From Escherichia coli (lineage in GTDB: Bacteria > Pseudomonadota > Gammaproteobacteria > Enterobacterales > Enterobacteriaceae), in assembly GCF_030013205.1 (NCBI RefSeq), contig NZ_CP122648.1: a stretch of DNA of 64,000 nt. One strand, written 5' to 3'. This document shows positions 1-64,000 of the stretch, in pieces. A program made the position numbers and the translations under genes. Every line of letters begins with the position of its first letter. Position 1 is the stretch's first letter. Under the pieces are notes generated by a model. That model was not told the DNA's origin. It saw nothing but the letters and a program-made list of their open reading frames with translations, and did no database searches.

Positions 1-1097
1 TGAAAGGACGTTGGGTAAAGTACCTTCTTATGGGCACGGTTGTGGCAATGCTTGCCGCCTGCTCTTCCAAACCAACCGATCGCGGACAGCAATATAAAGA
101 CGGGAAATTTACCCAGCCTTTCTCTCTGGTGAACCAGCCAGATGCCGTTGGCGCGCCGATTAACGCCGGTGATTTTGCCGAGCAAATTAACCATATCCGT
201 AATTCGTCACCGCGTCTGTATGGCAACCAGAGTAATGTTTATAACGCGGTGCAAGAGTGGCTGCGCGCAGGCGGTGATACCCGCAATATGCGCCAGTTCG
301 GCATTGATGCCTGGCAGATGGAAGGTGCCGACAACTATGGTAACGTGCAGTTTACAGGCTATTACACGCCGGTAATTCAGGCGCGCCATACCCGCCAGGG
401 CGAGTTCCAGTATCCTATTTACCGTATGCCGCCAAAACGTGGTCGTCTGCCGTCTCGTGCGGAGATCTACGCGGGGGCATTGAGCGATAAATACATCCTC
501 GCTTACAGCAACTCCCTGATGGATAACTTCATTATGGATGTGCAGGGTAGCGGGTATATTGACTTTGGTGATGGCAGTCCGCTTAACTTTTTCAGCTATG
601 CAGGGAAAAACGGTCATGCATATCGCAGCATTGGTAAGGTGCTGATCGACCGTGGCGAAGTGAAAAAAGAAGATATGTCGATGCAGGCGATTCGTCACTG
701 GGGCGAAACACACAGTGAAGCCGAGGTTCGCGAGCTGTTGGAACAGAACCCGTCTTTCGTCTTCTTTAAACCGCAATCTTTTGCACCGGTGAAAGGGGCA
801 AGTGCGGTGCCGCTGGTTGGCCGTGCTTCTGTTGCCTCCGATCGTTCAATTATTCCGCCAGGTACTACCTTGCTGGCAGAAGTGCCGCTGCTGGATAATA
901 ACGGCAAATTTAACGGTCAGTACGAATTGCGTCTGATGGTGGCGCTGGATGTCGGTGGCGCAATCAAAGGCCAACACTTCGATATCTATCAAGGGATCGG
1001 GCCGGAAGCCGGGCACCGCGCAGGTTGGTACAACCACTATGGACGTGTCTGGGTGCTGAAAACGGCTCCGGGCGCAGGTAACGTCTTTAGCGGCTGA
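1..1097 (+). CDS. mltA: membrane-bound lytic murein transglycosylase A; 5' end cut by window edge (start codon begins 1 nt before position 1)
   Basis: ORF 30..1097 continues in frame to position 1 (tg|aaa gga cgt tgg = MKGRW...); lipoprotein-type signal with LAAC lipobox; recognised MltA sequence. Confidence 0.9.
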   Translation, partial: KGRWVKYLLMGTVVAMLAACSSKPTDRGQQYKDGKFTQPFSLVNQPDAVGAPINAGDFAEQINHIRNSSPRLYGNQSNVYNAVQEWLRAGGDTRNMRQFGIDAWQMEGADNYGNVQFTGYYTPVIQARHTRQGEFQYPIYRMPPKRGRLPSRAEIYAGALSDKYILAYSNSLMDNFIMDVQGSGYIDFGDGSPLNFFSYAGKNGHAYRSIGKVLIDRGEVKKEDMSMQAIRHWGETHSEAEVRELLEQNPSFVFFKPQSFAPVKGASAVPLVGRASVASDRSIIPPGTTLLAEVPLLDNNGKFNGQYELRLMVALDVGGAIKGQHFDIYQGIGPEAGHRAGWYNHYGRVWVLKTAPGAGNVFSG

Positions 1098-1172
1098 TGT
1101 GATATTCTGTATGCCGTTTTTACGTATACGACAGGGTGAGGGATAACCTCGCCCTTTTTATTCTGAGGTGCT

Positions 1173-1979
1173 ATGTCTGTGGTAATTAGTGATGCATGGC
1201 GTCAGCGTTTTGGTGGCACAGCGCGTCTGTATGGTGAAAAAGCGTTGCAACTGTTTGCTGACGCGCATATTTGTGTGGTCGGTATTGGCGGTGTCGGTTC
1301 CTGGGCGGCGGAAGCGCTGGCGCGCACAGGGATTGGCGCAATCACGCTTATCGATATGGATGATGTGTGCGTCACCAATACCAATCGGCAAATTCATGCC
1401 CTGCGCGATAACGTTGGGCTGGCAAAAGCGGAAGTTATGGCGGAGCGTATTCGCCAGATTAACCCGGAGTGCCGTGTAACGGTGGTGGATGATTTCGTTA
1501 CGCCGGATAACGTAGCGCAGTATATGAGCGTGGGTTATTCGTACGTGATTGATGCCATTGATAGTGTACGGCCCAAAGCGGCGCTGATTGCTTATTGTCG
1601 GCGCAATAAAATCCCACTGGTCACAACCGGTGGCGCGGGTGGGCAGATTGACCCGACGCAGATTCAGGTTACCGATCTGGCGAAAACGATTCAGGACCCG
1701 CTGGCGGCGAAGTTGCGTGAGCGCCTGAAAAGCGATTTTGGCATAGTGAAAAACAGTAAAGGTAAGCTCGGCGTGGATTGCGTGTTCTCTACCGAAGCAT
1801 TGGTGTACCCGCAGTCAGACGGTACGGTGTGTGCTATGAAAGCCACGGCGGAAGGGCCGAAGCGGATGGATTGTGCATCTGGATTTGGCGCGGCGACGAT
1901 GGTGACCGCCACCTTTGGTTTTGTTGCGGTTTCTCATGCGCTGAAGAAGATGATGGCGAAAGCGGCCCGTCAGGGGTAA
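1173..1979 (+). CDS. tcdA: tRNA threonylcarbamoyladenosine dehydratase (E1-like, CsdL/YgdL)
   Basis: 268-aa ORF with ThiF/MoeB-type GIGGVGS nucleotide-binding motif; conserved position next to csdAE. Confidence 0.9.
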   Translation: MSVVISDAWRQRFGGTARLYGEKALQLFADAHICVVGIGGVGSWAAEALARTGIGAITLIDMDDVCVTNTNRQIHALRDNVGLAKAEVMAERIRQINPECRVTVVDDFVTPDNVAQYMSVGYSYVIDAIDSVRPKAALIAYCRRNKIPLVTTGGAGGQIDPTQIQVTDLAKTIQDPLAAKLRERLKSDFGIVKNSKGKLGVDCVFSTEALVYPQSDGTVCAMKATAEGPKRMDCASGFGAATMVTATFGFVAVSHALKKMMAKAARQG

Positions 1980-1986
1980 ACAATCA

Positions 1987-2018
1987 GGTCGGATGCGACG
2001 CGAACGTCTTATCCGACC
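1987..2018. repeat. REP-like palindromic unit between convergent tcdA and csdE
   Basis: ggtcggatgcgacgcg...cgtcttatccgacc imperfect palindrome typical of enterobacterial REP. Confidence 0.5.
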
Positions 2019-2029
2019 TGGTTCTGTGC

Positions 2030-2473
2030 TTAAACCTGCTTCGCCACAGCGATAATCGCCTCGCTTAACGCATTCAACCCCTGGCTGCGTGAGGCGCTAA
2101 GCTGCGCACGCAATCCCAGCTCATCAAACAATGCCAGCGGCGACTGTGCCTGCAATTCGGCGGCGGTTTTCCCCTCAACGGCAGTCAACAACACCGCCAG
2201 CAGGCCGCGCACAATGCGCCCTTCGCTGTCGCCAAAGAAATGCATCTTGCCGTTTTCAGCCATGGTATATCCCAGCCAGACGCGGTTTTCGCATCCGGCA
2301 ATCTCTTTAGCCTGCGCTTTTAACTCGTCTAGCAAAGCCGGAAGCTGTTTCCCCAGCATGATCAACTGGCGATATTTATCTTCCCATTGCGTCAACGGTG
2401 CGAAGGTATTGCGTAACGTTTCTGCGGTTACGGTTGTGCCGAACGGATGTCCGGCGAATTGCGGGTTCGTCAT
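2030..2473 (-). CDS. csdE: sulfur acceptor protein CsdE (SufE-like)
   Basis: 147-aa ORF, SufE-like sequence; start overlaps csdA stop by 1 nt. Confidence 0.9.
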
Positions 2474-3678
2474 TAATCCACCAATAATTCCAGCGCGCGG
2501 TCAACGGCATTCACCAGCGCATCCACATCACTCTTTGTATTATATGGCGCAAAAGAGGCGCGCAGTGTGCCGGTTACGCCTAATTCTGCCAGTAGCGGCT
2601 GAGCGCAATGCTGCCCGGCCCGCAGGGCAATACCGTACTCCGCCAGCAGCGTCACCATATCGCTGTGATGAACGCTAGCAAAATCAAAGGCCAGCAGGCT
2701 GGAATCCTGGCAGCGAAATGAGCGGAAGCCAGGACGTTTTGCCAGCGCATCTTCCGCCAGCGTTGCTAAGCTACGGCTCCAGCTTTCGGCCTGGTTGATA
2801 TCGTAATCTGCCAGCCATTCCAGCGCCGCGCTTAATCCTATGACACCAGCGACATTTGGCGTTCCGGCTTCCAGTTTCCACGGCGCAGATTGAGTCGTGA
2901 AGCCGTCAAAACTCACTTCGTGAATCATTTTGCCGCCACCCAGCCAGGGTGACATCGCTTCCAGCAGTTCTGATTTGCCATACAGCACGCCGATACCCGT
3001 CGGGCCATACAGTTTGTGACCAGAGAAAGCATAGAAATCAATATCCAGTTGCTGAACATCTGCGGGGACATGCACCGCCCCCTGAGCACCATCAACCATC
3101 ACCACCATCCCGGCTGAATGAGCAAAGGTAATCGCTCGCGCCAGATCCGGGCAACCGCCAGTGACGTTCGACATTTGTCCCAGAGCAAGAATTCGACTAC
3201 GAGGTGTGATCAGTTCTGGCAACAAATCGACATCCGGCAGTCGCTGCGCATTAAGCGGCAATTTCACCACTTTGGCTCCCGTTTGTTGGGCGACCATCAG
3301 CCAGGGGACGAGGTTAGCGTGGTGTTCTGCCACGCTGACAATAATCTCATCGCCCGGTTGCAGACGTGGACGCGCATAGCATTGTGCCACCATGTTGATG
3401 GATTCAGTGGTGCCGCGCGTCCAGACGATATTTTTGTCATCCGATGCATTCAGTAATTGCGCCACTTTCTCTCGTGCAGCTTCATAACGCGCGGTCAGGC
3501 GTTGGGCTTCGGCAAACTGGCTGCGATGGACGTTTCCGGCGCTCAGGCTGTAAAACTGTCGGGTGGCTTCAACCACGGCTTCAGGTTTAAGCGCGGTCGC
3601 GGCGCTGTCGAGATAGACGCCCGCATCCTGAAGTGCGGGAAACTGGGCGCGAAACTGCGCGGGATTAAAAACGTTCAT
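2473..3678 (-). CDS. csdA: cysteine sulfinate desulfinase / cysteine desulfurase CsdA
   Basis: Class V aminotransferase with SGHK pyridoxal-lysine motif; start set at MNVFNP (ATG at 3676-3678, GAGGAG RBS) rather than the upstream in-frame codon of the ORF track. Confidence 0.9.
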
Positions 3679-3866
3679 GGTACTCCTCGGCTTGATGCAC
3701 CGATCGTGACGCAAAATTCACTTTGATACAAGGAGAGTGCTAACCATCAGAATTATCTGGATATCCTGGCGAAGCCGCGTAAGTAACATATGCTGAATAG
3801 TGTTAGGCGTTAATTTTAGCCTGTTAATCAATACTATTAAGATTTATTAATCGCTTTAAGGAGAAG

Positions 3867-4097
3867 ATGATGAAAAAGACTGCCGCAATTATTTCTGCCT
3901 GTATGCTGACTTTTGCCCTGAGCGCCTGTTCCGGTTCGAACTATGTGATGCACACCAATGACGGACGTACCATCGTCTCTGACGGCAAACCACAGACTGA
4001 TAACGATACCGGTATGATTTCGTATAAAGACGCTAATGGCAACAAACAGCAGATCAACCGTACTGACGTGAAAGAGATGGTCGAACTGGATCAGTAA
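3867..4097 (+). CDS. ygdI: small lipoprotein YgdI (DUF903)
   Basis: Signal peptide plus LSAC lipobox; tandem ATG at 3867/3870 after AGGAG, true start could be 3870. Confidence 0.85.
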
Positions 4098-4113
4098 TTC
4101 GCGATCGCTAGGT

Positions 4114-4319
4114 AAAAAAAAGCACCGCAATTAGGCGGTGCTACATTAATCACTATGGACAGACAGGGTAAATGTACAGGAAGTGAAAAAAGGTAGCTTT
4201 GCTACCATGGTCTGAATCGCAGACCAATTGCAAACACAACAACACAACATCACAACCGTAAGCCAAAAGTTCACCAGAACACGCATTCCGATAAAACTTT
4301 TCGTTCCGGCTCAGGAAGT
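4114..4319 (-). ncRNA. gcvB: GcvB small regulatory RNA, divergent from gcvA
   Basis: Reverse complement reads ACTTCCTGAGCCGGAACGAAAAG...; contains the G/U-rich GTTGTGATGTTGTGTTGTTGTGTTTG region and ends in hairpin agcaccgcctaattgcggtgct plus U-run; matches recalled GcvB sequence. Confidence 0.85.
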
Positions 4320-4447
4320 GCCGCCACTATAGGTATTTGCTGGTAGAAGCTCAACGGACAATTTATAATGGCTCAGATTAAAAAAACTAATAGGTTACAC
4401 AGTGTGATCTAATTGTTAAATTCATTTAACATCAAAGTTTAAAAGCC

Positions 4448-5365
4448 ATGTCTAAACGATTACCACCGCTAAATGCCTTACGAGTTTTTGATGCCGCAGC
4501 ACGCCATTTAAGTTTCACTCGCGCAGCAGAAGAGCTTTTTGTGACCCAGGCCGCAGTAAGTCATCAAATCAAGTCTCTTGAGGATTTTTTGGGGCTAAAA
4601 CTGTTCCGCCGCCGTAATCGTTCACTCCTGCTGACCGAGGAAGGGCAAAGCTATTTCCTCGATATCAAAGAGATATTTTCGCAATTAACCGAAGCGACGC
4701 GTAAACTCCAGGCCCGTAGCGCCAAGGGGGCGTTGACGGTCAGTTTACTCCCCAGTTTCGCCATTCATTGGTTGGTTCCGCGACTTTCCAGCTTTAATTC
4801 AGCTTATCCGGGAATTGACGTTCGAATCCAGGCGGTTGATCGTCAGGAAGATAAGCTGGCGGATGATGTTGATGTGGCGATATTTTATGGTCGGGGCAAC
4901 TGGCCGGGGCTACGGGTGGAAAAACTTTACGCCGAATATTTATTGCCGGTGTGTTCGCCGCTACTGCTGACTGGCGAAAAACCCTTGAAGACCCCGGAAG
5001 ATCTGGCTAAACATACGTTATTACATGATGCGTCACGCCGTGACTGGCAGACATATACTCGCCAATTGGGGTTAAATCATATCAACGTTCAGCAAGGGCC
5101 AATTTTTAGCCATAGCGCCATGGTGCTGCAAGCGGCTATTCACGGGCAGGGAGTGGCGCTGGCAAATAACGTGATGGCGCAATCTGAAATCGAGGCCGGA
5201 CGTCTTGTTTGCCCGTTTAATGATGTTCTGGTCAGTAAAAATGCTTTTTATCTGGTTTGTCATGACAGTCAGGCAGAACTGGGTAAAATAGCCGCCTTTC
5301 GCCAATGGATCCTGGCGAAAGCCGCTGCTGAACAAGAAAAATTCCGCTTTCGTTATGAACAATAA
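4448..5365 (+). CDS. gcvA: LysR-family glycine cleavage system transcriptional activator
   Basis: 305-aa ORF with N-terminal LysR HTH; recognised GcvA. Confidence 0.95.
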   Translation: MSKRLPPLNALRVFDAAARHLSFTRAAEELFVTQAAVSHQIKSLEDFLGLKLFRRRNRSLLLTEEGQSYFLDIKEIFSQLTEATRKLQARSAKGALTVSLLPSFAIHWLVPRLSSFNSAYPGIDVRIQAVDRQEDKLADDVDVAIFYGRGNWPGLRVEKLYAEYLLPVCSPLLLTGEKPLKTPEDLAKHTLLHDASRRDWQTYTRQLGLNHINVQQGPIFSHSAMVLQAAIHGQGVALANNVMAQSEIEAGRLVCPFNDVLVSKNAFYLVCHDSQAELGKIAAFRQWILAKAAAEQEKFRFRYEQ

Positions 5366-5383
5366 TTTACGTAGGGTACGACC

Positions 5384-5779
5384 ATGACCAGCCGTTTTAT
5401 GCTGATTTTCGCCGCCATTAGCGGCTTCATTTTTGTGGCTCTGGGCGCTTTTGGCGCGCATGTGTTAAGTAAAACCATGGGGGCCGTTGAGATGGGCTGG
5501 ATCCAGACCGGTCTCGAATATCAGGCGTTCCATACGCTGGCGATCTTAGGTCTGGCGGTGGCAATGCAGCGTCGCATCAGTATCTGGTTTTACTGGAGTA
5601 GCGTTTTCCTCGCGTTAGGCACGGTGCTGTTCAGCGGCAGCCTTTATTGCCTGGCACTGTCCCATCTGCGTTTGTGGGCGTTTGTCACTCCGGTTGGCGG
5701 CGTGAGCTTCCTTGCGGGCTGGGCGTTAATGTTAGTTGGTGCTATCCGTTTAAAGCGCAAGGGCGTAAGTCATGAATAA
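5384..5779 (+). CDS. ygdD: inner membrane protein YgdD (DUF423)
   Basis: 131-aa hydrophobic ORF; conserved position. Confidence 0.85.
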
Positions 5780-6872
5780 GGTTGTATTGCTGTGCCGTCC
5801 GGGCTTTGAAAAAGAGTGCGCCGCAGAAATTACCGATAAAGCCGGCCAGCGGGAAATTTTCGGTTTTGCCCGCGTGAAAGAGAATGCGGGTTATGTGATT
5901 TATGAATGTTATCAACCTGATGATGGCGATAAGTTAATCCGTGAGCTGCCGTTCAGTTCATTAATTTTTGCCCGCCAGTGGTTTGTGGTGGGGGAACTCC
6001 TGCAGCATTTGCCGCCTGAAGATCGTATTACCCCCATTGTCGGTATGTTACAGGGCGTAGTAGAGAAGGGCGGTGAACTGCGTGTTGAAGTTGCCGATAC
6101 CAACGAAAGCAAAGAGTTGCTGAAATTCTGCCGTAAATTCACCGTGCCGCTACGCGCTGCCTTGCGCGATGCGGGGGTGCTGGCGAACTATGAAACGCCG
6201 AAGCGTCCGGTTGTGCATGTATTCTTTATTGCACCAGGCTGCTGCTATACCGGTTACTCATACAGCAACAATAATTCGCCGTTCTATATGGGCATTCCGC
6301 GCCTGAAATTTCCGGCAGATGCGCCGAGTCGTTCCACGCTCAAACTGGAAGAGGCATTTCATGTGTTTATTCCTGCGGATGAGTGGGATGAACGCCTGGC
6401 GAACGGGATGTGGGCGGTGGATTTGGGCGCTTGCCCTGGCGGCTGGACCTACCAACTGGTGAAGCGCAACATGTGGGTTTATTCCGTCGACAACGGCCCG
6501 ATGGCGCAAAGTCTGATGGATACCGGGCAGGTGACGTGGCTGCGGGAAGATGGTTTCAAATTCCGTCCGACACGCAGCAATATCTCCTGGATGGTATGCG
6601 ATATGGTTGAAAAACCGGCGAAAGTTGCGGCATTGATGGCGCAGTGGCTGGTTAATGGCTGGTGCCGTGAAACCATTTTCAACCTCAAACTGCCGATGAA
6701 AAAACGCTACGAAGAAGTGTCACACAATCTGGCGTATATTCAGGCACAGCTTGATGAACATGGCATAAATGCTCAGATTCAGGCGCGGCAGTTGTATCAC
6801 GATCGCGAAGAAGTGACGGTGCACGTCCGCCGTATCTGGGCTGCGGTGGGTGGTCGTCGCGACGAGCGATAA
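5772..6872 (+). CDS. rlmM: 23S rRNA 2'-O-ribose C2498 methyltransferase RlmM (YgdE)
   Basis: 366-aa ORF overlapping ygdD end by 8 nt; recognised sequence. Confidence 0.9.
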
Positions 6873-6903
6873 CAGGCAAGGCCGGGGCGTCGTCTCCGGC
6901 CTG
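6873..6903. terminator. stem-loop between convergent rlmM and fucR (candidate bidirectional terminator)
   Basis: caggcaaggccgggg / ctccggcctg inverted repeat directly after rlmM stop; no clean T-run. Confidence 0.35.
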
Positions 6904-6915
6904 CTATCCTTTCCG

Positions 6916-7647
6916 TCAGGCTGTTACCAAAGAAGCCGCAACCTGGCGCTCATCAGAAATAATGTGCGTGACCTCATCCAGATGCCCGATGCGGGCTTCC
7001 CCTGAACGATTAAATTTACTTTTATCAATCAATAACAACGATTGCGCGGCGCGTTTTAATAGCATTGATTTGTAATCAGCGTTGATGGCATTGGAGTCCC
7101 ACAGTGCGCCGCTGCTATCGATCCCTTCACAAGAAAAAATAAACAGATCGATTTCCAGCGATTTAAGTTGGGAAATCAGCGAGGGATTGACGTAACAACC
7201 ATATTTGCGCTCAAGTGTGCCGCCGGAACTGATCAGTTGAATGCGTTCACGTTTACCGAGTTCATGGCAAATCGGATGGCTATTGGTGAAGACCTGGATG
7301 TTGATGTCAGGCAACTGGCGTGCCAGATACCAGCAGGTTGAACTGGCGTCTAAGGCTATTACCATCCCTTCTTCAATCCACGCGAGCGCCTCGCGCGCGA
7401 TATCTGCTTTATGCGCATAATGGCTTTTCAGCCGGATGTGAAAGGGATCGCCACTGTCTTGATTTTGACGGTGGATATATTTAGCGCGCCCATGATTGCG
7501 CAGAATTTTACCCTGCGTCTGTAATTCATTGAGATCGCGACGAATGGTTTCTTTACTGACCTTTAGCTGTTCAGAGAGAGCTTCCGTGGTCAGGCTGGTA
7601 TGGTTCAGCAGCAGGTCGACTATCGCTTGCTGGCGTGCCGCTTTCAT
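6916..7647 (-). CDS. fucR: DeoR-family L-fucose operon activator
   Basis: Start set at MKAARQQ (ATG 7645-7647); ORF-track start at 7656 is an upstream in-frame GTG. Confidence 0.9.
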   Translation of the reverse strand: MKAARQQAIVDLLLNHTSLTTEALSEQLKVSKETIRRDLNELQTQGKILRNHGRAKYIHRQNQDSGDPFHIRLKSHYAHKADIAREALAWIEEGMVIALDASSTCWYLARQLPDINIQVFTNSHPICHELGKRERIQLISSGGTLERKYGCYVNPSLISQLKSLEIDLFIFSCEGIDSSGALWDSNAINADYKSMLLKRAAQSLLLIDKSKFNRSGEARIGHLDEVTHIISDERQVAASLVTA

Positions 7648-7704
7648 ATTTTTCACCCCATCATTCGATAACCGCCCGCGTCATGCGGGCGTACCGGTAT
7701 GAGA

Positions 7705-8127
7705 TTACGGTGTTACCCCTTTTTTTAAAAGAATATTCCCGTACTTCGCTCGTTCGCCTGTGATAACGATCGCAAAGGCTTTTTGTGCCCGTTCATAAAA
7801 CGCAAAACGATTGATGCGGATGATGTCAGGACAGGGGGCTTGTAGTGAAAGCGCATTACGGTAACGTCGTTCTACTTCAGGATCGAGAGTGTCACCTTCT
7901 ACCGCCGCCATCATCACCAGTGGCGGTGCATAACTGTCCAGTTCAAATAACGGGATAATCGCCTGGAGCAAGTCGCTCACCAACAGGCCATCAGCGCGGA
8001 TCACCTGCGGTCCCATCGAATGGGCGGGAAAGTGAGCATCGGAAAAAATAATTTCATCTCCATGCCCCATCTCTGCCAGCACTTTCAATAGTTCGGGAGA
8101 AATTAACGGCGAAATTGTTTTCAGCAT
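7705..8127 (-). CDS. fucU: L-fucose mutarotase
   Basis: 140-aa RbsD/FucU family ORF. Confidence 0.9.
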
Positions 8128-8128
8128 T

Positions 8129-9547
8129 TCACACTTCCTCTATAAATTCAGGTTCAGTTTGCGGGTAGAAATAACGGTACTGATAATGAATCTGCGCGCG
8201 AGCTTCCTCCGGGCTGTTAAATTCCCCTACGCCATACCAACCGAACAGCGCAGCTCCTGCGACGGTCGTTTCGGCGTCGTCGAGAACTTTTACCGGAATA
8301 TCAAGCATATTGGCTTTAATCTGATTCCACAATGTGTTGCGACTTCCTCCACCGACTAACAATAATTCAGAGGCTTTAAAGTGCCCGATTTTTTCCAGCA
8401 TCTGTAGATTGCGCTGTAATTGCGCAGTTAACCCTTCCAGCGCCGCGCGATAGAAATGCCCCCGCGTGGTATTAAGCGTCACTCCTTGCCAGCCAGCGTT
8501 CTGACACGACAATAAATCACACTGCATTTTTACGCCATCCGCGCCAGGCGCGATCAGACGAGCTTCTTCAATCAACATTTGCCAGGGTGTTTCAGCCGTC
8601 CAGAACAGTTTTCTCACCCATTCCAGCACGCCGGATGCCAGCCATTGCATACCTGGGTTATACAACCCTGCCTGGCTATCCAGTTCGCAGGTCGAACCGG
8701 CGTACTGACTTAACAGCGAAGTATCAACCTGGGCGCTACGGACCATTAAAATTTCCCATGTACCGGAAGAGAGCACGGGTTCATTTTGTTCGGCACCAGC
8801 GCCAAAAAGGGCGAACTGGGTATCGTGACCTGCGGAAATCACCGGTATGCCAACGGGTAAGCCGAGCATTGCTGCGGCGCTGTTCTGTAACGTACCAATC
8901 TGTTCACCCGCTTCCACCAGACGAGGGAAGAGTCGGCGTGGAATACCGGTGGCTTGTAAAATTTGCGGACTGAAATCGCGTTGCTGGATATCCAGCATCT
9001 GGCTGGTTCCGGCCATCGTGATATCAGTAGTGAATTCGCCGGTTAAACGGTGGTTAATCAGCGACGAAATAAAGAGCCAGGCGTGCGCGCGTTCCAGCAG
9101 TTGTGGATGATTTTCTTTCAACCACACCAACTTATATAACGTATTGAAACTAAAGGCTCCGACTCCAGAAATAGCCTGCAACTGCTGTGCGGAGATCAAC
9201 CGTTCAATATTGTCCATTACCGCTGCTGTTCGCGGACATTTCCAGCTAATGATCGGATAGAGCAGATTGCCTTGCTTATCTACCAGAGCGCCATCCACAC
9301 CAAAGGTGGTGACGGCGATACCGCGGATGTGGCAATCAGTCAGTTCACTATTGATTTGCCGACAGCAATCAGCAAAGCGTTGCAAAATGGCGTCTAAAGA
9401 CCACTGGTGCCAGGTGTTGTTTTCCATCGCGATATCGCTGGCATTAGGCGTTGAGGCGCGGGCAACAATTTTTCCCTGCCGATTAACCGCGATGGCCCTG
9501 ACATTGGTCGCGCCACAGTCGAGTACCAGGATAACTTCTTGTTTCAT
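8129..9547 (-). CDS. fucK: L-fuculokinase
   Basis: FGGY kinase; start set at MKQEVIL (ATG 9545-9547) with AGGAG RBS, 10 codons inside ORF-track start. Confidence 0.9.
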
Positions 9548-9655
9548 AATCGCTCCTGCAATATAGCCGGATAACATTGCTTATCCGGCTAACCACTCTT
9601 GCTTGTTCAGGCCCGGTAGCCGGAGCGACCGGGCATCACATCAGGGAGTAATGTA

Positions 9656-11431
9656 TTAACGCTTGTACAACGGGCCGTAGTTCTGGCAAGCGCGGTAATC
9701 CTGGCCTTCAATATCCATGCCGTGCGCGGCCCAGGCAGAAGGACGATACACTTTGGTCTCTTCAACGTTGTGCATACATACCGGGATACGCAGCATGGAG
9801 GCAAGAGTGATAAAGTCTGCGCCAACGTGGCCGATGGTCAGAACCCCGTGGTTAGCGCCCCAGTTCGCCATTACCGAGTACACATCCGTAAACGGCCCTT
9901 TACCGGTGAGGCGCGGTGCAAACCAGGTGGTTGGCCAGGTTGAGTTGGTGCGTTTGTTGAGGATGTCATGCACATCCTTCGGCAATTCCACGCTCCAGCC
10001 TTCCGCGATTTGCAGTACCGGTCCGAGTCCTTTGATGATGTTGACACGGGTCATGGTGAACGGGACGCCGCCTTCGGTAAGGAAGCGGGAAGAATAACCG
10101 CCGCCACGGAAGTATTCGTGGATCGCCGGGCACCATTCGGTAGCGGCGAGGCAAGCGTCAGCCTCTTGCTGAGAGATTTCCCAGTGTGGCTTCATCGTCG
10201 GGTTACCTTCGCTGTCGCGTTGTTTACAGGAACCGTCCAGCGCAGCAGAACCGGAGTTGATCAAATGGATGATGCCGTGTTCTGCCAGTCCATCGAGTTT
10301 ATGCCCCGTTACACGTTCAATTGCTTCTGGTGACCAGTAGGTACGCACATCGGCAAATACCTGAGCGGTGCCGGTGAGCTGGTGACCCATTAGCATTGCC
10401 ACGCCGTTAAGACTGTCGTTTTCGGTCGCCACGACAAAGGGTTCGCGCACGCCATTCCAGTCAAATGAACTGTTAAGGATCGCTTCGGCGGTGTCGCCAT
10501 TGGGATATTGATCGGTCCAGTGGCGTTGTCCCTGGAAGCCCGCAGCGATGGCGTTGTAGCCAAGTGATTCTTCCACGCGACCAATATCGGCCAGTTTGCT
10601 GTTGCCTTGCATCATGTCGCGGATACACATCGCCATCAGTAAACTTTCGCGCAGAACTGCGCGGCTTTGCTCGGCATTGCGTTGATACTGTTTGTTATTT
10701 TCATCTTCGCCATAGCGGAAGTTTTTATCAGCCCAGGCCAGCGCCATTTCCAGTTCGGCTTCGTCGTAAATCTTCTGATCGATACGGCGACGCAGTTCGG
10801 TCATATCCACCGCCTGGACTTTCATTCCCAGCCAGGATTCAAAGAAGTTGTGATCAACAATGGAACCGGCGATACCCATCGAAACGCCGCCCAGCGACAG
10901 ATAGCTTTTACCTTTCATGCTGGCGACGGCCAAACCGGCGCGGGCAAAGCGCAGCAGTTTTTCTTCAACATCAGCAGGAATCGATGTGTCATCGGCATCC
11001 TGAACGTCATGACCGTAAATGGAGAATGCCGGGATGCCTTTCTGGCTGTGAGCTGCCAGAGCCGCTGCCAGGTAAACAGCGCCGGGACGTTCAGTGCCGT
11101 TAAAGCCCCAAATGGCTTTCGGGCGGGTTGGATCCATGTCGATGGTTTCACTGCCATAGCACCAGCAAGGCGTTACCGTAATGGTGAGGCCTACATTCTG
11201 ACTGCTGAATTTTTCTTCGCAAGCAGCGGCTTCAGCCATACCCGCGATACAGGTATCGGAAATGACACACTCGACGGCAGCTCCGCAGGCATGGCGCAGT
11301 TTCTCGGTCAGCAGTGCGGCCGTGGCTTTCGCCATATTCATTGTTTGTTCTTCAAGCGACTCACGAACACCCATGCGACGACCGTCAATAACCGGGCGGA
11401 TACCAATTTTCGGTAAGCTGATTTTTTTCAT
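9656..11431 (-). CDS. fucI: L-fucose isomerase
   Basis: 591-aa ORF, recognised FucI sequence. Confidence 0.95.
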
Positions 11432-11463
11432 TACTGATTCCTCACTTTATTCGGAAAATATGT

Positions 11464-12780
11464 TCAGTTAGTTGCCGTTTGAGAACGGAAACGGGCAAAG
11501 ATAAAGATGACTGCGAAGCAGAGTGCCGGGATCAGTTCGGCAGTGGGGATGTTGCCCGCTGCGTCACTGACAAACCCCATGACCGGAGTGACAATACCGC
11601 CGCCAATAATGGTCATAACGATGAAGGACGAACCGTATTTGGTGTCCTGGCCGAGATTTTTAATGCCCAGCGAGAAGATTGTTGGGTACTGAATCGACAT
11701 AAAGGCACTGCATAAAGTCAGGGCTATTAAGCCCACATGACCGCCAGCGAAGGCTGAGATCAGGCACAGTGCCATAGCGATTAATGCGTAGGCGGCCAGG
11801 ACTTTGTGTGGTGCGAAGCGACTGATGAGCCAGGTACCGGTGAAACGACCAATAAAGAAGCACACCATGGTTCCGGTTAAATAGTTAGCGGCAAAGCCTG
11901 CAGTCATACCTGGAATTTCTTCTACAGCGTAGCGAATCAAATAGCTCCAGCAGGCCGTTTGTGCGCCGACATAGCAGAATTGCGCTAATACCGCCCAGCG
12001 CCAGTGACGAATACGCGCCAGACGAGAAAGCGATGCGGAGAACGATCCTTGTTTGGCGTCACTGTGATTATCACTCTGCAATGCCGGGAATTTCGTCAGC
12101 ATGATCAGCAGGGCGACCAGTAACACGATAGCCACGATGATCATATAAGGTGTCTGTACCGATAATACCAGGCTGTGTTTATACGCACTCAATTGCTCTG
12201 GAGACATTTTATCGAGAACGTCTTGCGATTGATGTGGCACGTTAGACAAAATAAGACTTTGCCCAAAGACAACCGCGATAATTGCGCCAAATGAGTTAAA
12301 TGTTTGCGCAAGATTTAAGCGGAAGTGACCACTGCTTTCCGGCCCTAATACCGTAACAAAAGGGTTTGCGGCAGTTTCCAGACAACCTAATCCGGCTGCA
12401 ATAATAAATAGGCCAACTAAAAATAAGGTGTAGTTCATTATTTCTGCAGCGGGCCAGAATAATGCAGCGCCCAAGGCATATAAAAATAATCCGGTAATAA
12501 TCCCTGCTTTATAACTGAGTTTTTTCATCAATATCCCGGCAGGGATTGGGATAATGAAATAACCAAAGTAAAAGGCCGATTGGATCAGGCCAGCCTGGAA
12601 ATTTGTCAGCGTAAAAGCCTGCTGGAATTGAGGTAATAAAATGTCGTTAAGGTTATTGGCTACCGCCCAAAGAAAAAACAGTGAGCACAGCAGCGCGAAT
12701 GGAATAATGTAACTTCTGCTTTGCCCTGCATCTTTATCTACCGCACGGTAACTCTGCGTTTGTATTGATGTGTTTCCCAT
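11464..12780 (-). CDS. fucP: L-fucose:H+ symporter (MFS)
   Basis: 438-aa polytopic membrane ORF, recognised FucP. Confidence 0.95.
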   Translation of the reverse strand: MGNTSIQTQSYRAVDKDAGQSRSYIIPFALLCSLFFLWAVANNLNDILLPQFQQAFTLTNFQAGLIQSAFYFGYFIIPIPAGILMKKLSYKAGIITGLFLYALGAALFWPAAEIMNYTLFLVGLFIIAAGLGCLETAANPFVTVLGPESSGHFRLNLAQTFNSFGAIIAVVFGQSLILSNVPHQSQDVLDKMSPEQLSAYKHSLVLSVQTPYMIIVAIVLLVALLIMLTKFPALQSDNHSDAKQGSFSASLSRLARIRHWRWAVLAQFCYVGAQTACWSYLIRYAVEEIPGMTAGFAANYLTGTMVCFFIGRFTGTWLISRFAPHKVLAAYALIAMALCLISAFAGGHVGLIALTLCSAFMSIQYPTIFSLGIKNLGQDTKYGSSFIVMTIIGGGIVTPVMGFVSDAAGNIPTAELIPALCFAVIFIFARFRSQTATN

Positions 12781-13097
12781 AGCATCCTCTTAGGTTCAGA
12801 AGCTTAAGCACGTAATCGGTTATGTTTTCAAAAGTGCAAAACCAGCGAGTTCGGGCTTCATATCAGTGAATATTTGCCTGTCAGAAATGAACTCATGGAT
12901 TCATTTTCAAATAAAAAACGCTCTGTAATATGACGGCGGTCACACTTATTAGCTGGGAGGTGACTTTATGTGACTACCATCACTTTAATAATCGAAATTT
13001 CATGCCCGTTTCAGAAAATAAATCATAAAAAACACAAACCCGATGACCGTATTAATTGTTTGTGCCGAAAACGGGCATTTCTGGCGAGAGGGAATGG

Positions 13098-13141
13098 AAA
13101 AATGACCGTTTTGATAAATATTTTTAAGAGCGGTCATTTTT
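13098..13141. promoter_or_regulatory. inverted repeat in divergent fucPIKUR / fucAO control region (candidate operator)
   Basis: aaaaatgaccg-N22-cggtcattttt; a third ATGACCG copy at about 13043; lies in 546-bp divergent intergenic region. Confidence 0.3.
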
Positions 13142-13326
13142 AATGGGGTTATAAAAAGAGAAGTTGCAGTTATTTACTGTGATTAGTTGAACCAGGTCAC
13201 AAAATATAAGCTTGTGAATTTCTTTCTTGTTAATCAGGAAGAAGATGGTGGGTAATTAAACGGCTAATTCAATAGTGTGAAAGGAACAACATTATTGCCC
13301 TGTTTTGAATCAGAGAGAGGTAGCTA

Positions 13327-13974
13327 ATGGAACGAAATAAACTTGCTCGTCAGATTATTGACACTTGCCTGGAAATGACCCGCCTGGGACTGAACCAGGG
13401 GACAGCGGGTAACGTCAGTGTACGTTATCAGGATGGGATGCTGATTACGCCTACAGGTATTCCATATGAAAAACTGACAGAGTCGCATATTGTCTTTATT
13501 GATGGCAACGGTAAACATGAGGAAGGAAAGCTCCCCTCAAGCGAATGGCGTTTCCATATGGCGGCCTATCAAAGCAGACCGGATGCCAACGCGGTTGTTC
13601 ACAATCATGCCGTTCATTGCACAGCAGTTTCCATTCTTAACCGACCGATCCCCGCTATTCACTACATGATTGCGGCGGCTGGCGGTAATTCTATTCCTTG
13701 CGCGCCTTATGCGACCTTTGGAACACGCGAACTTTCTGAACATGTTGCGCTGGCTCTCAAAAATCGTAAGGCAACTTTGTTACAACATCATGGGCTTATC
13801 GCTTGTGAGGTGAATCTGGAAAAAGCGTTATGGCTGGCGCATGAAGTTGAAGTGCTGGCGCAACTTTACCTGACGACCCTGGCGATTACGGACCCGGTGC
13901 CAGTGCTGAGCGATGAAGAGATTGCCGTAGTGCTGGAGAAATTCAAAACCTATGGGTTACGGATTGAAGAGTAA
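13327..13974 (+). CDS. fucA: L-fuculose-phosphate aldolase
   Basis: 215-aa class II aldolase ORF. Confidence 0.95.
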   Translation: MERNKLARQIIDTCLEMTRLGLNQGTAGNVSVRYQDGMLITPTGIPYEKLTESHIVFIDGNGKHEEGKLPSSEWRFHMAAYQSRPDANAVVHNHAVHCTAVSILNRPIPAIHYMIAAAGGNSIPCAPYATFGTRELSEHVALALKNRKATLLQHHGLIACEVNLEKALWLAHEVEVLAQLYLTTLAITDPVPVLSDEEIAVVLEKFKTYGLRIEE

Positions 13975-14001
13975 TTTCGTAAAGCAACAAGGAGAAGGAT
14001 G

Positions 14002-15150
14002 ATGGCTAACAGAATGATTCTGAACGAAACGGCATGGTTTGGTCGGGGTGCTGTTGGGGCTTTAACCGATGAGGTGAAACGCCGTGGTTATCAGAAGGCG
14101 CTGATCGTCACCGATAAAACGCTGGTGCAATGCGGCGTGGTGGCAAAAGTGACCGATAAGATGGATGCTGCAGGGCTGGCATGGGCGATTTACGACGGCG
14201 TAGTGCCCAACCCAACAATTACTGTCGTCAAAGAAGGGCTCGGTGTATTCCAGAATAGCGGCGCGGATTACCTGATCGCTATTGGTGGTGGTTCTCCACA
14301 GGATACTTGTAAAGCGATTGGCATTATCAGCAACAACCCGGAGTTTGCCGATGTGCGTAGCCTGGAAGGACTTTCCCCGACCAATAAACCCAGTGTACCG
14401 ATTCTGGCAATCCCCACCACAGCAGGCACTGCGGCAGAAGTGACCATTAACTACGTGATCACTGACGAAGAAAAACGGCGCAAGTTTGTTTGCGTTGATC
14501 CGCATGATATCCCGCAGGTGGCGTTTATTGACGCTGACATGATGGATGGTATGCCTCCAGCGCTGAAAGCTGCGACGGGTGTCGATGCGCTCACTCATGC
14601 TATTGAGGGGTATATTACCCGTGGCGCGTGGGCGCTAACCGATGCACTGCACATTAAAGCGATTGAAATCATTGCTGGGGCGCTGCGAGGATCGGTTGCT
14701 GGTGATAAGGATGCCGGAGAAGAAATGGCGCTCGGGCAGTATGTTGCGGGTATGGGCTTCTCGAATGTTGGGTTAGGGTTGGTGCATGGTATGGCGCATC
14801 CACTGGGCGCGTTTTATAACACTCCACACGGTGTCGCGAACGCCATCCTGTTACCGCATGTCATGCGCTATAACGCTGACTTTACCGGTGAGAAGTACCG
14901 CGATATCGCGCGCGTTATGGGCGTGAAAGTGGAAGGTATGAGCCTGGAAGAGGCGCGTAATGCCGCTGTTGAAGCGGTGTTTGCTCTCAACCGTGATGTC
15001 GGTATTCCGCCACATTTGCGTGATGTTGGGGTACGCAAGGAAGACATTCCGGCACTGGCGCAGGCGGCACTGGATGATGTTTGTACCGGTGGCAACCCGC
15101 GTGAAGCAACGCTTGAGGATATTGTAGAGCTTTACCATACCGCCTGGTAA
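14002..15150 (+). CDS. fucO: L-1,2-propanediol oxidoreductase (lactaldehyde reductase)
   Basis: Iron-containing alcohol dehydrogenase; start set at MANRM (second of tandem ATGs 13999/14002) after AGGAG. Confidence 0.9.
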   Translation: MANRMILNETAWFGRGAVGALTDEVKRRGYQKALIVTDKTLVQCGVVAKVTDKMDAAGLAWAIYDGVVPNPTITVVKEGLGVFQNSGADYLIAIGGGSPQDTCKAIGIISNNPEFADVRSLEGLSPTNKPSVPILAIPTTAGTAAEVTINYVITDEEKRRKFVCVDPHDIPQVAFIDADMMDGMPPALKAATGVDALTHAIEGYITRGAWALTDALHIKAIEIIAGALRGSVAGDKDAGEEMALGQYVAGMGFSNVGLGLVHGMAHPLGAFYNTPHGVANAILLPHVMRYNADFTGEKYRDIARVMGVKVEGMSLEEARNAAVEAVFALNRDVGIPPHLRDVGVRKEDIPALAQAALDDVCTGGNPREATLEDIVELYHTAW

Positions 15151-15168
15151 ATGCGCTGATGTGATAAT

Positions 15169-15198
15169 GCCGGATGCGACGTTTGCGCCGTATCCGGC
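15169..15198. repeat. REP-like palindromic unit after fucO
   Basis: gccggatgcgacgtttgcgccgtatccggc. Confidence 0.5.
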
Positions 15199-15204
15199 AC
15201 GCCG

Positions 15205-17438
<2,234 letters not shown>

Positions 17439-17495
17439 AGGAAATACATCGCGTTAAAACGGAGGAAGCGCCGCCCGAAAGCGGCGCGAAAGGAC

Positions 17496-18785
17496 TTAGC
17501 TGAACAGAGAGTAGAAGATTGCGGAGATTGCAATCAGACCCATCACGACAACGAATACGTTGCTGATGTGACCGCTGTACTTACGCATTGCCGGTACTTT
17601 CTGAATTGCGTACATCGGCATCAGGAACAGGATCATCGCGATGATTGGGCCGCCCAGGGTTTCAATCATACCCAGGATGCTCGGGTTCAGGGTGGCAACA
17701 ATCCAGGTCGTTACCAGCATGAACAGCGCAGTGATACGGTTCAGCTTGTTGATTTCGATAGACTTACCTTTACCACGCAGAGATTTAATCACCATACCGT
17801 TGAAGCCTTCACGTGCGCCCAGGTAGTGGCCGAGGAAGGATTTGGTGATAGCGATAATCGCGATAATCGGAGCCATCCACGCGATAACCGGTGCGTTAAA
17901 GTGGTTAGCCAGGTAAGACAGAATCGAGATGTTCTGCTCTTTAGCCGCAGCCAGGTCTGCCGGAGTCAGGCTCAGTACGCAGCTGAATACGAAGAACATT
18001 ACGGTCAGCACCATCATGATGTGTGCGAATGCCAGGATCTTCGAGCATTTCTGTTCTGCCATATCGCCGTACTCTTCACGCTTCGCAACAGCGAAAGAAG
18101 AGATGATCGGAGAGTGGTTGAACGAGAACACCATTACTGGAATTGCCAGCCACAGGGTCATCCACAGACCGTTTCCGGTTGCCGATGCAGTGTCCAGAGA
18201 CAGCGTTTCCAGTGCTGCGCCGTTCCACTGCGGGATCAGGTACAGAGCCAGCAGCATCAGTACGCCAACAAACGGGAATACCAGAATACTCATCGCTTTA
18301 ACGATCATCTGCTCACCGAAGCGAACGATGGTCATCATACCCACGATCAGGATCAGCGACAGAATCGCACGCGGCGGTGGTGTCATACCCAGCTGGTGAG
18401 ACATGAAGCTTTCAACTGTATTGGTGATTGCCACGCTATAAACCAGCAGGATCGGGTAGATAGCGAAGAAGTAGAGCAGGGTAATCAGTTTACCTGCGCC
18501 AATACCAAAGTGTTCTTCTACAACCTCGGTGATGTCTTCGCCTGGGTTTTTACCAGACAGTACGAAGCGAGTCAGGCCGCGGTGAGCAAAAAATGTCATC
18601 GGGAACGCAAGGATAGCCATGATGATCAGCGGGATCATACCGCCAACACCGGCGTTGATTGGCAGGAACAGCACGCCCGCGCCGATTGCCGTGCCGTAAA
18701 GGCCCAGCATCCACATGGTGTCTGTCTTGCGCCAGGCACTACGAGAGTCTTTCGACGCAATCGTGCTGGTTTGAGTCGTTTCCAT
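17496..18785 (-). CDS. sdaC: serine:H+ symporter (HAAAP family)
   Basis: 429-aa polytopic membrane ORF upstream of sdaB. Confidence 0.95.
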
Positions 18786-19341
18786 CTATTTCTCCTGGAG
18801 GAATGCAAATAATTCAGCTTTTAGCCAGTTCAGCCCGGGAAGGTGCCTGACCGTAAAAATGAAATCTGTCTATCGGCGATGGCTTAATCATTTACCGCCG
18901 TAATAATTTGAGGGCGGAAAGATACACACAAGTTATGTATCTATCAGTGATCTTGATCCCAAATACAATAATCTACTTGGAAGATAGATTATCCCAACGC
19001 TTTACTCTGTAAATCAAAAGTAAAAGAGAATTTAAGGGCAATATTTGCCCATTAAACGACATCTGACTTCTTCCGGGGCGCGCAATATATGTAGGTTGAA
19101 CTGAAAAAATCAATACTTTTAGTTAATCATGGCGATAATTTCTTTTTCATAGCGATAAAATGTGGTTTATGAAAATAGGGAAACGTTTGCGTTGCAATAT
19201 AAATTGTATGACATATTAACTGTGATGATATTTGTTGCGTGAGGGTGGTAAGAAACATTCATATAACAAATGAAATGAGTTGATGAGTAAGTGACCAAAA
19301 ACGAGAAAACCCGGCAACAAACGTCACCGGGGGAGGGGAGA

Positions 19342-20706
19342 TTACGTGCAGATTTCGTAGCAAGGGATGTAGGCTGAGCCTGGCAACTTCATACGATGCT
19401 GGGCAACAAAACCCTGTAGCAGGTCATCCATACGACGCATAATCTCTTTATCGCCGTTGATTTTATAAGGACCAAACTCTTCAATGGCGCGAATACCGAC
19501 TTCTTTTACGTTACCCGCCACAATACCGGAGAACGCACGGCGCAGGTCGGCAGCCAGCACTTCAACGGGTTGATCTGGGTAAAGCTTCAGATTAGCCATA
19601 TTCTCGTGAGACGGCTCAAACGGCATTTGCAAATCTGGCGCAATGCGCATTGACCAGTTAAAGCTGTAGGCATCGCCTGTGTCGCGGCGATTTTCTTTCA
19701 CCAGCGGCATCGATTTTTTCATCTGACGAGCGACTTCAGCGGCGTCATCAATGATGATGCGGTAATGGCGGCGCGCGTTTTCACCCAACGTATGCACGAC
19801 AAACTCGTCCAGTACGCGGAAGTAGTCGGCGCTCTCTTTCGGGCCGGTGAGGATCAATGGTAAAACCTGATCTTTGTTGGCCGGGTTCATTAAAATTCCC
19901 AGCAAATACAGCAACTCTTCTGCCGTACCCACACCGCCAGGGAAGATAATGATACCGTGAGCGATACGGACAAACGCTTCCAGACGTTTTTCGATATCCG
20001 GCATGATGATCAATTCGTTGACCAGCGGGTTAGGCGGTTCAGCGGCGATAATCGACGGCTCTGTCATACCAATAAAACGACTGTCTTTGTAACGCTGCTG
20101 TGCGTGTCCGACCGCAGCGCCTTTCATCGGCGCTTCCATCGCTCCCGGACCACAGCCGGTGCAGATATTCAGCTCACGCAGGCCCAGCTGATTCCCGACG
20201 CGACGGGCATACAAATACTCGTTTTCGTTAATTGAGTGCCCGCCCCAGCAGACCACCATATTTGGCGCTTCACCAACATGCAGCGCGCGAGCGTTACGCA
20301 AGATGGAAAAGACCAGGTTAGTGATGTGGACGGAGTTGTCGAGATTCAGGTTGGGAAAACGAACGGTGTTATGGATTTGCCCGTAAACGAAGAGAATGTC
20401 ACGCAGAACCGCGAACAAGTTGGCCTGCAAAGCGCGAATAATTCGCCCATCGACAAAAGCCTCTTCCGGGGGATTAATCAGTTCCAGCTTTACGCCGCGT
20501 TCACGGCGCAGGACGTTAATATCGAAATTTTCAAAACGAGACAGCAATTCTTTGCTGTTATCGGTCAAACTACCGGAGTTCAGTACGGCAAGTGAACAGT
20601 TGCGAAACAGTTGATAGAGGTCGCTGCTGGCGGTGCGTTTAAGCATATCCACTTCCAGCTGCGACAACATATCCATGGAGCCAAGCGGGCTAATATGTGT
20701 AATCAA
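19342..20706 (-). CDS. ppnN: pyrimidine/purine nucleotide 5'-monophosphate nucleosidase (YgdH, LOG-family)
   Basis: 454-aa ORF with LOG-type PGGxGTxEE motif. Confidence 0.9.
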
Positions 20707-20817
20707 GAAAAACTCCTTATGGGACGAATATCGTCATTCCCTTTGATTACAATAGCCCTGCCTGATGACCTTTCACAACCTTCTGCGTGAATCCAGCACG
20801 CAAAATTGAGAAAAAAT

Positions 20818-21666
20818 TTATTGCCGAACCAGTCTTGTGGTCGATGGGACAAAATCGCTATTACTGCGCCACGGGTTAATGTCCAGACCGCCACGACGGG
20901 TATAACGTGCGTAAACGCTCAATTTCTCTGGCTGGCAGAAGCGTAACAGGTCATTAAAGATGCGTTCCACGCACTGTTCGTGGAACTCGTTGTGATGACG
21001 GAAAGAAACCAGGTAACGCAGCAGTTTTTCTCTGTCAATTTGGCGTCCACGATACTGAATTTGGATCGATCCCCAATCTGGTTGATGGGTGATCAGGCAA
21101 TTTGATTTCAGCAGGTGGCTGACGAGCGTCTCTTCTACTACTTTTTCTCCACTGGTGGCATTCTCCAGATAGTCAGTAGTGAATTCATAGTTATCGATAG
21201 TGATATCCTGGTCATCAATGCAAGTGCCATTGAAATGACCTATCGGTTGGCCTTCCAGTTCATCAAGACGATATAACGCCACGCTAACCTTACCCTGAGC
21301 GCAAGTGCTTAAGTCGCGCTCCAGCGTCTGGCGCACCTCATCCCAGTTATTAAAACGCGTCTGGTTAAAACTGTTGAGATAGAGCTTAAAACTCTTCGAC
21401 TCAATCAGATTTGCGCTGGTGTAATCAAGTTCAACATGACCGACGGCGACCTGCGGCAAACCTTTCGCATTCAGCCAGGAAAGTTCATATAGCGTCCAGA
21501 TATCCGTACCGTGAAAAGGCAGGTTATCCGCTTTCAGACCCAGCGGATCGCGATTCAGACTACGCGGAACGCCTTGCAGTAGGCTGGCGTCATAGGTATC
21601 CCGGTAATCGGTTGATTTTCCAAGAGTCAGGCCCGCAAGTGCCTGATGGTTTGCATAAGAAGACAT
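20818..21666 (-). CDS. queF: NADPH-dependent 7-cyano-7-deazaguanine reductase (preQ0 to preQ1)
   Basis: 282-aa two-domain QueF ORF. Confidence 0.9.
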
Positions 21667-21733
21667 GTTTCACCGTCATAAACCAGATAAACTAAACGAC
21701 AAGTGTATCTGGTTTAAGTGAAGAGAGAAATTA

Positions 21734-22279
21734 GTGGACGATTTGACCGCACAAGCCCTGAAAGATTTTACTGCACGCTACTGCGATGCGTGGCATGAAG
21801 AGCATAAAAGCTGGCCGTTGAGTGAGGAACTGTACGGCGTTCCTTCACCGTGCATTATTTCAACCACCGAAGACGCCGTATACTGGCAACCCCAGCCGTT
21901 TACCGGGGAACAAAATGTAAACGCGGTTGAACGCGCTTTTGATATTGTGATACAACCCACAATTCATACCTTTTATACGACTCAGTTTGCCGGGGATATG
22001 CACGCGCAGTTTGGCGATATTAAACTGACATTGCTGCAAACCTGGAGTGAAGACGACTTCCGTCGGGTGCAGGAAAATCTGATTGGTCATCTGGTGACTC
22101 AGAAAAGGCTAAAATTGCCGCCCACGCTATTTATCGCGACGCTGGAAGAAGAGTTAGAGGTGATCTCGGTGTGTAATCTCTCCGGTGAAGTGTGTAAAGA
22201 GACGCTGGGAACACGTAAACGGGCGCATTTAGCCTCAAATCTTGCGGAATTCCTTAATCAACTTAAGCCTCTTCTGTAA
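21734..22279 (+). CDS. syd: SecY-interacting protein Syd
   Basis: 181-aa ORF, recognised Syd. Confidence 0.9.
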
Positions 22280-22298
22280 TCCAAATACCCCATCTGGT

Positions 22299-22316
22299 TG
22301 TGAGAGATCTCTTACA
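22299..22316. promoter_or_regulatory. UvrY (BarA/UvrY response regulator) binding palindrome upstream of csrB
   Basis: TGTGAGAGATCTCTTACA near-perfect 18-bp inverted repeat about 190 bp upstream of the csrB 5' end. Confidence 0.7.
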
Positions 22317-22489
22317 GACTCTGTAGGAGATCGCCAGGAAATAAGCGAATACTTAAAAAGATAAGAATCGTTATTTTCATTTAAAATCAATATATTGCTT
22401 GTTAATCCTTAACTTTCATATGAAATTTTCCTTAAGGCATTGTCTGTAAGCGCCTTGTAAGACTTCGCGAAAAAGACGATTCTATCTTC

Positions 22490-22857
22490 GTCGACAGGGA
22501 GTCAGACAACGAAGTGAACATCAGGATGATGACACTTCTGAAGGACACACCAGGATGGTGTTTCAGGGAAAGGCTTCTGGATGAAGCGAAGAGGATGACG
22601 CAGGACGCGTTAAAGGACACCTCCAGGATGGAGAATGAGAACCGGTCAGGATGATTCGGTGGGTCAGGAAGGCCAGGGACACTTCAGGATGAAGTATCAC
22701 ATCGGGGTGGTGTGAGCAGGAAGCAATAGTTCAGGATGAACGATTGGCCGCAAGGCCAGAGGAAAAGTTGTCAAGGATGAGCAGGGAGCAACAAAAGTAG
22801 CTGGAATGCTGCGAAACGAACCGGGAGCACTGTGAATACAGTGCTCCCTTTTTTTAT
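22490..22857 (+). ncRNA. csrB: CsrB, CsrA-sequestering small RNA
   Basis: About 370 nt with numerous CAGGATG / AGGA repeats; ends with hairpin gggagcactgtgaatacagtgctccc plus T-run; 5' end approximate. Confidence 0.9.
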
Positions 22858-22900
22858 TCCTGCTATTCTTCGCGGCAGTTTTTCTTATTGAGGTTGCTTT

Positions 22901-23230
22901 ATGACCACTCATGACCGCGTTCGTCTCCAGTTGCAGGCGCTTGAAGCGTTACTGCGTGAACATCAGCACTGGCGAAACGATGAACCCCAGCCGCATCAAT
23001 TTAATAGTACCCAACCGTTCTTTATGGACACCATGGAACCACTGGAGTGGTTGCAGTGGGTGCTGATCCCGCGAATGCACGATTTGTTAGAAAACAACCA
23101 GCCGTTACCGGGCGCTTTTGCCGTTGCTCCCTATTATGAAATGGCGCTGGCGACGGACCACCCGCAACGCGCGCTTATTCTGGCTGAGCTGGAAAAACTG
23201 GATGCTCTTTTTGCGGATGATGCGAGCTAA
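22901..23230 (+). CDS. yqcC: DUF446 protein YqcC
   Basis: 109-aa ORF; stop overlaps truC start (TAATG). Confidence 0.85.
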   Translation: MTTHDRVRLQLQALEALLREHQHWRNDEPQPHQFNSTQPFFMDTMEPLEWLQWVLIPRMHDLLENNQPLPGAFAVAPYYEMALATDHPQRALILAELEKLDALFADDAS

Positions 23231-24012
23231 TGCTGGAAATACTCTATCAGGATGAATGGCTGGTTGCGGTAAATAAACCCTCCGGCTGGCTGGTTCACCG
23301 CAGCTGGCTGGATCGCGACGAGAAAGTAGTGGTCATGCAAACCGTGCGTGACCAGATAGGCCAGCATGTGTTTACTGCTCATCGTCTGGACCGACCAACT
23401 TCTGGTGTGTTGTTGATGGGATTATCCAGCGAGGCCGGACGGCTGCTGGCACAACAGTTTGAACAGCACCAAATCCAGAAACGTTACCATGCGATTGTGC
23501 GCGGCTGGTTGATGGAAGAAGCAGTTCTGGATTATCCACTGGTGGAAGAACTGGACAAAATCGCTGATAAATTTGCCCGCGAAGATAAAGGCCCACAGCC
23601 AGCAGTGACGCATTATCGCGGTCTGGCGACCGTAGAAATGCCGGTAGCGACCGGACGTTACCCGACCACGCGCTACGGCCTGGTGGAACTGGAGCCGAAA
23701 ACCGGACGCAAGCACCAGCTCCGTCGCCATCTTGCCCATTTGCGCCACCCGATTATTGGCGACAGCAAACATGGTGATTTACGCCAGAATCGCAGCGGTG
23801 CTGAACATTTTGGCCTTCAGCGGTTAATGTTGCATGCCAGTCAGTTGTCATTGACGCATCCTTTTACTGGCGAGCCGCTGACTATTCACGCGGGCCTGGA
23901 CGACACCTGGATGCAGGCGTTATCACAATTTGGCTGGCGCGGTCTGCTTCCTGAAAATGAAAGGGTTGAGTTCAGTGCGCCATCGGGTCAGGATGGAGAG
24001 ATAAGTTCCTAA
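23230..24012 (+). CDS. truC: tRNA pseudouridine(65) synthase
   Basis: RluA-family pseudouridine synthase with HRLD catalytic motif. Confidence 0.9.
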
Positions 24013-24029
24013 TCCAGGGAGAAAACGGT

Positions 24030-24479
24030 ATGGCGGAAATTGGTATTTTTGTCGGCACCATGTACGGAAATTCGCTGTTAGTGGCGGAAGAAGCAGAAGC
24101 AATTCTGACCGCACAGGGCCACAAAGCAACGGTATTTGAAGATCCTGAATTAAGCGACTGGCTGCCCTATCAGGATAAGTATGTTCTGGTGGTTACGTCC
24201 ACGACCGGGCAGGGCGACCTTCCTGATAGCATTGTGCCGCTCTTTCAGGGAATCAAAGATACCCTGGGCTTCCAGCCGAATCTGCGTTATGGCGTGATTG
24301 CGCTCGGCGACAGTAGTTATGTGAATTTCTGCAATGGCGGCAAACAGTTCGATGCCTTGTTGCAGGAACAGAGCGCTCAGCGAGTGGGAGAAATGCTGTT
24401 GATTGACGCCAGTGAGAACCCGGAACCGGAAACGGAATCAAATCCGTGGGTCGAACATTGGGGCACGCTGTTGTCCTGA
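24030..24479 (+). CDS. yqcA: flavodoxin-like protein YqcA
   Basis: 149-aa ORF with flavodoxin signature (SxTGxxE-like, [10 protein letters not shown]). Confidence 0.85.
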
Positions 24480-24531
24480 TACGTTCAGCGAGCGGTAAAT
24501 GCCGTTTTAGCGGTGCTGAATCGAATCTTTT

Positions 24532-24588
24532 CAGGCAAATGCCAGTAAAAACTGCTTCATAGCGCGGATTTTTACTGGCGTTTGCCTG
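24532..24588. other. long inverted repeat (about 20-bp arms) downstream of yqcA
   Basis: caggcaaatgccagtaaaaa-N18-tttttactggcgtttgcctg, one mismatch; no T-run after it. Confidence 0.4.
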
Positions 24589-24913
24589 GAGTCAAGCGAT
24601 CCATTTCATACTCTTCTTTATTTCTTCGTTTTAACCCTTCCTTTCTTGTTCTTGTTTTCATTTCCGTGAAGTGGATTCCACCGTCCAGGGCTAATGCCAA
24701 AATCGGGCCTCATTGAACGCATTAATGTTGTGTTGTTGCACGGTGAGCCACTATGGCGCGCTTTTTATACTGCTATTGCCAGATATAAACACGCGCCGTA
24801 TTCGGCGAACGACCTATAAAAACGGCAAAAAACACCCTACGTCACCTCTGATTTCCTGGCGATGTCGCAGTCCAGAGTGAGCGTGGCTAACGCGAATTTT
24901 CAGGAGTGCAACA

Positions 24914-26266
24914 ATGAGTTCTTTAAGTCAGGCTGCGAGCAGTGTGGAAAAACGCACAAATGCTCGTTACTGGATAGTGGTGATGTTGTTTATCGTCACA
25001 TCCTTCAACTACGGCGACCGCGCTACGCTTTCTATTGCCGGTTCGGAAATGGCCAAAGATATCGGCCTTGATCCCGTGGGAATGGGCTATGTGTTCTCTG
25101 CTTTCTCATGGGCTTATGTTATCGGACAGATCCCTGGTGGTTGGTTGCTGGATCGTTTTGGTTCAAAACGCGTCTACTTCTGGTCGATCTTTATCTGGTC
25201 GATGTTTACCTTGCTGCAAGGCTTTGTCGATATTTTTAGTGGATTCGGCATTATCGTTGCCCTGTTTACGCTGCGCTTCCTGGTCGGGCTTGCTGAAGCG
25301 CCATCTTTCCCCGGCAACAGTCGCATTGTTGCGGCCTGGTTTCCGGCGCAGGAAAGGGGAACGGCGGTGTCGATTTTTAACTCCGCTCAATACTTCGCAA
25401 CGGTGATCTTCGCGCCGATTATGGGCTGGCTGACGCATGAAGTGGGCTGGTCACACGTCTTCTTCTTTATGGGCGGTCTGGGCATTGTCATCAGCTTTAT
25501 CTGGTTGAAAGTCATCCACGAGCCAAATCAACATCCGGGTGTAAATCAGAAAGAGCTGGAGTACATCGCCGCGGGTGGCGCGCTGATCAATATGGATCAG
25601 CAAAATACCAAAGTTAAAGTGCCGTTCAGCGTGAAGTGGGGGCAGATCAAACAGCTGCTCGGGTCACGGATGATGATCGGCGTTTATATCGGTCAGTACT
25701 GTATCAACGCCCTGACTTACTTTTTCATTACCTGGTTTCCGGTTTATCTGGTGCAGGCGCGTGGGATGTCGATTCTGAAAGCGGGCTTTGTGGCTTCCGT
25801 TCCGGCGGTTTGCGGTTTTATCGGCGGTGTGCTGGGTGGGATTATTTCCGACTGGCTGATGCGCCGCACGGGATCGCTGAACATTGCGCGTAAAACACCG
25901 ATCGTAATGGGCATGTTGCTGTCGATGGTGATGGTGTTCTGCAACTACGTCAACGTTGAGTGGATGATCATCGGCTTTATGGCGCTGGCCTTCTTCGGTA
26001 AGGGCATCGGGGCGCTGGGTTGGGCAGTAATGGCAGATACCGCGCCAAAAGAGATCAGCGGTCTTTCCGGTGGCCTGTTCAACATGTTCGGTAACATTTC
26101 TGGCATCGTCACGCCAATCGCAATTGGTTATATCGTTGGCACGACTGGCTCGTTTAATGGGGCGCTGATTTATGTTGGTGTTCATGCCTTAATCGCGGTA
26201 CTGAGCTACCTGGTGCTGGTGGGCGATATCAAGCGTATCGAGCTGAAACCTGTCGCGGGGCAATAA
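24914..26266 (+). CDS. gudP: glucarate/galactarate MFS transporter
   Basis: 450-aa polytopic MFS ORF. Confidence 0.9.
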
Positions 26267-26267
26267 G

Positions 26268-27608
26268 ATGACGACACAATCCAGTCCTGTTATTACTGAT
26301 ATGAAAGTCATTCCGGTCGCCGGGCACGATAGCATGTTGCTTAATATTGGTGGGGCGCATAACGCATATTTCACTCGCAATATTGTGGTACTCACCGATA
26401 ACGCCGGGCATACCGGCATTGGTGAAGCGCCAGGCGGAGAGGTGATTTATCAGACACTGGTCGATGCTATTCCGATGGTGTTGGGCCAGGAAGTTGCGCG
26501 CCTGAATAAAGTGGTTCAGCAGGTGCATAAAGGTAATCAGGCAGCCGATTTTGATACCTTCGGCAAAGGTGCCTGGACTTTTGAATTGCGCGTTAATGCC
26601 GTGGCGGCGCTGGAAGCCGCCTTGCTTGACCTGCTAGGTAAGGCGCTGAATGTTCCGGTCTGCGAACTGTTGGGGCCAGGCAAGCAACGCGAGGCTATTA
26701 CCGTCCTCGGTTATCTGTTTTATATCGGTGATCGGACCAAAACCGATCTTCCTTATCTGGAAAATACGCCGGGCAACCATGAGTGGTATCAGTTGCGCCA
26801 TCAGAAAGCGATGAACAGCGAAGCCGTTGTGCGTCTGGCGGAAGCCTCACAGGATCGCTATGGCTTTAAAGATTTCAAACTAAAGGGCGGCGTGTTACCT
26901 GGCGAGCAAGAAATCGACACTGTTCGTGCATTGAAGAAACGCTTCCCGGATGCGCGGATTACCGTTGATCCCAACGGTGCATGGCTGCTTGATGAAGCCA
27001 TTTCTCTGTGCAAAGGGCTGAATGATGTTCTTACCTATGCTGAAGATCCATGCGGAGCAGAACAGGGGTTCTCCGGACGTGAAGTGATGGCGGAGTTTCG
27101 ACGGGCGACCGGCTTGCCCGTCGCGACTAACATGATCGCCACCAACTGGCGCGAAATGGGCCATGCGGTGATGCTCAATGCGGTAGATATTCCACTTGCC
27201 GATCCGCATTTCTGGACGCTTTCCGGTGCAGTCCGCGTAGCGCAGCTTTGCGACGACTGGGGGCTGACCTGGGGCTGCCATTCCAATAATCACTTCGATA
27301 TCTCTCTGGCGATGTTTACCCATGTGGGTGCGGCGGCACCGGGTAATCCTACCGCTATCGATACCCACTGGATTTGGCAGGAGGGAGATTGTCGCCTGAC
27401 CAAAAATCCGCTGGAGATTAAAAACGGAAAAATTGCCGTTCCTGATGCGCCCGGTCTGGGCGTGGAACTGGACTGGGAGCAGGTACAAAAGGCGCATGAG
27501 GCCTATAAACGTCTGCCTGGCGGTGCGCGTAACGACGCGGGCCCGATGCAGTACCTGATCCCCGGCTGGACCTTTGACCGTAAACGTCCCGTTTTCGGCC
27601 GTCATTGA
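26268..27608 (+). CDS. gudX: glucarate dehydratase-related protein (enolase superfamily)
   Basis: 446-aa ORF, paralogous to the downstream gudD ORF. Confidence 0.9.
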
Positions 27609-27628
27609 TTTTGAAAAAGGACATAAAT

Positions 27629-28969
27629 ATGAGTTCTCAATTTACGACGCCTGTTGTTACTGAAATGCAGGTCATCCCGGTGGCGGGCCATGACAGTATG
27701 CTGATGAATCTGAGTGGTGCACACGCACCGTTCTTCACGCGTAATATTGTGATTATCAAAGATAATTCTGGTCACACCGGCGTAGGGGAAATTCCCGGCG
27801 GCGAGAAAATCCGTAAAACGCTGGAAGATGCGATTCCGCTGGTGGTGGGTAAAACGCTGGGTGAATACAAAAACGTTCTGACGCTGGTGCGTAATACATT
27901 TGCCGATCGTGATGCCGGCGGGCGCGGTTTGCAGACATTTGACCTGCGGACCACTATTCATGTGGTTACCGGGATAGAAGCGGCAATGCTGGATCTGCTG
28001 GGGCAGCATCTGGGGGTTAACGTGGCATCCCTGCTGGGCGATGGTCAACAGCGTAGCGAAGTCGAAATGCTCGGTTATCTGTTCTTCGTCGGTAATCGCA
28101 AAGCCACACCGCTGCCGTATCAAAGCCAGCCGGATGATAAATGTGACTGGTATCGCCTGCGTCACGAAGAAGCGATGACGCCGGATGCGGTGGTGCGCCT
28201 GGCGGAAGCGGCATATGAAAAATATGGCTTCAACGATTTCAAACTGAAGGGCGGTGTACTGGCCGGGGAAGAAGAAGCAGAATCTATTGTGGCACTGGCG
28301 CAACGCTTCCCACAGGCGCGTATTACCCTCGATCCTAACGGTGCCTGGTCGCTGAACGAAGCGATTAAAATTGGTAAATACCTGAAAGGTTCGCTGGCTT
28401 ATGCAGAAGATCCGTGTGGTGCGGAGCAAGGTTTCTCCGGGCGTGAAGTGATGGCAGAGTTCCGTCGCGCGACTGGCCTGCCGACCGCAACCAATATGAT
28501 CGCCACCGACTGGCGGCAGATGGGCCATACGCTCTCCCTGCAATCCGTTGATATCCCGCTGGCGGATCCGCATTTCTGGACGATGCAAGGTTCGGTACGT
28601 GTGGCGCAAATGTGCCATGAATTTGGCCTGACCTGGGGTTCACACTCTAACAACCACTTCGATATTTCCCTGGCGATGTTTACCCATGTAGCCGCTGCTG
28701 CACCGGGTAAAATTACTGCTATTGATACGCACTGGATCTGGCAGGAAGGCAATCAGCGTCTGACCAAAGAACCGTTTGAGATCAAAGGCGGGCTGGTTCA
28801 GGTGCCGCAAAAACCAGGATTGGGCGTAGAAATCGATATGGATCAGGTGATGAAAGCCCACGAGCTGTATCAGAAACACGGGCTTGGCGCGCGTGACGAT
28901 GCGATGGGAATGCAGTACCTGATTCCTGGCTGGACGTTTGATAACAAGCGCCCGTGCATGGTGCGTTAA
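27629..28969 (+). CDS. gudD: D-glucarate dehydratase
   Basis: Start set at [10 protein letters not shown] (ATG 27629) 8 codons inside ORF-track start; enolase superfamily. Confidence 0.9.
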
Positions 28970-28971
28970 GA

Positions 28972-29017
28972 CAGTAATCTCAAACCGGCTCTTTCAGGAG
29001 CCGGTTTGAGATTACTG
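28972..29017. terminator. long stem-loop after gudD between convergent gudD and barA
   Basis: cagtaatctcaaaccggctc tttcag gagccggtttgagattactg, near-perfect inverted repeat. Confidence 0.45.
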
Positions 29018-29029
29018 ACGAAGTGGCTT

Positions 29030-29145
29030 ACGGGGACGGTTTTCCCCTCGCCCTTTCAAGGAGAGGACCGGGGGGAGGGTAATCATTCGCACTTGCGTTG
29101 GCCTGTTCCCCTCACCCTAACCCTCTCCCCGGAGGGGCGAGGGGA
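29030..29145. repeat. GC-rich imperfect palindromic intergenic element (BoxC-like)
   Basis: cccctcgccc...ggagaggaccggggggagggt / ccctcaccctaaccctctccccggaggggcgagggg; the two arms are reverse-complementary; generates the spurious ORF 29006..29362. Confidence 0.35.
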
Positions 29146-29208
29146 CTGTCTGTGCTGTTCCCAGCATTGGCATTGGACGGAACCTATTTTGACTCGACAA
29201 GACGTCCG

Positions 29209-31965
29209 TTACCCGAGAATTTTGCTGGCTTCGCGCGCTACATTATCCATCTCGTCCAACAGTTCCAGCAGCTCCGGCTCCAAATCTTCTTCTTTAGTAC
29301 CGCTACGTAGCTGTTGTTCGATCAGTTGGCAGAGATTCTTCATACGCGGCACACCGCTATAGCCGCAACTGCCATGCAGTTTATGAATCAAATCAACCAG
29401 GCCTTCCGGGTTTTCTCCAACCAGCTGTTCCTCAACTTTGTTGCGAACTTCAGGCAGGAAATCGAGTAACATTTGCAGCATATCGCGCGCTAAATCGGTT
29501 TTTCCTGCTGCCTGGCGTAGTGCCAGTTGCCAGTCGAGGGTCGCATTCGGGTTCACCACAATTTCGTTGACTTCGGGCGTCACGACGCGAGAGGAAATAC
29601 CGCTGCCAGGCTTGTAGCGCAACAGCAAATTATGCAATCGTTCTTCTTCAATCGGTTTCGCCAGATAATCGCTCATCCCTGCGCCAAGCAGCTTCTCTTT
29701 TTGCCCGGCCATTGCATGCGCCGTTACCGCGATAACCGGCGTTTGTTGCTGATGGGGGAGCTGGTGGATGAGTTCGCAGGCCCGAATACCGTCCATGTCC
29801 GGCATTTGAATATCCATTAAGATCAAATCGAACGGCATCTGTTTCGCCCGTTCAACCGCCTGATGCCCGCTATCGCAAAGTTCCACATGTTGCACCATAT
29901 CTTCCAGCAATGCGCCGATAAGTTTCAGGTTAGCGGGGTTGTCATCAACCGCCATGACTGTCATTGCCAGCTTACTTTCATCGGTTACAGGCAAAAGCGT
30001 GTTTTGTTTGTGATGACAAAATTCCGTCAGGGCAGGTAACAGGCGCGTAGGTGTTAATGGTTTCAGCAGACACGCGCCGATACCATCTTGCTTAAGTTTT
30101 TCAGCATTGACTTGTGCATGGCAAGGAAGTGCCAGCATCAGAAAATCGGTCATCGATACCGCTTTCGCTAATCGCTCATGTTGCATTGTTAGCGGCTCGC
30201 GGAAGGTCACCGCAATGCCTAATAACATCATGTCGTAATGCGCGGGAGGTAGCGCGGAGAACGTTGGGCTATAAACCACTTCCAGCGGCGTTTCACTTAA
30301 AATATCCAGCGTGCATTGCGCTGCTGCGGAGTTTGGTTCGACATAGGCCAGGCGCTTGCCGGCTAGGCACTGGGTGGATGGCCCTTCGATAATAATGTTC
30401 GGGTTCAGATCGAGATTAATGTGGAACCAGAAAGTTGAACCGCGATTCGGCTGGCTATGGAACGAAATATCGCCGCCCATTTCATTAACCAGTTTTTGTG
30501 TAATCACCAGCCCCAGCCCGGTGCCACCATGACGGCGGGAAATACTGGCATCAGCCTGTCGGAAGGCCTGGAATAAGCGCGATTGATCGCGTTCAGGAAT
30601 ACCAATGCCGGTATCCCGAATCTGCACTTCAATCTGAACTTTGGTATTACTCAGCGCACGTTTTTCTACCAGAATATCAATGTTGCCATTCTCGGTGAAT
30701 TTAATTGCATTCCCTACCAGGTTAGTGATGATTTGCTGTAATCGCAGTGGGTCGCCAATTACGTTATCGGGCACGTCGCTCTTAATATTGAGCGTCAGTT
30801 CCAGCCCTTTATCGTGAGAAGAATGTGCCAGCAGGGTAACGACTTCATCCAGCGTGCTGCGTAGTGGGAATGGAATACTTTCCAGAATCAGCTTACCTGC
30901 TTCCAGTTTCGAGAAGTCGAGAACATCATTAATAATTGCCAGCAAATTATTTGCCGAACGTTCAATCGTATTCAGGTGATCGCGCTGCGTTGGTGTTAAT
31001 TCTGTTTTCAGCGTCAGGCGGGTAAAGCCAATAACACCATTCAGTGGTGTACGCAGCTCGTGTGACATATTTGCCAGAAACTCGGATTTAATACGCGCCG
31101 CTTCCTGGGCGCGCTTTTTCGCCAGATCCAACTCAACGTTCTGAATTTCCATCTGCTCCAGCGTTTCACGCAGATCGGACGTCGCCTGGGCGATATTGTG
31201 TTGCATCTCTTCGTGATAAGCCGCCAGCGACATTGCCATCGAGTTGATACCGTTTTTCAGCATATCCAGCTCGCCGAGCATAAATCCTTCCACACGGCTG
31301 TCGAGTTGCCCGCGACGGATGCGGTCGACGGTATTCACCATATTGCGAATCGGACCGGTTACATCGCGCATTAAGCGCCAGCCAAAAATAAGCGCAATAC
31401 CGATACAAAACAGCATCATCACGCTGGAAATAAAGATCTCTTTATATTGCTGCAAGCGAACCGATTTAAGATCCAGCTCAAGCGCAATATATCCCAACAT
31501 ATTTTGACTATTTTTGGCATCGCTACTGGGCGATTCGTCGGGGGAGTAACTCTCAGAAATAATCGGCGTGCGGAGGATCATAATATCGCCGTCACGAGTG
31601 ACAGTGAGCTGGCGAGGAAACGGCACGTTGCTGCCGAGCTGCATTGATGAGGGATCAAGATGAAAATTGGAGGTGACAAAGAGTCGGTTATTTTCATCAT
31701 AAACCGAAATCGCGCGAACAATATCGGAATGGCGACGATGCAGTACGCTTATTAACTGACCGATAGATTCGCGATTTTGCAGGCTCATGCCATATTCAGT
31801 AGAAACTGCAAGCGGCTCAATAATGCTGGCTCCGGCATCTTCCAGTTGACGCTGCAAGTCGTTATAGCGATGCACAACGAAAAAGATACTCAGCAATAAA
31901 CCAATAAGGACGGTCGGTGCCAGGATCAGAATCATCATGCGTGCGCGCAGGCTGTAGTTGGTCAT
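29209..31965 (-). CDS. barA: hybrid sensor histidine kinase BarA (BarA/UvrY two-component system)
   Basis: 918-aa ORF with HAMP, HisKA (SHELRTPLN), HATPase, receiver and HPt regions. Confidence 0.95.
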
Positions 31966-32021
31966 GGAGTTCCGTTATGGGACAATTAAGGTCACACTGT
32001 TAAATTGAGAAAGTCTCGCCA

Positions 32022-33323
32022 ATGGCGCAATTCTACTCTGCAAAACGACGCACGACGACGCGTCAGATCATAACTGTTTCAGTCAACGACCTCGACTCTT
32101 TTGGTCAGGGCGTGGCGCGACATAACGGCAAAGCGTTATTTATTCCTGGATTACTGCCACAGGAAAACGCGGAAGTTACTGTTACTGAAGATAAAAAACA
32201 GTACGCTCGCGCTAAAGTCGTGCGCCGGTTAAGCGATAACCCGGAACGCGAAACGCCACGCTGCCCTCATTTTGGCGTATGCGGCGGCTGTCAGCAACAA
32301 CACGCCAGCGTGGATTTACAGCAGCGAAGCAAAAGTGCGGCACTCGCCCGATTAATGAAACACGAAGTCTCTGAAGTGATCGCCGATGTTCCCTGGGGCT
32401 ATCGCCGTCGCGCGCGTTTAAGTTTGAACTACTTACCGAAAACACAGCAACTTCAGATGGGCTTTCGCAAAGCGGGCTCCAGTGACATTGTCGACGTTAA
32501 ACAATGCCCCATTTTAGTGCCCCAACTTGAAGCATTGCTGCCCAAAGTCAGGGCATGCCTGGGCAGCTTACAAGCTATGCGCCATCTTGGTCATGTTGAA
32601 CTGGTACAGGCAACCAGCGGCACGCTGATGATTTTGCGCCATACCGCACCGCTAAGTTCGGCAGATCGCGAAAAACTGGAACGCTTTTCGCATTCTGAAG
32701 GACTGGATCTGTATCTCGCCCCCGATAGTGAGATACTCGAAACCGTCTCTGGTGAGATGCCCTGGTATGACTCAAACGGGTTGCGCTTAACTTTTAGCCC
32801 GCGCGATTTTATTCAGGTCAATGCGGGTGTGAACCAAAAAATGGTAGCGCGTGCGTTGGAATGGCTGGATGTGCAACCTGAAGATCGCGTACTGGATCTG
32901 TTCTGCGGTATGGGCAACTTTACACTGCCATTGGCGACACAAGCTGCCAGTGTGGTCGGTGTAGAAGGTGTTCCGGCGCTGGTGGAAAAAGGCCAGCAGA
33001 ATGCGCGTCTTAATGGCTTACAGAATGTGACGTTTTATCACGAAAATCTTGAAGAAGATGTCACAAAGCAGCCGTGGGCGAAAAACGGCTTCGATAAAGT
33101 GTTGCTGGACCCGGCGCGAGCAGGTGCCGCAGGTGTTATGCAGCAAATTATAAAACTGGAACCTATTCGTATAGTTTATGTATCCTGTAACCCTGCAACG
33201 CTGGCTCGGGATAGCGAAGCGTTATTAAAAGCAGGATATACCATTGCGCGACTGGCGATGCTGGATATGTTCCCACACACGGGACATCTGGAATCGATGG
33301 TACTTTTCTCGCGCGTTAAATAG
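32022..33323 (+). CDS. rlmD: 23S rRNA m5U1939 methyltransferase (RumA)
   Basis: 433-aa ORF with TRAM domain, 4-Cys cluster and SAM-MTase fold. Confidence 0.9.
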
Positions 33324-33370
33324 TTGCGATTTGCCGATTTCGGCAGGTCTGGTCCCTAAAGGAGAGGACG

Positions 33371-35605
33371 ATGGTTGCGGTAAGAAGTGCACATATCAAT
33401 AAGGCTGGTGAATTTGATCCGGAAAAATGGATCGCAAGTCTGGGTATTACCAGCCAGAAGTCGTGTGAGTGCTTAGCCGAAACCTGGGCGTATTGTCTGC
33501 AACAGACGCAGGGGCATCCGGATGCCAGTCTGTTATTGTGGCGTGGTGTTGAGATGGTGGAGATCCTCTCGACATTAAGTATGGACATTGACACGCTGCG
33601 GGCGGCGCTGCTGTTCCCTCTGGCGGATGCCAACGTAGTCAGCGAAGATGTGCTGCGTGAGAGCGTCGGTAAGTCGGTCGTTAACCTTATTCACGGCGTG
33701 CGTGATATGGCGGCGATCCGCCAGCTGAAAGCGACGCATACCGATTCTGTTTCCTCCGAGCAGGTCGATAACGTTCGCCGGATGTTATTGGCGATGGTCG
33801 ATGATTTTCGCTGCGTGGTCATCAAACTGGCAGAGCGTATTGCTCATCTGCGCGAAGTAAAAGACGCGCCGGAAGATGAACGCGTACTGGCGGCAAAAGA
33901 GTGCACCAATATCTACGCGCCGTTGGCGAACCGTCTTGGGATTGGACAACTGAAATGGGAGCTGGAAGATTACTGCTTCCGTTATCTCCACCCGACCGAA
34001 TACAAACGCATCGCAAAACTGCTGCATGAACGCCGTCTCGACCGCGAACACTATATCGAAGAGTTTGTCGGCCATCTGCGCGCTGAGATGAAAGCTGAAG
34101 GCGTTAAAGCTGAAGTGTATGGTCGACCGAAACACATCTACAGCATCTGGCGCAAAATGCAGAAAAAGAACCTCGCCTTCGATGAGCTGTTTGATGTGCG
34201 TGCGGTACGTATTGTCGCCGAGCGTTTACAGGATTGTTATGCCGCACTGGGGATAGTGCACACTCACTATCGCCACCTGCCGGATGAGTTTGACGATTAC
34301 GTCGCTAACCCGAAACCAAACGGTTATCAGTCTATTCATACCGTGGTTCTGGGACCAGGTGGCAAAACCGTTGAGATCCAAATCCGCACTAAACAGATGC
34401 ATGAAGATGCAGAGTTGGGTGTTGCTGCGCACTGGAAATATAAAGAGGGCGCGGCAGCTGGCGGCGCACGTTCGGGACATGAAGACCGGATTGCCTGGCT
34501 GCGTAAACTGATTGCGTGGCAGGAAGAGATGGCTGATTCCGGCGAAATGCTCGACGAAGTACGTAGCCAGGTCTTTGACGACCGGGTGTACGTCTTTACG
34601 CCGAAAGGTGATGTCGTTGATTTGCCTGCGGGATCAACACCGCTGGACTTCGCTTACCACATCCACAGTGATGTCGGACACCGCTGCATCGGGGCAAAAA
34701 TAGGCGGGCGCATTGTGCCGTTCACCTACCAGCTGCAGATGGGCGACCAGATTGAAATTATTACCCAGAAACAGCCGAACCCCAGCCGTGACTGGTTAAA
34801 CCCAAACCTCGGTTACGTCACAACCAGCCGTGGGCGTTCGAAAATTCACGCCTGGTTCCGTAAACAGGACCGTGACAAAAACATTCTGGCTGGGCGGCAA
34901 ATCCTTGACGACGAGCTGGAACATCTGGGGATCAGCCTGAAAGAAGCAGAAAAACATCTGCTGCCGCGTTACAACTTCAATGATGTCGACGAGTTGCTGG
35001 CGGCAATTGGTGGCGGGGATATCCGTCTCAATCAGATGGTGAACTTCCTGCAATCGCAATTTAATAAGCCGAGTGCCGAAGAGCAGGATGCCGCCGCACT
35101 GAAGCAACTTCAGCAAAAAAGCTATACGCCGCAAAACCGCAGTAAAGATAACGGTCGTGTGGTGGTTGAAGGTGTCGGTAACCTGATGCACCACATCGCG
35201 CGCTGCTGCCAGCCGATTCCTGGAGATGAGATTGTCGGCTTCATTACCCAGGGACGCGGTATTTCAGTACACCGCGCCGATTGCGAACAACTGGCGGAAC
35301 TGCGCTCCCATGCGCCAGAACGTATTGTTGATGCGGTATGGGGCGAGAGCTACTCCGCCGGATATTCGCTGGTGGTCCGCGTGGTGGCTAATGATCGTAG
35401 TGGGTTGTTACGTGATATCACGACCATTCTCGCCAACGAGAAGGTGAACGTACTTGGCGTTGCCAGCCGTAGCGACACCAAACAGCAGCTGGCGACCATC
35501 GACATGACCATTGAGATTTACAACCTGCAAGTGCTGGGCCGCGTGCTGGGTAAACTCAACCAGGTGCCGGATGTTATCGACGCGCGTCGGTTGCACGGGA
35601 GTTAG
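33371..35605 (+). CDS. relA: GTP pyrophosphokinase, (p)ppGpp synthetase I
   Basis: 744-aa RelA/SpoT-family ORF. Confidence 0.95.
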   Translation: MVAVRSAHINKAGEFDPEKWIASLGITSQKSCECLAETWAYCLQQTQGHPDASLLLWRGVEMVEILSTLSMDIDTLRAALLFPLADANVVSEDVLRESVGKSVVNLIHGVRDMAAIRQLKATHTDSVSSEQVDNVRRMLLAMVDDFRCVVIKLAERIAHLREVKDAPEDERVLAAKECTNIYAPLANRLGIGQLKWELEDYCFRYLHPTEYKRIAKLLHERRLDREHYIEEFVGHLRAEMKAEGVKAEVYGRPKHIYSIWRKMQKKNLAFDELFDVRAVRIVAERLQDCYAALGIVHTHYRHLPDEFDDYVANPKPNGYQSIHTVVLGPGGKTVEIQIRTKQMHEDAELGVAAHWKYKEGAAAGGARSGHEDRIAWLRKLIAWQEEMADSGEMLDEVRSQVFDDRVYVFTPKGDVVDLPAGSTPLDFAYHIHSDVGHRCIGAKIGGRIVPFTYQLQMGDQIEIITQKQPNPSRDWLNPNLGYVTTSRGRSKIHAWFRKQDRDKNILAGRQILDDELEHLGISLKEAEKHLLPRYNFNDVDELLAAIGGGDIRLNQMVNFLQSQFNKPSAEEQDAAALKQLQQKSYTPQNRSKDNGRVVVEGVGNLMHHIARCCQPIPGDEIVGFITQGRGISVHRADCEQLAELRSHAPERIVDAVWGESYSAGYSLVVRVVANDRSGLLRDITTILANEKVNVLGVASRSDTKQQLATIDMTIEIYNLQVLGRVLGKLNQVPDVIDARRLHGS

Positions 35606-35608
35606 TCT

Positions 35609-35650
35609 TACATAGCTGGATATGGCGTCAGCCGTATCCAGCGATATCTT
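35609..35650 (+). terminator. stem-loop after relA
   Basis: gctggatatggc gtca gccgtatccagc then T-containing tail; occupies the short relA-mazG spacer. Confidence 0.4.
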
Positions 35651-35700
35651 TTACTCGAAGGTATTACACCTGACAGACCCGCAATTTTCAGGACATTCTA

Positions 35701-36492
35701 ATGAATCAAATCGACCGTTTGCTCACTATTATGCAGCGCCTGCGCGATCCGGAAAACGGCTGCCCGTGGGATAAAGAGCAGACATTTGCCACCATTGCGC
35801 CTTACACCCTTGAAGAAACCTACGAGGTGCTGGACGCCATCGCCCGTGAAGATTTTGACGATCTTCGCGGTGAACTGGGCGATCTGCTGTTCCAGGTGGT
35901 GTTTTACGCACAAATGGCCCAGGAAGAAGGGCGCTTTGACTTTAATGATATTTGCGCCGCGATCAGCGATAAATTAGAACGTCGCCATCCGCATGTTTTT
36001 GCTGACAGTTCTGCCGAAAACAGTAGTGAAGTGCTTGCCCGTTGGGAGCAAATCAAAACCGAAGAGCGCGCGCAGAAAGCGCAGCATTCGGCGCTGGACG
36101 ATATTCCTCGTAGTTTACCGGCTTTAATGCGTGCGCAAAAAATCCAGAAACGTTGCGCCAACGTTGGTTTTGACTGGACGACGCTTGGTCCGGTAGTCGA
36201 TAAAGTCTACGAAGAGATCGACGAGGTGATGTACGAGGCACGGCAGGCTGTTATCGACCAGGCTAAACTGGAGGAGGAAATGGGCGACCTGCTGTTTGCC
36301 ACGGTCAATCTGGCTCGTCATTTAGGGACAAAAGCGGAAATCGCATTGCAAAAAGCGAACGAAAAATTCGAGCGTCGTTTTCGCGAAGTGGAGCGTATTG
36401 TTGCCGCGCGTGGACTGGAAATGACAGGTGTTGACCTCGAAACAATGGAAGAAGTCTGGCAACAGGTAAAACGGCAGGAAATTGATCTCTAA
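35701..36492 (+). CDS. mazG: nucleoside triphosphate pyrophosphohydrolase MazG
   Basis: 263-aa ORF with tandem MazG motifs (EExYE...). Confidence 0.9.
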   Translation: MNQIDRLLTIMQRLRDPENGCPWDKEQTFATIAPYTLEETYEVLDAIAREDFDDLRGELGDLLFQVVFYAQMAQEEGRFDFNDICAAISDKLERRHPHVFADSSAENSSEVLARWEQIKTEERAQKAQHSALDDIPRSLPALMRAQKIQKRCANVGFDWTTLGPVVDKVYEEIDEVMYEARQAVIDQAKLEEEMGDLLFATVNLARHLGTKAEIALQKANEKFERRFREVERIVAARGLEMTGVDLETMEEVWQQVKRQEIDL

Positions 36493-36627
36493 GGGAATTA
36501 CGTGGTCAAGCGCGATTTGTGTCATTTTTTAAATGACAAGCGCTTGATTTGCGTCAAAAACATTTACCCCAAAGGGGCTATTTTCTCACTCCTGATTTCA
36601 ATAGTGCGCTGGCGAAGAGGAGGGATA

Positions 36628-38357
<1,730 letters not shown>

Positions 38358-38429
38358 GTAAAAAAGTTAGAACGGCAACGCGTACCCTGGGTACGCGTTG
38401 TTTGTCTGGAGTTTCAGTTTAACTAGTGA

Positions 38430-39743
<1,314 letters not shown>

Positions 39744-39768
39744 GTCTGACTTTATCTGATTTAAAAAT

Positions 39769-39794
39769 GCCAGCCTTCGGGCTGGCATTTTTTA
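39769..39794. terminator. intrinsic terminator after eno, likely bidirectional (also ends ygcG)
   Basis: gccagccttcgggctggc hairpin followed by TTTTTT on + strand and preceded by AAAAA. Confidence 0.7.
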
Positions 39795-39802
39795 TGGTTG
39801 AG

Positions 39803-48391: not shown

Positions 48392-49729
48392 ATGAACACT
48401 TCACCGGTGCGAATGGATGATTTACCGCTTAACCGTTTTCACTGTCGAATTGCTGCGCTCACTTTCGGGGCGCACCTGACCGACGGTTATGTTCTCGGCG
48501 TCATTGGTTACGCCATTATTCAGCTTACACCCGCCATGCAACTGACGCCGTTTATGGCGGGAATGATTGGCGGCTCGGCGCTACTTGGCCTGTTTATCGG
48601 TAGCCTGGTTTTGGGGTGGATCTCCGACCATATTGGTCGGCAAAAAATCTTCACCTTCAGCTTTTTGCTGATTACGCTCGCTTCGTTCTTACAATTTTTT
48701 GCCACCACGCCAGAGCATCTTATTGGACTGCGCATTTTGATCGGCATTGGTCTGGGAGGCGATTACTCAGTAGGCCACACCTTGCTGGCTGAATTTTCTC
48801 CGCGCCGCCATCGCGGTATTTTGCTGGGCGCATTCAGCGTGGTGTGGACCGTAGGCTATGTGCTGGCAAGTATTGCCGGACATCACTTTATTAGCGAAAG
48901 CCCGGAGGCCTGGCGCTGGCTGCTGGCATCGGCAGCTCTGCCCGCATTGTTGATTACGTTATTACGCTGGGGAACGCCAGAATCGCCACGCTGGCTACTG
49001 CGCCAGGGGCGTTTTGCAGAAGCTCACGCTATCGTGCATCGCTATTTTGGTCCCCATGTTTTACTGGGCGATGAAGTGGCAACGGCGACCCATAAACACA
49101 TCAAAACCTTGTTCTCTTCGCGCTACTGGCGGCGCACGGCGTTTAACAGCGTCTTCTTTGTCTGCCTCGTAATCCCATGGTTTGTGATTTATACCTGGCT
49201 GCCAACTATCGCCCAGACTATTGGTCTGGAAGATGCGTTGACCGCTAGCCTGATGCTTAATGCGTTGTTAATTGTGGGTGCGCTGCTGGGATTAGTTCTG
49301 ACGCACCTGCTGGCACATCGCAAATTTTTGCTGGGAAGTTTTTTGCTGCTGGCGGCAACGCTGGTAGTGATGGCTTGTTTGCCTTCCGGCAGTTCATTAA
49401 CGCTGCTGCTTTTTGTTCTCTTCAGCACCACCATTTCGGCAGTCAGTAATCTGGTGGGCATTTTGCCTGCGGAAAGTTTTCCTACTGACATTCGCTCGCT
49501 GGGCGTCGGTTTTGCCACCGCCATGAGTCGGTTGGGCGCGGCAGTAAGTACTGGCCTGCTGCCGTGGGTGCTGGCGCAGTGGGGAATGCAAGTCACCTTA
49601 TTGCTCCTGGCGGCTGTGTTGTTGGTTGGTTTTGTCGTGACCTGGCTATGGGCACCAGAAACCAAAGCACTCCCGCTGGTGGCGGCGGGAAATGTTGGAG
49701 GTGCGAATGAACATTCTGTTAGCGTTTAA
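48392..49729 (+). CDS. ygcS: MFS sugar transporter
   Basis: 445-aa polytopic membrane ORF. Confidence 0.85.
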   Translation: MNTSPVRMDDLPLNRFHCRIAALTFGAHLTDGYVLGVIGYAIIQLTPAMQLTPFMAGMIGGSALLGLFIGSLVLGWISDHIGRQKIFTFSFLLITLASFLQFFATTPEHLIGLRILIGIGLGGDYSVGHTLLAEFSPRRHRGILLGAFSVVWTVGYVLASIAGHHFISESPEAWRWLLASAALPALLITLLRWGTPESPRWLLRQGRFAEAHAIVHRYFGPHVLLGDEVATATHKHIKTLFSSRYWRRTAFNSVFFVCLVIPWFVIYTWLPTIAQTIGLEDALTASLMLNALLIVGALLGLVLTHLLAHRKFLLGSFLLLAATLVVMACLPSGSSLTLLLFVLFSTTISAVSNLVGILPAESFPTDIRSLGVGFATAMSRLGAAVSTGLLPWVLAQWGMQVTLLLLAAVLLVGFVVTWLWAPETKALPLVAAGNVGGANEHSVSV

Positions 49730-50486
49730 AGCCGAACCGGATGCCGGAATGCTGGCGGAAAAAGAGTGGCAGGCGGCGGCTCAGGGTAATAGCGGACCGG
49801 ATGTTTCGCTTCTGCGAAGTTTACTCGGTGCTGATGAACAGGCTGCCGCCGCGCTGCTGTTGACGCAGAGAAAAAACGGTACGTCGATGTCTTTAACCGC
49901 GTTGAGCATGGGGGATGAACGGGCGTTGCACTGGCTGCGCTATCTCATGGCTCATGGGTTTGAGGAAGCTGTATTGCTGGAGACGGCGGCAGATCTGCGC
50001 TTTGCGCCGGAATTTGTCGCTCGCCATATTGCCGAATGGCAGTACCAGAATCCGCTGGATCTGATAATTACCGGCTGCCAAAGCAGCGAAGGGCAGAATG
50101 GGCAAACGCCATTTTTGCTGGCGGAAATGCTGGGCTGGCCCTGCTTCACCCAGGTGGAGCGTTTTACTCTCGACGCGCCGTTTATCACCCTTGAACAGCG
50201 TACTGAAAACGGGCTGCGCTGTTGCCGGGTTCGCTTGCCTGCGGTGATTGCCGTGCGTCAGTGCGGTGAAGTGGCCTTGCCAGTACCGGGAATGCGTCAG
50301 CGAATGGCGGCGGGGAAAGCAGAAATTATCCGTAAAACTGTTGCTGCCGAATCGCCAGCGATGCAGTGTCGGCAACTGGCAAGAGCAGAGCAACAACGCG
50401 GAGCGACGCTGATTGATGGGCAAACGGTAGCAGAAAAAGCGCAAAAGCTATGGCAGGACTATTTACGCCAAAGGATGCAGCCATGA
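49707..50486 (+). CDS. ygcR: electron transfer flavoprotein beta-subunit-like (FixA-like)
   Basis: Start set at MNILLAF (ATG 49707, GGAGG RBS); overlaps ygcS end. Confidence 0.8.
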   Translation: MNILLAFKAEPDAGMLAEKEWQAAAQGNSGPDVSLLRSLLGADEQAAAALLLTQRKNGTSMSLTALSMGDERALHWLRYLMAHGFEEAVLLETAADLRFAPEFVARHIAEWQYQNPLDLIITGCQSSEGQNGQTPFLLAEMLGWPCFTQVERFTLDAPFITLEQRTENGLRCCRVRLPAVIAVRQCGEVALPVPGMRQRMAAGKAEIIRKTVAAESPAMQCRQLARAEQQRGATLIDGQTVAEKAQKLWQDYLRQRMQP

Positions 50487-51343
50487 ATCTCGCAATTGTG
50501 ACAATAAATCAGGAGAATGCCGCAATAGCGAGCTGGCTGGCAGAACAGGATTTCAGCGGTTGTACCCTGGCACACTGGCAGATTGAACCTCAGCCCGTAG
50601 TGGCGGAACAGGTGCTGGATGCGCTGGTGGAACAGTGGCAGCGAACGCCAGCGGACGTTGTTCTCTTTCCGCCGGGAACGTTTGGTGATGAACTGTCGAC
50701 CCGGCTGGCCTGGCGTTTACATGGTGCAAGCATCTGCCAGGTGACTTCGTTAGATATTTCAACCGTAAGCGTGCGCAAATCCCACTGGGGAAATGCGCTA
50801 ACGGCGACGCTGCAAACAGAAAAACGCCCGCTATGCCTTTCCCTGGCGCGTCAGGCGGGAGCAGCGAAAAACGCCACGTTGCCCTCTGGTATGCAGCAAC
50901 TGAAAATTGTCCCAGGTGCGCTTCCCGACTGGCTGGTTAGCATAGAGAATCTGAAAAATGTTAGCCGCGACCCATTAGCTGAAGCCAGACGGGTGCTGGT
51001 GGTGGGGCAGGGCGGAGAGGCAGATAACCAGGAAATCGCTATGCTGGCAGAAAAGCTGGGAGCCGAAGTGGGCTACAGTCGGGCACGAGTGATGAACGGT
51101 GGCGTTGATGCCGAAAAAGTGATTGGTATTTCCGGACATCTGCTGGCACCTGAGGTGTGTATTGTTGTTGGCGCTTCCGGCGCAGCAGCGTTAATGGCGG
51201 GCGTCCGCAATAGCAAGTTTGTGGTGGCGATTAATCATGACGCCAGCGCGGCGGTATTTTCACAGGCAGATGTTGGCGTGGTTGATGACTGGAAAGCGGT
51301 GCTGGAGGCACTGGTGACAAACATTCACGCAGATTGCCAATAA
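50483..51343 (+). CDS. ygcQ: electron transfer flavoprotein alpha-subunit-like (FixB-like)
   Basis: Start set at MNLAIV (ATG 50483) overlapping ygcR stop as ATGA. Confidence 0.8.
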   Translation: MNLAIVTINQENAAIASWLAEQDFSGCTLAHWQIEPQPVVAEQVLDALVEQWQRTPADVVLFPPGTFGDELSTRLAWRLHGASICQVTSLDISTVSVRKSHWGNALTATLQTEKRPLCLSLARQAGAAKNATLPSGMQQLKIVPGALPDWLVSIENLKNVSRDPLAEARRVLVVGQGGEADNQEIAMLAEKLGAEVGYSRARVMNGGVDAEKVIGISGHLLAPEVCIVVGASGAAALMAGVRNSKFVVAINHDASAAVFSQADVGVVDDWKAVLEALVTNIHADCQ

Positions 51344-51391
51344 CGTGCAGCCGGATGATCCTGCCTACGGTTCTGGGCTGGGGACTTGTAA

Positions 51392-51424
51392 GCCTGATAA
51401 GACGCGTCAAGCGTCGCATCAGGC
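51392..51424. repeat. REP-like palindromic unit between convergent ygcQ and ygcP
   Basis: gcctgataagacgcgtcaagcgtcgcatcaggc. Confidence 0.55.
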
Positions 51425-51489
51425 GCTGAATGTCGGATGTGGCGTGCAGCCTACAAATCACACAAATTCAATTCGTTACGATTATCCCG

Positions 51490-52065
51490 TCAAAGCAATT
51501 TTTTCGCTAGCGTCCAGACCCCGGTATTCGTGGTGGAAAGCGCCACAACACCCGCGTTAATCGCATTACGCGCATCTTCTTCATCGCACACCAGCCCGCC
51601 GGCAATCAGCGGTTGGCGGATTTTCTCCGTCACCCAGCCCAGCACTTTGGGCATACAGCCTGGCAGGATCTCAATACAATCCGGATTCGATTGCGCAACT
51701 TGCTTATCAATGTTGTGAAACGAAATTGAATCAACAATAAACAGGCGATGAATACAGAAAAAACCTTCCGCTCTTGCCGCTTTCAACATTGAGGCTTTGG
51801 TACTGATAATGCCGTCCGCCTCAGTCACCAGTTTCAAAAACTGAATCACCACTTCTTTATTTGACGCGCCTTCCAGCAAATCAACATGAATAAAAGCATA
51901 TTTTCCGGCGTTCTTAATCTTTTTAACGATATTACTGATGGTGCAGATATTGCCGTACAACACGGAAATAAACTGGCATTCAGAGTCGATTGCCAGTTGC
52001 AGGCTGGCATTATCTTTAACGGCAGCAATCACCGGATTCTGGCGGAGCAGGTGTAAGAGGGGCAT
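51490..52065 (-). CDS. ygcP: GlpP-family glycerol-3-phosphate-responsive antiterminator homolog
   Basis: 191-aa ORF; family assignment from recognised sequence (G3P-responsive RNA-binding antiterminator family). Confidence 0.8.
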   Translation of the reverse strand: MPLLHLLRQNPVIAAVKDNASLQLAIDSECQFISVLYGNICTISNIVKKIKNAGKYAFIHVDLLEGASNKEVVIQFLKLVTEADGIISTKASMLKAARAEGFFCIHRLFIVDSISFHNIDKQVAQSNPDCIEILPGCMPKVLGWVTEKIRQPLIAGGLVCDEEDARNAINAGVVALSTTNTGVWTLAKKLL

Positions 52066-52081
52066 AAATTATCCTTATTAT

Positions 52082-52342
52082 TTATCCAAAACGGTAGGTG
52101 ATGCCGAATCCGGAAGGCGGATAGCGCCACTGTTGTAGTGTTGATTCGTCGCACAGCAAACGGCAGGTGCCACACTCCAGGCAGCCGCGATAATCAACGC
52201 GTAAGTCACCTTCCGGTGTGAGCGAAAAAAGACCAGCCGGACAAGCGTTAATCAACCGTTGTACCGTCTGACGCTCAACGGAGTCAGCCGGAACAATGTG
52301 CGGCGCATCGGCAACGCGCCAGAGATTACGGGCTACAGACAT
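52082..52342 (-). CDS. ygcO: ferredoxin-like protein (FixX-like)
   Basis: Start set at MSVARN (ATG 52340-52342, CAGGAG RBS); Cys cluster CxxCxxC; ORF-track start is an upstream GTG. Confidence 0.8.
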   Translation of the reverse strand: MSVARNLWRVADAPHIVPADSVERQTVQRLINACPAGLFSLTPEGDLRVDYRGCLECGTCRLLCDESTLQQWRYPPSGFGITYRFG

Positions 52343-53604
52343 CGCAGACTCCTGATAACATCGCCCGCCAGATGCCACAGGCCGTGACGACGTAAATGAC
52401 GCCAGAATAACTGGCGCAGCGGTGGAACAGGTTTATCACCCTGATCCCATAAATCGCGGGAAATATCCTGCATTAACGCAGGCCACGCACGGTACCATCC
52501 AGGGCGTTGCAAAAGCGCCGGAACATGCTGATAACGTTGTAGAACATCCCATAGCAGGCTGCGCTCGACGTTGTGATGATAAAGCGCAAACAGATTTTGC
52601 GGCTCGCGGTGCTGGCAGGCGCTTATCAGCGTTTGTGCCGCCGCCTGCGCGCCAGTTAGCGCCATATCCATGCCGCGCACGGAAATTCCGGTATTGACGC
52701 AACTGCGCAACGTATCGCCCACCAGCAGCCAGCCGTTACCGGCGTATTGCACCGGCATACTGTGCAAGCCACCTTCTGGCACCAGATGCGCACCATACTC
52801 CAGTGATTCCGTGTTTTTGATAAGCGGGCGCACTGCCGGATGCGTTTTAAAGCGAGCCAGCAGCTCGCATGCCGGAGCACGACTTTGCGTAAGGGAGGAG
52901 AGCGGGCAAACAATCCCTAACGAGAGCGTTTGTTGATTAGTATAAAGAAATGCGCCGCCGGGTAAGTCATCACAGATCCCGCCGCTGAACAGCAACGCTG
53001 CGCCTTCGTTATTCTCCAGATGAAAACGTTCTTCAATAGCGGATGTTTCCAGCGACAGCACTTCTTTGATTCCTAACGCCATTGATTCGCCAGCAGGACG
53101 AGTCACTAACCCGTGACGTTCAGCCAGGACGCTGTTGGCACCTTCTGCCAGCACCACATAACGGGCGCGGAGAATATCGTCACCACAAATGACACCACAC
53201 ACCCTGCCGTTTTCTTCATACAGCGCATCCACCGTCGCACCAGGGATGCATTCGACACCTTCTTTTTCGGCTTCGGCAACCAGCCACGGATCGAACCGTG
53301 CACGTAATACACTCCAGGATTCACCGCCGGGCTGTAAGCTGGAAAACGTCGTTGCGCCATCCGGCGTTAGCAGAGAAAGGCTTTCGTGAGTGATGCGTCG
53401 TTCAAGAGGCGCGGTCAGATGAAATTGTGGGAGGAGTTCCGCGAGCGCCTGGGTATATAAACGCCCGCCGGAAAGATTTTTGCTGCCGGGGATTTCAGCG
53501 CGTTCCAGTAACAAAACGGATAAACCCGCTCGCGCGCAGCGTAACGCGCAAGCGGTGCCTGCAATACCGGCACCAATAATAATAATGTCGCAGTCGTCTT
53601 CCAT
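52333..53604 (-). CDS. ygcN: FAD-dependent oxidoreductase (FixC / ETF-QO-like)
   Basis: Start set at MEDDCDIIIIGAGIAG (ATG 53602-53604); GxGxxG FAD motif. Confidence 0.8.
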   Translation of the reverse strand: MEDDCDIIIIGAGIAGTACALRCARAGLSVLLLERAEIPGSKNLSGGRLYTQALAELLPQFHLTAPLERRITHESLSLLTPDGATTFSSLQPGGESWSVLRARFDPWLVAEAEKEGVECIPGATVDALYEENGRVCGVICGDDILRARYVVLAEGANSVLAERHGLVTRPAGESMALGIKEVLSLETSAIEERFHLENNEGAALLFSGGICDDLPGGAFLYTNQQTLSLGIVCPLSSLTQSRAPACELLARFKTHPAVRPLIKNTESLEYGAHLVPEGGLHSMPVQYAGNGWLLVGDTLRSCVNTGISVRGMDMALTGAQAAAQTLISACQHREPQNLFALYHHNVERSLLWDVLQRYQHVPALLQRPGWYRAWPALMQDISRDLWDQGDKPVPPLRQLFWRHLRRHGLWHLAGDVIRSLRCL

Positions 53605-53681
53605 GTCATGCCCCAGATATCCAGAACACAACACCCTAACATAGCGTTACTTAAGGGAAATTGACCGCCGACACACTCTTA

Positions 53682-54047
53682 TCATTCGCCGCGATAGATG
53701 CAACCTGCGGTGCAGGTTTCTTTCACCATAACCGCACTTAACAGCGGAACAACCGGTTTAACCTGATCCCAAATCCATTTTGCTAAAACCTCGCTGGTCG
53801 GGTTTTCCAGGCCAGGAATATCATTGAGATAATAGTGATCGAGGCGCTCGTAGGTTGGCTTAAACGCCGCTTTTAGTTCAGCGAAATCGATAATCCAGCC
53901 CGTATGCGGATCGACTTCCCCGGTAATTTCCAGTCGCACCATAAAGGAATGCCCGTGCAGGCGACCACATTTATGCCCTTCCGGGACGTGTGGTAAGCGG
54001 TGAGCGGCTTCGAAGGTGAAATCTTTAAATAACGTGGTGGACATCAT
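53682..54047 (-). CDS. queD: 6-carboxy-5,6,7,8-tetrahydropterin synthase
   Basis: Start set at MMSTTLF (ATG 54045-54047); ORF-track start is an upstream TTG extension. Confidence 0.9.
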
Positions 54048-54362
54048 AATTTCTCTACATGACGATAAAACCGCCGTAGAGTACCGGAAAGGCTGTTTTT
54101 TCGCATTATCTAAAACGACTTTGTTGCGCAAAATCGCTGATTTATCTTAATGATTGGCTAAATTCATTTGTTTTTCATTGGGTTGGTTAATCTGTTTTGT
54201 TGTTAAAGACTATTGCTAAAACAGGTTAGTCGATTTGGTTATTAGTTATCGCTATCCCGTCTTTAATCCACACCGTTCACCCCGTTAACCTTACCTTCTC
54301 TTCTGTTTTATGGGCGCTGACAGGGCGCAGAAACAGCTTTGCTTACTGGAACATAACGACGC

Positions 54363-56162
54363 ATGACGACACAGGTCCCACCTTCCGCGTTGCTTCCGTT
54401 GAACCCGGAGCAACTGGCACGCCTTCAGGCGGCCACGACCGATTTAACTCCCACCCAGCTTGCCTGGGTTTCTGGCTATTTCTGGGGCGTGCTCAACCAG
54501 CAGCCTGCTGCGCTTGCAGCGACGCCAGCGCCCGCCGCAGAAATGCCGGGTATAACTATTATCTCTGCTTCGCAAACCGGCAATGCGCGCCGGATTGCTG
54601 AAGCATTACGCGATGATTTATTGACGGCAAAACTGAACGTTAAGCTGGTGAACGCGGGCGACTATAAATTCAAACAAATCGCCAGCGAAAAACTGCTTAT
54701 CGTGGTGACGTCAACGCAAGGGGAAGGGGAACCGCCGGAAGAAGCCGTCGCGCTGCATAAGTTCCTGTTCTCCAAAAAAGCGCCGAAGCTGGAAAACACC
54801 GCGTTTGCCGTGTTTAGCCTCGGCGATAGTTCTTATGAATTTTTCTGCCAGTCCGGGAAAGATTTTGACAGTAAGCTGGCGGAACTGGGCGGTGAACGCC
54901 TGCTCGACCGTGTCGATGCCGACGTTGAATACCAGGCTGCTGCCAGCGAGTGGCGCGCCCGCGTGGTTGATGCGCTTAAATCGCGTGCGCCTGTCGCGGC
55001 ACCTTCGCAATCCGTCGCTACTGGCGCGGTAAATGAAATCCACACCAGCCCGTACAGCAAAGACGCGCCGCTGGTGGCGAGCCTCTCTGTTAACCAGAAA
55101 ATTACCGGGCGTAACTCTGAAAAAGACGTTCGCCATATCGAAATTGACTTAGGTGACTCGGGCCTGCGTTACCAGCCGGGTGACGCGCTGGGTGTCTGGT
55201 ATCAGAACGATCCGGCACTGGTGAAAGAACTTGTCGAACTGCTGTGGCTGAAAGGTGATGAACCTGTCACCGTTGAGGGCAAAACCCTGCCGCTGAACGA
55301 AGCGCTACAGTGGCACTTCGAACTGACCGTCAACACCGCCAACATTGTTGAGAACTATGCCACGCTTACCCGCAGCGAAACGCTGCTGCCGCTGGTGGGC
55401 GATAAAGCGAAGTTACAGCATTACGCCGCGACGACGCCGATTGTCGACATGGTGCGTTTCTCTCCGGCGCAACTGGATGCCGAAGCGCTGATTAACCTGC
55501 TGCGCCCGCTGACCCCGCGCCTGTATTCCATCGCCTCCTCGCAGGCGGAAGTCGAGAACGAAGTACACGTCACCGTTGGCGTGGTGCGTTACGACGTGGA
55601 AGGCCGCGCCCGTGCCGGTGGTGCCTCCAGCTTCCTCGCGGACCGCGTGGAAGAAGAGGGCGAAGTCCGCGTCTTTATCGAACATAACGATAACTTCCGC
55701 CTGCCAGCCAATCCGGAAACCCCGGTGATTATGATTGGCCCAGGCACCGGCATCGCGCCGTTCCGCGCCTTTATGCAGCAGCGCGCTGCTGACGAAGCGC
55801 CGGGTAAAAACTGGTTGTTCTTTGGCAACCCGCACTTTACGGAAGATTTCCTCTACCAGGTGGAGTGGCAGCGCTACGTGAAAGAAGGCGTATTGAGCCG
55901 CATCGATCTTGCCTGGTCGCGCGACCAAAAAGAAAAAGTTTATGTACAAGACAAACTGCGCGAACAGGGCGCGGAGCTGTGGCGCTGGATCAATGACGGT
56001 GCCCGCATTTATGTCTGCGGCGACGCTAATCGCATGGCGAAAGACGTTGAGCAGGCACTTCTGGAAGTGATTGCCGAATTTGGTGGCATGGACACCGAAG
56101 CGGCGGATGAATTTTTAAGTGAGCTGCGCGTAGAGCGCCGTTATCAGCGAGATGTCTACTAA
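54363..56162 (+). CDS. cysJ: sulfite reductase [NADPH] flavoprotein alpha subunit
   Basis: 599-aa ORF with flavodoxin and FAD/NADPH reductase domains. Confidence 0.95.
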
Positions 56163-57874
56163 TGAGCGAAAAACATCCAGGGCCTTTAGTGGTCGAAGGA
56201 AAACTGACAGACGCCGAGCGCATGAAGCTTGAAAGCAACTACCTGCGCGGCACCATTGCGGAAGATTTAAACGACGGTCTGACCGGCGGCTTTAAGGGCG
56301 ACAACTTCCTGCTGATCCGCTTCCACGGCATGTATCAGCAGGATGACCGCGACATCCGCGCCGAACGTGCTGAACAGAAGCTGGAGCCACGTCATGCAAT
56401 GCTGTTGCGCTGTCGTCTGCCGGGTGGGGTGATTACCACCAAACAGTGGCAGGCGATCGATAAATTTGCCGGTGAAAACACCATCTATGGCAGCATTCGC
56501 CTGACCAACCGCCAGACGTTTCAGTTCCACGGCATTCTGAAAAAGAACGTCAAACCGGTGCACCAGATGCTGCACTCGGTCGGTCTTGATGCGCTGGCGA
56601 CTGCTAACGACATGAACCGTAACGTACTCTGCACCTCGAACCCTTACGAGTCGCAGCTACACGCGGAAGCGTATGAATGGGCGAAGAAAATCTCTGAACA
56701 TCTGCTGCCGCGTACCCGCGCGTATGCGGAGATCTGGCTCGATCAGGAAAAAGTCGCCACCACCGATGAAGAACCGATCCTCGGTCAGACTTATTTGCCG
56801 CGTAAATTCAAAACCACGGTAGTGATCCCGCCGCAGAACGATATCGATCTGCATGCCAACGACATGAACTTCGTGGCAATCGCCGAAAACGGCAAGCTGG
56901 TGGGCTTTAACCTGTTGGTGGGCGGTGGGCTTTCTATCGAACACGGCAACAAGAAAACCTACGCCCGCACGGCGAGTGAGTTTGGCTATCTGCCGCTGGA
57001 GCATACGCTGGCGGTGGCAGAAGCCGTCGTGACGACTCAGCGCGACTGGGGTAACCGTACCGATCGTAAAAATGCCAAAACCAAATACACGCTGGAGCGC
57101 GTGGGGGTTGAGACGTTTAAAGCGGAAGTGGAGCGTCGCGCGGGGATCAAATTTGAACCGATCCGTCCATATGAGTTCACCGGACGCGGCGATCGTATTG
57201 GCTGGGTTAAAGGCATTGATGATAACTGGCACCTGACGCTGTTTATCGAAAATGGTCGCATCCTTGATTATCCTGGGCGTCCGCTGAAAACCGGCCTGCT
57301 GGAGATCGCGAAGATCCACAAAGGCGATTTCCGCATTACGGCGAACCAGAATCTGATCATCGCCGGTGTGCCGGAAAGCGAGAAAGCGAAGATCGAGAAG
57401 ATCGCCAAAGAGAGCGGGTTAATGAATGCCGTCACGCCGCAGCGTGAAAACTCAATGGCCTGCGTGTCATTCCCGACTTGCCCGCTGGCGATGGCGGAAG
57501 CGGAGCGTTTCCTGCCGTCTTTTATCGACAACATCGATAATTTAATGGCGAAACATGGTGTCAGCGATGAGCATATCGTGATGCGTGTAACAGGCTGCCC
57601 GAACGGTTGTGGTCGCGCGATGCTGGCGGAAGTGGGCCTGGTGGGTAAAGCGCCGGGTCGCTACAACCTGCATCTTGGCGGCAACCGCATTGGGACACGT
57701 ATCCCACGGATGTATAAAGAAAACATCACCGAGCCGGAAATCCTGGCGTCGCTTGATGAACTGATAGGGCGCTGGGCGAAAGAGCGCGAAGCGGGTGAAG
57801 GCTTCGGCGACTTTACGGTGCGTGCGGGCATCATTCGCCCGGTGCTCGATCCGGCGCGCGATTTGTGGGATTAA
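56162..57874 (+). CDS. cysI: sulfite reductase [NADPH] hemoprotein beta subunit
   Basis: 570-aa ORF; start overlaps cysJ stop (TAATG). Confidence 0.95.
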
Positions 57875-57894
57875 CCATCAGCCCGGTCTTGTAG

Positions 57895-57926
57895 GCCTGA
57901 TAAGACGCGTGAGCGTCGCATCAGGC
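57895..57926. repeat. REP-like palindromic unit between cysI and cysH
   Basis: gcctgataagacgcgtgagcgtcgcatcaggc. Confidence 0.55.
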
Positions 57927-57947
57927 AAGGCAAACTGTGAGGAACTT

Positions 57948-58682
57948 ATGTCCAAACTCGATCTAAACGCCCTGAACGAACTGCCGAAGGTAGATCGCAT
58001 TCTGGCGCTGGCGGAAACTAACGCCGAACTGGAAAAACTGGACGCTGAAGGCCGCGTTGCCTGGGCGCTGGATAATCTGCCCGGTGAATATGTACTTTCT
58101 TCCAGCTTTGGCATTCAGGCGGCGGTGAGCCTGCATCTGGTGAATCAGATTCGCCCGGATATTCCAGTGATCCTCACCGATACGGGTTACTTGTTCCCGG
58201 AAACCTACCGCTTTATTGACGAGTTAACGGACAAACTCAAGCTCAACCTGAAAGTGTACCGCGCTACCGAAAGCGCCGCCTGGCAGGAAGCACGTTACGG
58301 AAAACTATGGGAGCAGGGCGTTGAAGGCATTGAAAAGTACAATGACATCAACAAAGTCGAACCGATGAACCGGGCGCTGAAAGAACTGAATGCGCAAACG
58401 TGGTTTGCTGGCCTGCGCCGCGAACAATCCGGCAGTCGCGCCAATTTACCGGTGCTGGCAATTCAGCGTGGCGTATTTAAAGTGCTGCCGATTATCGACT
58501 GGGATAACCGAACGATATATCAGTATCTGCAAAAACATGGCCTGAAATATCATCCATTATGGGACAAAGGATATTTATCCGTCGGTGATACCCATACAAC
58601 CCGTAAATGGGAACCCGGCATGGCGGAAGAAGAAACGCGTTTCTTTGGCTTAAAAAGGGAATGTGGGCTGCACGAAGGGTAA
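57948..58682 (+). CDS. cysH: phosphoadenosine phosphosulfate (PAPS) reductase
   Basis: Start set at [15 protein letters not shown] (ATG 57948); ORF-track start 57795 runs through the REP element. Confidence 0.9.
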
Positions 58683-58849
58683 AATATCGTACCGCTTAAT
58701 AAACGTCTCTGTCTGAAAAGATGGGGGCGTTTTTATTTTGCGAGCAGCATTCCTGATTTTAAACGTGAACGCCGCTGGAAGAATTATCAGGTATAGAATG
58801 GCGTTGGGTGCTTGAGGCTGTCTGGCGTTAAGCATTCGCGAGGTTCCAG

Positions 58850-58954
58850 ATGGACAAAAGCCCCAGGCGATATTTCTATCAACCTGAGGCCAGCGTTCGA
58901 ACCCAAACAACTCGAATGTTAGTCTCTTCTTTGCAGGGAGGCAAGACATGCTGA
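58850..58954 (+). CDS. mok-like 34-codon upstream reading frame coupled to the hok-like ORF (hypothetical)
   Basis: ATG 58850; stop TGA 58952-58954 lies just after the hok-like ATG (58948). Confidence 0.3.
58859..58909 (-). ncRNA. candidate Sok-like antisense RNA (hypothetical)
   Basis: On - strand: TTGCCT -35 (58939-58944), 17-bp spacer, TAACAT -10 (58916-58921), then a stem-loop (gccccagg / cctgaggc) followed by TTTTG; antisense to the mok-like frame. Confidence 0.25.
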
Positions 58955-59100
58955 CAAAATATGCCCTTGTGGCAATCATAGTGCTGTGTTTTACAGTACT
59001 GGGATTCACGCTGATGGTAGGCGACTCGTTGTGTGAGTTGAGTATCAGAGAACGTGGTATGGAGTTTAAGGCAGTTCTCGCTTACGAATCGAAGAAGTAG
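58948..59100 (+). CDS. Hok/Gef-family type I toxin, 50 aa (hokX-like position between cysH and cas3)
   Basis: [50 protein letters not shown]: hydrophobic N-terminus, SLCE(L/I) and AxxAYES motifs shared with Hok/Gef; AGGGAGG RBS 6 nt upstream; GC hairpin cgcgggg/ccccgcg just downstream; below the ORF-track size cut-off. Confidence 0.75.
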
Positions 59101-59294
59101 CCACCACGCGGGGGTAAAACCCCGCGTATTGAATTGTGATGGTTTGGTCTCCTGCACCCTTTTTTAATTTATATTGTTTATGTGAATATTATGCCTATGT
59201 TTATTATTCATATATATTACGGATGAAAATTATTTGATTATTCATAATGTAAATATTTTATTGAACGATATATGTCACAGATAATTTTTAATAT

Positions 59295-61994
59295 ATGCGT
59301 AAATATCCTTTAAGTTTACTGAAGGATAAAAATATTGTGACTTTTTTTGATTTCTGGGGAAAAACCCGACGCGGCGAGAAAGACGGGGGCGACGACTATC
59401 ACCTTCTTTGCTGGCATTCGCTGGATGTAGCCGCGATGGGCTATTTAATGGTTAAAAGCAATTGCTTCGGGCTGGTTGACTATTTTCGTCAACTAGGTTT
59501 CGCTGATACGGAGCAGGCAGCACAATTTTTCGCCTGGCTATTGTGCTGGCACGATACTGGAAAATTTGCCCGCTCTTTTCAGCAACTTTACCTGCACCCA
59601 CAACTCAAGGTTCCGGAAGGCGCAAGAAAGAATTACGAAAAGATCTCTCATTCAACGCTGGGCTACTGGCTGTGGCATCATTATTTAAGTGAATACGAAG
59701 AATTGCTTCCTTCATCTTCACTCTCTCCGCGCAAACTTAAACGGGTGATGGAGATGTGGATGCCCATGACTACCGGGCATCATGGTCGGCCCCCTGACCG
59801 TATTGATGAACTGGATAATTTTCTGCCTGAAGACAAAGCTGCCGCACGAGATTTTCTCCTTGAAATCAAGGTACTGTTTCCGCTCATCGAGATCCCCGCA
59901 TTCTGGGATGATGACGAGGGCATTGAACTTTTAAAACAACTTTCCTGGTATATCTCTGCAACCGTCGTACTCGCAGACTGGACGGGATCGTCAACGCGGT
60001 TTTTTCCACGCGTTGCACAGGCAATGGATATTAAAGATTACTGGCAGAAGGCTTTAGTTCAGGCTCAAAACGCCTTAACCGTCTTTCCTCCAAAAGCACA
60101 AACCGCGCCTTTCACCGGAATTAATACACTGTTTCCTTTTATTGAGCACCCGACACCGTTACAGCAAAAGGTGCTGGATCTGGATATCAGCCAGCCAGGA
60201 CCGCAGTTATTTATTCTGGAAGATGTGACTGGCGCAGGTAAAACAGAAGCGGCGCTTATCCTGGCGCACAGGTTGATGGCTGCGAGGAAAGCACAGGGTT
60301 TGTTTTTTGGCCTGCCAACAATGGCAACGGCCAATGCCATGTACGATCGGTTGGTCAAAACCTGGCTTGCTTTCTATTCTCCAGAATCTCGCCCCAGCCT
60401 GGTGCTGGCACACAGTGCCCGCACATTAATGGATCGCTTTAATGAATCACTCTGGTCCGGTGATTTAGTCGGGTCAGAAGAACCGGATGAACAAACGTTC
60501 AGTCAGGGATGTGCGGCCTGGTTTGCCGACAGTAACAAGAAGGCGTTGCTGGCTGAAATTGGCGTCGGCACTTTGGATCAGGCGATGATGGCGGTGATGC
60601 CGTTCAAACATAATAATCTGCGGCTTCTGGGGCTGAGTAATAAAATCCTGCTGGCTGATGAGATCCACGCCTGTGACGCTTACATGTCATGCATTCTTGA
60701 AGGGCTGATCGAGCGGCAGGCGCGTGGCGGAAACAGCGTCATTTTGCTTTCTGCCACGTTATCTCAACAGCAGCGCGACAAACTCGTTGCTGCCTTTGCG
60801 CGTGGTACAGAGGGCCAGCAAGAAGCTCCGTTCCTGGAAAAGGATGATTACCCCTGGCTGACGCACGTTACGAAATCCGATGTGCATTCACACCGGGTAG
60901 CGACGCGCAAAGACGTTGAGCGTAGCGTGAGCGTGGGTTGGCTTCATAGCGAACAAGAATGTATTGCGCGTATCGAATCGGCAGTAAGTCAGGGGAAATG
61001 CATCGCCTGGATCCGGAATTCTGTCGATGACGCTATTAAGGTTTATCGTCAGTTGCTTGCCCGCGGCGTCATTCCTGCTTCCAGCCTTTCTCTGTTTCAT
61101 AGCCGCTTTGCTTTTAGCGATCGCCAGCGAATTGAAACGGAAACGCTGGCACGCTTCGGTAAAAGTTGTAGTTTACAGAGATCATCGCAACTCATTGTTT
61201 TTACACAAGTAATTGAACAAAGTGTGGATATTGACCTGGACGAAATGATATCCGACCTGGCCCCTGTTGATTTGCTGATCCAACGGGCGGGGCGATTACA
61301 GCGGCATATCCGCGATATTAATGGTCAGTTAAAGCGTGACGGAAAAGACGAGCGTTCCCCTCCTGAATTGCTGATTCTGGCCCCCGTCTGGGACGACGCT
61401 CCAGGTGACGAATGGTTCGGCAGTGCCATGCGTAACAGTGCATATGTCTATCCCGATCATGGACGAATCTGGCTGACGCAGCGTGTACTGCGTGAGCAAG
61501 GCGCGATTCAAATGCCACACGCAGCCCGCCTTCTTATTGAATCAGTCTACGGTGAGGACGTGGTAATGCCGGAAGGATTTGCCCGCAGCGAGCAGGAACA
61601 AGTGGGCAAATATTACTGCGATCGCGCAATGGCTAAAAAGTTTGTGCTGAACTTCAGGCCCGGCTATGCCGCCAATATCAACGATTACCTCCCGGAAAAA
61701 CTGTCGACACGTCTGGCTGAGGAGTCTGTTTCCCTGTGGCTGTCTACCTGTATTGCCGGTGTGGTGAAGCCTTATGCCAACGGTGCTCACGCATGGGAAA
61801 TGAGCGTTGTCAGAGTGCGTCGAAGCTGGTGGAAAAAACATCGGGATGAGTTTTCTTTACTGGAAGGGGATGCGTTCAGGCAGTGGTGCATTGAACAGCG
61901 GCAAGAGCCGGAGATGGCAAACGTGATTTTAGTCACCGATGACGAAAGTTGCGGGTATTCGGCTATGGAAGGATTGACTGGCAAGGTTGGTTGA
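59295..61994 (+). CDS. cas3: Cas3 HD-nuclease/helicase, type I-E (variant differing from my recollection of K-12 Cas3)
   Basis: 899-aa ORF: N-terminal HD motif (LLCWHDTGKF), Walker A (TGAGKTEA), DEIH box (LLADEIHACDAY); very AT-rich region immediately upstream. Confidence 0.85.
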   Translation: MRKYPLSLLKDKNIVTFFDFWGKTRRGEKDGGDDYHLLCWHSLDVAAMGYLMVKSNCFGLVDYFRQLGFADTEQAAQFFAWLLCWHDTGKFARSFQQLYLHPQLKVPEGARKNYEKISHSTLGYWLWHHYLSEYEELLPSSSLSPRKLKRVMEMWMPMTTGHHGRPPDRIDELDNFLPEDKAAARDFLLEIKVLFPLIEIPAFWDDDEGIELLKQLSWYISATVVLADWTGSSTRFFPRVAQAMDIKDYWQKALVQAQNALTVFPPKAQTAPFTGINTLFPFIEHPTPLQQKVLDLDISQPGPQLFILEDVTGAGKTEAALILAHRLMAARKAQGLFFGLPTMATANAMYDRLVKTWLAFYSPESRPSLVLAHSARTLMDRFNESLWSGDLVGSEEPDEQTFSQGCAAWFADSNKKALLAEIGVGTLDQAMMAVMPFKHNNLRLLGLSNKILLADEIHACDAYMSCILEGLIERQARGGNSVILLSATLSQQQRDKLVAAFARGTEGQQEAPFLEKDDYPWLTHVTKSDVHSHRVATRKDVERSVSVGWLHSEQECIARIESAVSQGKCIAWIRNSVDDAIKVYRQLLARGVIPASSLSLFHSRFAFSDRQRIETETLARFGKSCSLQRSSQLIVFTQVIEQSVDIDLDEMISDLAPVDLLIQRAGRLQRHIRDINGQLKRDGKDERSPPELLILAPVWDDAPGDEWFGSAMRNSAYVYPDHGRIWLTQRVLREQGAIQMPHAARLLIESVYGEDVVMPEGFARSEQEQVGKYYCDRAMAKKFVLNFRPGYAANINDYLPEKLSTRLAEESVSLWLSTCIAGVVKPYANGAHAWEMSVVRVRRSWWKKHRDEFSLLEGDAFRQWCIEQRQEPEMANVILVTDDESCGYSAMEGLTGKVG

Positions 61995-62091
61995 GATGCC
62001 TGCGACAGGGCTCTCTGAATAGTTGATACACCGAAAAGGATGGAATGATGGACAACCGACCAGGGATGGTCTTTTTTACGAGAGGATGCGT

Positions 62092-63654
62092 ATGAACTCG
62101 TTTTCACTTCTGACAACCCCGTGGTTGCCCGTTCGTTATAAAGACGGAACGACAGGCAAACTGGCGCCAGTCGATCTGGCGGATGAAAATGTTGTCGATA
62201 TCGCTGCGCCGCGGGCAGATCTCCAGGGGGCGGCATGGCAGTTTTTGCTGGGACTATTACAAACCAGCTTCGCGCCAAAAGATCAACGTCGTTGGGATGA
62301 TATCTGGGAAGACGGACTGGAAGCTGAAAAGCTACGGGAAGCATTGCTGTCATTAGACCATGCTTTCCAGTTCGGGCCAGATTCACCTTCATTTATGCAG
62401 GATTTTGAGGCGCTCACGGGAGATAAAGTTCCGGTCGCTTCGCTACTGCCTGAGATTCCCGGCGTTCAAACAACAAAGTTTAATAAAGACCACTTTATCA
62501 AGCGTGGTGTAACGGAATACCTGTGCCCACATTGTTCTGCGTTAGCTCTGTTCTCCCTACAGTTAAATGCGCCGGCAGGCGGCAAAGGCTATCGCACCGG
62601 TTTACGCGGCGGTGGGCCGATGACCACGCTGATTGAATTACAGGAATATCAGGGCAATCAACAAACTCCCTTGTGGCGCAAACTATGGCTCAACGTGATG
62701 CCGCAGGATGAAGCCGACTTACCGCTACCCAAAAAATTTGACGATCTGATTTTCCCCTGGCTAGGCCCGACGCGTACCAGCGAACTGGCCGGTGCGGTGG
62801 TAACCCATGATCAGGTCAATAAACTCCAGGCGTACTGGGGAATGCCGCGGCGTATACGTATTGATTTTAATACCACGACAGTCGGCAACTGCGATATTTG
62901 CGACGAGCAGAACGACGCGCTCCTGAGCCTGATGACGACCAAAAATTATGGTGCCAATTATGCCATGTGGCAGCATCCCTTAACGCCTTACCGTGTACCA
63001 CTTAAAGAGGGGGGCGAGTTTTACTCCGTTAAACCACAACCGGGCGGTTTAATCTGGCGCGACTGGTTAGGCCTTATCGAAACGGGTAAATCAGAAAACA
63101 ATACGGAACTTCCCGCGCTGGTGGTGAAACTCTTTAATGCCAGCAGTCTGAAACAGGCAAAAGTGGGCCTATGGGGATTTGGTTATGATTTTGACAACAT
63201 GAAAGCGCGCTGTTGGTACGAACACCATTTCCCGCTACTGCTCAATAAAAAAGAAGGCCAGATACCGAAGCTGCGGCTGGCTGCGCAAACGGCTTCACGG
63301 ATTCTGAGTCTGTTACGGAGTGCATTGAAAGAAGCATGGTTCTCCGATCCAAAAGGTGCAAGGGGTGATTTCAGTTTTGTGGATATCGACTTCTGGAACA
63401 AAACTCAGCATCGCTTCCTGAGGTTAGTGCGCCAAATTGAAGAAGGTCAGGATGCGGATGAATTACTCGGCAAATGGCAAAAGGAAATTTGGTTATTCGC
63501 GCGTCAGGATTTTGACGAGCGTGTATTCACTAATCCTTATGAGCCCGTTGATTTGAAACGCGTCATGACCGCGCGCAAGAAATATTTTACAACATCGGCG
63601 GAGAAGCAAAGTGCTAAAGCCGCCTGGGAGAAAAAGCAGGAGGCTGCTGAATGA
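62092..63654 (+). CDS. cse1: Cse1 (CasA), Cascade large subunit, type I-E
   Basis: Start set at MNSFSLLTTPWLPVRY (ATG 62092, GAGG 6 nt upstream); GLRGG motif; same architecture as K-12 CasA but different sequence. Confidence 0.8.
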   Translation: MNSFSLLTTPWLPVRYKDGTTGKLAPVDLADENVVDIAAPRADLQGAAWQFLLGLLQTSFAPKDQRRWDDIWEDGLEAEKLREALLSLDHAFQFGPDSPSFMQDFEALTGDKVPVASLLPEIPGVQTTKFNKDHFIKRGVTEYLCPHCSALALFSLQLNAPAGGKGYRTGLRGGGPMTTLIELQEYQGNQQTPLWRKLWLNVMPQDEADLPLPKKFDDLIFPWLGPTRTSELAGAVVTHDQVNKLQAYWGMPRRIRIDFNTTTVGNCDICDEQNDALLSLMTTKNYGANYAMWQHPLTPYRVPLKEGGEFYSVKPQPGGLIWRDWLGLIETGKSENNTELPALVVKLFNASSLKQAKVGLWGFGYDFDNMKARCWYEHHFPLLLNKKEGQIPKLRLAAQTASRILSLLRSALKEAWFSDPKGARGDFSFVDIDFWNKTQHRFLRLVRQIEEGQDADELLGKWQKEIWLFARQDFDERVFTNPYEPVDLKRVMTARKKYFTTSAEKQSAKAAWEKKQEAAE

Positions 63655-64000
63655 GTATTGTAAAAGAGGAGCACAAAGCCACGCTGCGTAAATGGCACGA
63701 AGAGTTGCAGGAAAAACGCGGCAATCGTGCCAGTCTGCGGCGTAGCACAACGGTTAATGATGTTTGTCTGTCAGAAGGGTTTCGTTCTCTGCTGATGCAG
63801 ACCCACACGTTGTGGAAAATTGAATCACAGGAGTGGCGTTTTACCGCACTGGCGCTGGTTGCCGCCGTTGCCGCCAATGTAAAAGCCATTGATGAACGGC
63901 AGCCTTTTGCCGCGCAGTTGGCGGCGGTAATGTCTGAGGGGCGTTTTACTCGCCTGTCGGCAGTCAAAACGCCGGATGAATTACTGCGCCAGTTACGTCG
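63651..64000 (+). CDS. cse2: Cse2 (CasB), Cascade small subunit; 3' end beyond window
   Basis: ATG 63651 overlaps cse1 stop (ATGA) after AGGAGG; ORF open to window end. Confidence 0.7.
   Translation, partial: MSIVKEEHKATLRKWHEELQEKRGNRASLRRSTTVNDVCLSEGFRSLLMQTHTLWKIESQEWRFTALALVAAVAANVKAIDERQPFAAQLAAVMSEGRFTRLSAVKTPDELLRQLR

Follow-up and report, generated by a model that had tools for sequence, protein, structure and literature searches.

A short cas3–cse1 junction common in Escherichia coli, read as the deletion scar of a longer regulatory gap

Introduction

Are cas3 and the Cascade genes of a type I-E CRISPR locus transcribed together or apart? Most knowledge of CRISPR control in Escherichia coli comes from strain K-12, where H-NS, LeuO, and other regulators act on a region of 414 bp between cas3 and casA. 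According to work attributed to Pul et al. in 2010, this region reportedly holds Pcas and anti-Pcas, with H-NS as silencer and LeuO as activator. PMC10013973 likewise cites the K-12 Pcas region as standing under H-NS and LeuO.

The locus discussed here poses the question again. It lies in a window of E. coli DNA (the whole stretch that was analysed, 64,000 nucleotides) in which cas3 and cse1 are separated by very little sequence. An earlier note, made from the letters alone, proposed that so short a spacer makes cas3 and Cascade a single transcription unit. It gave the gap as 97 bp, pointed to a weak hairpin followed by a T-run, and contrasted the gap with a much longer, promoter-bearing one in K-12.

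The locus and its lineage

The genes of the window run cysJ-cysI-cysH, hok/sok, cas3, cse1, and cse2 onward, with the hok/sok locus placed between cysH and cas3. Positions 61500-62600 are 100% identical to E. coli ST2747 and to several pig isolates. Cas3 is identified by NCBIfam TIGR01587/TIGR01596 (cas3_core, cas3_HD) and Cse1 by NCBIfam TIGR02547 (E=2.4e-182). The start of cse1 is the ATG at 62092, in frame with an ORF at 62023-63654; with the cas3 stop at 61994, the 97 bp of the earlier note are borne out, and the RefSeq annotation of an identical strain has the same gap. On the minus strand, an ORF of 201 aa spans the junction (61787-62392); it gave no match in Pfam and was treated as spurious. 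An Rfam search of 58600-62400, with E up to 1, returned no match within the cas3–cse1 spacer; its only matches were sok and a sub-threshold ctRNA match, both upstream of cas3. The features of the locus are collected in Table 1.

Table 1. Features of the cas3–cse1 locus in the 64,000-nucleotide window
Feature	Positions	Strand	Remarks
AT-rich region, presumed cas3 promoter	59100..59400	+	GC 0.29-0.30; sole such dip in the cas locus of the window
cas3 (type I-E helicase/nuclease)	59295..61994	+	annotated 899 aa; from ORF list; ends TGA
cas3–cse1 spacer	61995..62091	+	97 bp; read as collapsed form of a 420-860 bp regulatory gap
Remnant of post-cas3 hairpin	61995..62013	+	degenerate; -6.2 kcal/mol, vs -25 in long allele L044
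Candidate weak promoter, TTGATA-15-TGgAATGAT	62023..62049	+	-35 at 62023-62028; extended -10 at 62041-62049; predicted start near 62055
8-bp tandem duplication, GATGGAAT/GATGGACA	62039..62054	+	creates the -10-like AATGAT
Leader-ORF stop TGA	62046..62048	+	counterpart L044 2863-3003; only last few codons remain
GGA hairpin GACCAGGGATGGTC, GACCA-GGGA-UGGUC	62058..62071	+	loop GGA 62064-66; putative CsrA/RsmA site
T6 run, TTTTTT	62072..62077	+	directly after hairpin; in that position in Escherichia only
cse1 SD, GAGAGGA	62080..62086	+	second GGA 62084-86, 20 nt from loop GGA
cse1/casA (cas8e), large Cascade subunit	62092..63654	+	520 aa; TIGR02547; RefSeq annotation

In chromosomal position (cysH - cas3 - casA ... 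iap), gene order, strand, and subtype, the locus resembles that of K-12. The proteins, however, are distant: Cas3 is 29% identical to its K-12 counterpart, and Cse1 is 21% identical to CasA. On these identities, the window locus is a member of another type I-E lineage, the second in enterobacteria, and not a shortened K-12 region. For this reason, the K-12 comparison misleads. The K-12 gap is indeed longer (414 bp, GC 0.29, against 97 bp and GC 0.49 in the window), but since the flanking proteins are so divergent, the 2 gaps are not alleles of one sequence. Unlike the K-12 region, the spacer has neither an AT-rich island of the H-NS type nor, in a consensus scan, a minus-strand promoter-like site; in the composition profile its GC is about 0.49-0.50, the same as that of the flanking coding sequence. 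The K-12 gap also contains a degenerate reversed repeat.

The lineage has been described before. Kushwaha 2020 named it cas-STM, called its genes ‘contiguous’, and reported matches in more than 600 strains of Escherichia, Shigella, and Klebsiella (PMC7712790). Among 5,426 complete E. coli genomes, 2,454 carry the cas3–cse1 junction region at an identity of at least 90%, and 2,416, O157:H7 among them, carry the spacer at its full length of 97 bp. The 97-bp gap is the common E. coli form of the junction in this lineage. When 4 short E. coli alleles are compared with E. albertii and Escherichia sp., column identity in the spacer is 94%; the spacers of E. albertii and Escherichia sp. MOD1 are 8 bp shorter, at 89 bp.

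The gap in relatives

The distance from cas3 stop to cse1 start was measured in loci that encode Cse1 homologues, taken from reference genomes and public assemblies. In relatives from the Methanosarcinales, the genes overlap or lie up to 24 bp apart, with 1 outlier at 122 bp, and they overlap in 1 Lambdaproteobacteria MAG; with the Methanosarcinales, the relatives of the lineage cross domains. The gap is 11 bp in the main Salmonella enterica type, Citrobacter youngae, and Phytobacter, and 24-28 bp in Serratia aquatilis (24 bp) and Enterobacter kobei. Escherichia follows with 89-97 bp (89 in E. albertii and Escherichia sp., 97 in E. coli), then Klebsiella indica with 151 bp and Intestinirhabdus alba with 176 bp. 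Long gaps of 420-862 bp occur in the minor S. enterica type, Cronobacter, K. aerogenes, K. spallanzanii, Citrobacter rodentium, Atlantibacter, and Chimaeribacter; Cse1 of the distant genera with long gaps is 47-75% identical to that of the window. In Pectobacterium carotovorum, some 2.1 kb separate cas3 from cse1; higBA is inserted there, and cse1 is preceded by 1,298 bp of noncoding sequence.

E. coli itself has a long form. A gap of 450 bp is found in only 7 of the 5,426 complete genomes, one copy being NZ_AP045800.1 590226-590675. One of its carriers is strain 23CRST031 (locus L044), a rare partial match to the 97-bp query, whose cas3 and casA are 94.5% identical to the genes of the window.

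Architecture of the long gaps

The 8 gaps of 420-862 bp share a layout: a hairpin after cas3, a reversed type I-E repeat, a segment of 19-33 nt, and a second, more degenerate repeat. In nearly all long gaps, an AT-rich promoter region, a small ORF, a hairpin with GGA in its loop, and the Shine–Dalgarno sequence (SD) of cse1 come next. The G+C hairpin stands directly after the cas3 stop and reaches -25 kcal/mol in L044. The reversed repeat lies ~25-37 nt past the stop in these 8 gaps and is canonical at 20-27 of 29 positions; that of Pectobacterium (26/29) is much more internal, starting from cas3, at position 720 in its 1,298 bp of noncoding sequence. When the minus strand is read, the upstream repeat retains the 5'-handle (e.g., ATCAACCG or CTAAACCG) and the downstream repeat retains the 3' hairpin.

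This arrangement is that of creR. Experiments on a type I-E locus of Salmonella enterica showed that the RNA of a degenerate mini-CRISPR guides Cascade and represses PcasA (Liu et al. 2023), in an autoregulation that responds to crRNA load and to anti-CRISPRs (10.1101/2023.03.10.532045); phage mimics of creR RNA have since been described (10.1101/2024.10.29.618823). Repeat matches at 15 or more of 29 positions occur in 9 of the loci, L044 included. A creR self-target lies in the same gap in 7 of 9 long gaps, flanked by an AAG or ATG PAM. Guide and target agree over positions 1-5, 7-11, and often 13-17, and it is exactly at 6, 12, and 18 that they mismatch; at most 1 in 100 shuffled gaps gives such a match.

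The target adjoins the best candidate for a cse1 promoter in the long gaps. In K. aerogenes and C. rodentium, it abuts the -35 element at about -308. In L044, it is found at 2754, ~40 bp upstream of TTGAGT-17-TATTTT (score 11.5), and overlaps the -35 element of a minus-strand promoter candidate that would drive the mini-CRISPR. Judged by these sequence features, the mini-CRISPRs in the long gaps of the lineage, those of the 7 E. coli genomes included, are of the published creR design, in the same gap: a short spacer-like segment between 2 degenerate repeats and, close to the casA promoter, a partial target flanked by an AAG or ATG PAM (10.1101/2023.03.10.532045).

Past the promoter, a small peptide is encoded in most long gaps behind an SD of its own, as exemplified by MEEKPNRYKRLFCRLMIRLGNKLSVSFQLSVR for K. 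spallanzanii and MNIITPTYKRFICKLMFRLGSKLLLQFEFSIN for Atlantibacter. The conserved core of these leader peptides is KRLFCRLMIRLGxKL...SxSFQLS, and Pfam and NCBIfam searches assigned them to no family. Where this peptide is encoded, or the one that corresponds to it in E. coli (46 aa) or Salmonella, the leader ORF stops 44-56 nt before cse1.

The 97-bp spacer as a remnant

The short spacer aligns to both ends of the 450-bp allele of L044. Its first 18 bp correspond to the post-cas3 hairpin, with ~12 nt deleted inside the stem in the alignment to L044. Its last 45 bp (TGATGGACAACCGACCAGGGATGGTC...GAGAGGATGCGT) are nearly identical to L044 and include the stop of the leader ORF. The interior of the long form has no counterpart in this alignment: creR and the creR target are missing, as are the AT-rich core and the leader ORF. 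Since the 97-bp form keeps only the 2 ends, it is read as the deletion scar of a long regulatory gap.

The ~35 bp between the ends (62012-62047) align best to the -35 region of the long form, at a level that 35 of 500 shuffles equal (p about 0.07); an alternative match is the second degenerate repeat of K. spallanzanii. Truncation is also seen in relatives: in K. indica, the leader ORF survives only as its 3' half, and the gap of I. alba has the same 2 ends with ~85 extra bp. These remnants show the short forms to be derived from the long one. The long form occurs in distant genera, so this distribution, along with the truncated remnants, suggests that it is the ancestral state for Enterobacterales, with several collapses since.

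Unlike the Salmonella design, the window spacer has no creR and is read as the remainder once the module was lost: the 97 bp contain no repeat match at 15 or more of 29 positions and no target flanked by a PAM. There are 2 distal CRISPR arrays in the window, one at 41979-42251 and a degenerate one at 42706-42844 that includes a 20-nt spacer. A distal creR was sought by comparing the spacers of both arrays with the whole 64 kb for PAM-flanked seed matches, and none was convincing. The 97-bp form has shed creR and its own promoter, and for that reason separate control of Cascade is probably gone from most E. coli that carry this type of CRISPR.

Transcription across the junction

If the deletions removed the core of the Cascade promoter, then Cascade is most likely transcribed by read-through from cas3. 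The AT-rich region before cas3 is the presumed source of this transcription. In EDL933, which has the same 97-bp gap, Cappable-seq places a cas3 transcription start (d_gTSS) at 3694696, equivalent to 59314 in the window, in all 4 stationary-phase conditions (PMC10469882 Table S5). This start comes from a table of starts downstream of annotated start codons, and it falls 19 nt inside the annotated cas3 ORF. Several Cas3 homologues align only from about residue 15-17. The real start of cas3 is probably the GTG at 59337, and the annotated start at 59295 a misannotation.

Related systems offer precedents. In Serratia sp. ATCC 39006, the major type I-E promoter is the one upstream of cas3 (Campa et al. 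2021, PMC8450108). Salmonella cas-STM belongs to the same lineage (Cse1 73% identical) and has also lost the long gap, with cas3 first in a contiguous cluster (PMC7712790, PMC7168661). In this homologue, with its 11-bp gap, replacement of cas3 in S. Enteritidis had a polar effect, raising cse1 20-fold and the other cas genes 7-9-fold (PMC7168661); the literature counts cas3 in the operon, as does a later preprint (10.64898/2026.02.26.708173). The 2 junctions also differ. In Salmonella, the SD of cse1 lies inside the end of cas3, and there is no hairpin; E. coli has kept 97 bp with the GGA hairpin, the T-run, and possibly a promoter.

Promoter prediction across the junction, which the earlier note had proposed as a check, gives a divided result. 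A sigma-70 consensus scan of both strands over 61400-62200, which permits only promoter spacers of 16-18 bp, found no promoter-like site. A rough position-weight matrix, our own approximation, admits spacers of 15-19 bp with a bonus for TG; with it, the candidate in Table 1 scores 9.07, at the 99.93rd percentile of the 64-kb window, and ~0.07 such sites are expected per 97 bp. The idea of a single cas3–cse1 unit stands in part. In its favor, the genes are on the same strand, 97 bp apart, with no AT-rich island between them; against it is a candidate extended -10 promoter inside the spacer.

Such a promoter could be the spacer's own weak sigma-70 start, rebuilt by the 8-bp duplication, in which case Cascade would be initiated independently of cas3, possibly with read-through in addition. 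We regard this as possible but rather improbable. The duplication occurs in all sampled short alleles of E. coli but not in E. albertii, in Escherichia sp. MOD1, or in the 450-bp E. coli allele; the equivalent element in E. albertii and Escherichia sp. scores ~4 at best. The -35 element may be homologous to that of the long allele, but the homology is not significant by the shuffles cited above, a promoter spacer of 15 bp is rare and weak for sigma-70, and the consensus scan has no match there. The third position of the -10 element is variable among E. coli alleles (AATGAT, AAAGAT, AAGGAT), with A(-11) and T(-7) retained in every one sampled. The score itself comes from a rough approximation, and with the same matrix, candidates upstream of cas3 score like the one in the spacer.

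Read-through from the cas3 promoter as the main source of cse1 mRNA is the reading we favor, with somewhat more confidence for it than against it.

A hairpin before cse1: terminator or operator?

The weak hairpin and T-run of the earlier note are present at 62058-62077, where the scan for terminator-like patterns also finds them. The hairpin has a stem of 5 bp with 3 G-C pairs, a loop of 4 nt, and a stability of -7.0 kcal/mol (z = -1.55); alone it is not above chance, as 14 of 200 shuffles fold as well. Single-sequence folding gives no argument, because the whole spacer is no stabler than its shuffles (z = -0.6), and its minimum-energy fold differs from the local hairpin.

Taken as an intrinsic terminator or attenuator, the hairpin with its T6 run would leave cas3 monocistronic and Cascade largely silent or dependent on antitermination. 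The pattern fits, 90% of the local ensemble contains the hairpin, and a 5-bp stem followed by U6 can stop a fraction of transcripts. Yet the 2 hairpins of the spacer, at -6.2 and -7.0 kcal/mol with U6 after the second, are far weaker than the terminator of cysH in the same window (-17.6), and such patterns are frequent by chance, at ~1 per kb (11 found, 6.3 expected in 5.4 kb). In most genera with the hairpin, no T-run follows it (Klebsiella, C. rodentium, Cronobacter, Atlantibacter, Chimaeribacter, and Pectobacterium), and I. alba has TTTTT 3 bases 3' of its hairpin. In long alleles, the hairpin sits between the dedicated promoter and cse1, where an efficient terminator would be self-defeating, and this position argues against the role. 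We consider termination as the main function of this element quite unlikely. The earlier description of a weak hairpin plus T-run holds as to its presence and weakness; as to a terminator, what is conserved is the GGA of the loop, not the U-tract. In Escherichia, the hairpin may have at most a minor attenuating effect.

Conservation suggests another function. In every locus with a gap of at least 89 bp, a hairpin with an N-GGA loop closed by A-U stands 15-60 nt upstream of cse1. Its stem changes from genus to genus: CCA-GGGA-UGG in E. coli (62060-62069), GCGCCA-UGGAC-UGGCGC in K. indica, GCCA-AGGA-UGGC in Atlantibacter, GCCA-CGGA-UGGC in Chimaeribacter, and GCCGCA-GGGA-UGCGGC in Pectobacterium. 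In an alignment of 14 sequences, 88% of the cells of a six-pair helix are paired, against 68.5% in column shuffles, none of 500 reaching the observed value; control registers slid by 1-3 columns are at most 38% paired. Compensatory changes on both sides affect 4 of the 6 pairs, and conservation with compensatory change spans 10 genera. The closing A-U pair is present in 11 of the 14 sequences; the GGA of the loop is invariant, and the base before it takes all 4 values.

The high-affinity CsrA ligand selected by SELEX is ACA-RGGA-UGU, and the conserved hairpin has this shape. All relatives with the hairpin also carry GGA in the SD: GAGAGGA is conserved in E. coli, E. albertii, Escherichia sp., and I. 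alba, and other genera have GGA-containing SDs of their own. The layout of 62058-62086 is that described for Serratia sp. ATCC 39006, where an RsmA site lies in a hairpin loop 5' of cas8e beside a GGA in the ribosome-binding site, and RsmA copurifies with cas mRNA (PMC8450108). Binding was measured there by co-immunoprecipitation, unlike in the window, where the site is predicted from sequence. Serratia sp. ATCC 39006 is likened here by its published description; the Serratia sequence compared is that of S. aquatilis, in which the gap is 24 bp and the hairpin is absent. By covariation and by analogy with Serratia, the hairpin is most likely a translational operator of Cse1, putatively for CsrA.

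A model for the junction

In the ancestral order that we propose, a strong hairpin after cas3 would have been followed by creR on the opposite strand, then by the creR self-target beside an AT-rich Cascade promoter, and finally by the small leader ORF, a short GGA hairpin, and the SD of cse1. Internal deletions in the common E. coli allele, as the alignment shows, removed creR, the target, the AT-rich core of the promoter, and nearly the whole ORF. Transcription of cse1 and the downstream Cascade genes would then proceed by read-through from the cas3 promoter, with a start near 59314. On the mRNA, a CsrA dimer may bridge the loop GGA and the SD GGA and so block the ribosome, as conservation and the Serratia precedent suggest. 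The T6 run might cause some termination, the hairpin being not primarily a terminator. We put this account as a whole, from collapsed gap through cas3 read-through to CsrA-type control of Cse1, only a little above even.

That cse1 is driven by a promoter within the 3' portion of cas3 itself is very unlikely: transcription often begins inside genes in E. coli O157:H7 (PMC10469882), and a Typhi-type locus has several internal units (PMC8039139), but 61400-61994 has no consensus match, its best matrix score of 5.4 (~99th percentile) is unremarkable over 600 bp, and its GC is 0.50-0.55.

Novelty and implications

Every element of the read-through account has a precedent, namely contiguous cas3–cse1 genes of the STM type (PMC7712790), the cas3 promoter and the RsmA hairpin (PMC8450108), and creR in the type I-E gap (10.1101/2023.03.10.532045). 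Within the literature searched, 3 points are new to our knowledge: that the dominant non-K-12 allele of E. coli is a scar of a creR-promoter module surviving in ~0.3% of these genomes, that the GGA hairpin covaries across 10 genera, and that the scar carries an E. coli-specific duplication of 8 bp. The result is a variation on known biology, informative but incremental.

A more speculative reading concerns the reason for the collapse. Beyond autoregulation, creR and the conserved leader peptide of the long allele might together form a CreTA-like safeguard or addiction module, or the creR target might be a weak point that phage-encoded CreR mimics (‘Cracr’ RNAs) exploit, and in either case the scar, present in ~45% of E. 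coli, would be an adaptive escape; we hold this to be quite improbable. If it were true, Cascade would be hard-wired to the cas3 promoter and CsrA and immune to RNA-guided silencing, and the 8-bp duplication would be a compensatory rebuilding of a promoter.

The preferred reading, that of read-through across a collapsed gap, has consequences for how CRISPR control in this species is understood. Nearly half of complete E. coli genomes, O157:H7 included, carry a lineage without a promoter region of the K-12 type. If the account is true, the rules established in K-12 should not be carried over to the majority of natural isolates, levels of Cas3 and Cascade would go up and down jointly, and strains with the 97-bp form would be without a feedback that responds to crRNA load and to anti-CRISPRs. 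The few E. coli strains with a long gap provide natural pairs of alleles for comparison.

A creR-like mini-CRISPR in the long cas3-cse1 gaps

The long cas3-cse1 gaps (420 bp upward) carry a reversed mini-CRISPR resembling creR, the Cas-regulating mini-CRISPR of a Salmonella enterica type I-E locus. It is found in nine of the comparison loci (L-numbers): L044, L007, L049, L050, L046, L048, L010, L011, and L052. A self-target with an AAG or ATG flank is present in seven of these nine, mismatched exactly at positions 6, 12, and 18. The long allele is rare in E. coli, occurring in 7 of 5,426 complete genomes; strain 23CRST031 (L044, NZ_AP045800.1) is one carrier. In Pectobacterium carotovorum (L052), an inserted higBA toxin–antitoxin pair separates cas3 from the gap that bears creR.

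Most of the long gaps also hold a small ORF of 32 to 56 aa with its own ribosome-binding site. Its place is between the predicted Cascade promoter and the conserved hairpin that precedes cse1 with GGA in its loop, and it is conserved across five genera or more. The peptide core reads ..KRLFCRLMIRLGxKLSVSFQLS.., and searches of Pfam and NCBIfam returned no match to the peptide. The ORF could encode a leader peptide or, alternatively, serve creR as a CreT-like partner; for the published creR locus (Liu et al. 2023, 10.1101/2023.03.10.532045), a toxin is said to be absent.

A possible decayed creR in K-12

The K-12 cas3-casA gap (L001) contains a single degenerate reversed repeat, CGGTTTATCCCTACTTAAGTAGGGAAGGT (19 of 29 positions), whose ATAAACCG handle is intact on the minus strand. 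Elsewhere in this gap lies an AAG-flanked site that agrees with the sequence after this handle at 14 of 16 positions, differing at 6 and 9; this is a raw count in an AT-rich region. Repeat and matching site may together be the decayed remains of a creR, to which the known anti-Pcas transcript is perhaps related. The pair receives no mention in the text of Liu et al. (10.1101/2023.03.10.532045).

Positions of features in the window and in comparison loci
Feature	Locus	Position	Remark
CRISPR arrays	window	41979-42251 and 42706-42844	first array: 5 good repeats, 4 spacers
hok/sok locus	window	58806-59100	between cysH and cas3
Hok/Gef ORF	window	58948-59100	
Annotated 5' end of cas3	window	59295-59340	annotated start ATG 59295
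Degenerate repeat CGGTTTATCCCTACTTAAGTAGGGAAGGT	L001	44-72 nt past cas3 stop	reverse strand
AAG-flanked match site	L001	218 nt upstream of casA	
cas2-iap interval	L002	15357-15746	ST2747
Long gap with creR-like mini-CRISPR	L044	2597-3046	E. coli
Small ORF	L007	2513-2611	
Small ORF	L010	3845-3943	
Small ORF	L044	2863-3003	
Small ORF	L048	3287-3457	
Small ORF	L049	3349-3447	
Small ORF	L050	3290-3448	
Small ORF remnant	L024	3893-3946	
Split cas3	L051	831-3472	Enterobacter kobei
higBA insertion	L052	1363-2202	P. carotovorum

CRISPR arrays and the start of cas3

About 17 kb upstream of cas3, the window holds two small CRISPR arrays of type I-E. The second has three degenerate repeats, one pair just 20 nt apart, and the spacers of both arrays have no PAM-flanked seed match within the window. 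In ST2747, where the junction is identical to that of the window, cas2 and iap are only about 390 bp apart; the cas-adjacent array must therefore be very short.

The annotated start of cas3 is probably misplaced, 14 codons upstream of the true one. In EDL933, the start mapped by Cappable-seq corresponds to window position 59314, 19 nt within the annotated ORF; the next in-frame start codon is GTG 59337, with AAGGA 9 nt upstream. Alignments with several Cas3 homologues begin only at about residue 15 to 17, and Cas3 of other genera measures 882 to 887 aa. The cas3 of Enterobacter kobei, split over two ORFs, is probably a pseudogene. A hok/sok type I toxin–antitoxin locus, with sok recognized by Rfam RF01794 at 107 bits, precedes cas3 in the window, whereas K-12 retains only a sokX remnant at this position.

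Distribution of the lineage

A 7-kb contig assigned to a 'Collinsella sp.' MAG (L003, JAIJJM010000114.1) is 97% identical to the E. coli locus of the window across cas3-cse1, the 97-bp spacer included; it probably comes from E. coli and was mis-binned. Members of the same lineage, their genes tightly joined, occur on contigs of Methanosarcinales and ANME archaea (L025-L034, L037, L040), with Cse1 37% to 40% and Cas3 36% to 39% identical to those of the window. The archaeal Cse1 is nearer to that of the window than K-12 CasA is, a closeness which suggests that this Cse1/Cas3 lineage was transferred between domains.
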